Shown here: positions 1 through 45,225 of the stretch, piece after piece
Layout: every line of letters starts with the position of its first letter
Numbering within the stretch: position 1 is the first letter of the stretch
Sequence record: SRR20825006_230
DNA length: 45,225 nt
Strand: one strand, 5' to 3'
Notes under the pieces: model-generated
What the model was told of the DNA's origin: nothing
Databases searched by the model: none
What the model saw: the letters and a program-made list of their open reading frames with translations, nothing else
Position numbers and translations under genes: made by a program

Positions 1-261
1 GCATCCGACGACCGCAGGGAGAGGAATGCATCTGGTGTGCTTTGTAATATTGTTAGTTGAATTAGTATTAGCAAATCGAGGATACGAGATTCACGAGCTC
101 CCGTAAAATAACAATCACGCGAGTAAAGAAAATGAACAAACACGATTTCTGATAAAATCATTAATCTACTTATAACGGCATCTCACCTAACATCAACTTG
201 TCTAATGAATAATTTTTTAAAAGTAATTTTAAAAAATATTGGTCTCTTTCTGAACGATGTG

Positions 262-269
262 TATCTTTG
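262..269 (+). promoter_or_regulatory. Bacteroidota housekeeping-sigma -7 element (TATCTTTG), trp operon promoter
   Basis: Exact match to TAnnTTTG, ending 9 nt before the leader-peptide ATG. Confidence 0.7.
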
Positions 270-278
270 AGGCTCATT

Positions 279-326
279 ATGAAAAACAAAACAGTAAATA
301 CTTGGTGGTGGATCTCGCAACAGTAA
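279..326 (+). CDS. trpL: trp operon leader peptide MKNKTVNTWWWISQQ (15 aa; not in ORF track)
   Basis: ATG 279, three consecutive TGG codons at 303-311, TAA 324-326; directly upstream of an attenuator and trpE. Confidence 0.92.
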   Translation: MKNKTVNTWWWISQQ

Positions 327-360
327 CGTCGTGAAGCAACCTTGTATTTAATATCAAAAT

Positions 361-397
361 AAAAAAAGGCCTGTCTCACGACAGGTCTTTTTGTTTA
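361..397 (+). terminator. trp attenuator terminator
   Basis: Stem GGCCTGTC(368-375)/GACAGGTC(380-387) with one G-U, loop TCAC, followed by TTTTTGTTT; GTCGTGA (328-334) is complementary to TCACGAC (376-382), giving an antiterminator. Confidence 0.88.
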
Positions 398-415
398 TAA
401 GCCTATCAACCAAAA

Positions 416-1813
416 ATGAAATACACCTTAAAAACCCACAGCAAAAAAATTCTTGCAGATACCATCACTCCGGTGTCGGTTTACCTGCGTCTGCGTGACA
501 AGTTCCCTAACAGCTTACTCCTTGAGAGTAGCGACTACCGGGCTAACGACAACACCTTCAGCTATATCTGCTGCAAACCTATCGCTTCGATCACCGTAAA
601 AAACGAAGTGATCACGGAAGTTTTCCCTGACGGAACAACCACAACCACGGCCATTGAAGGTGATACCGATGTGGTAGGCATCATTGAAGGTTTTGCTAAA
701 AAATTTGAGACCGAAGACAACGAACAGAAGTTCATTCAAAACGGACTCTTCGGCTATATGAGTTATGATGCCGTGCGTTATTTTGAGGATATTGAGGTGA
801 CCAAAAAAGAAGCGCCGCTTGATGTGCCAGACTTGTATTATGCAGTCTACCAAAACATCATCGCCATCAATCACTTCAACAATGAAGCGCACATTTTTTC
901 ACATACCTATAACGAAGAAAATAACCTCAGCCAGATCGCACAACTGCTCACCGTAAAAAGTTTTGCCGAATATCATTTTAAGCTGGAAGGCGAGCAACAA
1001 TCGCAGATGTCGGACGAGGCTTTTATAGAGCTGGTAAAAACCTGTAAAAAGCATTGCCAGCGTGGAGATGTGTTTCAGATTGTTCCATCTAAACGCTTTT
1101 CACAAGGCTTCAGCGGAGACGAGTTTAACGTGTACCGAAGCTTACGCAGCGTCAACCCTTCGCCGTATCTGTTCTTCTTTGACTATGGAAATTTTAAAAT
1201 CTTCGGAAGTTCGCCTGAAGCACAGCTCATCGTTAAAGAAGGCAAAGCCGAAATTCACCCAATTGCCGGGACCTTTAAACGTACCGGAAATGATGAAAAA
1301 GACGCCGCTTTGGCCAAGAAACTTTCTGAAGATGCCAAAGAGAACAGCGAGCACGTGATGCTGGTCGATCTGGCCCGCAACGACCTAAGTCGTAATGGCA
1401 GTAACGTAAAAGTAGAAACCTATCGCGAGGTACAGTACTTTTCGCACGTAATCCATTTGGTGAGTAAAGTTACAGGAACTAAACATCCTGACACCTCAAC
1501 CATGCGGGTCGTGGCAGACACGTTTCCGGCAGGAACTTTAAGTGGTGCGCCCAAACACAATGCGATGAAATTGCTGGAAAAATACGAACCCATAAACCGT
1601 GATTTTTACGGAGGTGCAATTGGATTTATGGATTTCAACGGAAACTTTAATCATGCGATCATCATCCGTTCCTTTTTAAGTAAAAACCACCAATTGCATT
1701 ACCAAGCGGGAGCAGGAATCGTTAGCGACAGCGTACCGGAAAAAGAATTAGAAGAAGTATATAATAAATTAGGAGCCCTTACCAAAGCCCTTAAACTGGC
1801 TGAAGAACTATAA
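416..1813 (+). CDS. trpE: anthranilate synthase component I
   Basis: LLES-x10-S and NPSPY Trp-feedback motifs, GSSPE, PIAGT, EHVMLVDLARNDL, FPAGTLSGAPK, AGAGIV. Confidence 0.97.
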   Translation: MKYTLKTHSKKILADTITPVSVYLRLRDKFPNSLLLESSDYRANDNTFSYICCKPIASITVKNEVITEVFPDGTTTTTAIEGDTDVVGIIEGFAKKFETEDNEQKFIQNGLFGYMSYDAVRYFEDIEVTKKEAPLDVPDLYYAVYQNIIAINHFNNEAHIFSHTYNEENNLSQIAQLLTVKSFAEYHFKLEGEQQSQMSDEAFIELVKTCKKHCQRGDVFQIVPSKRFSQGFSGDEFNVYRSLRSVNPSPYLFFFDYGNFKIFGSSPEAQLIVKEGKAEIHPIAGTFKRTGNDEKDAALAKKLSEDAKENSEHVMLVDLARNDLSRNGSNVKVETYREVQYFSHVIHLVSKVTGTKHPDTSTMRVVADTFPAGTLSGAPKHNAMKLLEKYEPINRDFYGGAIGFMDFNGNFNHAIIIRSFLSKNHQLHYQAGAGIVSDSVPEKELEEVYNKLGALTKALKLAEEL

Positions 1814-1814
1814 C

Positions 1815-2387
1815 ATGAAAAAACGAGTTTTAGTCATAGACAATTACGACAGTTTTGTGTACAATCTGGTACACTATCTTGAAGATTTAGACTGCGAAGT
1901 CACCGTAAAACGTAACGACCAACTGCAACTAGAAGAAGTGGATGCTTTTGATAAGATCCTGCTGTCACCGGGACCGGGAATTCCCGAAGAAGCCGGTCTG
2001 CTTCTGGAAATTATTAAAACCTATGCGCCTACTAAAAGTATGTTTGGCGTTTGCTTAGGCCAGCAGGCTATTGGTGAAGTTTTTGGCGGTACCCTTATCA
2101 ACTTAGATCAGGTGTTTCACGGGGTTGCGACGTCGGCTAAACAACTGGTGACTGATGAGCCCCTTTTTAAAGATATTCCTACGGAATTTGAAATTGGCAG
2201 ATACCATTCGTGGGTCGTTGCTCCTGAGAATTTCCCGGAAACTTTAGAGATCACTTCGGTGGACGTAAATGGTCAAATCATGTCACTTCGTCATAAAGAA
2301 TACGATGTGCGCGGCGTGCAATTCCATCCGGAATCGGTACTGACTCCCGAAGGCAAAACAATGATCAAAAATTGGGTAAATAATTAA
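1815..2387 (+). CDS. trpG: anthranilate synthase component II (glutamine amidotransferase)
   Basis: IDNYDSF, LSPGPG, GVCLG, GRYHS, GVQFHPES motifs; operon position. Confidence 0.95.
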   Translation: MKKRVLVIDNYDSFVYNLVHYLEDLDCEVTVKRNDQLQLEEVDAFDKILLSPGPGIPEEAGLLLEIIKTYAPTKSMFGVCLGQQAIGEVFGGTLINLDQVFHGVATSAKQLVTDEPLFKDIPTEFEIGRYHSWVVAPENFPETLEITSVDVNGQIMSLRHKEYDVRGVQFHPESVLTPEGKTMIKNWVNN

Positions 2388-2397
2388 ATATTTTTCT

Positions 2398-2420
2398 ATT
2401 TCCGTGAAGATGGAAATCTC
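2398..2420 (+). repeat. solo REP-like palindrome, variant copy (ATTTCCGTGAAGATGGAAATCTC)
   Basis: 20/23 identical to 6347-6369; the changes keep the stem paired (C-G to T-A, G-C to G-T). Confidence 0.85.
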
Positions 2421-2463
2421 ACAAAAATAATAATGCTCCCCTACGGAGTACTTATAGCGAATA

Positions 2464-3459
2464 ATGAAAACAATATTAAACCGACTCATAAACCACGAGC
2501 AGCTGACTAAAGAAGAGGCACGCGAGGTTTTGGTCAATATTTCAGAAGGAAAATACAACACCAGTCAAATTGCGGCGTTCATCACCGTGTATATGATGCG
2601 TAGCATTACTGTTGAAGAACTTGCCGGCTTTAGAGATGCGTTGCTCGATTTGTGCATTGCTGTCCCCTTTGACGGATACAACGCGATAGATCTCTGTGGA
2701 ACCGGTGGTGATGGTAAAAACACGTTCAACATCTCAACGCTTTCCTCATTTGTGGCAGCAGGTGCAGGAATCAACGTAACCAAGCACGGAAACTACGGAG
2801 TTTCTTCCGTGAGCGGGAGCAGCAACGTTATGGAAAGCTTCGGAATAAAATTCACCAACGATGCCGACTTTTTAAAGCGCTGTCTGGATGAAGCAGGAAT
2901 TTGTGTACTGCACGCGCCGCTCTTTCATCCCGCGATGAAAAATGTGGGACCTATTCGTCGCGAACTCGGGGTAAAAACCTTTTTCAATATGCTGGGCCCT
3001 ATGGTGAATCCGGCGTTTCCTGAGAACCAACTCGTGGGTGTTTTCAATCTGGAACTCGCCCGTTTATACGGGTATCTGTATCAGGACACCAAAAAGAACT
3101 TCACCATTTTACACAGTATCGATGGCTATGACGAGATTTCCCTTACCGGAAATACCAAAGCCATTCGCAACAACAGCGAGCGTATGTTGACTGCTGAAGA
3201 TTTTGGGGTTCATGCCATCAAACAGGAAGATATTTATGGTGGCGACACCATCGAATCTTCTGCGGCGATTTTTAAAAAAGTGATCAGCGGTAAGGGTACC
3301 GAAGCGCAAAACAATGTGGTTTGTGCCAATGCCGGCATGGCCATTGCCACCGTTAAAAACCTCGAGCCTAAAGCAGGTTTTGAACTTGCCAAAGAATCGC
3401 TTCTAAGCGGAAAAGGACTCGAACGCTTAAATAAACTCATAGCCCTAAGCAGCAAATAA
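2464..3459 (+). CDS. trpD: anthranilate phosphoribosyltransferase
   Basis: DLCGTGGDGKNTFNIST, KHGN, HAPLFHPAM, GYDEIS motifs. Confidence 0.97.
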   Translation: MKTILNRLINHEQLTKEEAREVLVNISEGKYNTSQIAAFITVYMMRSITVEELAGFRDALLDLCIAVPFDGYNAIDLCGTGGDGKNTFNISTLSSFVAAGAGINVTKHGNYGVSSVSGSSNVMESFGIKFTNDADFLKRCLDEAGICVLHAPLFHPAMKNVGPIRRELGVKTFFNMLGPMVNPAFPENQLVGVFNLELARLYGYLYQDTKKNFTILHSIDGYDEISLTGNTKAIRNNSERMLTAEDFGVHAIKQEDIYGGDTIESSAAIFKKVISGKGTEAQNNVVCANAGMAIATVKNLEPKAGFELAKESLLSGKGLERLNKLIALSSK

Positions 3460-3460
3460 A

Positions 3461-4243
3461 ATGAATATTCTAGACAAAATAATCGCTGATAAATGCAAAG
3501 AAGTGGCTTTACGCAAGCAGCTGATTCCGGTGAAGCAATTGGAACAGTCGGTGCTTTTTGAACGTAAATCACCATCACTTGCACAAGCCTTGAGCACAAG
3601 CGCTTCAGGGATCATCGCAGAGCATAAACGCCGGTCGCCCAGTAAAGCAACTATAAATAATAACCTCAACGTGCAAGATGTAGCCAGTGGTTACGAGCAC
3701 GCCGGAGTTTGTGGAATGAGCGTACTTACTGATGGAAAATATTTTGGCGGTTCGCTAGACGATTTGTTAATGGCGCGCGCCGCAGCGCAATTACCGCTGT
3801 TACGCAAAGAATTTGTGATCGACACCTATCAAATTCTGGAAGCGAAAGCGTATGGCGCAGATGTGATCTTGCTCATTGCCGCAGTGCTCACACGGGAAGA
3901 GATCAAAACCCTATCAGAATTTGCCAAATCGCTTGGTCTTGATGTACTTCTCGAGGTGCACAATCTGGAAGAATTGCAAAAGTCGGTGATGCCGTCTTTA
4001 GATATGTTGGGCGTAAACAATCGCAACCTGAAAACTTTTGAAGTGAGCCTCGAAACCAGCAAAAGCCTATCGGCTGAAATCCCGGATGATTTTGTAAAAG
4101 TATCTGAAAGCGGCATCAGTTCGATCGAAGCGATCAAAGCCTTACAGCCGTATGGCTACAAAGGATTCCTTATTGGCGAGAACTTTATGAAAACCGATGA
4201 TCCCGGCGCCAGCGCAACCGAGTTCATCAATAAACTGAAGTAA
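3461..4243 (+). CDS. trpC: indole-3-glycerol phosphate synthase
   Basis: IIAEHKRRSPSK, SVLTD, LLRKEF, GVNNRNL, SESGI, LIGE motifs. Confidence 0.97.
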   Translation: MNILDKIIADKCKEVALRKQLIPVKQLEQSVLFERKSPSLAQALSTSASGIIAEHKRRSPSKATINNNLNVQDVASGYEHAGVCGMSVLTDGKYFGGSLDDLLMARAAAQLPLLRKEFVIDTYQILEAKAYGADVILLIAAVLTREEIKTLSEFAKSLGLDVLLEVHNLEELQKSVMPSLDMLGVNNRNLKTFEVSLETSKSLSAEIPDDFVKVSESGISSIEAIKALQPYGYKGFLIGENFMKTDDPGASATEFINKLK

Positions 4244-4247
4244 AGGC

Positions 4248-4306
4248 TCCCTCCTTTTGAAGGAGGGGAATGTTTCAACAAAGCTGAAACAGGGGTGGTT
4301 ACCCCT
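4248..4306 (+). repeat. cluster of three adjacent hairpins (REP-like, CCCTCC/GGAGGG type) in the trpC-trpF spacer
   Basis: CCCTCCTT/AAGGAGGG (4249-4267), TGTTTCA/TGAAACA (4271-4291), AGGGGT/ACCCCT (4291-4306). Confidence 0.65.
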
Positions 4307-4324
4307 ATTTTATGAGAAGATAAA

Positions 4325-5041
4325 ATGAAAAATAAGGATAGAGTCAAATATCATAGTAAGGCTGCTTCCAGTTCAAACGGGCTGAAGCTAAAGGTTTGTG
4401 GAATGAAACACAACACCCTTGACGTAGCCCAACTCAAGCCGGATTATTTGGGTTTTATCTTCTTTGAAAAAAGCAAACGAAATTACGACCAAGCAGCTAT
4501 TGAAACCCTTCCGGAAGGGATACAGAAAGTGGGCGTTTTTGTAGATGCAAGCATCGAATTTGTCATCAATAAAATCAAGCAATTTAAGTTTGATGTGATT
4601 CAGCTGCACGGCAGCGAAACTCCCGAATATTGTAAGACGCTTCAAAGCGGTTGTCTTATCGAGCGCAGTCGAGATACTGCAGAAGCTACTCCTTCCAAAA
4701 TACCCGAAATCTGGAAAGTCTTCAGCATAAAAGACCACTTTGACTTTTCAGTTTTGGAAGCTTATGAAGCTGTGGTCGATAAATTTTTATTTGACACCAA
4801 AGGAAAGGAAAAAGGCGGCAATGGCTATACCTTTGATTGGAGTGTGCTCAAAGAGTATCCTTCGCAAAAGCCTTTTATGTTAAGTGGCGGTATAGGATTA
4901 GTCGAAATCGTAGCGGTAAACGAACTTAAAAAAACAACGATTCCGCTGGCGGGGATTGATGTCAATAGTAAATTTGAAGACGAACCGGGATTAAAAAATA
5001 CAGACTTGTTAAAGTCACTTATAAAAGAATTAAATAGATAG
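4325..5041 (+). CDS. trpF: phosphoribosylanthranilate isomerase (about 20-aa N-terminal extension; internal insertion)
   Basis: KVCGM, GFIF, VGVFV, QLHGSE, LFDT, GGNGYTFDW, LSGG, IDVNSKFE motifs; exact start uncertain. Confidence 0.93.
   Translation: MKNKDRVKYHSKAASSSNGLKLKVCGMKHNTLDVAQLKPDYLGFIFFEKSKRNYDQAAIETLPEGIQKVGVFVDASIEFVINKIKQFKFDVIQLHGSETPEYCKTLQSGCLIERSRDTAEATPSKIPEIWKVFSIKDHFDFSVLEAYEAVVDKFLFDTKGKEKGGNGYTFDWSVLKEYPSQKPFMLSGGIGLVEIVAVNELKKTTIPLAGIDVNSKFEDEPGLKNTDLLKSLIKELNR
4652..4676 (+). repeat. REP-like hairpin in-frame within trpF (TGTCTTATCGAGCGCAGTCGAGATA)
   Basis: TCGA-GCGCAG-TCGA stem-loop with a GTC-type head, in a low-complexity loop encoding CLIERSRD; inner motif resembles 5106-5119. 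Confidence 0.55.
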
Positions 5042-5063
5042 AGATTTCTGTCTAAGTTGAAAT
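5042..5063 (-). repeat. highly degenerate REP-like copy right after the trpF stop
   Basis: AGATTTCTGTCTAAGTTGAAAT matches AGATTTCCGCCTTCGCGGAAAT (6777-6798) at 16/22 without gaps. Confidence 0.45.
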
Positions 5064-5083
5064 AAAAGAATACTGTGAATTAA

Positions 5084-5130
5084 AAGATTTCCGCCCAGTT
5101 TATCCTGAGCGATAGCCGAAGGGCGGAAAT
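5084..5130 (-). repeat. REP-like palindrome with a second hairpin repeat nested in its loop
   Basis: Perfect arms ATTTCCGCCC(5087-5096)/GGGCGGAAAT(5121-5130); the loop carries ATCCTGAGCGATAGCCGAAGG. Confidence 0.8.
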
Positions 5131-5144
5131 ATCAATATAGAATT

Positions 5145-6329
5145 ATGAACTACAACGTAAATGAAAAAGGATATTATGGAGATTTTGGTGGTGCCTACAT
5201 CCCAGAAATGCTATATCCTAATGTAGAAGAGCTGCGTCAGAATTACTTAAAAGTGATGCAGGAGCCGGATTTTCAGGAAGAATTCAAGGCGCTTTTAAAA
5301 GAATATGTAGGTCGCCCTACCCCATTATATTATGCCAAGCGTTTTTCCGAAAAATATGGAACAAAAGTGTACCTCAAACGGGAGGATCTGTGTCACACAG
5401 GAGCACACAAAGTGAACAATACCATTGGTCAGATCTTGATGGCCAAGCGCCTGGGTAAAAACCGTATCATCGCTGAAACCGGTGCCGGTCAGCACGGGGT
5501 GGCTACGGCTACCGTATGTGCGTTGATGGGCTTAGAATGCATCGTGTATATGGGTGCGATAGACATCAAACGTCAGGCACCTAACGTAGCCCGGATGAAA
5601 ATGCTTGGCGCCACAGTAGTCCCTGCAGAATCTGGTAGCAAAACTTTAAAAGACGCGACCAATGAAGCCATTCGGGATTGGATCAATAATCCGACTGATA
5701 CGCATTATATCATTGGTAGTGTGGTAGGACCTCACCCCTATCCCGATATGGTGGCGCGTTTTCAAAGTGTGATCTCTGAAGAAGTAAAAAAGCAATTATT
5801 GGAGAAGGAAGGTAAAGAAAATCCAGATTATGTAGTGGCCTGCGTAGGCGGCGGAAGTAACGCAGCCGGGATTTACTACCATTACCTAGATACACCGGAA
5901 GTGGGTATCATCGCCGTAGAAGCAGCCGGGAAAGGAATCCACTCCGGGGAAAGCGCCGCAACTTCAGCCTTAGGTAAAGAAGGCATCATTCACGGAAGCA
6001 AAACCCTGCTGATGCAAACCGATGACGGGCAGATCACAGAGCCGTATTCTATTTCCGCAGGTCTTGATTATCCCGGAGTTGGGCCTATGCACGCGCATTT
6101 ATTCAGAAGCGGCCGTGGGGAGTTCATCAGCATTACCGATGATGATGCGATGCAAGCCGGTCTTGAATTGTGTAAACTGGAAGGGATCATCCCCGCGATC
6201 GAATCGTCTCACGCTTTGGCCATTTTTGAAGAGCGCAAGTTTAAAAAAGATGATGTAGTGGTCGTGAATTTGAGCGGTAGAGGAGATAAGGATTTGAATA
6301 CGTATATAGATTACTTCAAACTCGCTTAA
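5145..6329 (+). CDS. trpB: tryptophan synthase beta chain
   Basis: [15 protein letters not shown] (PLP lysine), [39 protein letters not shown]. Confidence 0.98.
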
Positions 6330-6344
6330 GCGTGTTTGAATTTT

Positions 6345-6368
6345 TCATTTCCGCGAAGGCGGAAATCT
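6345..6368 (+). repeat. left REP-like palindrome TCATTTCCGCGAAGGCGGAAATCT
   Basis: 8-bp stem ATTTCCGC/GCGGAAAT, GAAG loop. Confidence 0.95.
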
Positions 6369-6392
6369 CTTGAATGTAAGCACACATTAGTA

Positions 6393-6686
6393 ATGGAAGA
6401 ATTATTCTTTACATACATTCTTACCAATAAAAATCATACGGTGCTTTACATTGGGGTTACCAATGATTTAAAAAGAAGACTTAAACAACACAAACAAAAG
6501 AGCAATAAAGGATTTACAGGAAAGTACAATGTTGAGAAACTCGTCTATTTTGAATCTAGCCCTTATGTCGAAAACGCCATTAAAAGAGAGAAACAGCTCA
6601 AAAAATGGAATCGAGCCTGGAAAGAAAATCTAATCAACGAAATGAATCCTGATTGGAACGATCTGAGTTGGATGCTGAACGAATGA
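6393..6686 (+). CDS. small stand-alone GIY-YIG nuclease family protein (97 aa)
   Basis: TYIL...LYIGVTNDLKRRLKQH...LVYFE...AIKREKQLKKWNRAWK...NPDWNDL; catalytic Y, R, E present. ATG 6393 preferred over TTG 6336, which would translate the REP. Confidence 0.92.
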   Translation: MEELFFTYILTNKNHTVLYIGVTNDLKRRLKQHKQKSNKGFTGKYNVEKLVYFESSPYVENAIKREKQLKKWNRAWKENLINEMNPDWNDLSWMLNE

Positions 6687-6727
6687 GGCTTCCGAAGAGT
6701 ACAACATATTTAAAATTTGACTTGGAT

Positions 6728-6742
6728 TTAAAAGATTTCCGC
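6728..6742 (-). repeat. half-copy of the REP-like palindrome (TTAAAAGATTTCCGC)
   Basis: Identical 15-mer at 5080-5094; ends with one arm of the palindrome. Confidence 0.75.
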
Positions 6743-6776
6743 AGCGTACATAATTGAAATTAGAATTAGACTGGTA

Positions 6777-6801
6777 AGATTTCCGCCTTCGCGGAAATGA
6801 C
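6777..6801 (-). repeat. right REP-like palindrome (minus strand GTCATTTCCGCGAAGGCGGAAATCT)
   Basis: Exact inverted copy of 6345-6368, with a GTC head. Confidence 0.95.
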
Positions 6802-6816
6802 TTAAAAAATAATATA

Positions 6817-7581
6817 ATGAACAGAATAAATAAGAAATTACAGGAAAGCCAAAAACTGCTTTCTATATATTTTACCGCAGGTTATCCTGAGTTGGAAGAC
6901 ACTACAACGGTTATTGAAAAACTGGTGGAATCAGGAGTTGATATGATCGAGATCGGTTTGCCGTTTAGCGATCCGCTGGCAGATGGACCAACGATTCAAG
7001 AGAGTTCTACCGCAGCTTTAAAAAATGGAATGACCACCGCCAAGCTCTTTGATCAGATCAAAGACATCAGAAAATCGGTTGATATCCCATTGATCGTGAT
7101 GGGGTATTTTAATCCGATGCTTCAATACGGCGTGGAAAAATTTTGTGCCACTTGTGCTGAAATAGGCATAGACGGACTCATTATGCCAGATCTCCCGCTT
7201 GCGGAATATGAAGAACACTATCAAGCTACCTTTGAAAAATACGGTCTTAAGATGATCTTCCTGATCACGCCACAAACTTCAGACGAGCGCATCAGACAAA
7301 TCGATGCTGCGAGTGATGGTTTTATTTATATGGTGAGTAGCGCGAGTACTACGGGGAAAACTTCGGGCTTCAGCAGTGTGCAAACCGATTATTTTGAGCG
7401 CATCGCTGCCTTGAAACTTAAAAACCCACAGATCGTGGGCTTCGGGATCAAAGATGAAGAAACCTTTAAGGCTGCAACACAAACTGCAAAAGGCGCCATC
7501 ATAGGTTCAGCATTTATAAAAACCCTTACCGAAAAAGGTTTAGACGGGATAGAACCGTTCATAAAAAGTATAAGATCCTGA
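6817..7581 (+). CDS. trpA: tryptophan synthase alpha chain
   Basis: YFTAGYP, IEIGLPFSDPLADGPTIQ, MGYFNP, PDLP, VGFGI, IIGSA. Confidence 0.97.
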   Translation: MNRINKKLQESQKLLSIYFTAGYPELEDTTTVIEKLVESGVDMIEIGLPFSDPLADGPTIQESSTAALKNGMTTAKLFDQIKDIRKSVDIPLIVMGYFNPMLQYGVEKFCATCAEIGIDGLIMPDLPLAEYEEHYQATFEKYGLKMIFLITPQTSDERIRQIDAASDGFIYMVSSASTTGKTSGFSSVQTDYFERIAALKLKNPQIVGFGIKDEETFKAATQTAKGAIIGSAFIKTLTEKGLDGIEPFIKSIRS

Positions 7582-7664
7582 GTATTAACCCGCTTTTAGC
7601 AAGTTCTTACCATTAATTAACAGCTGCGCTTCGTATCTTGTTTTCAACAAAAAAGAAAACTATT

Positions 7665-7793
7665 ATGGATAAGAAATTTGAACGTACTGTAGATCAAAAG
7701 AACCCAACGAATCCTACAGGAAATAGAAACGAGAAAACCAACAAGGTGGATATTGATGAGAAAACCATCAAAGACCAACAGAACAAGCACTAA
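7665..7793 (+). CDS. unannotated 42-aa hydrophilic small protein MDKKFERTVDQKNPTNPTGNRNEKTNKVDIDEKTIKDQQNKH
   Basis: A-rich initiation context (AAAACTATTATG), open frame to TAA 7791-7793, strong terminator 27 nt downstream. Confidence 0.65.
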   Translation: MDKKFERTVDQKNPTNPTGNRNEKTNKVDIDEKTIKDQQNKH

Positions 7794-7819
7794 GCGCTTG
7801 CACTAACTACCAAAAATTG

Positions 7820-7849
7820 AAAAGCCGATACTTTACGTATCGGCTTTTT
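7820..7849. terminator. bidirectional intrinsic terminator
   Basis: AAAAGCCGATAC/GTATCGGCTTTT perfect 12-bp stem between convergent genes. Confidence 0.9.
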
Positions 7850-7857
7850 AAATGCGT

Positions 7858-9399
7858 TTAATTAGTATCACTCCCTACCAAATTGTACGTAGGATCTTCA
7901 ATAATATTTACATCAATGATCGCCTCGGCGTTCTTTAACAGACGACGACAATCAGGACTCAAGTGTCGTAAATAAACTGTTTTACCAAGTTTGTGATAAC
8001 GGCTGGTAACGACGTTTAAAGCTTCGATAGCAGACATATCTGCTACCCTACTTTCCTTAAAATCAATGATGACTTTGTTGGGGTCATTCAGAATATCAAA
8101 CTTCTCTGTAAAATTAGTCGTTGAAGCAAAAAATAATGGTCCGTAAATCTCATAATGTTTGGTTCCTTCATCATCTACATATTTTCTAGCTCTAATGCGT
8201 TTTGCACTTTCCCAAGCAAAAAACAAAGCCGAAAGGATCACACCTACCAATACCGCCAGTGCAAGGTTGTGTAGAATCACCGTAATCGCAGCCACGATGA
8301 TCACCAAGAAAATATCTTTTTTAGGCACTTTGTTGAAAATACGAAGCGTCGCCCACTCAAAGGTACCTACCGCAACCATAATCATCACCCCTACGAGTGC
8401 CGCCATCGGAACTTTCTCAATCACCGGCGCACCGAATAATACGATCATCAAAATAGTTAATGCAGCGATAATACCAGATAAACGCGCTCTGGATCCCGCG
8501 GAAAGATTTACTAAGGTTTGTGCGATCATCGGGCAACCTCCCATTCCGAAGAAAAAGCCGTTAAGTAAATTAGAACTTCCCTGAGCGATACACTCTCGGT
8601 TTCCGTCCCCTTTAGTTTGTGTGATCTCATCTACAAGATTCAACGTAAGCAAACCTTCAGTAAGTCCTACAGCCGCCATCACCATAGAATACGGTGCAAT
8701 CACTTTTAAGGTTTCGTAAGAAATAGGAATTTCAGGAATATGGAACGGAGGAAAACCACCACTTACCGAAGCGATATCTTTCACCGTTTTAGTATCAATT
8801 CCAAAGAAATACACAAGTGCAAAAACCACAATAATCGCCACCAACGAAGAAGGTACAGCCTTAGTCAATTTCGGAAGAAATATAACGATCAATACCGTAA
8901 GGGCTGCCAGACCTGCCATAATCAATAAAGGCGTACCGGTTAACCACGCAACCTCGCCATTGACCAAAGTTTTAAACTGTTTGATCTGCGACATAAAAAT
9001 CACGATCGCAAGACCGTTTACAAACCCAAACATTACCGGGTGTGGTACCAGACGAATAAACTTCCCCAGTTTAAACAGTCCGATCAACACTTGAATTACA
9101 CCGGCAAGTGCCACGGCCGCTAAAACATATTCTAAGCCGTGCGAATTCATCAATGCAATCAGCGTGATCACTGTGGCTCCTGCTCCACCTGAAATCATCC
9201 CGGGACGACCTCCAAAAATCGCAGTGACCAAGCCCGCGATAAACGAAGCGTATAAGCCCATTAAAGGCGGCAGACCGGCAAGGATTGCAAAAGACAAGGA
9301 TTCTGGGATCATCGTCATCGCTACGGTAAGACCGGCAAGAATTTCGGTTTTGTAATTGACCTTTTGGGTGAGATCAAATAAGTTGAATACCTTTTTCAT
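7858..9399 (-). CDS. SulP/SLC26 inorganic anion transporter with C-terminal STAS domain
   Basis: EILAGLTVA..IPES.SFA..AG.PP..GLYAS, GRPGMISG, many TM segments, YGPLFFAS and D.SAIEAL STAS motifs; TATTTTTG promoter at 9486-9493 (minus). Confidence 0.92.
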   Translation of the reverse strand: MKKVFNLFDLTQKVNYKTEILAGLTVAMTMIPESLSFAILAGLPPLMGLYASFIAGLVTAIFGGRPGMISGGAGATVITLIALMNSHGLEYVLAAVALAGVIQVLIGLFKLGKFIRLVPHPVMFGFVNGLAIVIFMSQIKQFKTLVNGEVAWLTGTPLLIMAGLAALTVLIVIFLPKLTKAVPSSLVAIIVVFALVYFFGIDTKTVKDIASVSGGFPPFHIPEIPISYETLKVIAPYSMVMAAVGLTEGLLTLNLVDEITQTKGDGNRECIAQGSSNLLNGFFFGMGGCPMIAQTLVNLSAGSRARLSGIIAALTILMIVLFGAPVIEKVPMAALVGVMIMVAVGTFEWATLRIFNKVPKKDIFLVIIVAAITVILHNLALAVLVGVILSALFFAWESAKRIRARKYVDDEGTKHYEIYGPLFFASTTNFTEKFDILNDPNKVIIDFKESRVADMSAIEALNVVTSRYHKLGKTVYLRHLSPDCRRLLKNAEAIIDVNIIEDPTYNLVGSDTN

Positions 9400-9687
9400 G
9401 AAGTAGTTTTGTGCAAAAAGCCTGTGTGTTTGTAAAATGGAAAATGCTGTGATTTAGCAGGTTAATCCGTTTCTCAATTCGGCTGCAAAAATAGCCTTTT
9501 TTAACGGAAGGGCAAGCCTTGAAGCCTCCTATCCGATCTGACTTCTATAACTAGTGCACTAGCAATAAATACGCAAAGGATTTCGAAAAGTCTCAACTTC
9601 AGATAGTGCCGTTAAACTTATATTAATGCGGCAGCACAGCAGATACCAAGCGACTTAAAGTCTTATTTTCGTATAAAATCACTAACT

Positions 9688-10959
9688 ATGAAAACATCCC
9701 TCTATATTTTAGCCGGAGTTCTTGCTTTGGCAGGTTGTAAAAATGATAAAAGTGTACCCGAAAGCGAGCAAGAAGAACTCGCTGATAACGGTCCCGTTAC
9801 GGTTGAAACTACGGTGGGTCCTTTAGAACTGCCTGCTCCTTTTGCCTCAGAATCGGTAACCAAAGAAAGTAAGATCGTGGCTTGGCCTTCAGGAACAACA
9901 CCTACTGCTGCCGAAGGCTTTAAAGTAGAACGCTTTGCCGACTCGCTCAAACATCCACGATGGACGTATGTAGCTCCAAATAACGATATTTTTGTAGCGG
10001 AGTCCAACACCAAAGACAGCGCCAACCGCATTACCTTATTGCGTGATACCAACAGCGATGGCAAAGTAGATGAACGCTATATTTTTAAAGAAGATCTTAA
10101 TCAGAATTTTGGAATGCTGGTTTTAGACGGTTCGTTTTACATCGCAAACACTGATGGTTTATACCGCTTTCCATACACCGAAGGGCAAACCAAATTAGAA
10201 GGTGAAGGTGAAAAAATAGTTGAACTTTCTGCAAGTGGTTATAACAACCATTGGACGCGCAATATCATCACCAACGAAGCCGGAGATAAGATTTATATTT
10301 CGGTGGGATCTGCTAGTAATGTAGGTGAACAAGGAATGGAGAAAGAAGAGCGTCGCGCCAATATTCTTGAGGTAAATCCTGACGGAACCGGAGAGATCAT
10401 TTACGCAGCCGGACTACGGAATCCTGTGGGGATGGACTGGAATCCGGTGACGGGTGAACTGTGGACTGCAGTTAACGAGCGCGATGAATTGGGGAATAAC
10501 TTGGTTCCTGATTATGCGACCAGCGTTAAAAAAGGCGGATGGTACGGCTGGCCATACAGCTACTACGGGCAGATCAACGACCCACGCTGGGAAGATGATC
10601 CGCATCAAGATTTAGTAGACAAAGCGATTATGCCTGATGTTGCTTTAGGACCGCACACCGCATCTTTAGGTTTTACCTTTTATACCGCAGAACAATTCCC
10701 GCAAATGTACCGCAACGGGGCTTTTGTAGGTCAGCACGGGTCTTGGAACCGCGAGCCTTTCTCAGGATATAAGGTGGTATTTATTCCGTTTGAAAACGGG
10801 ATCCCAAAAGAGCCAACCGATTTCCTTACCGGTTTTGTTCCTGATGAAAACGGGAATGAAGTGTACGGCCGCCCGGTGGCGACTACAGTAGCGCCAGACG
10901 GTTCCCTATTGGTAAACGATGATGATGGCGGAGTGATCTGGCGTGTTTCCGCAGAGTAG
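9688..10959 (+). CDS. glucose/sorbosone dehydrogenase-family beta-propeller lipoprotein
   Basis: Lipobox LAGC; HPRW, NHWTR, GSASN, GLRNPVG, VNERD.LG, YGWPY, HGSWNR, GRP motifs. Confidence 0.88.
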   Translation: MKTSLYILAGVLALAGCKNDKSVPESEQEELADNGPVTVETTVGPLELPAPFASESVTKESKIVAWPSGTTPTAAEGFKVERFADSLKHPRWTYVAPNNDIFVAESNTKDSANRITLLRDTNSDGKVDERYIFKEDLNQNFGMLVLDGSFYIANTDGLYRFPYTEGQTKLEGEGEKIVELSASGYNNHWTRNIITNEAGDKIYISVGSASNVGEQGMEKEERRANILEVNPDGTGEIIYAAGLRNPVGMDWNPVTGELWTAVNERDELGNNLVPDYATSVKKGGWYGWPYSYYGQINDPRWEDDPHQDLVDKAIMPDVALGPHTASLGFTFYTAEQFPQMYRNGAFVGQHGSWNREPFSGYKVVFIPFENGIPKEPTDFLTGFVPDENGNEVYGRPVATTVAPDGSLLVNDDDGGVIWRVSAE

Positions 10960-11071
10960 TTTCACATAAATCAAGCCTCTTGGTGTTTTATTTTATGATG
11001 GCGTCAATAGGTATACGTTTTAGTATTTTTGAAATTCCTCAGAATTTCCACCCTCGATTATCGAGTACTTT

Positions 11072-13150
11072 ATGAAAAATATTCTTTTAGGTCTGCTGTT
11101 GTTTTCTGGATGTGCATTTGCTCAAGAGAAAACAGCAGCAGATTCTGTTTTAGTTCGAAACACCTTAGGTGAAATCACCATCACCTCCACCCCTATTCAA
11201 GATAAGTTGCAACGCATTCCCGCGGCGGTAAATGTCATTGCTGCTGAAGATTTTCAGCGCGGCGACCAACTTTCTATCGCTAACGAGCTCAATAAAAATC
11301 CGGGAATTCAGATGCAGCAAGGTGCACTCAATACGAGCCGCATCAGCATCAGAGGTTTAGGAGCGCGCAGTCAATATTCCACAAACCGCGTGAAGGGCTA
11401 TATTGAAGGGATCCCGCTGACTACCGGCGAAGGCGAAACCACTTTGGAAGATATCGACCTCAACTTGATCGAGCGTATGGAAATTATTAAAGGTCCTGCC
11501 AGCAGTAGCTATGGCGCAGGCCTGGGCGGAGCGATCAATATTTCGGTAATCAAACCGGAACGCAGCACGATCAAATTAAATGGATTAGCAGGCGCTTATG
11601 GTCTTTTTAAAAGCGGAATCACCGCAGCACTCGCTGAGGACAAAACCGCTGGATTTGTAAGCTTTAATCATCTGGAGAAAGACGGCTTCAGAGCGAATAG
11701 CAACTACAACCGAAACACCCTAACCGGATTTGCGAGAACCCAGATCAATGCCACCAGTGCGCTAACCTTCTTCGGAAACTATACACGGGTAAAAGCCTTC
11801 ATCCCAAGTTCTGTAAATGAAGAAACCTTACAAAATAGTCCCGAAGACGCAGCATTCACGTGGGGGCAAGCACAAGGCTATGAGTCGTATGATAAAGCCT
11901 TAGCCGGACTTTCTTACGAATGGAACATTAACGCCAACCATACGTGGAAAACCAGTGTTTTTGCCAATTACCGTGACGGGTATGAACCGCGGCCTTTCGA
12001 TATTCTCGATGAAGATTCTTTTGCTTTTGGAATTCGCAGCACCTTAAAATCTCAATTTTCCCTTTTCAACCTTCCTGCAAAAAGCAGTATTGGGGTTGAA
12101 TATTTTGATGAGCATTACCAGGCGCAGCTTTTCAATAATTTATATGAAGAGAATGATGGCAATGGAAGCCTGCAAGGCGACCGTTTTAGCAATCAGGAAC
12201 AGGACCGCAAATACCTCAACCTTTTTGCTCAATTAAGCCTGCAACTTGCACCGAATCTTAAAGCAGATGTCGGCCTGAATTACAACCACAGCAGATACCG
12301 CCTGGATGATTACCTTAACGAAGCCAATATTGACAACAGTGGAGTGTACACATACCCTCGCATCTTTTTGCCGCAAGCAGGTTTGAGTTATGAAGCCGCT
12401 AGCGATAAATTTATTTACGCCTCGGTAAGTCGTGGATTTTCACTTCCCACAGTTGCCGAAACCTTAACTCCGGAAGGCGCGATCAACCCGGAGATCAAAC
12501 CCGAAACCGGGATGAATTATGAGCTGGGATTAAAAGCCCAATGGCTGGATAAAAAACTCTATACCGAACTCGCTTTATACACGGTTCAGGTTACTAATTT
12601 ACTGGTTGCCGAGCGTGTGGGCGATGATCAATATGTAGGACGCAATGCCGGAGCCACAGACCATAACGGGATTGAATTCTTTGTACATTATCGCGAAAAG
12701 TTATCACCGGAATGGTCATTACAACCCTACGGATCTTTAGCGGTGAACGATTATTCATTTGATGAATTTGTAGATAACGACGAGAATTTCAATGGAAATG
12801 ACCTCACCGGAGTCGCTGATCAAGTGATCAATTTAGGTCTGGATGTGGCTTTTCAAAATCGTTTTAAGATCAACATCAATTACCGCCACACCGGAAGCAT
12901 TCCACTGGATGATGCCAACAGTCTTTATAGCGATGCCTACAATCTTGTAAACCTACGTGGTGATTATAATTTTACGCTTTTTAAGAAAGTAAAAACCCAG
13001 CTTTTTGCGGGAGTTAATAATGTTTTTGACACCAATTACGCAGCACAAGTATTACCCAACGCGACCGGTTTTGGGGGTGCAGCGCCACGTTACTATTACC
13101 CCGGAGAACCTGTAAATTTTTACGCCGGCTTGAACATCGATCTATTCTAA
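11072..13150 (+). CDS. TonB-dependent outer-membrane receptor
   Basis: Signal peptide, plug motifs ISIRG and EIIKGPASSSYG..GGAIN, PETGMNYELG, GVNNVFD, C-terminal Phe; TATTTTTG at 11024-11031. Confidence 0.93.
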   Translation: MKNILLGLLLFSGCAFAQEKTAADSVLVRNTLGEITITSTPIQDKLQRIPAAVNVIAAEDFQRGDQLSIANELNKNPGIQMQQGALNTSRISIRGLGARSQYSTNRVKGYIEGIPLTTGEGETTLEDIDLNLIERMEIIKGPASSSYGAGLGGAINISVIKPERSTIKLNGLAGAYGLFKSGITAALAEDKTAGFVSFNHLEKDGFRANSNYNRNTLTGFARTQINATSALTFFGNYTRVKAFIPSSVNEETLQNSPEDAAFTWGQAQGYESYDKALAGLSYEWNINANHTWKTSVFANYRDGYEPRPFDILDEDSFAFGIRSTLKSQFSLFNLPAKSSIGVEYFDEHYQAQLFNNLYEENDGNGSLQGDRFSNQEQDRKYLNLFAQLSLQLAPNLKADVGLNYNHSRYRLDDYLNEANIDNSGVYTYPRIFLPQAGLSYEAASDKFIYASVSRGFSLPTVAETLTPEGAINPEIKPETGMNYELGLKAQWLDKKLYTELALYTVQVTNLLVAERVGDDQYVGRNAGATDHNGIEFFVHYREKLSPEWSLQPYGSLAVNDYSFDEFVDNDENFNGNDLTGVADQVINLGLDVAFQNRFKININYRHTGSIPLDDANSLYSDAYNLVNLRGDYNFTLFKKVKTQLFAGVNNVFDTNYAAQVLPNATGFGGAAPRYYYPGEPVNFYAGLNIDLF

Positions 13151-13926
13151 TTTCCTTCGGGAAGTTTCATACCATTTTCTCCAAATTCGTTGAGTTCGGC
13201 TTCAAAGCTATCGGCGAGTTCAATGAATTTGTCTAAAAGGTCCAGTTGGTTTTCAGGTTCTAACAAATTGCCGGGAAGTTGCTTGGCGTCGCAATACTCA
13301 AAAAACAGGTTATGGTAATACGCATCAATCCCCAATTGTTCCACTAAAAATTCCCGATTAAAATATTCATCGGTAGCAAAGAGCACTCGGTATTGTTTAT
13401 ATGTAATAGGCGCATAACTTTCCTTTTGCTTGGAAGGGTCTTTCTTAAACAAGCTCATAAAAAGGCGTCCTATCTCCATAAAATCGACACCATTGGTACT
13501 GTTGGGTGGGCGGTATAACTGACGATTCTTTTTGATGTCGTTCTGAATTCTACTATTGAAAATACTATCGTAGACGCGCACATCAAAAGGCTTTTCCTTA
13601 GGTGCTTCAGTGAGGCGTACTTCGTCCAGTTCGTTTAAGTTCTCTTTCAACTCCACAACCCAAACCTTTTCCAGCTGATATTGCTCTACCACAAACACCT
13701 GCGTTTCCATAAACGGTGCACTAAACACCAAAGAATCTTCTAAGCGGGCCGCCAGACTAAAATCTCCCTCATCAGTAGTGGTCGTACTTTTATTCTGCGT
13801 CAGGTTTTGCACAAGCACCCCGGGAACACGCTTATCCCCTGCATAAACCTTTCCGGAGGTGTTCTGCGCATAAGCATTACCCATCATCAATATGACAACT
13901 CCTGTAAGTAAAATAAGTATTCGCAT
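13147..13926 (-). CDS. secreted protein with carboxypeptidase-regulatory-like N-terminal domain (paralogue 2)
   Basis: Signal peptide ending AYAQ; GKVY...T.T...GDF...DSLVFS...ELKE..NELDEV pattern. Confidence 0.8.
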   Translation of the reverse strand: MRILILLTGVVILMMGNAYAQNTSGKVYAGDKRVPGVLVQNLTQNKSTTTTDEGDFSLAARLEDSLVFSAPFMETQVFVVEQYQLEKVWVVELKENLNELDEVRLTEAPKEKPFDVRVYDSIFNSRIQNDIKKNRQLYRPPNSTNGVDFMEIGRLFMSLFKKDPSKQKESYAPITYKQYRVLFATDEYFNREFLVEQLGIDAYYHNLFFEYCDAKQLPGNLLEPENQLDLLDKFIELADSFEAELNEFGENGMKLPEGN

Positions 13927-13953
13927 CAGCTTGCTTTAAGTTGCGAAGTTAGT

Positions 13954-14706
13954 TTAATTCGCTGCGTTCAATTTGTGAAATTCGGCACTTCTTTTCATTA
14001 AATACTCCAGAAAACGCATCTCATTTTTATCTTGCAATAAGCGTGCATCTACCTGCTGCTCCAGACAATAATCAAAAAACAGCGGCTCTTCTTCTTGGGT
14101 CACGGCTAGTTGATTGCGCAGTAAATCCTGATTAAAAAATGCATCTTTTTTGAAAAAAGCTTCAAGCTCTCCCAGTTTTAAAATTCTAAAGCGATTAGAA
14201 TCTTCGGCTTTTTCTTTTTTGTCTTTTTTAATCGAATTCCATACCATTTTTCCGATAGCGATAAAATCAATGCCAGAACCGCTAGGACCGGGACTATACA
14301 ATTCAGGGTGTTCTTGAATATCTTTTTGCAACCAAGTGTTAAAATTCTTATCATATTCTTCTACCCGAAACTCTTTCACCTTGTTGGTTGCCGTAATCGT
14401 CACAGCATCCAATTCATTTCTGCTTTCTTGAAGTTCGACTACCCAAGTTTCTTCTAGTTGATACACTTCTACTTGATGAATTTGTGTTTCAAAAAACGAA
14501 TAGCTAAAGATCAAAGAATCTCCCAACTGTGCGGCGATCTCAAAATCACCCCAACGGTTGGTCGAAGTCATTAAGTCTTGGGTTTTATTGATGATCAACA
14601 CGCCTTCTAACGGTTTATCTTCAGCATACACTTTTCCTTGTGATTGTTGTGCGTATACTGCCGTGCTGAGCAAGAGGATAAAAGCAAAAAATAATTTTGA
14701 TAGCAT
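13954..14706 (-). CDS. secreted protein with carboxypeptidase-regulatory-like N-terminal domain (paralogue 1)
   Basis: Same pattern as 13147-13926; clear mutual similarity. Confidence 0.8.
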   Translation of the reverse strand: MLSKLFFAFILLLSTAVYAQQSQGKVYAEDKPLEGVLIINKTQDLMTSTNRWGDFEIAAQLGDSLIFSYSFFETQIHQVEVYQLEETWVVELQESRNELDAVTITATNKVKEFRVEEYDKNFNTWLQKDIQEHPELYSPGPSGSGIDFIAIGKMVWNSIKKDKKEKAEDSNRFRILKLGELEAFFKKDAFFNQDLLRNQLAVTQEEEPLFFDYCLEQQVDARLLQDKNEMRFLEYLMKRSAEFHKLNAAN

Positions 14707-14756
14707 AGTCAGGTCTATGCAGTAATGACCTTAGTTATGCTTACATGTTGCAAAAA

Positions 14757-15209
14757 TCACACGCGAACCGCATCTGGCACCAAGCCGGTATAGTCCCCGC
14801 CATTGCGAATAACGTCCCGCACAATGGATGAAGAAATGTAACTTTTACCCGAAGAAGTGAGTAAGAACACGGTTTCTATTTGCGCCAATTTTCTGTTAGT
14901 ATGCGCGATGGCTTTTTCAAATTCAAAATCCGCCGGATTGCGCAATCCTCTAAGAATAAAGCCGGAATCTGTCGCATTACAAAAATCAACAGTAAGACCT
15001 TGATAAGTCATCACTTTGATCTTGGGTTCATCTTTAAAGGACTCTTTTAAAAAGCCTTCCCGCTGCTCTAAAGTGAACATGTATTTCTTATCAGCATTCA
15101 CCCCGATCGCTAAAATGATCTCATCAAAAAGCTTTAAGCCTCGCTCAATGATATCATAATGTCCTAAAGTAAGCGGATCAAAAGATCCCGGAAATACTGC
15201 GCGTTTCAT
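14757..15209 (-). CDS. coaD: pantetheine-phosphate adenylyltransferase
   Basis: AVFPGSFDPLTLGH, RGLR...DFEFE, ISSSIVR. Confidence 0.97.
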   Translation of the reverse strand: MKRAVFPGSFDPLTLGHYDIIERGLKLFDEIILAIGVNADKKYMFTLEQREGFLKESFKDEPKIKVMTYQGLTVDFCNATDSGFILRGLRNPADFEFEKAIAHTNRKLAQIETVFLLTSSGKSYISSSIVRDVIRNGGDYTGLVPDAVRV

Positions 15210-15356
15210 AAATGAGAATTCAAATTCAAAATTAAAGGTACAAAAACTGAAGTGTTTAAAGTTTGTGGTAGCGTTACCTAATGCTTATAAAATATTCAGT
15301 CCATTGCGGGGGCAATAAAAGCTGCGTTTAGATCGCCTACTATTTACTGAGACTGC

Positions 15357-16349
15357 CTACTGAGACTTTTCACCATTCATTGCCTGCTCAATAACATTAT
15401 CAAACAAATCTGGCAATGAAATCCCCGCCACCTTTGCCTGCTGCGGGATGATACTCGCAGGACTCAACCCCGGTGTGGTATTCACTTCTAAAAAGTGCGG
15501 GGCGCCATTGTGGAAAATAAATTCCGCTCGGGTGAGGCCTTTTAATTTTAAGATCTTAAAGACTTTTTCTGCTTCGCGTTGTACGGCTTTGGTTTGCGCA
15601 TCGGTGATTCTTGCCGGAGTGATCTCTTGTGATTTACCCTCATATTTTGCCTGATAATCAAAGAAGTCATTGTCGCTAACAATTTCGGTAACCGGAAGCG
15701 CCATAACTTTTCCTTGATAATTGATCACGCCAACAGAAACTTCGGTTCCTTCTAAAAAAGATTCAATAATGATCTCATCATCTTCTTTAAACGCCACTTC
15801 GATCGCCCCTTCTAATTCTTCGGCACCATAAACCTTAGAAACTCCGTAACTGCTACCTGCTTTGTTAGCTTTTACAAAACACGGCAAACCTACTTTATCT
15901 AAAATTTCGGTAGCATTGATAACGTCGCCTTTATTTAGCAAATAATTGGTTGCGGTTTTGATTCCGTAGGCTTTCAACACGCTTATGCAGTCTCGCTTAT
16001 TAAACGTAAGCGCAGCCTCATAATAATTACAGGCCGTCTGCGGAATCTTCAAAAGTTTTAGATACGCCTGCAACACGCCGTCTTCTCCCGGTGTCCCGTG
16101 AATCGTGTTGAATACGCAATCAAAGGTGATCTTAGTGCCTTCCACATTAATCGAGAAATCAGCTTTGTCAACAGGAATTGGCGGGTGATCTGCGTGTTTG
16201 CAAAACCAGCCTTCCTTTAAAATATGAATGGGAAATACATTATACTTAGATTGGTCTAGATGTTTGCAAACCGTGTTTCCGCTCAAGATCGAGATATTCA
16301 CCTCACTAGAAAATCCGCCCATCACGACTGCAATATTTTTTTTTGACAT
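15357..16349 (-). CDS. ddl: D-alanine--D-alanine ligase
   Basis: GGFSSE..IS..SG, HGTPGEDG, GSSYG, FFDYQAKY, EVNTTPG. Confidence 0.96.
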   Translation of the reverse strand: MSKKNIAVVMGGFSSEVNISILSGNTVCKHLDQSKYNVFPIHILKEGWFCKHADHPPIPVDKADFSINVEGTKITFDCVFNTIHGTPGEDGVLQAYLKLLKIPQTACNYYEAALTFNKRDCISVLKAYGIKTATNYLLNKGDVINATEILDKVGLPCFVKANKAGSSYGVSKVYGAEELEGAIEVAFKEDDEIIIESFLEGTEVSVGVINYQGKVMALPVTEIVSDNDFFDYQAKYEGKSQEITPARITDAQTKAVQREAEKVFKILKLKGLTRAEFIFHNGAPHFLEVNTTPGLSPASIIPQQAKVAGISLPDLFDNVIEQAMNGEKSQ

Positions 16350-16557
16350 AGTAAAAAAGAAAGCTTTACGTTATCTAATAGAAGGCGATCTTAAGATCAT
16401 CTTCAACTATAGAAAAAACAAGTTTATTTAAGCTCGGTTCACCGAGTAATTTAAGGCTTCAAAGAACGTTATTTTTAGGAAAACTCGGCAAAAAAAATGA
16501 TTGCAATTGAGCGTCAGCCAATTTTAAACTAAGTTTGTAGCCGCAAAATCGCTCTTT

Positions 16558-17181
16558 ATGGGATTCTTTAAATTTATATTCAGCAAAGCCTTTTTAAAAC
16601 AGCTCTTGCTGGCGCTACTGGTACTGATTCTTCTTGTATTTGGCCTATTGTACTGGCTGCGCGCCTCTACAAATCACGACCAGCGCATCGCCGTGCCAGA
16701 CCTTAGCAAAATGTCTCTAGGCTTAGTGCAACAAGAACTTGAAAATGCCGACCTGAATTATGTGGTGATCGATTCTTCAAACTACAATCCGGATTATCCT
16801 ACATACTCAGTGATCGAGCAAAATCCTGCAGCGGGAAAATTTGTAAAAGAAGGCCGAAAAATCTATCTAGTACTAAACCCCTCAGGTTATCGTAAAATTG
16901 AAATTCCTCAGCTGGTAGGTAGAACCCAACGTCAGGTAGAACCAACATTGCTTGCCTTAGGATTTAAAATAGGAAAAATTGATTACCGCGACCATATAAG
17001 TTCTGACGAAGTGCTTGAACTACGCCACGACGGCAAAACGCTTAAAGTGGGCGATGCGTTGCGTAAAACTTCAGTTATTGACTTGGTTGTAGGTAATGGA
17101 AAAGGCAGCTACCGCACCTCTGGTGATGCTGCACAAGATGTAATAAATGACGCTGAAGAATTAGACGATGCAGGATTTTAA
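16558..17181 (+). CDS. membrane-anchored PASTA-domain protein
   Basis: N-terminal TM helix; VPDL...VIEQNP.AG..VK.GR.I.L; TAAGTTTG promoter at 16530-16537. Confidence 0.88.
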   Translation: MGFFKFIFSKAFLKQLLLALLVLILLVFGLLYWLRASTNHDQRIAVPDLSKMSLGLVQQELENADLNYVVIDSSNYNPDYPTYSVIEQNPAAGKFVKEGRKIYLVLNPSGYRKIEIPQLVGRTQRQVEPTLLALGFKIGKIDYRDHISSDEVLELRHDGKTLKVGDALRKTSVIDLVVGNGKGSYRTSGDAAQDVINDAEELDDAGF

Positions 17182-18202
17182 GATGGAAGGTCCTGATGAG
17201 CAGGATGATGAATTGTATGAACATTACAGCTTTACCGCAGGCAAAGGCCAAGAGCCGCTGCGCGTAGATAAATTTCTGATGAATTTTATTGAAAAAGCAA
17301 CGCGTAATAAAATTCAGCAAGCTGCAAAAAATGGAAACATTCAAGTAAACGGAACAGTTGTAAAGCAAAATCATAAAGTAAAAGCCAATGATGTGGTTCG
17401 GGTTCTTTTTGAACACCCACCTTATGAATTTTTACTTACGCCTGAGGATATTCCGCTTGATATTGTTTATGAAGATGACACCCTGCTTGTCGTGAATAAA
17501 CCTGCGGGTATGGTCGTACATCCCGGTCACGGTAATTACAGCGGCACGCTCATTAATGCATTAATCTATCATTTTGATAACCTTCCGGAAAACAGCAGCG
17601 GTAGACCCGGTCTTGTGCATCGTATTGATAAGGACACAAGCGGACTTCTCGTAGTCGCGAAGACTGAAGAAGCAATGACGCATCTTGCGAAGCAGTTTTT
17701 TGATAAAACCAGTGAGCGTGAGTATATCGCGATCGTTTGGGGAAATGTAGAAGAAGATCAAGGAACGGTAGAAGGGCATATAGGCCGTCATCCTAAAAAC
17801 CGTATGCAAAACACGGTTTACGAAGATGGCGATCAAGGTAAGGAAGCGGTAACACATTACAAGGTTTTAGAACGCTTGGGCTATGTCACTAAAATCTCGT
17901 GCAAGCTCGAAACCGGGCGCACGCATCAGATACGTGTGCATATGAAACACATTGGGCACACGCTCTTTAACGACGAGCGCTATGGTGGCGATGTGATCCT
18001 AAAAGGCACCACGTTTACAAAGTATAAACAATTTGTAGAAAACTGCTTTAAAGTGCTGCCCAGACAAGCCTTACACGCGAAAACATTGGGCTTTGAACAT
18101 CCCAAAACCGGCGAGTGGTTGCGCTTTGACAGTGCGATCCCAGAAGATATGGAAGCCTGTATTGAAAAATGGCGCAGTTATGCTAAACACGCAATGGAAT
18201 AG
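17168..18202 (+). CDS. rluD: RluA/RluD-family pseudouridine synthase with S4 domain
   Basis: RVDKFL S4 domain, NKPAGMVVHP, HRIDKDTSG (catalytic Asp), TGRTHQIRVH, RQALHA; 14-bp overlap with the PASTA gene. Confidence 0.9.
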   Translation: MQDFKMEGPDEQDDELYEHYSFTAGKGQEPLRVDKFLMNFIEKATRNKIQQAAKNGNIQVNGTVVKQNHKVKANDVVRVLFEHPPYEFLLTPEDIPLDIVYEDDTLLVVNKPAGMVVHPGHGNYSGTLINALIYHFDNLPENSSGRPGLVHRIDKDTSGLLVVAKTEEAMTHLAKQFFDKTSEREYIAIVWGNVEEDQGTVEGHIGRHPKNRMQNTVYEDGDQGKEAVTHYKVLERLGYVTKISCKLETGRTHQIRVHMKHIGHTLFNDERYGGDVILKGTTFTKYKQFVENCFKVLPRQALHAKTLGFEHPKTGEWLRFDSAIPEDMEACIEKWRSYAKHAME

Positions 18203-18243
18203 CGCTATTGCCATGGCCGTTTTAATTTAAGTACCTTTGACGT

Positions 18244-18429
18244 ATGCTCGATTTCATTCCAGATAATTTACAATCGATTCTCATTATTGTGGTTTTGGCA
18301 GTGCTGTTTCTTGCGGTTATGGCCAACAATAAACGCAACCAAAGTAAATTAAGAGACCGCCGGAAACGCAATTTTAAAACAGATTATTTCAATCTTAAGA
18401 AAGAGCGAGAAGACGATTCTAAATCCTAA
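18244..18429 (+). CDS. small single-pass membrane protein (61 aa)
   Basis: Hydrophobic helix followed by a basic tail; fills the gap between two real genes; TACCTTTG at 18232-18239. Confidence 0.7.
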   Translation: MLDFIPDNLQSILIIVVLAVLFLAVMANNKRNQSKLRDRRKRNFKTDYFNLKKEREDDSKS

Positions 18430-18440
18430 AAACTTTAGCT

Positions 18441-19016
18441 GTGAAAATCTATACTAAAACCGGAGACAAAGGTACCACTGCCCTCTTTGGCGGCACGCGC
18501 GTATCTAAGCACAACATACGTATTGAAAGCTACGGCACCTTAGATGAACTCAACTCCTATTTAGGCTTGTTGCGCGATCAGGAAATAGATGCGCACAGCA
18601 AAACTACTTTGATCTCCATTCAGGAAAAACTATTTGTCATCGGGGCAATTCTGGCGACAGATCCCGAGAAAGCGGTTTTAAAAAATGGCAAAGAGCGCTT
18701 GAATATTGAAAAAGTAAGTGACGCTGATATCCAGCTTTTAGAACAGGAAATGGATGCGATGGATGCTCAGCTTCCACCTATGACGCATTTTATTCTCCCC
18801 GGAGGACATCAAACCGTGTCATTCTGTCACGTAAGCCGTGCGGTATGCCGCAGAGCGGAAAGACTCGCAACGGCTCTTTATCAAGAAGTTCCGTTTGAAG
18901 AAAACGCGCTAAAATACTTAAACCGCCTTTCTGACTACCTCTTTGTACTGGCACGGAAGTTGTCTAAAGACTTGCAAGCCGAAGAGATTAAATGGATTCC
19001 TGAAAAGAAGGGTTAA
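18441..19016 (+). CDS. PduO-type ATP:cob(I)alamin adenosyltransferase (GTG start)
   Basis: KIYTKTGDKGTT, YGTLDELNS, FILPGG, RAVCRRAER, YLNRLSDYLF. Confidence 0.93.
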   Translation: MKIYTKTGDKGTTALFGGTRVSKHNIRIESYGTLDELNSYLGLLRDQEIDAHSKTTLISIQEKLFVIGAILATDPEKAVLKNGKERLNIEKVSDADIQLLEQEMDAMDAQLPPMTHFILPGGHQTVSFCHVSRAVCRRAERLATALYQEVPFEENALKYLNRLSDYLFVLARKLSKDLQAEEIKWIPEKKG

Positions 19017-19155
19017 AACATAGAAAAATCAGGCTTAACCCTCGTAATCACAATAGATTACAGACGTTCATAAAAATAATTTTGAATTAACATTCAATTT
19101 TCTTGGATTTTACGTTAATAAATTTATTTTTGCAAAAAAATAAATACGTTAACTT

Positions 19156-19377
19156 ATGTACTGGACATTAGAACTAGCTTCTCATTTGAGCGACGCACCT
19201 TGGCCTGCAACCAAAGATGAATTGATTGATTATGCGATTAGAACGGGAGCACCATTAGAAGTTGTTGAGAACTTACAAGCTATGGAGGATGAAGGTGACT
19301 CTTATGATTCGATTGACGAAATATGGCCAGACTATCCGTCTGAAGACGACTACCTCTGGAATGAGGATGAATACTAG
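19156..19377 (+). CDS. DUF2795-family small acidic protein
   Basis: MYWTLELAS.L.DAPWPATKDELIDYAIR.GAP.EV pattern; TATTTTTG at 19125-19132. Confidence 0.85.
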   Translation: MYWTLELASHLSDAPWPATKDELIDYAIRTGAPLEVVENLQAMEDEGDSYDSIDEIWPDYPSEDDYLWNEDEY

Positions 19378-19402
19378 ATTTTACAACACTCTAAACATAA
19401 AG

Positions 19403-19428
19403 AAGTCTCGCAATGAGGCTTTTTTTTT
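19403..19428 (+). terminator. intrinsic terminator after the DUF2795 gene
   Basis: AAGTCTCG/TGAGGCTT stem with two G-U pairs, long T run. Confidence 0.75.
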
Positions 19429-19608
19429 GCTTAAATTTGAAGTGCAAAATAGAAGAATTCAGTTTTAAAAATTCTTCAGAAGAATAAAGAAATTTTCATC
19501 ATAGAGATGAAAATCAAAATAACTCCTGAGACTTCAGGATTACAGGAAATTAATTTTTCCCTTTAAAACGAAACCACAGGTTTTGTTGGGATAAAAGAAC
19601 TACCAATT

Positions 19609-22600
19609 ATGGGATTATTAGACAAAGTATTAAAGGTTTTTGTAGGTGACAAATCCAAACAAGATGTCGCTGCCATTCAACCTATTGTTGATAAAATTAA
19701 AAGTTTTGAAGCGCAGCTTGAAGCCTTATCGCACGATGAGCTACGTCAGAAGACCACAGAATTCAAAGCTAAAATCGCAGATGCACTTTCTGATACTAAC
19801 GCAACACTACTTCAGTTAGAGAAAGAAGCTGACGAGACCGAAGACATTGACCGCAAAGAGGAAATTTACGCGGAGATCGACAAACTTAAAGACGAGTCTT
19901 ACAAAATCAGCGAAGCAGTCCTAAACGACATTCTTCCCGAAGCTTTTGCTGTGGTTAAAGAAACTGCAAAACGCTTTGTTCATAATCCGCAATTGAAAGT
20001 TACCGCAAGTGCTTTTGATCGCGAAATAAGCGCAGAAAAAGACTACGTACAACTTGACGGTGATGATGCGATCTGGTCTAACAGCTGGGATGCTGCCGGA
20101 AAGCCTATCACTTGGGATATGATCCATTATGACGTGCAGCTCATAGGTGGTGTGGCCATGCATCAGGGTAAAATTGCAGAGATGCAAACTGGTGAAGGTA
20201 AAACATTAGTGGCAACGCTTCCGGTGTATCTAAACGCACTTACCGGAAATGGTGTACACTTGGTAACGGTTAACGATTACTTAGCAAAACGTGATAGCGC
20301 TTGGATGGCGCCGTTATTTAACTTTCACGGACTCACAGTAGACTGTATCGATTACCACAGGCCTAATTCGGCTGCTCGAAGAAAAGCTTACGCTGCTGAT
20401 ATCACCTATGGTACAAATAACGAATTTGGTTTTGATTACTTGCGTGATAATATGGCGCACGCACCAAACGATCTGGTACAACGCGCTCCTAATTATGCGA
20501 TCGTCGATGAGGTCGACTCGGTATTGGTAGATGATGCGCGTACACCCTTGATCATTTCAGGACCTGTACCCAAAGGAGATCAACACGAGTTTGATGCATT
20601 AAAGCCAAAAATTGATAGCCTGGTAAGCCTTCAGCGTCAACAATTGACAGGAACTTTAGCTGAAGCGAAAAAGCTTATTTCAGCAGGCGACACCAAAGAA
20701 GGTGCTATTCTTTTATTACGCGTATACCGCGGTCTTCCAAAGATTAAAGCGCTGATTAAATACTTGAGTGAAGAAGGAATTCGTCAACTTTTACAGAAGA
20801 CTGAAAACCACTATATGCAAGATAATAATCGCGAGATGCACGTGATTGATTCTGAATTATACTTCACCATTGATGAAAAGAACAACCAGATCGAATTGAC
20901 CGATAAAGGTATCGATCACTTGTCTGGAAAAGAAGACCCTAATTTCTTCATTATGCCGGAAATGGGCGTTGAGATCAGCAAGATCGAAAACGCAAATCTT
21001 TCCACCGAAGAAGAAGCTGAGAAGAAAGAAGAGCTTTTTAGAGAATTCAGTGTTAAGAGTGAGCGTATTCATACGATGAATCAGCTGTTAAAAGCCTATA
21101 CTTTATTTGAAAAAGACACCGAATATGTGGTGATGGACAATAAAGTGAAAATCGTTGATGAGCAAACCGGCCGTATTATGGACGGGCGTCGTTACAGCGA
21201 TGGTTTACACCAGGCGATCGAAGCAAAAGAGAATGTAAAGATCGAAGATGCTACGCAAACTTTTGCAACGGTAACCCTTCAGAATTACTTTAGAATGTAC
21301 CGCAAACTTTCGGGTATGACGGGTACTGCAGTAACAGAAGCAGGCGAATTCTGGGAAATCTACGAATTGGATGTTGTTGAGATTCCTACCAACCGCCCGA
21401 TTGCCAGAGATGACAAAGACGATAAAGTTTATAAAACCAAGCGTGAAAAATACAATGCTGTTATTGATGAAGTACAGCTTCTGGTACAAGCCGGAAGACC
21501 GGTACTTATCGGTACGACTTCGGTAGAAATTTCTGAGATCTTGAGCAGAATGCTTTCGATGCGAAAAATTCAGCATAATGTATTGAACGCCAAATTGCAT
21601 AAAAAAGAGGCCGATATTGTTGCCGATGCAGGTAACGCAGGTCAGGTAACTATCGCTACCAATATGGCGGGTCGTGGTACCGATATTAAATTGAGTAAAG
21701 AAGTAAAAGATGCTGGAGGTCTTGCGATCATAGGTACTGAGCGTCACGATTCGCGTCGTGTAGACCGTCAGTTACGTGGTCGTTCTGGGCGTCAGGGAGA
21801 TCCGGGTAGTTCTCAATTCTACGTGTCGCTTGAAGACAACTTAATGCGTTTATTTGGTTCTGAACGAATCGCTAAAATGATGGACCGTATGGGACTTCAA
21901 GAAGGCGAGGTAATTCAGCACGGAATGATCTCTAAATCTATCGAGCGTGCGCAGAAAAAAGTTGAAGAGAACAACTTTGGAGTACGTAAACGTCTTCTGG
22001 AGTATGATGATGTGATGAATGCGCAACGTGAGGTGATTTATAAGCGTCGTTATCACGCGCTATTTGGTGAGCGTCTTCGCGTAGATGTTGCCAATATGAT
22101 CTACGATACTTCTGAAGCGATCGCCGAAACAAACAAAATGGCACAGGACTTTAAGAACTTTGAGTTTGAGTTGATTCGTTTCTTCTCGATGAGCAGTCCG
22201 GTTGACGAAGCGCAATTTGCGAGTTCGTCTGCAAAACAACTTGCAGTCACCGTTTACGATGCCGCGCTAAAGCACTACAAAGAGAAAATGGAGCGCAACG
22301 CCGCTACCGCTTTCCCTATCATTAGTAATGTTTATGAAAATCCGGAAAGCAACTATGAGCGAATCGTGGTTCCTTTCTCTGACGGAACTAAAGAACTTAA
22401 AGTCGTTACCAATTTAAAAGACGCCTATGAGTCTCAAGGTAAACAACTGATTACCGACTTTGAGAAAAACATTACCCTTGCGATTATTGATGACGCGTGG
22501 AAAACGCATTTACGCAAGATGGATGAATTGAAGCAAAGTGTGCAGCTAGCGGTTCACGAGCAGAAAGATCCGTTATTGATCTATAAGTTTGAAGCTTTTG

Positions 22601-22971
22601 AGTTATTCAAACAAATGATCGATCAAGTGAATAAAGATGTGATTTCCTTCTTATTTAAAGGAGAGTTACCGGTGCAGCAGCAAAATCAGATTAGAGAAGC
22701 GCGTCAAGTACGTCAAACAGAACAAACGCAGACTTCTAAAGAAGAAATTCCTAATCTTGATGAGCGCGCCGCACAAAGTCGTGCAGCAAGTGGTAACACC
22801 CAACCTCAGCGTCAGCAAGTGACTGAGACCATCACCCGTGAGCGTCCTAAAATAGGCCGTAATGATAAAGTAACGATCAAGCACGTGATGAATGGGGAGA
22901 ACAAGACAATGAAGTTTAAACAAGCCATTCCACTTCTTGATAAAGGCGATTGGGTGCTTGTAGATGAGTAA
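19609..22971 (+). CDS. secA: preprotein translocase ATPase SecA (long Bacteroidota type)
   Basis: [67 protein letters not shown]. Confidence 0.98.
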
Positions 22972-22992
22972 TAGTATTAGACTTCAAACAGT

Positions 22993-23024
22993 AAAAAAGT
23001 TCGGTTAACAACCGGACTTTTTTT
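22993..23024 (+). terminator. intrinsic terminator after secA
   Basis: AGTTCGGTT/AACCGGACT stem flanked by A and T tracts. Confidence 0.85.
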
Positions 23025-23134
23025 GTGAATAACTATTTGCAATCTGTTGGTTTTAATCTTTACATAAACTTAATATTGCAGCCTTTTTGAGCCTGAAGAA
23101 TACCCCTAGTTTTGTAACCTAAAACCCTATTATA

Positions 23135-23491
23135 TTGTTTTCTAAAGAACGTCTACACAACGAGTTAATTCAATCTACAAACATGTCTGCAGTAGAGCTG
23201 CGTGCGTGGTTGCGCACCGATATTGCTCCTATAACTGTGGCCAATTATAAGGATGCTCCATCACTGGATCAATCTAATAAATTGCTGACGATTCTGATGA
23301 AAAACACCGAAGAGCTTACCAGAACAGATTGCTTTTTTATTCAGAATATTTTGCAACGCATTAAGTATTTAAAAAACAATCGCAGCAAAGAGGGATATGC
23401 GCGTCTTGATTGGGAAAATAGCTTACGCAGCTTAGGCTATGATATCAAGAAGCAACTAAAGCCTGCTAAAAAGTCAAAGGCTTACCACTAA
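23135..23491 (+). CDS. divergent DUF3140-like protein (TTG start uncertain)
   Basis: NMSAVELRAWL...LL.IL.K...ELT..D...W..SL..LGYD resembles the DUF3140 pattern as recalled; TAGTTTTG at 23107-23114. Confidence 0.6.
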   Translation: MFSKERLHNELIQSTNMSAVELRAWLRTDIAPITVANYKDAPSLDQSNKLLTILMKNTEELTRTDCFFIQNILQRIKYLKNNRSKEGYARLDWENSLRSLGYDIKKQLKPAKKSKAYH

Positions 23492-23566
23492 TTATTTTGC
23501 GGCAGCTTTTTTAAATTTTAGAGAATTACACTACCTTCAATACCCTATTTGGTAGCTTCTAATCGT

Positions 23567-24043
23567 ATGAAAAATTTTAGACTTGAACTCAAGTGGGCGG
23601 TCATCTATACGCTTACATTACTCCTTTGGATGGTTTTTGAACGGCTTATGGGTTGGCACGATGAGCATATTGATATGCACCACATCTACACCATGCTGTT
23701 CTACATTCCGGCGATCATTTTATATTATTTCGCTTTAAGTGATAAACGCAATAATTTTTACGGAGGTATCATCACATTTAAACAAGCTTTTTTAAGCGGC
23801 TTAGTACTTTCTGTCTTTATAGCACTGCTTGCAGCGCCGGCACAATACATCACCAGTACTTATATTACGCCTCAGTATTTTAACAATGTGATTGCTTACG
23901 CTGTAGAAAGTGGCAAAATTGCTCCGGAAGAAGCTGCTTCATTCTTTAACCTTAAAAGCTACATGATTCAGTCTGTAGCCGGAAGCCTTGCCTTCGGTCT
24001 TGTTTTAAGTGCTCTTGTGGCATTTTTTGTAAAAAGAAAATGA
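23567..24043 (+). CDS. DUF4199-like multi-TM membrane protein
   Basis: ELKWA, ITFKQAF.SG, ITPQYF motifs; four hydrophobic segments; ATG 23567 preferred. Confidence 0.75.
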   Translation: MKNFRLELKWAVIYTLTLLLWMVFERLMGWHDEHIDMHHIYTMLFYIPAIILYYFALSDKRNNFYGGIITFKQAFLSGLVLSVFIALLAAPAQYITSTYITPQYFNNVIAYAVESGKIAPEEAASFFNLKSYMIQSVAGSLAFGLVLSALVAFFVKRK

Positions 24044-24096
24044 TAAGATCATTTTAAATCTTTCTGCAAAAATCTGCATTGGATTATCTTTGAAGG

Positions 24097-24915
24097 ATGA
24101 CAAAGAAAATTCAATTAATGTGTTCTGATATAGACGGAACACTTCTAAACGCTAAACGCGATATTGCCCCTGAAACTGCTGCTGCAGTTAATAAACTTCC
24201 TCAAGATTTCCCGATTATTCTGGCCTCTTCTAGGATGCCTTCGGCAATGTATTATTTACAGGAAAAAATTGGACGTTTTGGAAGCCCGATCATCAGCTAC
24301 AATGGTGGTCTCGTGCTAGATGGTAAAGGAAACAAGCTTTACAGCCAGACGGTTTCTCTTGATTTTCTTGAAACGGTAATTCAACATCAGCAGGATTACG
24401 ACTACAACATCAGCACCTATTGCACCGATACGTGGCGTACCGCAAAATCAGATTACTGGACTTTGCGAGAAATTAGAAGTACTCGTGTAGAACCCGTTTA
24501 TACGCCGCTTAACGAGCACGTAGCTGTTTTAAAAGCCATTGACGAACAACCGCATAAAATTATGTGTATGGGTTCACCAAAGGCTTTAGATAGTCTGATC
24601 GCGCTTCTTCGTGAAAAACACGGTAATGAAGCACACTTTTACCGCTCAAAAGATGTGTATGTGGAGATCACTCCAAAAAACATTGATAAAAGCAGTGCGC
24701 TAGCGACTTTGATCGATAAAAACTATGGTTTAAAACTAAGTGATGTAATTGCTTTTGGCGACAACTTTAACGACACTACAATGATCAAGAATGTAGGTCT
24801 TGGCGTTGCAGTTGCTAACGCAGCGCAGGAGGTAAAAGATGTTGCAGATTATGTAAGTGAATACACTAACAAAGAACACGCGGTAGCAAAAGCGATTGAA
24901 AAATTCCTCATTTAA
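24097..24915 (+). CDS. Cof-type HAD-IIB hydrolase
   Basis: SDIDGTLL, ASSR, YNGG, K, AFGDNFND..M...G.GVA..NA. Confidence 0.93.
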   Translation: MTKKIQLMCSDIDGTLLNAKRDIAPETAAAVNKLPQDFPIILASSRMPSAMYYLQEKIGRFGSPIISYNGGLVLDGKGNKLYSQTVSLDFLETVIQHQQDYDYNISTYCTDTWRTAKSDYWTLREIRSTRVEPVYTPLNEHVAVLKAIDEQPHKIMCMGSPKALDSLIALLREKHGNEAHFYRSKDVYVEITPKNIDKSSALATLIDKNYGLKLSDVIAFGDNFNDTTMIKNVGLGVAVANAAQEVKDVADYVSEYTNKEHAVAKAIEKFLI

Positions 24916-24961
24916 AACCGCATTAAGAGATTACACGATTATCTAATCTCGATCATTTGGC

Positions 24962-25003
24962 AAAAAAAGAGAGGCGCAACTTCAACCAATCAGTGCGCCT
25001 CTC
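24962..25003 (-). terminator. intrinsic terminator of the TetR-ABC1 operon with a large loop
   Basis: GAGAGGCGCA/TGCGCCTCTC perfect 10-bp stem, 15-nt loop, U7 tail on the minus strand. Confidence 0.85.
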
Positions 25004-25033
25004 AAAACAACCTAACCAATAATCTTCAATCTC

Positions 25034-26344
25034 TTAATCTAAATAGTTTTTATAATTGTTCACTTTGATTTTGGCACCTAAGTCGTGCATCAAATTATAC
25101 AAACCAAAAAACGTGCGGTTGATGTAGAGGAAATGTTTACTTCCACGGTTCCCGTTCATTTTTCGAAGTTGGGTGTCCTTAGAGTATTTATCACTTAAAT
25201 CTGCAATTTGAGCAAAGAAACTTTCATCACTAAAGTCAAAGGTTTCGAGGTGAAAGGGCTTCGTGAACAAGCTTAACATTTCGTGAAACAATGCAGAAAA
25301 GAACGCAGTTTCTTCGGCAGAATCGCTTGTTTTTAAAATTTCAAGCTCAAGCATTTTCGCTTTAAATATTTCAGGATCATTAATATTTTCAGGCTTCGCT
25401 AATTCAAAATAAGGCGTATAAAATTCCTGCGGAACTTTTTTAATACATCCAAAATCGATTGCGATTAGATTATGTTCTTTATCAACCAAGAAGTTTCCGG
25501 GATGAGGATCAGCGTGTACCTGTTTTAGGTGATGCATTTGAAACATATAAAAATCCCATAAAGCTTGCCCAATTTTGTCCGCAGCTTCCTTATCCGTATT
25601 TACCTGAGTAAATTCACTGAGATGAACACCCGTCATCCAATCCATCGTAATGATACGCTCACTGGATAGTTCCGGATAGTATTTAGGAAACCTCAAGTCA
25701 TCAATCACACTGCATTGTTTAGTAATTTCTTGACTTTGCTTTACCTCCAGCAAATAATCTGTTTCTTCCAGCAGTTTTTCTTCGACTTCCTTAAAGTACT
25801 TTTCTTTATCCTTTCCTTTTAAATTGAACATTCGAGTAGCGATTGGCTTCACTAGAGCCAAATCGCTACTGATGCTGTCTGCAACGCCGGGGTATTGAAT
25901 TTTCACAGCAAGTTTTTTCCCATCTAAAGTAGCTTGATGTACTTGACCGATGCTCGCAGCATTAACACTATCTTTCTCGAATGTATCGTATAAATCTTCA
26001 GGATATTTATCCAAATATTTTTTAAATGTTTTGCGTACCAAAGCCGCAGAAAGTGGCGGTACCGAAAACTGAGATAAGGAAAACTTCTCAACATACGCCT
26101 TAGGCAAAATGTTCTTTTCCATACTCAGCATTTGCGCAACTTTAAGCGCACTACCCTTTAAACTTTTGAGTCCGTCATAGATATCTTCGGCATTTTCATC
26201 ATCAAGCGTTTCTCGTGTAATGCTAGAATCGAAGGCTTTTTTGCTATAATACTTAGCATAATTCCCTCCCACTTTCACACCGGTCTTCACCAGCTGTGAT
26301 GCGCGAGAAAGTTTATTGGTAGGTATGTGATCAATCGTTTTCAA
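25034..26344 (-). CDS. ABC1/UbiB (AarF) family atypical kinase (TTG start)
   Basis: LKVAQMLS, AASIGQVH, AVKIQYPG, E.DY..E, HADPHPGNF, IDFGC. Confidence 0.92.
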   Translation of the reverse strand: MKTIDHIPTNKLSRASQLVKTGVKVGGNYAKYYSKKAFDSSITRETLDDENAEDIYDGLKSLKGSALKVAQMLSMEKNILPKAYVEKFSLSQFSVPPLSAALVRKTFKKYLDKYPEDLYDTFEKDSVNAASIGQVHQATLDGKKLAVKIQYPGVADSISSDLALVKPIATRMFNLKGKDKEKYFKEVEEKLLEETDYLLEVKQSQEITKQCSVIDDLRFPKYYPELSSERIITMDWMTGVHLSEFTQVNTDKEAADKIGQALWDFYMFQMHHLKQVHADPHPGNFLVDKEHNLIAIDFGCIKKVPQEFYTPYFELAKPENINDPEIFKAKMLELEILKTSDSAEETAFFSALFHEMLSLFTKPFHLETFDFSDESFFAQIADLSDKYSKDTQLRKMNGNRGSKHFLYINRTFFGLYNLMHDLGAKIKVNNYKNYLD

Positions 26345-26352
26345 ACCGTTTC

Positions 26353-27039
26353 TTATTTAGTTCTAGAAAAGTTTTCTTTAAACAGAAATTTTCCGAAATC
26401 AAGAACGCTTTCTAAAGGCGTTGTATTAAATACGTCAAAAATGGCGTTTACGGATTTCTCAATAGCCACATCCGTTTTTTCAAAACGTGCCGAATTATCC
26501 TCCATCCAATATTTCAGTAGAAACAAGGTCTGTAACCAAGCACCCTCGCTAAAAATAGAAACCGGATTCTTTGTAAATCTTGACGACTTATTTTCATTAT
26601 CCTGCTCGATCAAATCACTTGCAAACTCACGCACTTTTAGGCGCAAATCTCTGAGTTGTGCTAAACTTTTTAAACTGTTTTTCTGTTCTTGTAATGCAAA
26701 AAGCACATAGCTGCGATTTGCGGTCAACACTTCAAAAAACGTATAGAAAAAAGAAAGCATTTTCTCTTTATTGGGATACGTAGCATAATCAGGATTTTTA
26801 TGAAGAACTTGAATTGTGTTATCATAAAACGCTACCCAGACCGCTTCACGGATGCCTTGAAACGAACCAAAGAAATTGTAGAACGCTCCCTCTTCAATAT
26901 TGTGATCTTTACAGAATTTAAATACCGAAGCCGGTTTGTGCCCGTGCTCTAACACGTACTCCATGTACATCATCATTACCGCAGTTGCAGTAACCTTCGG
27001 AGCTTTTTTTGTTGTGGTTGCTTTTTTTGTAGTCGCCAT
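26353..27039 (-). CDS. TetR-like transcriptional regulator
   Basis: SVFKFCK...EE..FYNFFGS HTH region; W..D.S..FEKTD..IEKS C-terminal motif. Confidence 0.78.
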   Translation of the reverse strand: MATTKKATTTKKAPKVTATAVMMMYMEYVLEHGHKPASVFKFCKDHNIEEGAFYNFFGSFQGIREAVWVAFYDNTIQVLHKNPDYATYPNKEKMLSFFYTFFEVLTANRSYVLFALQEQKNSLKSLAQLRDLRLKVREFASDLIEQDNENKSSRFTKNPVSIFSEGAWLQTLFLLKYWMEDNSARFEKTDVAIEKSVNAIFDVFNTTPLESVLDFGKFLFKENFSRTK

Positions 27040-27271
27040 AATCTTAATGTTTAAGCTGTTGTAAATTTAAATAATGTTTAAGCTTACTTCAAAGACGTTA
27101 AACAAAAGCTTTAGTTAAAGTTCTTTCAGTTTAAATGAAAGTTGTGTCAGTTTGTCACTTCATTTGCTTTGGTATTTTTTTTGAAATCTGCACCACACAA
27201 AATGGTTCACACCTATCAATCTTATAATTAATTAAAACCGAAACACTCGGTTTAAAAATTTTAAATACACT

Positions 27272-29158
27272 ATGTCTACAGGTAAAATCAATGTTGCTGT
27301 TGAGAACATTTTTCCGTTGATCAAAAAGTTCTTGTACAGTGATCACGAAATTTTCTTGCGTGAATTAATTTCAAACGCAACTGATGCTACACTAAAACTT
27401 AAGCACTTGACCAACATTGGCGAAGCCAGCGTTGAATATGGCAATCCGGTAATCGATGTAAAAATCGATAAGGATGCCAAAACTTTGAGCATTACCGATC
27501 AAGGTATTGGTATGACCGAAGAAGAAGTTCAGAAGTATATTAATGAAGTTGCTTTTTCTGGCGCTGAAGAATTTTTAGATAAATACAAAGACACCGCAAA
27601 GGATAGTGGCATTATTGGACATTTTGGTCTTGGTTTCTACTCTGCTTTTATGGTAGCGCGCAAGGTGGAGATCATCACAAAATCATATAAAGATGCGCCT
27701 GCAGTAAAATGGGAGTGCGACGGTTCGCCGGAATTCACGATCTCTCCTGCTGAAAAAGACGTTCGTGGTACAGAAATCATTCTTCATATTGCAGAAGATT
27801 CTGAAGAGTTTCTTGAAGAGAACCGCATCAGCGAACTCTTAACAAAATACAATAAGTTTATGCCGGTGCCGATTAAGTTTGGTACTAAAGAAGAAACGCT
27901 TCCGCTTCCTGAGGATGCTCCAGAAGATGCAGAAGCAGAAACTAAAACGGTTGATAACATCATCAACAACCCTGATCCGGCGTGGACAAAACAGCCAACT
28001 GATCTTGAGGAAAAAGATTATAAAGACTTTTACCGCGAGCTCTACCCAATGCAGTTTGAAGAGCCACTTTTCCATATTCATTTAAATGTAGATTACCCGT
28101 TCAATTTAACCGGTATTCTTTACTTCCCACGTTTGGGACAGGATATGAATATTCAGAAAGATAGAATTCAGCTGTACCAAAATCAGGTTTTTGTAACTGA
28201 TAATGTTGAAGGAATCGTTCCTGAATTCTTAACGATGCTTCGTGGGGTAATTGACTCTCCAGATATTCCACTAAACGTATCACGTTCCTATTTGCAAGCC
28301 GATGGCGCTGTAAAGAAAATCTCAAGCTACATCACCCGTAAGGTAGCAGATAAACTGAAGTCGCTTTTTAACGAAGACCGTGAGGATTTTGAAAAGAAAT
28401 GGAACGACATCAAAGTTGTAATCGAATACGGAATGTTGAGCGAAGATAAATTCTTCGACAAAGCAGACGCTTTTGCGCTTTACCCTACCGTTGACAATAC
28501 TTACTACACTTTTGCCGAACTTCAGGAGAAGATTAAAGAAAATCAGACTGATAAAGACGGGAAGCTAGTTGTGCTTTACGCTTCTAATCAAGATGCACAG
28601 CATCAATACATTCAAGCTGCAAAAGATAAAGGCTACGAGGTTTTATTACTAGACTCGCCAATTGTTTCTCACTTGCTTCAAAAGCTTGAAACTTCTAAAG
28701 AGAACATCAGCTTTGTACGTGTAGATGGTGACGACATCAATAACCTGATCAAAAAGGATGAAGAACAAATCTCTAAGCTTTCTGATGATGAAAAAGAAAG
28801 CCTAAAGACCTTACTGGAAGAAACGATCAATGATAAGTCGTATACTGTAAAACTTGAGGCGATGGATAGCAACTCAGCACCATTTATGATCACACAGCCT
28901 GAGTTTATGCGTCGTATGAAAGAAATGCAAGCAACCGGCGGTGGCGGTATGTTTGGAATGGGCAATATGCCAGATATGTATAACTTGGTAGTGAACACGA
29001 ATAGTGAGCTTGTAGGTGAGATTTTAAACACCAAAACCAAGAAAAAACAAGAACGCCTCATCACACAATCTATGGATTTGGCACGTTTATCTCAGGGCTT
29101 GCTTAAAGGCGAAGCTTTAACTAACTTTGTTAAACGCTCCTATGAGATGATCAAATAG
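27272..29158 (+). CDS. htpG: chaperone HtpG (Hsp90)
   Basis: EIFLRELISNA.DA, DQGIGM, IGHFGLGFYSAFM, LRGVIDSPDIPLNVSR. Confidence 0.97.
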   Translation: MSTGKINVAVENIFPLIKKFLYSDHEIFLRELISNATDATLKLKHLTNIGEASVEYGNPVIDVKIDKDAKTLSITDQGIGMTEEEVQKYINEVAFSGAEEFLDKYKDTAKDSGIIGHFGLGFYSAFMVARKVEIITKSYKDAPAVKWECDGSPEFTISPAEKDVRGTEIILHIAEDSEEFLEENRISELLTKYNKFMPVPIKFGTKEETLPLPEDAPEDAEAETKTVDNIINNPDPAWTKQPTDLEEKDYKDFYRELYPMQFEEPLFHIHLNVDYPFNLTGILYFPRLGQDMNIQKDRIQLYQNQVFVTDNVEGIVPEFLTMLRGVIDSPDIPLNVSRSYLQADGAVKKISSYITRKVADKLKSLFNEDREDFEKKWNDIKVVIEYGMLSEDKFFDKADAFALYPTVDNTYYTFAELQEKIKENQTDKDGKLVVLYASNQDAQHQYIQAAKDKGYEVLLLDSPIVSHLLQKLETSKENISFVRVDGDDINNLIKKDEEQISKLSDDEKESLKTLLEETINDKSYTVKLEAMDSNSAPFMITQPEFMRRMKEMQATGGGGMFGMGNMPDMYNLVVNTNSELVGEILNTKTKKKQERLITQSMDLARLSQGLLKGEALTNFVKRSYEMIK

Positions 29159-29212
29159 GCAGTTAGATCTTAGATTTGAGACACCTGGATCTAAAACCCT
29201 GACTTCATAAGG

Positions 29213-29240
29213 AAAACCGCTCTAACTGAGCGGTTTTTTT
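29213..29240 (+). terminator. intrinsic terminator after htpG
   Basis: AAAACCGCTC/GAGCGGTTTT stem plus T run. Confidence 0.9.
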
Positions 29241-29325
29241 ATGCTTGAATTCTAACGATTCTTTAACCCATTTCATCCTGCGATTACACCTTAAAATGCT
29301 AACTTCACTTCACCAAATAGTTAAA

Positions 29326-30726
29326 ATGTTTCAGTTTACCGCTACATATACTGATCTGTACCAGTTGAGTATGGCTCAGGTATATTTTAATAAAAATCAA
29401 AACCAGCAAGCCGTTTTTGATTACTTTTTTAGAAAACTGCCCTTCAATGGTGGTTATGCTATTTTCGCCGGGTTAGAAGAACTTATCTCGATCATCGAAG
29501 ACTTGCGCTTTACGGAGGCAGATCTAGAATACCTTAAGCAACACGATTTTGAACCGGAGTTTCTAGCGTATTTAAAGGACTTTCGCTTCCGCGGAAGTAT
29601 TAACGCAATGCCTGAAGGCGAAATCGTTTTCCCTACTGCACCTGTCTTACAGGTAGAAGCCAACCTCATCGAAGCACAAATCATTGAAACTATACTGCTA
29701 AATACCTTGAACTTTCAAACACTTATCGCAACCAAAGCGAGCCGAATACGCAATGTTGCCGGTAATAAAACCTTACTCGATTTTGGATTGCGCAGAGCGC
29801 AAGGGCCGGGAGGCTACTATGCATCTCGCGCAGCAATGATAGGTGGTTTTGACGGAAGCAGCAATGTGATCACGGGTAGAGATTATGGTTTTCCCATCAG
29901 CGGAACTATGGCTCACGCCTTTGTACAAAGTTATGATGACGAACTAACCGCTTTTAGAGATTTTGCAGAACACAGACCGAAAAATTGTGTGCTTTTGGTA
30001 GATACTTATGACACCCTAAAAAGCGGAATGCCCAATGCGATTACTGTTGCTAAAGAAATGGAACAACGAGGTCAAAAGCTGCTTGCGATTCGCTTAGACA
30101 GTGGTGACCTCGCCTACCTTGCTAAACGCTGCCGGAAGATGTTAGACGATGCCGACTTAACATACGTAAAGATTGCTGCTTCTAATCAGTTAGATGAATA
30201 TGTCATTCAAAGTTTGCAAAATCAAAATGCTCCTATTGATGTTTATGGCGTAGGAACCAATCTCGTAATTGGCAAACCCAACGGTGCTTTAGATGGTGTT
30301 TATAAACTCTCTTTCGCTAATGGTAAACCACGCATTAAAATTTCAGAAAGTATCTCAAAGGTGACGCTTCCGCATAAAAAACAAGTGTATAGAATCTCAA
30401 CAGAAGATCACACTTTAATAGGTGCAGATGCCATCGCTTTAGCAAATGAGAACAGTGTTTCTCGTATGTATCATCCTGTTGAACCTTTTAAAAATCTCAG
30501 TATTGAAGGTTTAACGCAAACACCTATGCTGCGACCTGTAATGCAAGAAGGTAAACGCTTGTATCCTGAAAAATCAGTTCATGAAGTGGCTGCTTTCAGC
30601 AAAAAACAACTTGCTGCTTTACCCGAAGAATTTAAACGATTTGACAATCCACATATTTATAAAGTAGGTATTAGCAATCAGCTCAAAGAAGAGCGTGATC
30701 GCTTGATCGCCGCACATAAAAACTAA
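29326..30726 (+). CDS. pncB: nicotinate phosphoribosyltransferase
   Basis: TDLYQLSM, FFRK.PF, DFGLRRAQ, GTMAH, LVDTYD, IRLDSGD, GVGT; ATG 29326 preferred over TTG 29245. Confidence 0.95.
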   Translation: MFQFTATYTDLYQLSMAQVYFNKNQNQQAVFDYFFRKLPFNGGYAIFAGLEELISIIEDLRFTEADLEYLKQHDFEPEFLAYLKDFRFRGSINAMPEGEIVFPTAPVLQVEANLIEAQIIETILLNTLNFQTLIATKASRIRNVAGNKTLLDFGLRRAQGPGGYYASRAAMIGGFDGSSNVITGRDYGFPISGTMAHAFVQSYDDELTAFRDFAEHRPKNCVLLVDTYDTLKSGMPNAITVAKEMEQRGQKLLAIRLDSGDLAYLAKRCRKMLDDADLTYVKIAASNQLDEYVIQSLQNQNAPIDVYGVGTNLVIGKPNGALDGVYKLSFANGKPRIKISESISKVTLPHKKQVYRISTEDHTLIGADAIALANENSVSRMYHPVEPFKNLSIEGLTQTPMLRPVMQEGKRLYPEKSVHEVAAFSKKQLAALPEEFKRFDNPHIYKVGISNQLKEERDRLIAAHKN

Positions 30727-30729
30727 GCT

Positions 30730-31254
30730 ATGAAACTATTTACAATCTGCCTTTTTTTAGTAACACTAACGCTTCCTGCAAATGCTCAAGAGACGAATAC
30801 AAAAGCTCTTTTAACCCAGAATGAAAATGAAACGTGGCTTCAAGAATATCAGCAACTCGAAGATTCTGAAGAAAAGCTGAAAATGATCAAAGCCAAGATT
30901 CTTTACGATGCGCAATTTGTAGGGCCGCGTCCCGGCATTTCGTTAACCGGTTTAAATGAAGAACAACGCCAAGCTTTAAAGGAACGCGAAAGCAAGAAGC
31001 CAAAAGTTACCGCTGATTGTAAAATCCTTTTTGTGTTGCAGGCAACGCAATCTCATATTTTGGATTTAGAAAAAAGTCCGCAATACAAATCATTAGTTGA
31101 ACACTTAGAGACGTTTTCGATTTCTGACACCATCTTAACGGGCACTAGTGCATCTGCGGTCTACGGATCTCGAGCACGTTGTGGCGTAGTTCTTTTGAAA
31201 ACCGAAGATCCTAAGGCGCTCGACTATTTAGAAAATATAAGCAACCAGAAATAA
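30730..31254 (+). CDS. secreted hypothetical protein with TonB-plug-like C-terminal motif
   Basis: Signal peptide ending ANAQ; ASAVYGSRARCGVVLLKT resembles the plug signature A.AIYGSRA.NGVI.ITTK. Confidence 0.7.
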   Translation: MKLFTICLFLVTLTLPANAQETNTKALLTQNENETWLQEYQQLEDSEEKLKMIKAKILYDAQFVGPRPGISLTGLNEEQRQALKERESKKPKVTADCKILFVLQATQSHILDLEKSPQYKSLVEHLETFSISDTILTGTSASAVYGSRARCGVVLLKTEDPKALDYLENISNQK

Positions 31255-31263
31255 CCAATACTT

Positions 31264-31872
31264 ATGAAAGCCCTCGTCATCATTGATATGCAAAACGATT
31301 TTATGCCCGGTGGAGCGCTTGCCGTTCCCGGTGGAGATCAAATCATTCCTTTGGTAAACAAACTTCAGGAAAAATTTGATTTGGTCATTGCTACGCAAGA
31401 CTGGCATCCTGAAAATCACAGTAGCTTTGCAGACAATCATCACGACAAAGAAAATTTTGACACGACCGTCATAGACGGTTTGGAGCAGACTTTATGGCCG
31501 GTACATTGTGTACAAACTACAGATGGTGCAGACTTTCACCCACATATGAACGCAGCGCGTATTGAAGCTATTTTTAGAAAAGGAACAGATCCTGCAATAG
31601 ACAGTTATAGCGGCTTTTACGATAATGCGCATAAAAAAGCTACGGGACTTACCGGATATCTTAAAGGAAAAGGCGTCACTTCGCTTTACTTTTGTGGTTT
31701 AGCTGCAGAATATTGTGTGAGTTTTTCCGTGCTTGACGCACTTGAAGAAGGCTTTAAAGTTACGCTTTATGAAGATGCAACGCGCGCATTAGATGAAACT
31801 GCATTTGAAAAAATGAAAACTCAAATTATCGAAAAAGGAGGCCGACTAAAATTGGCCGGTGAGCTCGTATAA
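31264..31872 (+). CDS. pncA: nicotinamidase/pyrazinamidase
   Basis: IIDMQNDF..GG.LAV, TQDWHP..H.SF, WPVHCVQ, KG...DSYSGF, GLA.EYCV. Confidence 0.95.
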   Translation: MKALVIIDMQNDFMPGGALAVPGGDQIIPLVNKLQEKFDLVIATQDWHPENHSSFADNHHDKENFDTTVIDGLEQTLWPVHCVQTTDGADFHPHMNAARIEAIFRKGTDPAIDSYSGFYDNAHKKATGLTGYLKGKGVTSLYFCGLAAEYCVSFSVLDALEEGFKVTLYEDATRALDETAFEKMKTQIIEKGGRLKLAGELV

Positions 31873-32586
31873 ATGATTGCAGGTGGAATTGACGGTTGCA
31901 AAGCAGGTTGGCTTTTAATTTGGAAGGATCAGCAAGGCTATCAATATGCCCTCTTAGATCGAATTGACGACTTGGAGCGTTTTGCAAAGAGTGCTGCACA
32001 GTTTTTTATTGATATCCCCATCGGCCTTTCTTCTGAAACGTTTCACCGAAGCATCGAGGTCAAACTACGTAAAGAGCTAAAAAGCAGAAGTGCCACAATA
32101 TTTAATGCCCCTTGTAGAGCAGCCGTTTATGAAGTGGATAAGAAAAAGGCTAAAGAACTTAATAAACGTATCTTAGGAAAAAGTCTTTCAGAACAAACGC
32201 TAAATATAAAGGACAAGATCTTAGAAACAGATCGTTATATCAATACTTCAAAAAGCACTAGTATTCAATTGTTGGAAAGTCATCCTGAAATTTGTTTTAA
32301 ATACCTCAACCAAGGCCAAATTCTGTTATCAAAAAAAAGTCAGAAGGAAGGAGTTGAACAAAGGCTTGACCTACTTTCCCAGCTTGATCCTGAAGCAAAG
32401 ATTCTGTATGAACGCATATTCGCAGAAACCAAAAGAAATCAAGTAAAACGCGATGACATTCTTGACGCTCTGTGCCTCTGTCTTGCGAACCAAATAAGTT
32501 CAAAAACACAAACCCATTTTATCACCGATGAAAATCAAGTTGATGCTCAGGGAATTCCTGTAAAACTGGCGTACGCCAGACTTTAG
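31873..32586 (+). CDS. DUF429-family predicted RNase H-like nuclease
   Basis: GIDGCKAGW, IDIPIGL, ESHPEICF, DDILDA acidic motifs. Confidence 0.82.
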   Translation: MIAGGIDGCKAGWLLIWKDQQGYQYALLDRIDDLERFAKSAAQFFIDIPIGLSSETFHRSIEVKLRKELKSRSATIFNAPCRAAVYEVDKKKAKELNKRILGKSLSEQTLNIKDKILETDRYINTSKSTSIQLLESHPEICFKYLNQGQILLSKKSQKEGVEQRLDLLSQLDPEAKILYERIFAETKRNQVKRDDILDALCLCLANQISSKTQTHFITDENQVDAQGIPVKLAYARL

Positions 32587-32786
32587 ACATCGGTTATGAC
32601 GGGATTTTCCCCCAATTTTCAAGTTTATTATCAACAAAACCGTTTTACTCTTTATCAAGTGCAAGGTTTCTCGTACTTTTAGAACATATTATTTCACAGA
32701 CTTATTATTTTATTATTCTTCTCTTACCAAAGTCGAGAATCCTCCCCCTAAATAGAAATGATGAGTATTTAAATATTTAGGATTGT

Positions 32787-33194
32787 ATGAAATTATTATA
32801 CAAAAAGAGGAGGCTATATCTCAATCTGGCCATAGGTATTGTCTGGATCATTTTATTTATTCTGAAATTACTTTATACAGAACCGCATAACATCTGGTTA
32901 CTGGACTATTATATGCCTGTGCTCAGCGTGCTTTATTTAGGACAGTTTCTATACCAATACCATTATCAATACCTTATCGTAACCGATACTGAGATCATTA
33001 GAAATCATCTTTTCTTCGGAAAAAAAATCCCGTTGAATGCTGTAGAAAGATTCTATACTAACAACTTAGGGGATTATGTGATTGAAGGTGCTGGTAAAAA
33101 AATCAAGATCAACCCAATTATTGTCAATCAAAAATCACTGCAAGAATTTAAGGGGTTCACCCGCACCTTATCGATAGCAACTGAAATTCATTAG
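32787..33194 (+). CDS. hypothetical membrane protein (2 TM plus soluble C-terminal domain)
   Basis: ORF track; two hydrophobic helices. Confidence 0.7.
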   Translation: MKLLYKKRRLYLNLAIGIVWIILFILKLLYTEPHNIWLLDYYMPVLSVLYLGQFLYQYHYQYLIVTDTEIIRNHLFFGKKIPLNAVERFYTNNLGDYVIEGAGKKIKINPIIVNQKSLQEFKGFTRTLSIATEIH

Positions 33195-33260
33195 AAATTC
33201 AAATTATTTTCTGTAAGTTCTGTTTCAAATTTCTACTATTCATAAAACGAAATTTGAATT

Positions 33261-34052
33261 ATGAATAAATCTATCTTTTTACTGCTTACACTCGCGATTC
33301 TATCGTGTAAACAAAACAACTCAGAAGAATCTAAAAATGTCCCTGAGCAAGAACAACAGGTAACTACGACATCCAATCCTTTTGTTGACAAAATCGCCGG
33401 CGCTCATAACAAAGCGGCGTTTGCTGCACAAGAGGCCATAGCTTTTGATCTTCAATTGATGTTTGGTGGAAATGAACGCATCAACGCCACGATTAGCATG
33501 CTTACAAACAGTAGTAAGATACGAATAGATAAAACAGACGGTACCCAATTGATTTATGACGGATCTCTAGTTTACAGTGCTCCACAAGGCGCAATACCTG
33601 ATGGCGCTCGTTTTGATATTTTTACCTGGCCTTACTTTTTTGCATTTCCATTTAAACTCCAAGATCCGGGCGTTAACATTCAGGAATTAACCAATGATAC
33701 TGAAGGTCAGTTTAAGTTGACTTTTGAAGGTGGCACCGGCGATACTCCTGATGACTGGTATATTGGCTACCTAGATGAAGAAAATCGCATAGAAGCAACC
33801 GCTTATATTGTAACCTTTGGCGATAAAACCATTGAGAATGCTGAAGCAGCACCGCACGCGATCGCTTATTCAGATTATAAAGAAATAGAGCAAGTACCGC
33901 TAGCTACCACTTGGAAATTTTATAACTGGTCTGAAGAAAAAGGAATTTTTGGCGATCCTATTGGCGAAGCCCAACTGAGTAACATCCGATTTTTTGAAGT
34001 TGAAGATGGTTTTTTTGAAAAGCCAGAATCTTCCGATGTTGTAAATTACTAA
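33261..34052 (+). CDS. lipoprotein, DUF6503-like
   Basis: Lipobox ILSC; YFF..PFKL.DPG, TF..G.G.TPDDWY. Confidence 0.75.
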   Translation: MNKSIFLLLTLAILSCKQNNSEESKNVPEQEQQVTTTSNPFVDKIAGAHNKAAFAAQEAIAFDLQLMFGGNERINATISMLTNSSKIRIDKTDGTQLIYDGSLVYSAPQGAIPDGARFDIFTWPYFFAFPFKLQDPGVNIQELTNDTEGQFKLTFEGGTGDTPDDWYIGYLDEENRIEATAYIVTFGDKTIENAEAAPHAIAYSDYKEIEQVPLATTWKFYNWSEEKGIFGDPIGEAQLSNIRFFEVEDGFFEKPESSDVVNY

Positions 34053-34075
34053 ATTAAACTTGTAAACTATATATT

Positions 34076-34435
34076 ATGCATTATCCTTGGCATCTCTATT
34101 TAATGGCAGTTATGTACATAGTCGCCGGTCTAATGCATTTTATAAAGCCCAGAGCGTATATGCGCATTATGCCGCGCTACCTTCCTGCACATAAAACATT
34201 AGTCTTTTTAAGCGGATTTGCCGAGATCCTATTAGGTATAGGCATTTGCATACCCCTATTCAAGAATTGCGCAATCTACGGTATCGTAGCTATGCTCATT
34301 AGTTTTTTTATTGTACACTTTTATATGCTTTCTTCTAAAAAAGCAGGGATGAATTTACCCAAATGGCTACTTTGGGCTCGTGTAGGTTTGCAATTTCTTC
34401 TGATTTACTGGGCGCTCTTCTATCTAAAATACTAA
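34076..34435 (+). CDS. DoxX-like membrane protein
   Basis: AG.MHF..P..Y..IMP.YLP....V..SG.AEI..G motif; four TM segments. Confidence 0.8.
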   Translation: MHYPWHLYLMAVMYIVAGLMHFIKPRAYMRIMPRYLPAHKTLVFLSGFAEILLGIGICIPLFKNCAIYGIVAMLISFFIVHFYMLSSKKAGMNLPKWLLWARVGLQFLLIYWALFYLKY

Positions 34436-34438
34436 ACG

Positions 34439-34473
34439 AAAAAAAGCCTTGTTGCAGTCGCAACAAGGCTTTT
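34439..34473. terminator. bidirectional intrinsic terminator
   Basis: AAAAGCCTTGTTGC/GCAACAAGGCTTTT perfect 14-bp stem between convergent genes. Confidence 0.92.
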
Positions 34474-34494
34474 CTAATTACTAGGGTTGTAAAC

Positions 34495-35079
34495 TTATTT
34501 GATAGCAATTTGCTTTGAGAAATAATCTTTCCCGATTGAGACACCAATTCTGTAGTTTCCAGCAGGCAACTCTTCAAAGTTAAGAGCTTGCTTAACTACT
34601 AGGTTTGTATCAGACATAGACTCAATGATTGCACCAGTCTCGTCATAAACACGTGTAGTTGTTTTTACCTCTTTAGGATTCGTAAATGATATCATTACAA
34701 TGTCATTCTCAACGCGGTAATTAGGCTTAAAGATGGTTTTACTTTCATCTTTAACAATGTCTAATCCTTTAAACTCTTTTTTGATCGTAGTGTATGATTT
34801 AGCATAATCATCCTCATAGATCAAGTAGTATTTACCTACCGGTAATTCTTCTAAGCTTAAAGTTTTAGAATCATTAGCTACGCTTCCTGCATACTCACTG
34901 TAAAGACGCTCTCCGTCAACATCCTCAAGATAAATCTGAGCTCCCTCAATTGCATTAGTGTACTCTACTTTTACCATAAAGTTCTCATTCACTGTAACTG
35001 CAATTCCGTCTGCTGCATTGGCGTTTAGAGTAAGGGCTAAAGTCAATGCGAATACCAAAGTTTTAATAGTTGTTTTCAT
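34495..35079 (-). CDS. secreted protein with two Ig-like (T9SS-CTD/DUF3244-like) repeats
   Basis: Signal peptide MKTTIKT...ANA; repeated L..E.LP.G.Y motif; TACATTTG promoter at 35120-35127 (minus) supports ATG 35079. Confidence 0.75.
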   Translation of the reverse strand: MKTTIKTLVFALTLALTLNANAADGIAVTVNENFMVKVEYTNAIEGAQIYLEDVDGERLYSEYAGSVANDSKTLSLEELPVGKYYLIYEDDYAKSYTTIKKEFKGLDIVKDESKTIFKPNYRVENDIVMISFTNPKEVKTTTRVYDETGAIIESMSDTNLVVKQALNFEELPAGNYRIGVSIGKDYFSKQIAIK

Positions 35080-35172
35080 AGGTTTGGTTTTTTGTGAGTG
35101 ATTTAATTTATTCACATTACAAATGTATGACGCAAAACCAGCCTGAAATAGAACCCATTGTGCAATTTTATG

Positions 35173-35244
35173 TGCTATATTAACCTTAAACCAATATTTA
35201 AATTTAAATTTGTGAAAAACCTATATATTTAGGTTAATATAGCA
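35173..35244. promoter_or_regulatory. perfect 14-bp inverted repeat in the divergent promoter region
   Basis: TGCTATATTAACCT (35173-35186) / AGGTTAATATAGCA (35231-35244), 44-bp spacer containing TAAATTTG (35205-35212). Confidence 0.7.
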
Positions 35245-35297
35245 TAAGTCACAGGTTAAAGCCTTGGCTACCTTTATACTAAATTAACAGGAATACT

Positions 35298-36176
35298 ATG
35301 ATAAAATCCCCAAAACCAGCCTTTGAGAAAATAGAACCAGGTTTTGGAAGCTCTTTTTCCTACCGTACTTACGATGAAAATCACGAAAACAACAGTCATA
35401 ATTTCTGGCACTATCATCCTGAACTTGAGCTTGTTTATGTAAAAGGAGGCACCGGCAAGCGCCAAGTGGGCAGTCACATCTCTTATTATAGAAATGGCGA
35501 ACTCATACTTATTGGTTCTAATTTACCCCACTGCGGCTTTACAGACTCCTTGAATAACTACGAGCGCGAAACAGTAATTCAGATGCGTCCGGACTTCTTA
35601 GGTGAGTCTTTTTTTAATATTCCTGAAATGCGCAGCATCAAAGCCCTGTTTGAGCGTGCTAAAATGGGCATTGTTTTTCATGGAGAGCTTAAACGAATCA
35701 TAGGCTCTAAGATCGAAACTTTAAAGTCGCTTTCTAATTATGAACGTCTTTTGGGGCTTCTAGATATCTTAAAACAATTAGAATCTGCAGAAAAGTATAC
35801 GGTTCTTAATGCTCAGGGCTTTATCTTGGAGACCGAACTTCAAGACAATAACCGCATCAATATTATCTTCAATTTTGTCAAAGAAGAGTTTAAACGTCAG
35901 ATCACACTCGAAGAAATTTCAGAATTGGTAAGTATGACCGTTCCGGCGTTTTGTCGCTACTTTAAAAAAATTACAGGAAAGACCTTTACCCAATTTGTAA
36001 ATGAATATCGACTGGTGCACGCGGCCAAACTACTTCACGAAAAACCCATAAGTATCACTGATGTTTGTTTTGAAAGTGGCTTTAACAACTTCAGCCATTT
36101 TAACAAACAATTCAAAAAATTTACGGGAAAAACACCTTCAACCTATAGAAACGAGTTGAAATTCATTGTTTCTTAG
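35298..36176 (+). CDS. AraC-family regulator with cupin domain
   Basis: WHYHPELEL, LIGSNLPH, FCRYFKK.TG, ITDVCFESGFNN.SHF...FKK..G.TP..YR. Confidence 0.93.
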   Translation: MIKSPKPAFEKIEPGFGSSFSYRTYDENHENNSHNFWHYHPELELVYVKGGTGKRQVGSHISYYRNGELILIGSNLPHCGFTDSLNNYERETVIQMRPDFLGESFFNIPEMRSIKALFERAKMGIVFHGELKRIIGSKIETLKSLSNYERLLGLLDILKQLESAEKYTVLNAQGFILETELQDNNRINIIFNFVKEEFKRQITLEEISELVSMTVPAFCRYFKKITGKTFTQFVNEYRLVHAAKLLHEKPISITDVCFESGFNNFSHFNKQFKKFTGKTPSTYRNELKFIVS

Positions 36177-36458
36177 GGATTTATAAATTTTTAACATTGC
36201 CAACTAAATCGAGTAACTACACTAACTCACAGTAATTTAGAGCAGAGTCATTGATTTTTAACTATTTATTTAAAAATTATTGACACTTAAATACCTAACT
36301 TCAACATACTGAATTACAGTTATTTTAAAGATTTAGACTCAGAATAAATTAGAGAACTAGTATAAGCTCTAGTAAATTTCTATAAAATTTCTTGTAACTT
36401 TTACATCAGTCTTTAGACAAATTTTCACCCCTTATTTAATTTAAATCCTACAAGTGCC

Positions 36459-37325
36459 ATGATACAACTTAATTGGCAGGACATATTTATCATTGATCGA
36501 TTTTCTACGTCGAGATGGGATGCTGTAAATAAAGGTGACATTTATTTTCAGATCTTGTTTATTGAAGAAGGTAGTGGTCGTATTACAATTGATCACAAAG
36601 TGACCTCTTACAAGAGTCGTGATATATTTGTCTTTGCAAAGAATGAAGTCCCAGACATCAAAACTCACGAAACTACAACGTTTATTATTTTCAAATTCAC
36701 TGATTTGCTTTTCTCCAGCAAAGTGAGTTTACCAGACAAACAAAACTGGTTACGCCGTAGTGAATTTATTCTTAATCATCCTAAACGTAAATTTCAAGAA
36801 GCGCTTAAAAATATTGAAGATCGTGACCTTATATGGCGTATTCTGTTTTTTATCAGAAAAGAAAACACGGCCAAGGAGCAATATTATTTGCAGATTATTG
36901 CCAATATGGTAAGTACGATACTCAGTATAATCGCTCGAAATGTTACTGAGAAAAATCCGGAGCATATTACCCCAAAATCTACAAAGAAAAATGAGCGCAT
37001 TGATGAGATCTATGCGTACATCAGGTATAATATTTATGATACCAATTTGCTCAAGATTTCTGCAATTGCTAAACACTTTCATATAACGAGCAGTACGCTC
37101 AGCAATTATTTCAAGAAAGAAACAGGAAACTCCTTGCACAATTATATCTTACTGTACAAGTTAGAAATTGCCAAAGACCGTCTTTTAAATTCTGATTTTA
37201 CGGTTTCGCAAATAGCGATCCAATTAGGATTTACAGATGAAAGTCATCTCACCCGTATCTTTAAGAAATATTGCGACGCAACGCCGAAACAATATAAAGA
37301 TAGCCACGTACTGGCTGACGAGTAA
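36459..37325 (+). CDS. AraC-family regulator
   Basis: LSNYFKKETG, VSQIA..LGFTDESH..RIFKK....TP..YK. Confidence 0.9.
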   Translation: MIQLNWQDIFIIDRFSTSRWDAVNKGDIYFQILFIEEGSGRITIDHKVTSYKSRDIFVFAKNEVPDIKTHETTTFIIFKFTDLLFSSKVSLPDKQNWLRRSEFILNHPKRKFQEALKNIEDRDLIWRILFFIRKENTAKEQYYLQIIANMVSTILSIIARNVTEKNPEHITPKSTKKNERIDEIYAYIRYNIYDTNLLKISAIAKHFHITSSTLSNYFKKETGNSLHNYILLYKLEIAKDRLLNSDFTVSQIAIQLGFTDESHLTRIFKKYCDATPKQYKDSHVLADE

Positions 37326-37355
37326 GTGGCTAGAGTTTCTTAAGGTCTTAACTTG

Positions 37356-38144
37356 CTATTTAAAAATCTCATTCAAGACAGCTGCCAGGCGCACGCCGCC
37401 TTTTTGAAGCTGCTCTTGAATGATATGGTAGTTATCTGCTTGATAGCGATAGCTAAGCTTCTCTCCTATTTCTGCAGATGAATAAACCATTTCCGCGAGA
37501 TCCTGGCCTTCACTAACCCAGTCTAATACATTACCTGAAGTAAGTGCTTTATATTCGGTTTTTGAAACCTCACCAAAATTAGCCGCTAATTCGCTATAAG
37601 ACATCCCATAGCTTTCGATCATTTTGGTGTCCCAAAGCGAGTGTAAATTCGTACCGTCATTAAACCAGCGTACTTGAAAATCATTTCCGCCTTTATCTTC
37701 GGCGTGACCTAAATGTAGAGGTTGGTGCAAATCTCCAATAAAATGAACGAGCATTTTTAAGTAAAAGGCTTTTTCTTCCTCTGAAGACTCATCAGAAAGT
37801 AAAATCTCCTTACAAGTTCTTATTCCTTGTACAAGATCGCCATATTCATTTTTATCAGCTTCAGCATAAGTTAAGCCAGGTGCTATATTTACGTAATGCC
37901 AGCTGCTGTACTTTCTATATTCTTCATAGCTTTTGATTTCATCTCCGTAAGTTGAAACAGTAACTAAGGTTTCTGCACCCAGAAGTTTTTCAATCGCCTT
38001 TCTAGTTTTTGGTTTTAAGTATTTAGTCGCTATTGCAGCTACTGCACGGTGGCCTTTACTTCCCCAATCTTCGTCACTACCCATTGCTTTTACGTTAAAA
38101 GCTAAACTCAATATAATACCGAATGCTAAAAGTCTTCTTTTCAT
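37356..38144 (-). CDS. secreted S1/P1 nuclease
   Basis: WGSKGH, WHYVN, HFIGDLHQPLH, D.GGN, NLHSLWD; signal peptide from ATG 38144; TATTTTTG at 38161-38168 (minus). Confidence 0.94.
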   Translation of the reverse strand: MKRRLLAFGIILSLAFNVKAMGSDEDWGSKGHRAVAAIATKYLKPKTRKAIEKLLGAETLVTVSTYGDEIKSYEEYRKYSSWHYVNIAPGLTYAEADKNEYGDLVQGIRTCKEILLSDESSEEEKAFYLKMLVHFIGDLHQPLHLGHAEDKGGNDFQVRWFNDGTNLHSLWDTKMIESYGMSYSELAANFGEVSKTEYKALTSGNVLDWVSEGQDLAEMVYSSAEIGEKLSYRYQADNYHIIQEQLQKGGVRLAAVLNEIFK

Positions 38145-38379
38145 TGTTGCTAATTTTCGGCAAAAATAAGCTATCACGCTTCTTTACCCGCACGCAACTA
38201 AGGTTAATTTGGAATATGAAATTAAATCGAAAAAGCACCGTTATAGACCTACATTAATCAGGGACTTCCTTCTGCGGTCAAACTTTTAGCCTTATCTTAT
38301 CTTAAAATTTGTGTAAGACTTTCATCAACTAAATATCTTTGTTTTAGTTTGTGGCATTATTTTTAATAGATTATTCTGT

Positions 38380-38871
38380 ATGAAAACATTTAAAGAAATA
38401 CAGCGATTTGATCAATGGTGGTTACGCTTACTCCTTGTAGTAATTCTCGCAATTGCCGTAAGTCCGCTTGTTTTAGATTGGGATAATTTAAAATTTTCTA
38501 AGTTCGAGATCGCTTCTGTGATTCTCAGCATTTTAGTGATTTTAGGCCTCTTTCTTGGCTTTTGGTATATCTTCAAATTAGAAACCACAATAGACGAAAA
38601 AGGAATTACATATCGCTTTGTTCCTTTTCATATCAAGTCAAGGTTTAAAGCTTGGAGCGAAATCAAGAGCGCCAAAATTCGTAAATACAATCCTATCAGA
38701 GAATACGGCGGCTGGGGTTACCGTATTTCTTTCACAAAACGAAAAGCCTTGACTACCAAAGGCAGAAAAGGACTGCAATTGGTTTTTAACGATGGTAATG
38801 AGCTACTACTGGGCACACAATATCCCGAGAAAATTGATGCCTTATTAACACACTATTCAAAATTAAAATAA
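38380..38871 (+). CDS. membrane protein (2 TM plus bacterial PH-like domain)
   Basis: F.E.QRF.QWW, L.T.ID..GI, Y.P..EYGGWG.R, LLGTQ.P. Confidence 0.75.
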   Translation: MKTFKEIQRFDQWWLRLLLVVILAIAVSPLVLDWDNLKFSKFEIASVILSILVILGLFLGFWYIFKLETTIDEKGITYRFVPFHIKSRFKAWSEIKSAKIRKYNPIREYGGWGYRISFTKRKALTTKGRKGLQLVFNDGNELLLGTQYPEKIDALLTHYSKLK

Positions 38872-38874
38872 GGT

Positions 38875-39792
38875 ATGCGGCTTGTTTTCATTTTAGTTCT
38901 GTTATTAGTGGTTAGCACTGCTCATAGTCAAGACCCCACATCTTCTGAAATTCAAATTAATGAGTTCATCTCCGGGACACTGCTTCAACCTGTAAAACGA
39001 ACTGATACGTTAGCCATTATAATTGCCGGTTCAGGACCTACAGATCGCAATGGCAATCAGCAAATGATGCAAAACAATAGCCTCAAGCAACTAGCTCAGC
39101 AGCTTACCAAAAACGGTTTTGCTACGTTTAGATATGACAAACGCCTTTTTGCTTTGATGCGGCAAAATGCACTGATAGAAGAACAACTCAGCTTTGATGA
39201 TTTTGTTAGCGATGCTGTTACCACAGTAAATTATTTTGAGCAAGATTTTAAAACAATTGTATTGATCGGGCATTCTCAGGGAGCCTTAATTGCAAAGCTC
39301 GCAGCACAACAGACTAAAGTCAGTAAGTTGGTTTCTCTTGCCGGTGCCGGTCAGGCGATAGATTTTGTAATTCTTGATCAAATCAAAAAGCAAGCTCCCG
39401 GTTTGGCAGAAAATGCGCAACAAGCTTTAACCGATTTAAAAGAAACCGGAACTTCTGAAAACTACAATCCTGCCTTGGCGTCCATTTTTAGACCTTCTGT
39501 GCAACCCTTTATGAAAAGTTGGATCAAGTATGATCCTGCTGAAGAGATCAGCGCGCTAGAAATCCCTATACTTATTGTTACGGGAACTAAAGATCTTCAA
39601 GTTCCACTTAAGGAAGGCGAACTTTTGAAAGAGGCGCAACCCAAGGCAGAATATGCGATAATTGAGAGCATGAATCACGTTCTCAAAACCATTGAAGGTG
39701 ATGATATCGAAAATTCAAAATCTTACAACGAAGCATCGAGACCGATCAATACCGAATTGATCAAAGAAATTACCAGATTTATCAGAGAGTAG
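38875..39792 (+). CDS. secreted alpha/beta hydrolase
   Basis: GSGPTDRNGN, RYDKR, GHSQG nucleophile elbow, G.KDLQV, MNH. Confidence 0.9.
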   Translation: MRLVFILVLLLVVSTAHSQDPTSSEIQINEFISGTLLQPVKRTDTLAIIIAGSGPTDRNGNQQMMQNNSLKQLAQQLTKNGFATFRYDKRLFALMRQNALIEEQLSFDDFVSDAVTTVNYFEQDFKTIVLIGHSQGALIAKLAAQQTKVSKLVSLAGAGQAIDFVILDQIKKQAPGLAENAQQALTDLKETGTSENYNPALASIFRPSVQPFMKSWIKYDPAEEISALEIPILIVTGTKDLQVPLKEGELLKEAQPKAEYAIIESMNHVLKTIEGDDIENSKSYNEASRPINTELIKEITRFIRE

Positions 39793-39939
39793 CATTAGTC
39801 TCAAACTAAAAAATAGATGAAGCAATTGTACATTTATCCGCTGTACAACAGGCTTGTTCATAATTTGACTTCAGTAAACGCCCTTGCACTAGTATTTAAA
39901 GAAGAATTTAGGCATATTTGCAACCTAAAATGACAAAAA

Positions 39940-40695
39940 ATGCAAATTAGATCGGCTATTCTTGGCCTCGTATGTTTATTAGTCCTTGCAAGTTGTGGTA
40001 AGGATGGCGACTTCACACTTACCGGAAAAATTAATGGTTTAAAAAAAGGAAAGATTTATTTACAGCGTATTGAAGACACTTCGCTTGTAAATATAGACAG
40101 CGTTATTGTAGATGGAAATCCTGAATTTGAATTCATTACTGATCTAAAAGAACCGCAAATTGTTTACCTCACCCTTGAAAAGGTAGACGCTTATGAGTAC
40201 GACGATCGCATCATGATTTTTGCAGAACCAGGTGAAATGACTTTAAACACTTCGCTAAAGAATTTTGAAAGTCAGGCAGCTATTACCGGTTCGCAAAACC
40301 AACAAAAACTGGACGAATATTCAAAAGTCATTCATCGATTTAATGATAAGAATCTTGATTTGATCAAGAGAAGTTTTGAGGTAAGAAAAGAAGGCATCGA
40401 AGACTCGATCATTTATTACGATACGCAACTTCAGAATTTAATGAAGCGAAAGTATTTATATACAGTTAATTTTGCTATTACCAATAAAGAATACGAAATC
40501 GCGCCATACCTCGCTGTTTCTGAAATATTTGACGCCAATATTAAATATTTAGATACTATCTATACTTCGCTAAAACCTAAAGTACGCAAATCTAAATATG
40601 GTAAAGCGCTTAAAGATTATATTGAGGAGCGTAAAGAAACTAATACCAATGAGGCGACTACAACTACGATTGACTCAACTGTAGTTGAAGAGTAA
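39940..40695 (+). CDS. lipoprotein, DUF4369-like
   Basis: Lipobox LASC; G.I.GLKKG..YLQ, F.EPG, I.GS.NQ. Confidence 0.78.
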   Translation: MQIRSAILGLVCLLVLASCGKDGDFTLTGKINGLKKGKIYLQRIEDTSLVNIDSVIVDGNPEFEFITDLKEPQIVYLTLEKVDAYEYDDRIMIFAEPGEMTLNTSLKNFESQAAITGSQNQQKLDEYSKVIHRFNDKNLDLIKRSFEVRKEGIEDSIIYYDTQLQNLMKRKYLYTVNFAITNKEYEIAPYLAVSEIFDANIKYLDTIYTSLKPKVRKSKYGKALKDYIEERKETNTNEATTTTIDSTVVEE

Positions 40696-40748
40696 AGAGA
40701 GGAAAGTTTATTTGGTTCAATATGCTGGCCAAATGTTCAGCGCATGAA

Positions 40749-40782
40749 AAATGCCCTTAACTTCTAAAAGTTAAGGGCATTT
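40749..40782. terminator. bidirectional intrinsic terminator
   Basis: AAATGCCCTTAACTT/AAGTTAAGGGCATTT perfect 15-bp stem. Confidence 0.88.
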
Positions 40783-40802
40783 CATTTTAGGGTGAACCTT
40801 AA

Positions 40803-41069
40803 TTACAATGCGTTCACTCGGTCAATTAAAGCCTTACCGCGCTCTTCTAATTCAGCGTTAACCGCTTTTAGATGTTTACGTCTGTTTTCGACTTTATTGT
40901 TATTTACTTTTGCGATAAGTTCGTCAAAGGTCACAATAGCATCATCTACAATAGCTTCAGCTTCTTTGTGATCCTCTTTAGGATTAATAGCCTCCCAGAT
41001 GTATACTGCGTCGATAATATCGCCTAAAACAAAGTTTATATCTTTCTTAAGATCTCTAATACTTGCCAT
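40803..41069 (-). CDS. conserved hypothetical helical protein (88 aa)
   Basis: MAS.RDLKKDIN.VLGDII pattern; own TACTTTTG -7 box at 41083-41090 (minus). Confidence 0.8.
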   Translation of the reverse strand: MASIRDLKKDINFVLGDIIDAVYIWEAINPKEDHKEAEAIVDDAIVTFDELIAKVNNNKVENRRKHLKAVNAELEERGKALIDRVNAL

Positions 41070-41110
41070 AATAAAAATTTTTGCAAAAGTACATCTAATT
41101 TTTAAAGCGG

Positions 41111-42076
41111 TTACAAGTAAACTTCGAGAATCTCACAAGATTCTGCGTCTAAGGTAACCTCGTCACTAGCAGCAGGAATTAACAGCGTTTCTCCGGCGTT
41201 TAAACTACCTTCAATCTCACCGTCAGAAAAGTTAAGCGATCCGCTTACAACAATTATAATTGTAAAAGTATCTGTACGTGCTATAGAATATGGTTTAGTA
41301 AGTTTTACCCATTCCGTTTTGAAATATGTGTGATGTTTAACGACTTGAGGAGTGTTTGTTACGCTTCGGTCGTATTCTAATTTAAAATCCTGAGTGGTTT
41401 CAAAATCTAAAACTTCTCGTGATTCTTTGACGTGAAGGTCTCTTAAGTTCCCTTCATCATCCTTTCGGTTATAATCATATACACGGTACGTCACGTCTGA
41501 TGTTTGCTGAATTTCGGCTAACAATACACCACCACCTATGGCATGAATTCTACCGGCATTGATAAAGAACGAATCGCCTTCACTCACTATATGCTGATCC
41601 ATTACTTCTTCAATGCTAAGGTCATCTATGCGCTTATCGTATTCCTCCTTGGTGATCTTCTGGTTGAAACCTACGGTAAGCTTAGCGCCTTCGTCAGCTT
41701 GCATGATGTACCACATTTCGGTTTTACCAACACCCGTAGGTGAAGTTTCGTCTGTAGGATGCACTTGTATCGAAAGATCAGAAGCAGCATCAATAAATTT
41801 GATCAACAACGGAAAATGTGGGCCGAATTTATCATAGACTTTAGCTCCTAATAAAGCCGCTGGATCTTCTAAAATCGCCTCATTAAGTGTTTTTCCTTGT
41901 AAAGCGCCATTACTCACTGTACTCTGCCCTTCTTCAAGATCTGCTATTTCCCAGCTCTCCCCCATCTTTGCGGTGGCGCTGTTTCCTTTATTAAATAGTT
42001 TGTTTAGTTTTTGACCTCCCCAGATTTTTTCTTTTAGGACAGGTTGAAAAGTCATTGGATAAACCGTTTTACTCAT
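41111..42076 (-). CDS. manA: type I phosphomannose isomerase
   Basis: KIWGG, GESWE, FPLLIKFIDA..DLSIQVHP, GKTEMWY, G.IHA, EIQQ.SD.TYR.YDY. Confidence 0.9.
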   Translation of the reverse strand: MSKTVYPMTFQPVLKEKIWGGQKLNKLFNKGNSATAKMGESWEIADLEEGQSTVSNGALQGKTLNEAILEDPAALLGAKVYDKFGPHFPLLIKFIDAASDLSIQVHPTDETSPTGVGKTEMWYIMQADEGAKLTVGFNQKITKEEYDKRIDDLSIEEVMDQHIVSEGDSFFINAGRIHAIGGGVLLAEIQQTSDVTYRVYDYNRKDDEGNLRDLHVKESREVLDFETTQDFKLEYDRSVTNTPQVVKHHTYFKTEWVKLTKPYSIARTDTFTIIIVVSGSLNFSDGEIEGSLNAGETLLIPAASDEVTLDAESCEILEVYL

Positions 42077-42127
42077 AATTGTATTGAAATGAGCCCTAAG
42101 GCTTTTTGATTAGTTTGCTTCTTATAA

Positions 42128-42541
42128 TTATTCTCCAGAATAGGTTACTGAATTGCGTGGGGTTTCATAAAGGGTTACTTCGATCTTGAAGGTCTCAGAG
42201 AGCTGCTTTTTTAATCTATCATAAATCACCACACAGATATTTTCTGCAGTAGGGTTTAATGTTGAAAACTCAGGTACGTCAAGATTTAGATTTTTGTGAT
42301 CAAACGGCTCTTCAACCTCTGCTTTGATCAAATCCTTGAGGACTTTTAGATCAATCACAAAACCAGTTTCAGGATCAATGGGGCCGGTAACAGCTACGAT
42401 AAGTTCATAATTATGCCCGTGGTAATTAGGATAGCTACATTTCCCGAAAACTTCAAGATTCTTAGCATCATCCCAATCGGCTCTGTAAAGCCGATGCGCA
42501 GCGTTAAAATGCGCTTTACGCTTCACTGTAACCTGTTTCAT
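42128..42541 (-). CDS. 6-pyruvoyl-tetrahydropterin synthase / QueD family protein
   Basis: FNAAHRL, C...HGHNY, DHKNLN, PTAEN, ETP; PTPS subtype not resolvable by eye. Confidence 0.88.
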   Translation of the reverse strand: MKQVTVKRKAHFNAAHRLYRADWDDAKNLEVFGKCSYPNYHGHNYELIVAVTGPIDPETGFVIDLKVLKDLIKAEVEEPFDHKNLNLDVPEFSTLNPTAENICVVIYDRLKKQLSETFKIEVTLYETPRNSVTYSGE

Positions 42542-43059
42542 TAGCGTTCTATCTGGTTGTAAAATTTGTCAAATATGATCTTAAACCATTCGGTATACTG
42601 TTCAGGATGTACTTTCATATCCTTTTCAATATCTTCTAGAGACATCCATTTCCATTCTGAAACTTCATCAGGATTAATATTGGGCTCATCATTATAATCC
42701 CCTAAAAGAATATAGTCATATTCATGTTCCGTCAAACCATTATCAAATGGCGCTTTGTAAATAAAAGATATGTTCTCAGTAAGCGAAGTGGTAAAGCCCA
42801 TTTCTTCCATCAGACGTCTTTTCCCGGCCTCTACGTTGGTTTCTCCTTCTCGTTGATGACTGCAGCACGTATTTGTCCATAATCCCGGAGAATGATATTT
42901 ATGTGCCGCTCTGCGTTGAATCATTAATTGATTCTGATCATTGAAAACAAATACCGAAAATGCACGATGCAGTAGCGCTTTCTCATGCGCTTCCATCTTA
43001 GGCATCAAACCTACTTGACGGTCGTTTTCATCAACCAAAATCACCAATTCTTCTTTCAT
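42541..43059 (-). CDS. idi: isopentenyl-diphosphate delta-isomerase type I
   Basis: K.EAH....LHRAFSVF, WTNTCCSH, RRL.EEMG, EHE.D, NPDEV. Confidence 0.95.
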   Translation of the reverse strand: MKEELVILVDENDRQVGLMPKMEAHEKALLHRAFSVFVFNDQNQLMIQRRAAHKYHSPGLWTNTCCSHQREGETNVEAGKRRLMEEMGFTTSLTENISFIYKAPFDNGLTEHEYDYILLGDYNDEPNINPDEVSEWKWMSLEDIEKDMKVHPEQYTEWFKIIFDKFYNQIER

Positions 43060-43109
43060 AAACTTGTTTTAGTGGTAAATGTACAAATACAAACCCCCTG
43101 TAACAATAG

Positions 43110-43136
43110 AAAAAGCCTTCTAAATTTAGAAGGCTT
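43110..43136 (-). terminator. terminator of the OmpA-family gene
   Basis: Perfect palindrome AAGCCTTCTAAATTTAGAAGGCTT with a U tract on the minus strand. Confidence 0.8.
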
Positions 43137-43168
43137 CTCAGGGTTTGTTATGTTAGATGCATTGACAA

Positions 43169-45085
43169 TTAATAGTCTTGAACAATAAACTCACTACGTC
43201 TATTGAGTTGATGTTGCTCTTCGGTACACTGTACGCCATTACTACACTCGTTGAGCAATTGGGTTTCTCCATAACCGCGACCGGTTAGACGCTCTCTGGA
43301 AATCCCTCCCTCTTCTACGATATAGTCAATGGTAGATTTGTTACGTCTTTCTGACAACGCAAGGTTGTAAGCGTCGTTCCCACGACTATCTGTATGAGAA
43401 CGCACATCTATGCGCAATTCAGGATATTCCTTCAAAATTTCGATAACCTTTGCTAATTCTACAGCCGCATCTGGTCTGATGTACGATTTATCAAAGTCGA
43501 AGTAAATTGGATTGATCAATTTGCCAAGATCAAAATCAGGTGGTATCTGTGTTATCGAAGGCTCTAATTCTAGAACCACACTTACCTCACTGCTCGAAGA
43601 AGGAATTTTAACCAGTTTTTCATCCGTTAAATAACCTTCCATCTCCCCGCGTACAAAGTATTCTTTGTCACACTCCGGATCGTTGTAAGCAAAGGTCGCG
43701 TCTGGAGCCTCAGCAGTTCCTGAAATAACAAGATTATTCTCTGTATCTCTTACACCTACCATTGCTCCGTTAAGGGGCTCTTTAGTATTCTTATCAATAA
43801 CATTTACAATGAGTGTACTTTCGCAAGCAGATTGTATAAAGGTATATATATCATCATCAAGCGGATTGTTAGCTCGGTTGGTTGCAAAAAAGCCTCTACC
43901 GGTTTCACTATTAATGATAAATGTAAAATCGTCTTTTACACTGTTTACAGGAGCACCAATATTTTCTAGGCTTTCATCTTCAAAATCATATACGTAAACA
44001 TCTAGACCTCCCAAACCGGCACGACCATCAGTTGAAAAATACAATTTACCCTCTTTACTAATAAAAGGGAAAGTCTCACGTCCCGGAGTATTAATCTTAT
44101 CTCCTAAGTTTTCAACCTCTCCAAATGTTCCATCCTCGTTTAGAGCAACTTTCCACAAGTCAGATTCACCATAAGTTCCGGGTCTATCCGATGCAAAATA
44201 AAGGGTTTTACCATCTATTGAAAGCGCAGGGTGTGCAGTCGAAAAGCCATTGTCATTAAATGGAAGTTCTTCTACGTTATTAAAACCATCTCCATTACGC
44301 TGTGCCTTATAAAGCTTCAATCTATTGGTATTGTTGCTATCAGCTTTATAGGTATCGTTAGTAAAATTATTTCTGGTAAAATAAAGCGTATTTCCATCAG
44401 TACTTAGTAAAGCAGTACTTTCGTGAAATTCAGTATTTACACTACCTGGTAATTTAGAAGCCGTGGCAACCTGATTGTTTTCATCAATATCACCTACGTA
44501 TAGATCAAGGAAGGGTTGGTCATTCCACTTGTGAATGCGTTTTGTGAATGTACCGGTATCACGAGTAGATGCAAATAAAAGCTGCTCTCCGTAAAAAGAA
44601 GGAGCAAAATCAGAAAATTTAGCTGCATTCACTTTTAGCTTTTCAATCTCAAAAGTTGCGCTACCATTTTCTATTTCTGAAATGCTTTGACTGCTGTATA
44701 AATCATCAGAACTACTCACCGCTTCTTGATACAGCGCAATCATCTCAGTAGATTTGTCATACTGCTTTTCTGCCCTTAAGGCCTGCGCATATCTAAAATA
44801 TTGGTAAGGAGTCACTTCCTCCGGGTATTTCTCAACTAGTTTAGTATACCAAGTTACTGCCTCTTTATAGTCAGCGTTATAGTAAAAACTATCCCCCAGT
44901 TTTGAGAATAGGTCTGCAGATTCGTAACCTTCTTCTGCCACACGCAAATAAATCTTTTGAGAATCTACAAAAGCGTATTGATCAAATTTTTTGTTTCCCT
45001 TAGCAATCTCACGTTCCTGAGCGTAAATACTATCAAAACTAAAAGCAATAGCTAAGAGTAGAATGACTTGTAATAATTGTTTCAT
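43169..45085 (-). CDS. OmpA-family peptidoglycan-binding protein, PorE-like architecture (TPR, PD40 propeller, CRD, OmpA_C)
   Basis: TPR-like N-terminus, LYF.SDRPG..G..D repeats, IYFDFDK, SHTDSRG...YN..LS.RR, NRR.EF. Confidence 0.9.
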   Translation of the reverse strand: MKQLLQVILLLAIAFSFDSIYAQEREIAKGNKKFDQYAFVDSQKIYLRVAEEGYESADLFSKLGDSFYYNADYKEAVTWYTKLVEKYPEEVTPYQYFRYAQALRAEKQYDKSTEMIALYQEAVSSSDDLYSSQSISEIENGSATFEIEKLKVNAAKFSDFAPSFYGEQLLFASTRDTGTFTKRIHKWNDQPFLDLYVGDIDENNQVATASKLPGSVNTEFHESTALLSTDGNTLYFTRNNFTNDTYKADSNNTNRLKLYKAQRNGDGFNNVEELPFNDNGFSTAHPALSIDGKTLYFASDRPGTYGESDLWKVALNEDGTFGEVENLGDKINTPGRETFPFISKEGKLYFSTDGRAGLGGLDVYVYDFEDESLENIGAPVNSVKDDFTFIINSETGRGFFATNRANNPLDDDIYTFIQSACESTLIVNVIDKNTKEPLNGAMVGVRDTENNLVISGTAEAPDATFAYNDPECDKEYFVRGEMEGYLTDEKLVKIPSSSSEVSVVLELEPSITQIPPDFDLGKLINPIYFDFDKSYIRPDAAVELAKVIEILKEYPELRIDVRSHTDSRGNDAYNLALSERRNKSTIDYIVEEGGISRERLTGRGYGETQLLNECSNGVQCTEEQHQLNRRSEFIVQDY

Positions 45086-45225
45086 AGGGGCGTATTTTTA
45101 ATTAAAAGAATCGTGGTGTTAACATACGGTTGTATTCTTTAAATAATTCAAAACGTAAAAATACTTCATAAGTTCCATTATTGTAAGTCGCATTCCCTAA
45201 ATCTGTTGATTCTCTGTCATATGCG

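Follow-up and report, generated by a model that had tools for sequence, protein, structure and literature searches.

Why should a gene for a small nuclease sit inside a tryptophan operon, and what do the hairpins beside it do? The stretch of DNA that raises these questions (hereafter the window; 45,225 nt of sequence record SRR20825006_230) carries a complete trp operon (trpE, trpG, trpD, trpC, trpF, trpB, and trpA), with a Bacteroid-trp leader RNA (Rfam RF01692) at 259-375, upstream of trpE. The genes trpB and trpA, both recognized by Pfam, are separated by a gap of 487 bp that holds a 97-aa GIY-YIG gene and an inverted repeat around it. A preliminary description of the locus had proposed that the nuclease may recognize and cut these flanking hairpins and so disseminate or maintain them, in analogy with REP-associated tyrosine transposases (RAYTs). 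The host is very probably Leeuwenhoekiella, a marine genus of the Flavobacteriaceae, because the closest named protein relatives of the nuclease come from that genus.

Homology places the window cassette in the Ssn family, described in 2025 as single-domain GIY-YIG nucleases (cd10448) with flanking NTS/SRM hairpins (PMC11893778). We compared the window protein with the 94-aa N. gonorrhoeae SsnA orthologue (locus L066), which was found through a single match to the published ssnA primer and stands in for the N. meningitidis protein. The two are 54% identical (46/85) over 85 of 94 residues (blastp E = 1e-32; tblastn against the gonococcal locus, E = 1e-25 at genome-size database), well inside the family limits of E < 1e-10 over >75% of the length of SsnA, and the protein lies under the 150-aa limit set for single-domain members. 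Pfam gave GIY-YIG alone (PF01541, E = 2.8e-20 over residues 6–79), and the HUH Y1 transposase domain (PF01797) was absent. The equivalents of the SsnA catalytic residues (Table 1) are all invariant in a 34-sequence alignment, as is R29, and G21 is nearly so; the nuclease residues singled out in the preliminary description are therefore intact. The structure model (pLDDT 88.6) has UPF0213, Slx1, and UvrC as its nearest folds. Nothing in the PDB was closely related in sequence (UPF0213 BH0048 came nearest, E = 3e-4) or in fold, NCBIfam returned nothing above cut-off, and identity as UvrC, Slx1, or an intron endonuclease was ruled out, as matches to these were weak and partial. Intact ssn copies of the lineage found at trpB-trpA (the trp lineage) have dN/dS values of 0.03 to 0.41 where dS could be estimated, indicating purifying selection. 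The window gene is one among thousands of Ssn homologues.

What is known of the family bears directly on the proposed activity. Ssn proteins bind the hairpin only as ssDNA and nick it a few bases 5′ of its head, as shown for four homologues (PMC11893778). In Neisseria, cutting by SsnA is governed by the GTC head, whose G is required, and the nick lies 5 nt upstream of that G (20-nt product of NTS75); N. meningitidis SsnA cuts transformation by hairpin-bearing DNA about five-fold, and Neisseria SsnA does not bind RNA (PMC11893778). By analogy with this family activity, the window protein very probably does recognize and cut its flanking hairpins, as ssDNA, although the idea itself had already been published in 2025. 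The remark in the preliminary description that no GIY-YIG system had been characterized for such repeats proved mistaken, since PMC11893778 describes NTS-ssnA-NTS; its discussion likens this arrangement to IS200/IS605 elements and to REP-associated transposases (RAYT/REP).

Table 1. Positions of the cassette, its neighbors, and related repeats in the window.
Feature	Positions	Strand	Remarks
trpB, tryptophan synthase beta	5145..6329	+	left neighbor; final ~30 nt form one edge of allele swaps
Left Ssn-related hairpin (SRM variant)	6344..6369	+	8-bp stem, 4-nt loop, T-headed; head away from gene
ssn, 97-aa single-domain GIY-YIG nuclease	6393..6686	+	Y8/Y19/E66 equivalent to SsnA Y6/Y17/E64
Tandem partial duplication, half hairpin at end	6704..6742	+	44-nt period with 6748-6786; unit number variable in relatives
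Half copy of hairpin	6733-6742		within tandem partial duplication
Right SRM hairpin, GTC-headed	6776..6801	-	head towards trpA
trpA, tryptophan synthase alpha	6817..7581	+	right neighbor; first ~50 nt moved along in one swap set
Solo SRM, trpF-trpB	5085..5133 (about)	-	second hairpin inserted in loop
Degraded solo SRM, trpG-trpD	2395..2418	+	6 mismatches; 3 in nearest genome G001

The arms of the inverted repeat (6345-6368 and 6777-6800) are 24 nt long and 100% complementary, each folds as an 8-bp stem with a 4-nt loop, and the 24-mer has two matches in the window at up to three mismatches, compared to none in 100 shuffles. Their distances from the gene, 24 and 90 nt, are within the 500 bp allowed for flanking hairpins of the family. 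The gene opens with ATG; the ORF call extends upstream to a TTG at 6336, and close orthologues begin at the ATG. The repeat had been called GTC-headed, which holds for the right arm but not for the left, where T replaces G at 6344. The solo copies reported in the operon are present but all degraded. Rfam matched the hairpins to no RNA family (window 1-8000 scanned), a promoter scan stayed at chance level (8 versus 7.6), and neither cassette arm scored as terminator-like. Further repeats occupy the operon and its relatives. Tandem arrays of a half hairpin plus ~30–35 nt are found at window 6704-6786 and in the G007, G012, and G334 spacers (1 to about 6 units), and their unit number also varies among environmental contigs. 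In many SRM copies, among them window 5085-5133 and those in the trpB-trpA spacers of G020, G023, G013, G005, and G015, the loop encloses a further hairpin similar to another SRM-like repeat class. In the trpC-trpF spacer (window 4245-4310), three hairpins in a row (z = -3.2) belong to an unrelated repeat family, which recurs in the trpB-trpA spacers of G022, G014, G021, G015, and G019 and may be linked to DUF559 nucleases.

Judged by its letters, the window hairpin is a variant of the Ssn NTS/SRM motif: of 28 positions, 5 in the right arm and 6 in the left depart from NTS, and the published degenerate SRM pattern matches both arms at two mismatches, not at 0 or 1. Among 27 main-lineage cassettes, this pattern had no exact match and fitted both arms at two mismatches in two. 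Most arms are TTC-headed: among the 25 left arms detected, 17 have this head and 1 has GTC, and among the 24 right arms the numbers are 12 and 7. For the window itself, the left-arm call among these 25 took the wrong hairpin, the true arm being TTC-headed. At other Flavobacteriaceae ssn loci, the pattern was found at one mismatch in 2 of 28, though hairpins are visible by eye in most. Metagenome relatives of the window protein (80, at 53–67% identity) behaved differently from controls, as the preliminary description had anticipated. Within 250 nt, an exact SRM was present in 20 and a 1-mismatch SRM in 33 of the 57 with full flanks, compared to 1 among 29 control regions at a distance of 1.2 kb and 5 among 57 shuffles; 19 of the 57 had it on both sides (14 heads-out, 2 heads-in) and no shuffle did. 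Exact-pattern SRMs on both sides were reported for only 42% of homologues, and Supplementary Data 4 of the same paper credits 7 of 8 Leeuwenhoekiella genomes with an ssnA homologue but puts the SRM counts of the genus at background (PMC11893778), because the published pattern misses hairpins of the trp-lineage type. The T-headed hairpin thus leads to an undercount of the Ssn system in Flavobacteriaceae. Neisseria SsnA depends on the GTC head to cut, and the trp lineage would therefore either cut T-headed sites or leave most of its arms bound but spared; its cognate site may differ from NTS, or T-headed arms may stay uncut. A T-headed hairpin, of which we found no report in the literature searched (subscription journals outside coverage), may point to a cleavage specificity that is new and could serve ssDNA tools.

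Across Flavobacteriaceae, the trp-lineage Ssn lives at the trpB-trpA junction, where its presence is patchy and the gene often broken. Ssn-like matches (E ≤ 1e-15) occurred in 165 of 301 family genomes. Among the best 19 outside the genus (62–71% identity), 18 have trpB and trpA as their immediate neighbors, and the other one, at a contig end, comes after trpB with one extra gene in between; none is a trp-lineage copy at another kind of site. The comparison of this junction in relatives that the preliminary description had suggested gave ssn at 8 of 21 scorable genus loci (22 taken; G010 lies on a contig without trpB). A nuclease was present at 22 of 120 family loci, these being the best 120 of 283 genomes with a match as ranked by TrpA similarity; 18 belong to the main trp lineage and two each to a second and third Ssn lineage, and each of the three has its own hairpin type. 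Of the gene-less loci with a trpB end, 30 of 96 have a spacer of ≤16 nt, and in many of the rest the spacer is occupied by other repeats or by SRM dimers without a gene. G126 has both arms, decayed, and no gene between them, many gene-less genus alleles retain the right hairpin, ssn is broken in 6 of 27 main-lineage copies (G007, G018, G077, G237, G314, and G334), and G285 has no clear ATG. On the TrpA+TrpB tree (FastTree; 142 of 145 rows scored), ssn presence changed at least 19 times, gains and losses being inseparable. Metatranscriptome contigs, in which DNA carry-over is possible and which as contigs are no proof of transcription, run through the cassette into trpA. A single DNA contig joint lacking the cassette was set aside as probably from another organism.

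The junction is also a hotspot for several repeat families (spacers L181-L300). Many genera have an element of ~100 nt starting GGGCGTT there, which occurs in both orientations; in G266, G193, G301, and G256, SRM dimers without a gene begin exactly one base past the trpB stop; and trpA starts with GTG in eight genomes with 3–4 nt spacers. The spacer of L037 (G028) holds one reading frame between heptamer tandem arrays, which we take to resemble a four-helix-bundle protein.

We measured exchange at the junction as synonymous third-position differences in ssn relative to recA and trpA, for 36 pairs among nine genomes. Four pairs stood out (Fisher p 1e-4 to 4e-15): G007-G011 (ssn 2/78, 0.03; recA 114/305, 0.37; trpA 100/212, 0.47), G012-G016 (5/82; 120/299; 85/222), G001-G020 (9/82, 0.11; 99/299, 0.33; 73/228, 0.32), and G056-G139, which are of two genera (9/81, 0.11; 102/264, 0.39; 87/188, 0.46). 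Excess ssn similarity was present in 8 of the 36 pairs, forming three sets, with G007-G012 reaching only p = 0.008 against trpA. The remaining 28 pairs were near saturation, and slow evolution of ssn as the cause was ruled out by control pairs such as G001-G006 (ssn 0.38, recA 0.37, trpA 0.42). The nuclease and host trees are concordant in outline (three partial rows left out), and AU tests on the nuclease tree rejected two host clades (p = 0.007 and 0.004) and not a third (p = 0.33). Because these groups were picked after viewing the trees and the alignment has 96 columns, we give the weight to the synonymous-site test. It indicates that ssn was recently exchanged laterally at the same site in three genome sets, one of them across genera.

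The exchanged tracts are short, identity falling within about 50 nt of the trpA start in G011 and about 15 nt in G056/G139. G006 and G023 are 94–100% identical in trpB/trpA except for the last 50 nt of trpB (88%), and differ in the cassette; one breakpoint falls within the final ~25 nt of trpB, the other in the right hairpin. In the gene-less pair G013 and G005, the non-coding spacer is nearly identical and keeps the right hairpin, the junction-proximal 50 nt are 90% identical, and the rest is mostly about 70–85%. At other junctions, ssn was less diverged than its flanks at bioD-ssn-bioA (0.02 versus 0.14 and 0.24 versus 0.45–0.50; 3 of 15 pairs clear) and at hisH-ssn-hisA (0.04 versus 0.17–0.20; 1 of 1 pair), and showed no excess similarity at ssn-trpE (0.44 versus 0.45; one pair) or paaZ-ssn (0.52 versus 0.47–0.54; one pair). 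The literature searched, with subscription journals outside coverage, yielded nothing on site-fixed lateral exchange of ssn at trpB-trpA, and among the papers listed from 2024 onwards none took up the Ssn work. We conclude that what is added to the known Ssn system is fixed residence at trpB-trpA and recent exchange between species there.

Other Ssn lineages, which differ in hairpin type from one to the next, lie at junctions between co-oriented genes of metabolic operons: bioD-bioA (L009, L049-L051, L058, and L062), before trpE (L086 and L089), hemB-hemL (L088), paa genes (L056, L095, L048, and L065), and after dut (L061). At hisH-hisA, a different lineage (L057:1495-2589 in G020; L059 in G011) is fused in frame to HisA. 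The 365-aa ORF has GIY-YIG at 3–76 and His_biosynth at 118–354, the right hairpin serves as linker, the HisA ATG has become a leucine codon, and an internal Met lies 15 codons upstream; the hisA start is normal in four sister genomes (the G006 locus left out). This cassette makes an essential enzyme dependent on the cassette's own frame. A more distant GIY-YIG gene (L010, G001:C10:524909; 39% identity) is flanked by long inverted repeats whose head, GTCAC, is of another type.

Genome-wide repeat counts for the window type were taken from G001, whose orthologue is 96% identical and has the same layout. It carries seven copies, and 23 genus genomes carry 0 to 12; at up to two mismatches, the repeat is present in 69 of 301 family genomes, with a maximum of 14. 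It occurs in 54 of the 165 genomes with an Ssn match and in 15 of the 136 without one (33 of 143 versus 15 of 136 once 22 trp-lineage carriers are removed), and at least three copies are found in 13 of the 22 carriers, their own flanks included, 14 of the 143 other Ssn-positive genomes, and 3 of the 136 Ssn-negative ones; kin are not independent in any of these counts. G154 (10 copies) and G226 (6 copies) have no Ssn match at 1e-15, so the preliminary expectation that repeat abundance follows the gene stands in general and fails in these two. Its other concern, a RAYT elsewhere with the same repeats, was addressed with five Y1 transposase loci in five genomes, none of which carried the repeat within seven mismatches; on these five genomes, a RAYT as owner of the window repeat was rejected. 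Gene and repeat thus travel together, but as a handful of copies, not a REPIN population. A Y1 transposase at L098 (G001:C8:488805; PF01797, RAYT-like) has flanking palindromes of its own, unrelated to SRM.

How might these observations fit together? We consider it probable that the cassette, a hairpin, the ssn gene, and an inverted hairpin, combines vertical residence with short-patch exchange. It would be a semi-selfish long-term resident of trpB-trpA, inherited vertically with frequent decay and loss. Sequence comparison shows that short patches of the spacer pass laterally between species and renew the cassette, with the conserved end of trpB, the hairpins, and the beginning of trpA as anchors of the exchange. 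Incoming ssDNA would be a likely route; comEC is present in 5 of 5 genomes. Following the published family members (PMC11893778), the protein should bind its own hairpin only as ssDNA and nick a few bases 5′ of the head. Because the heads point outwards, any cuts would lie beyond the cassette, one close to the trpB stop and the other close to where trpA starts; for the right arm, the minus-strand cut is predicted near 6806/6807, which is 10 nt short of trpA. Cutting at hairpins might, as in Neisseria, restrict or trim donor DNA and leave exchange confined to the spacer. The cassette would not be a transposase moving to new sites.

This reading and the three that follow are not mutually exclusive. 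The nuclease could promote its own spread into the orthologous junction in a cycle of invasion, decay, and reinvasion, either because it nicks the hairpin that alleles lacking the gene retain or because it destroys such alleles as they enter. Such homing-like drive, which we regard as possible though doubtful, would explain why ssn is less diverged than its flanks at trpB-trpA, bioD-bioA, and hisH-hisA, and it fits the right hairpin retained in gene-less genus alleles, the near-identical G006 and G023 with their breakpoints at the trpB end and right hairpin, the three Ssn lineages sharing one gap, and the frequent pseudogenes. However, gene-less spacers were exchanged too (G013 and G005), and the exchange hotspot therefore does not require the gene in cis; the swap pairs are unpolarised, the ssn-trpE and paaZ-ssn pairs show no excess, and the Neisseria enzyme lowers recombination (PMC11893778).

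Seeding of solo hairpins genome-wide by the nuclease, as a RAYT would do, we judge unlikely. The higher repeat frequency in Ssn-positive genomes, the multiple copies in trp-lineage carriers, the gene-less dimers of other SRM types right past the trpB stop, and the absence of the repeat from the five Y1 loci all agree with it, as does the report of CGTC repeats without a dedicated transposase (PMC3733652). Set against these are the low copy number (hundreds in Neisseria), the multi-copy genomes without an Ssn match, and the confinement of the trp lineage to one site, with no new insertion observed. GIY-YIG enzymes hydrolyse, and we know of no covalent strand-transfer step for them. Of the original claim of dissemination, then, the association of repeat with gene survives, and the spreading itself stays a conjecture. 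Very improbable, in our estimate, is a host function at the RNA level, in which the hairpins tune trpB/trpA expression through mRNA stability or translation and the gene is a passenger. In its favor, the left arm lies mostly 7–19 nt past the trpB stop and the right arm 15–20 nt ahead of trpA across the 27 cassettes, and the metatranscriptome contigs, carry-over permitting, span the cassette; but many gene-less spacers are very short (30 of 96 at ≤16 nt) and some contain unrelated repeats, neither arm resembles a terminator, the protein is under purifying selection, and Neisseria SsnA does not bind RNA.

Residence with short-patch exchange therefore remains our preferred reading. We offer only tentatively, and expect it is rather less likely to be right than wrong, the extension that Ssn cassettes are chromosomal single-strand homing elements, each lineage with its own hairpin at a fixed operon junction (trpB-trpA, bioD-bioA, or hisH-hisA) and spreading between species and genera via cuts in hairpin-bearing ssDNA while genes are transferred, the trp lineage having shifted to, or being protected by, T-headed hairpins. 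The locus is a test case for the questions left open by the Ssn paper, whether NTS-ssn-NTS is mobile and what its role is outside Neisseria. Nearly identical genomes carry the junction with and without the cassette (G006/G023), swaps have been dated, and a single site hosts three pairings of enzyme and hairpin, which makes homing versus restriction directly testable in marine bacteria.

Among known systems, SsnA/NTS is closest (PMC11893778). Both have a ~95-aa single-domain GIY-YIG protein with the Y/Y/E residues, flanking hairpins (a GTC head, a stem of 8 bp followed by C, and a loop of 4 nt), and solo copies elsewhere. In the trp lineage, however, the stem has T-A for one C-G pair, most arms are T-headed, repeats are few per genome, and the nearest hairpins in the window are heads-out, whereas the nearest heads at the Neisseria locus face the gene. 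The fixed position inside an amino-acid operon and the lateral exchange there are likewise absent from the main text of PMC11893778, which has no mention of operon, Bacteroid, or Flavobacter. CGTC-1 REPs, reported in Bacteroidetes, and Neisseria dRS3 share the 8-bp stem starting with AT pairs, the 4-nt loop, a short unpaired tail, and heads-out dimers (PMC3733652), but the trp-lineage head is usually T rather than CG, and no enzyme was then known for CGTC-1. RAYT/REPIN systems (TnpAREP, HUH Y1) also pair a single-copy, long-resident gene with inverted palindromes and have gene-less dimers elsewhere; they differ in fold and chemistry from the GIY-YIG enzyme of the window, whose repeat number is low and whose mobilization of repeats we judge unlikely. 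Free-standing GIY-YIG homing endonucleases of the phage T4 Seg type are intergenic and patchy, leave pseudogenes, and transfer to orthologous sites with short co-conversion. The window cassette resembles them in its place between conserved genes, its patchiness, its pseudogenes, and its short exchange tracts, and differs in having no separate DNA-binding domain, in lying in a chromosomal operon, and in its predicted ssDNA hairpin substrate. A property by which homing endonucleases are recognized, transfer to the orthologous site in other genomes, is one that trp-lineage ssn, on its synonymous sites, shares.
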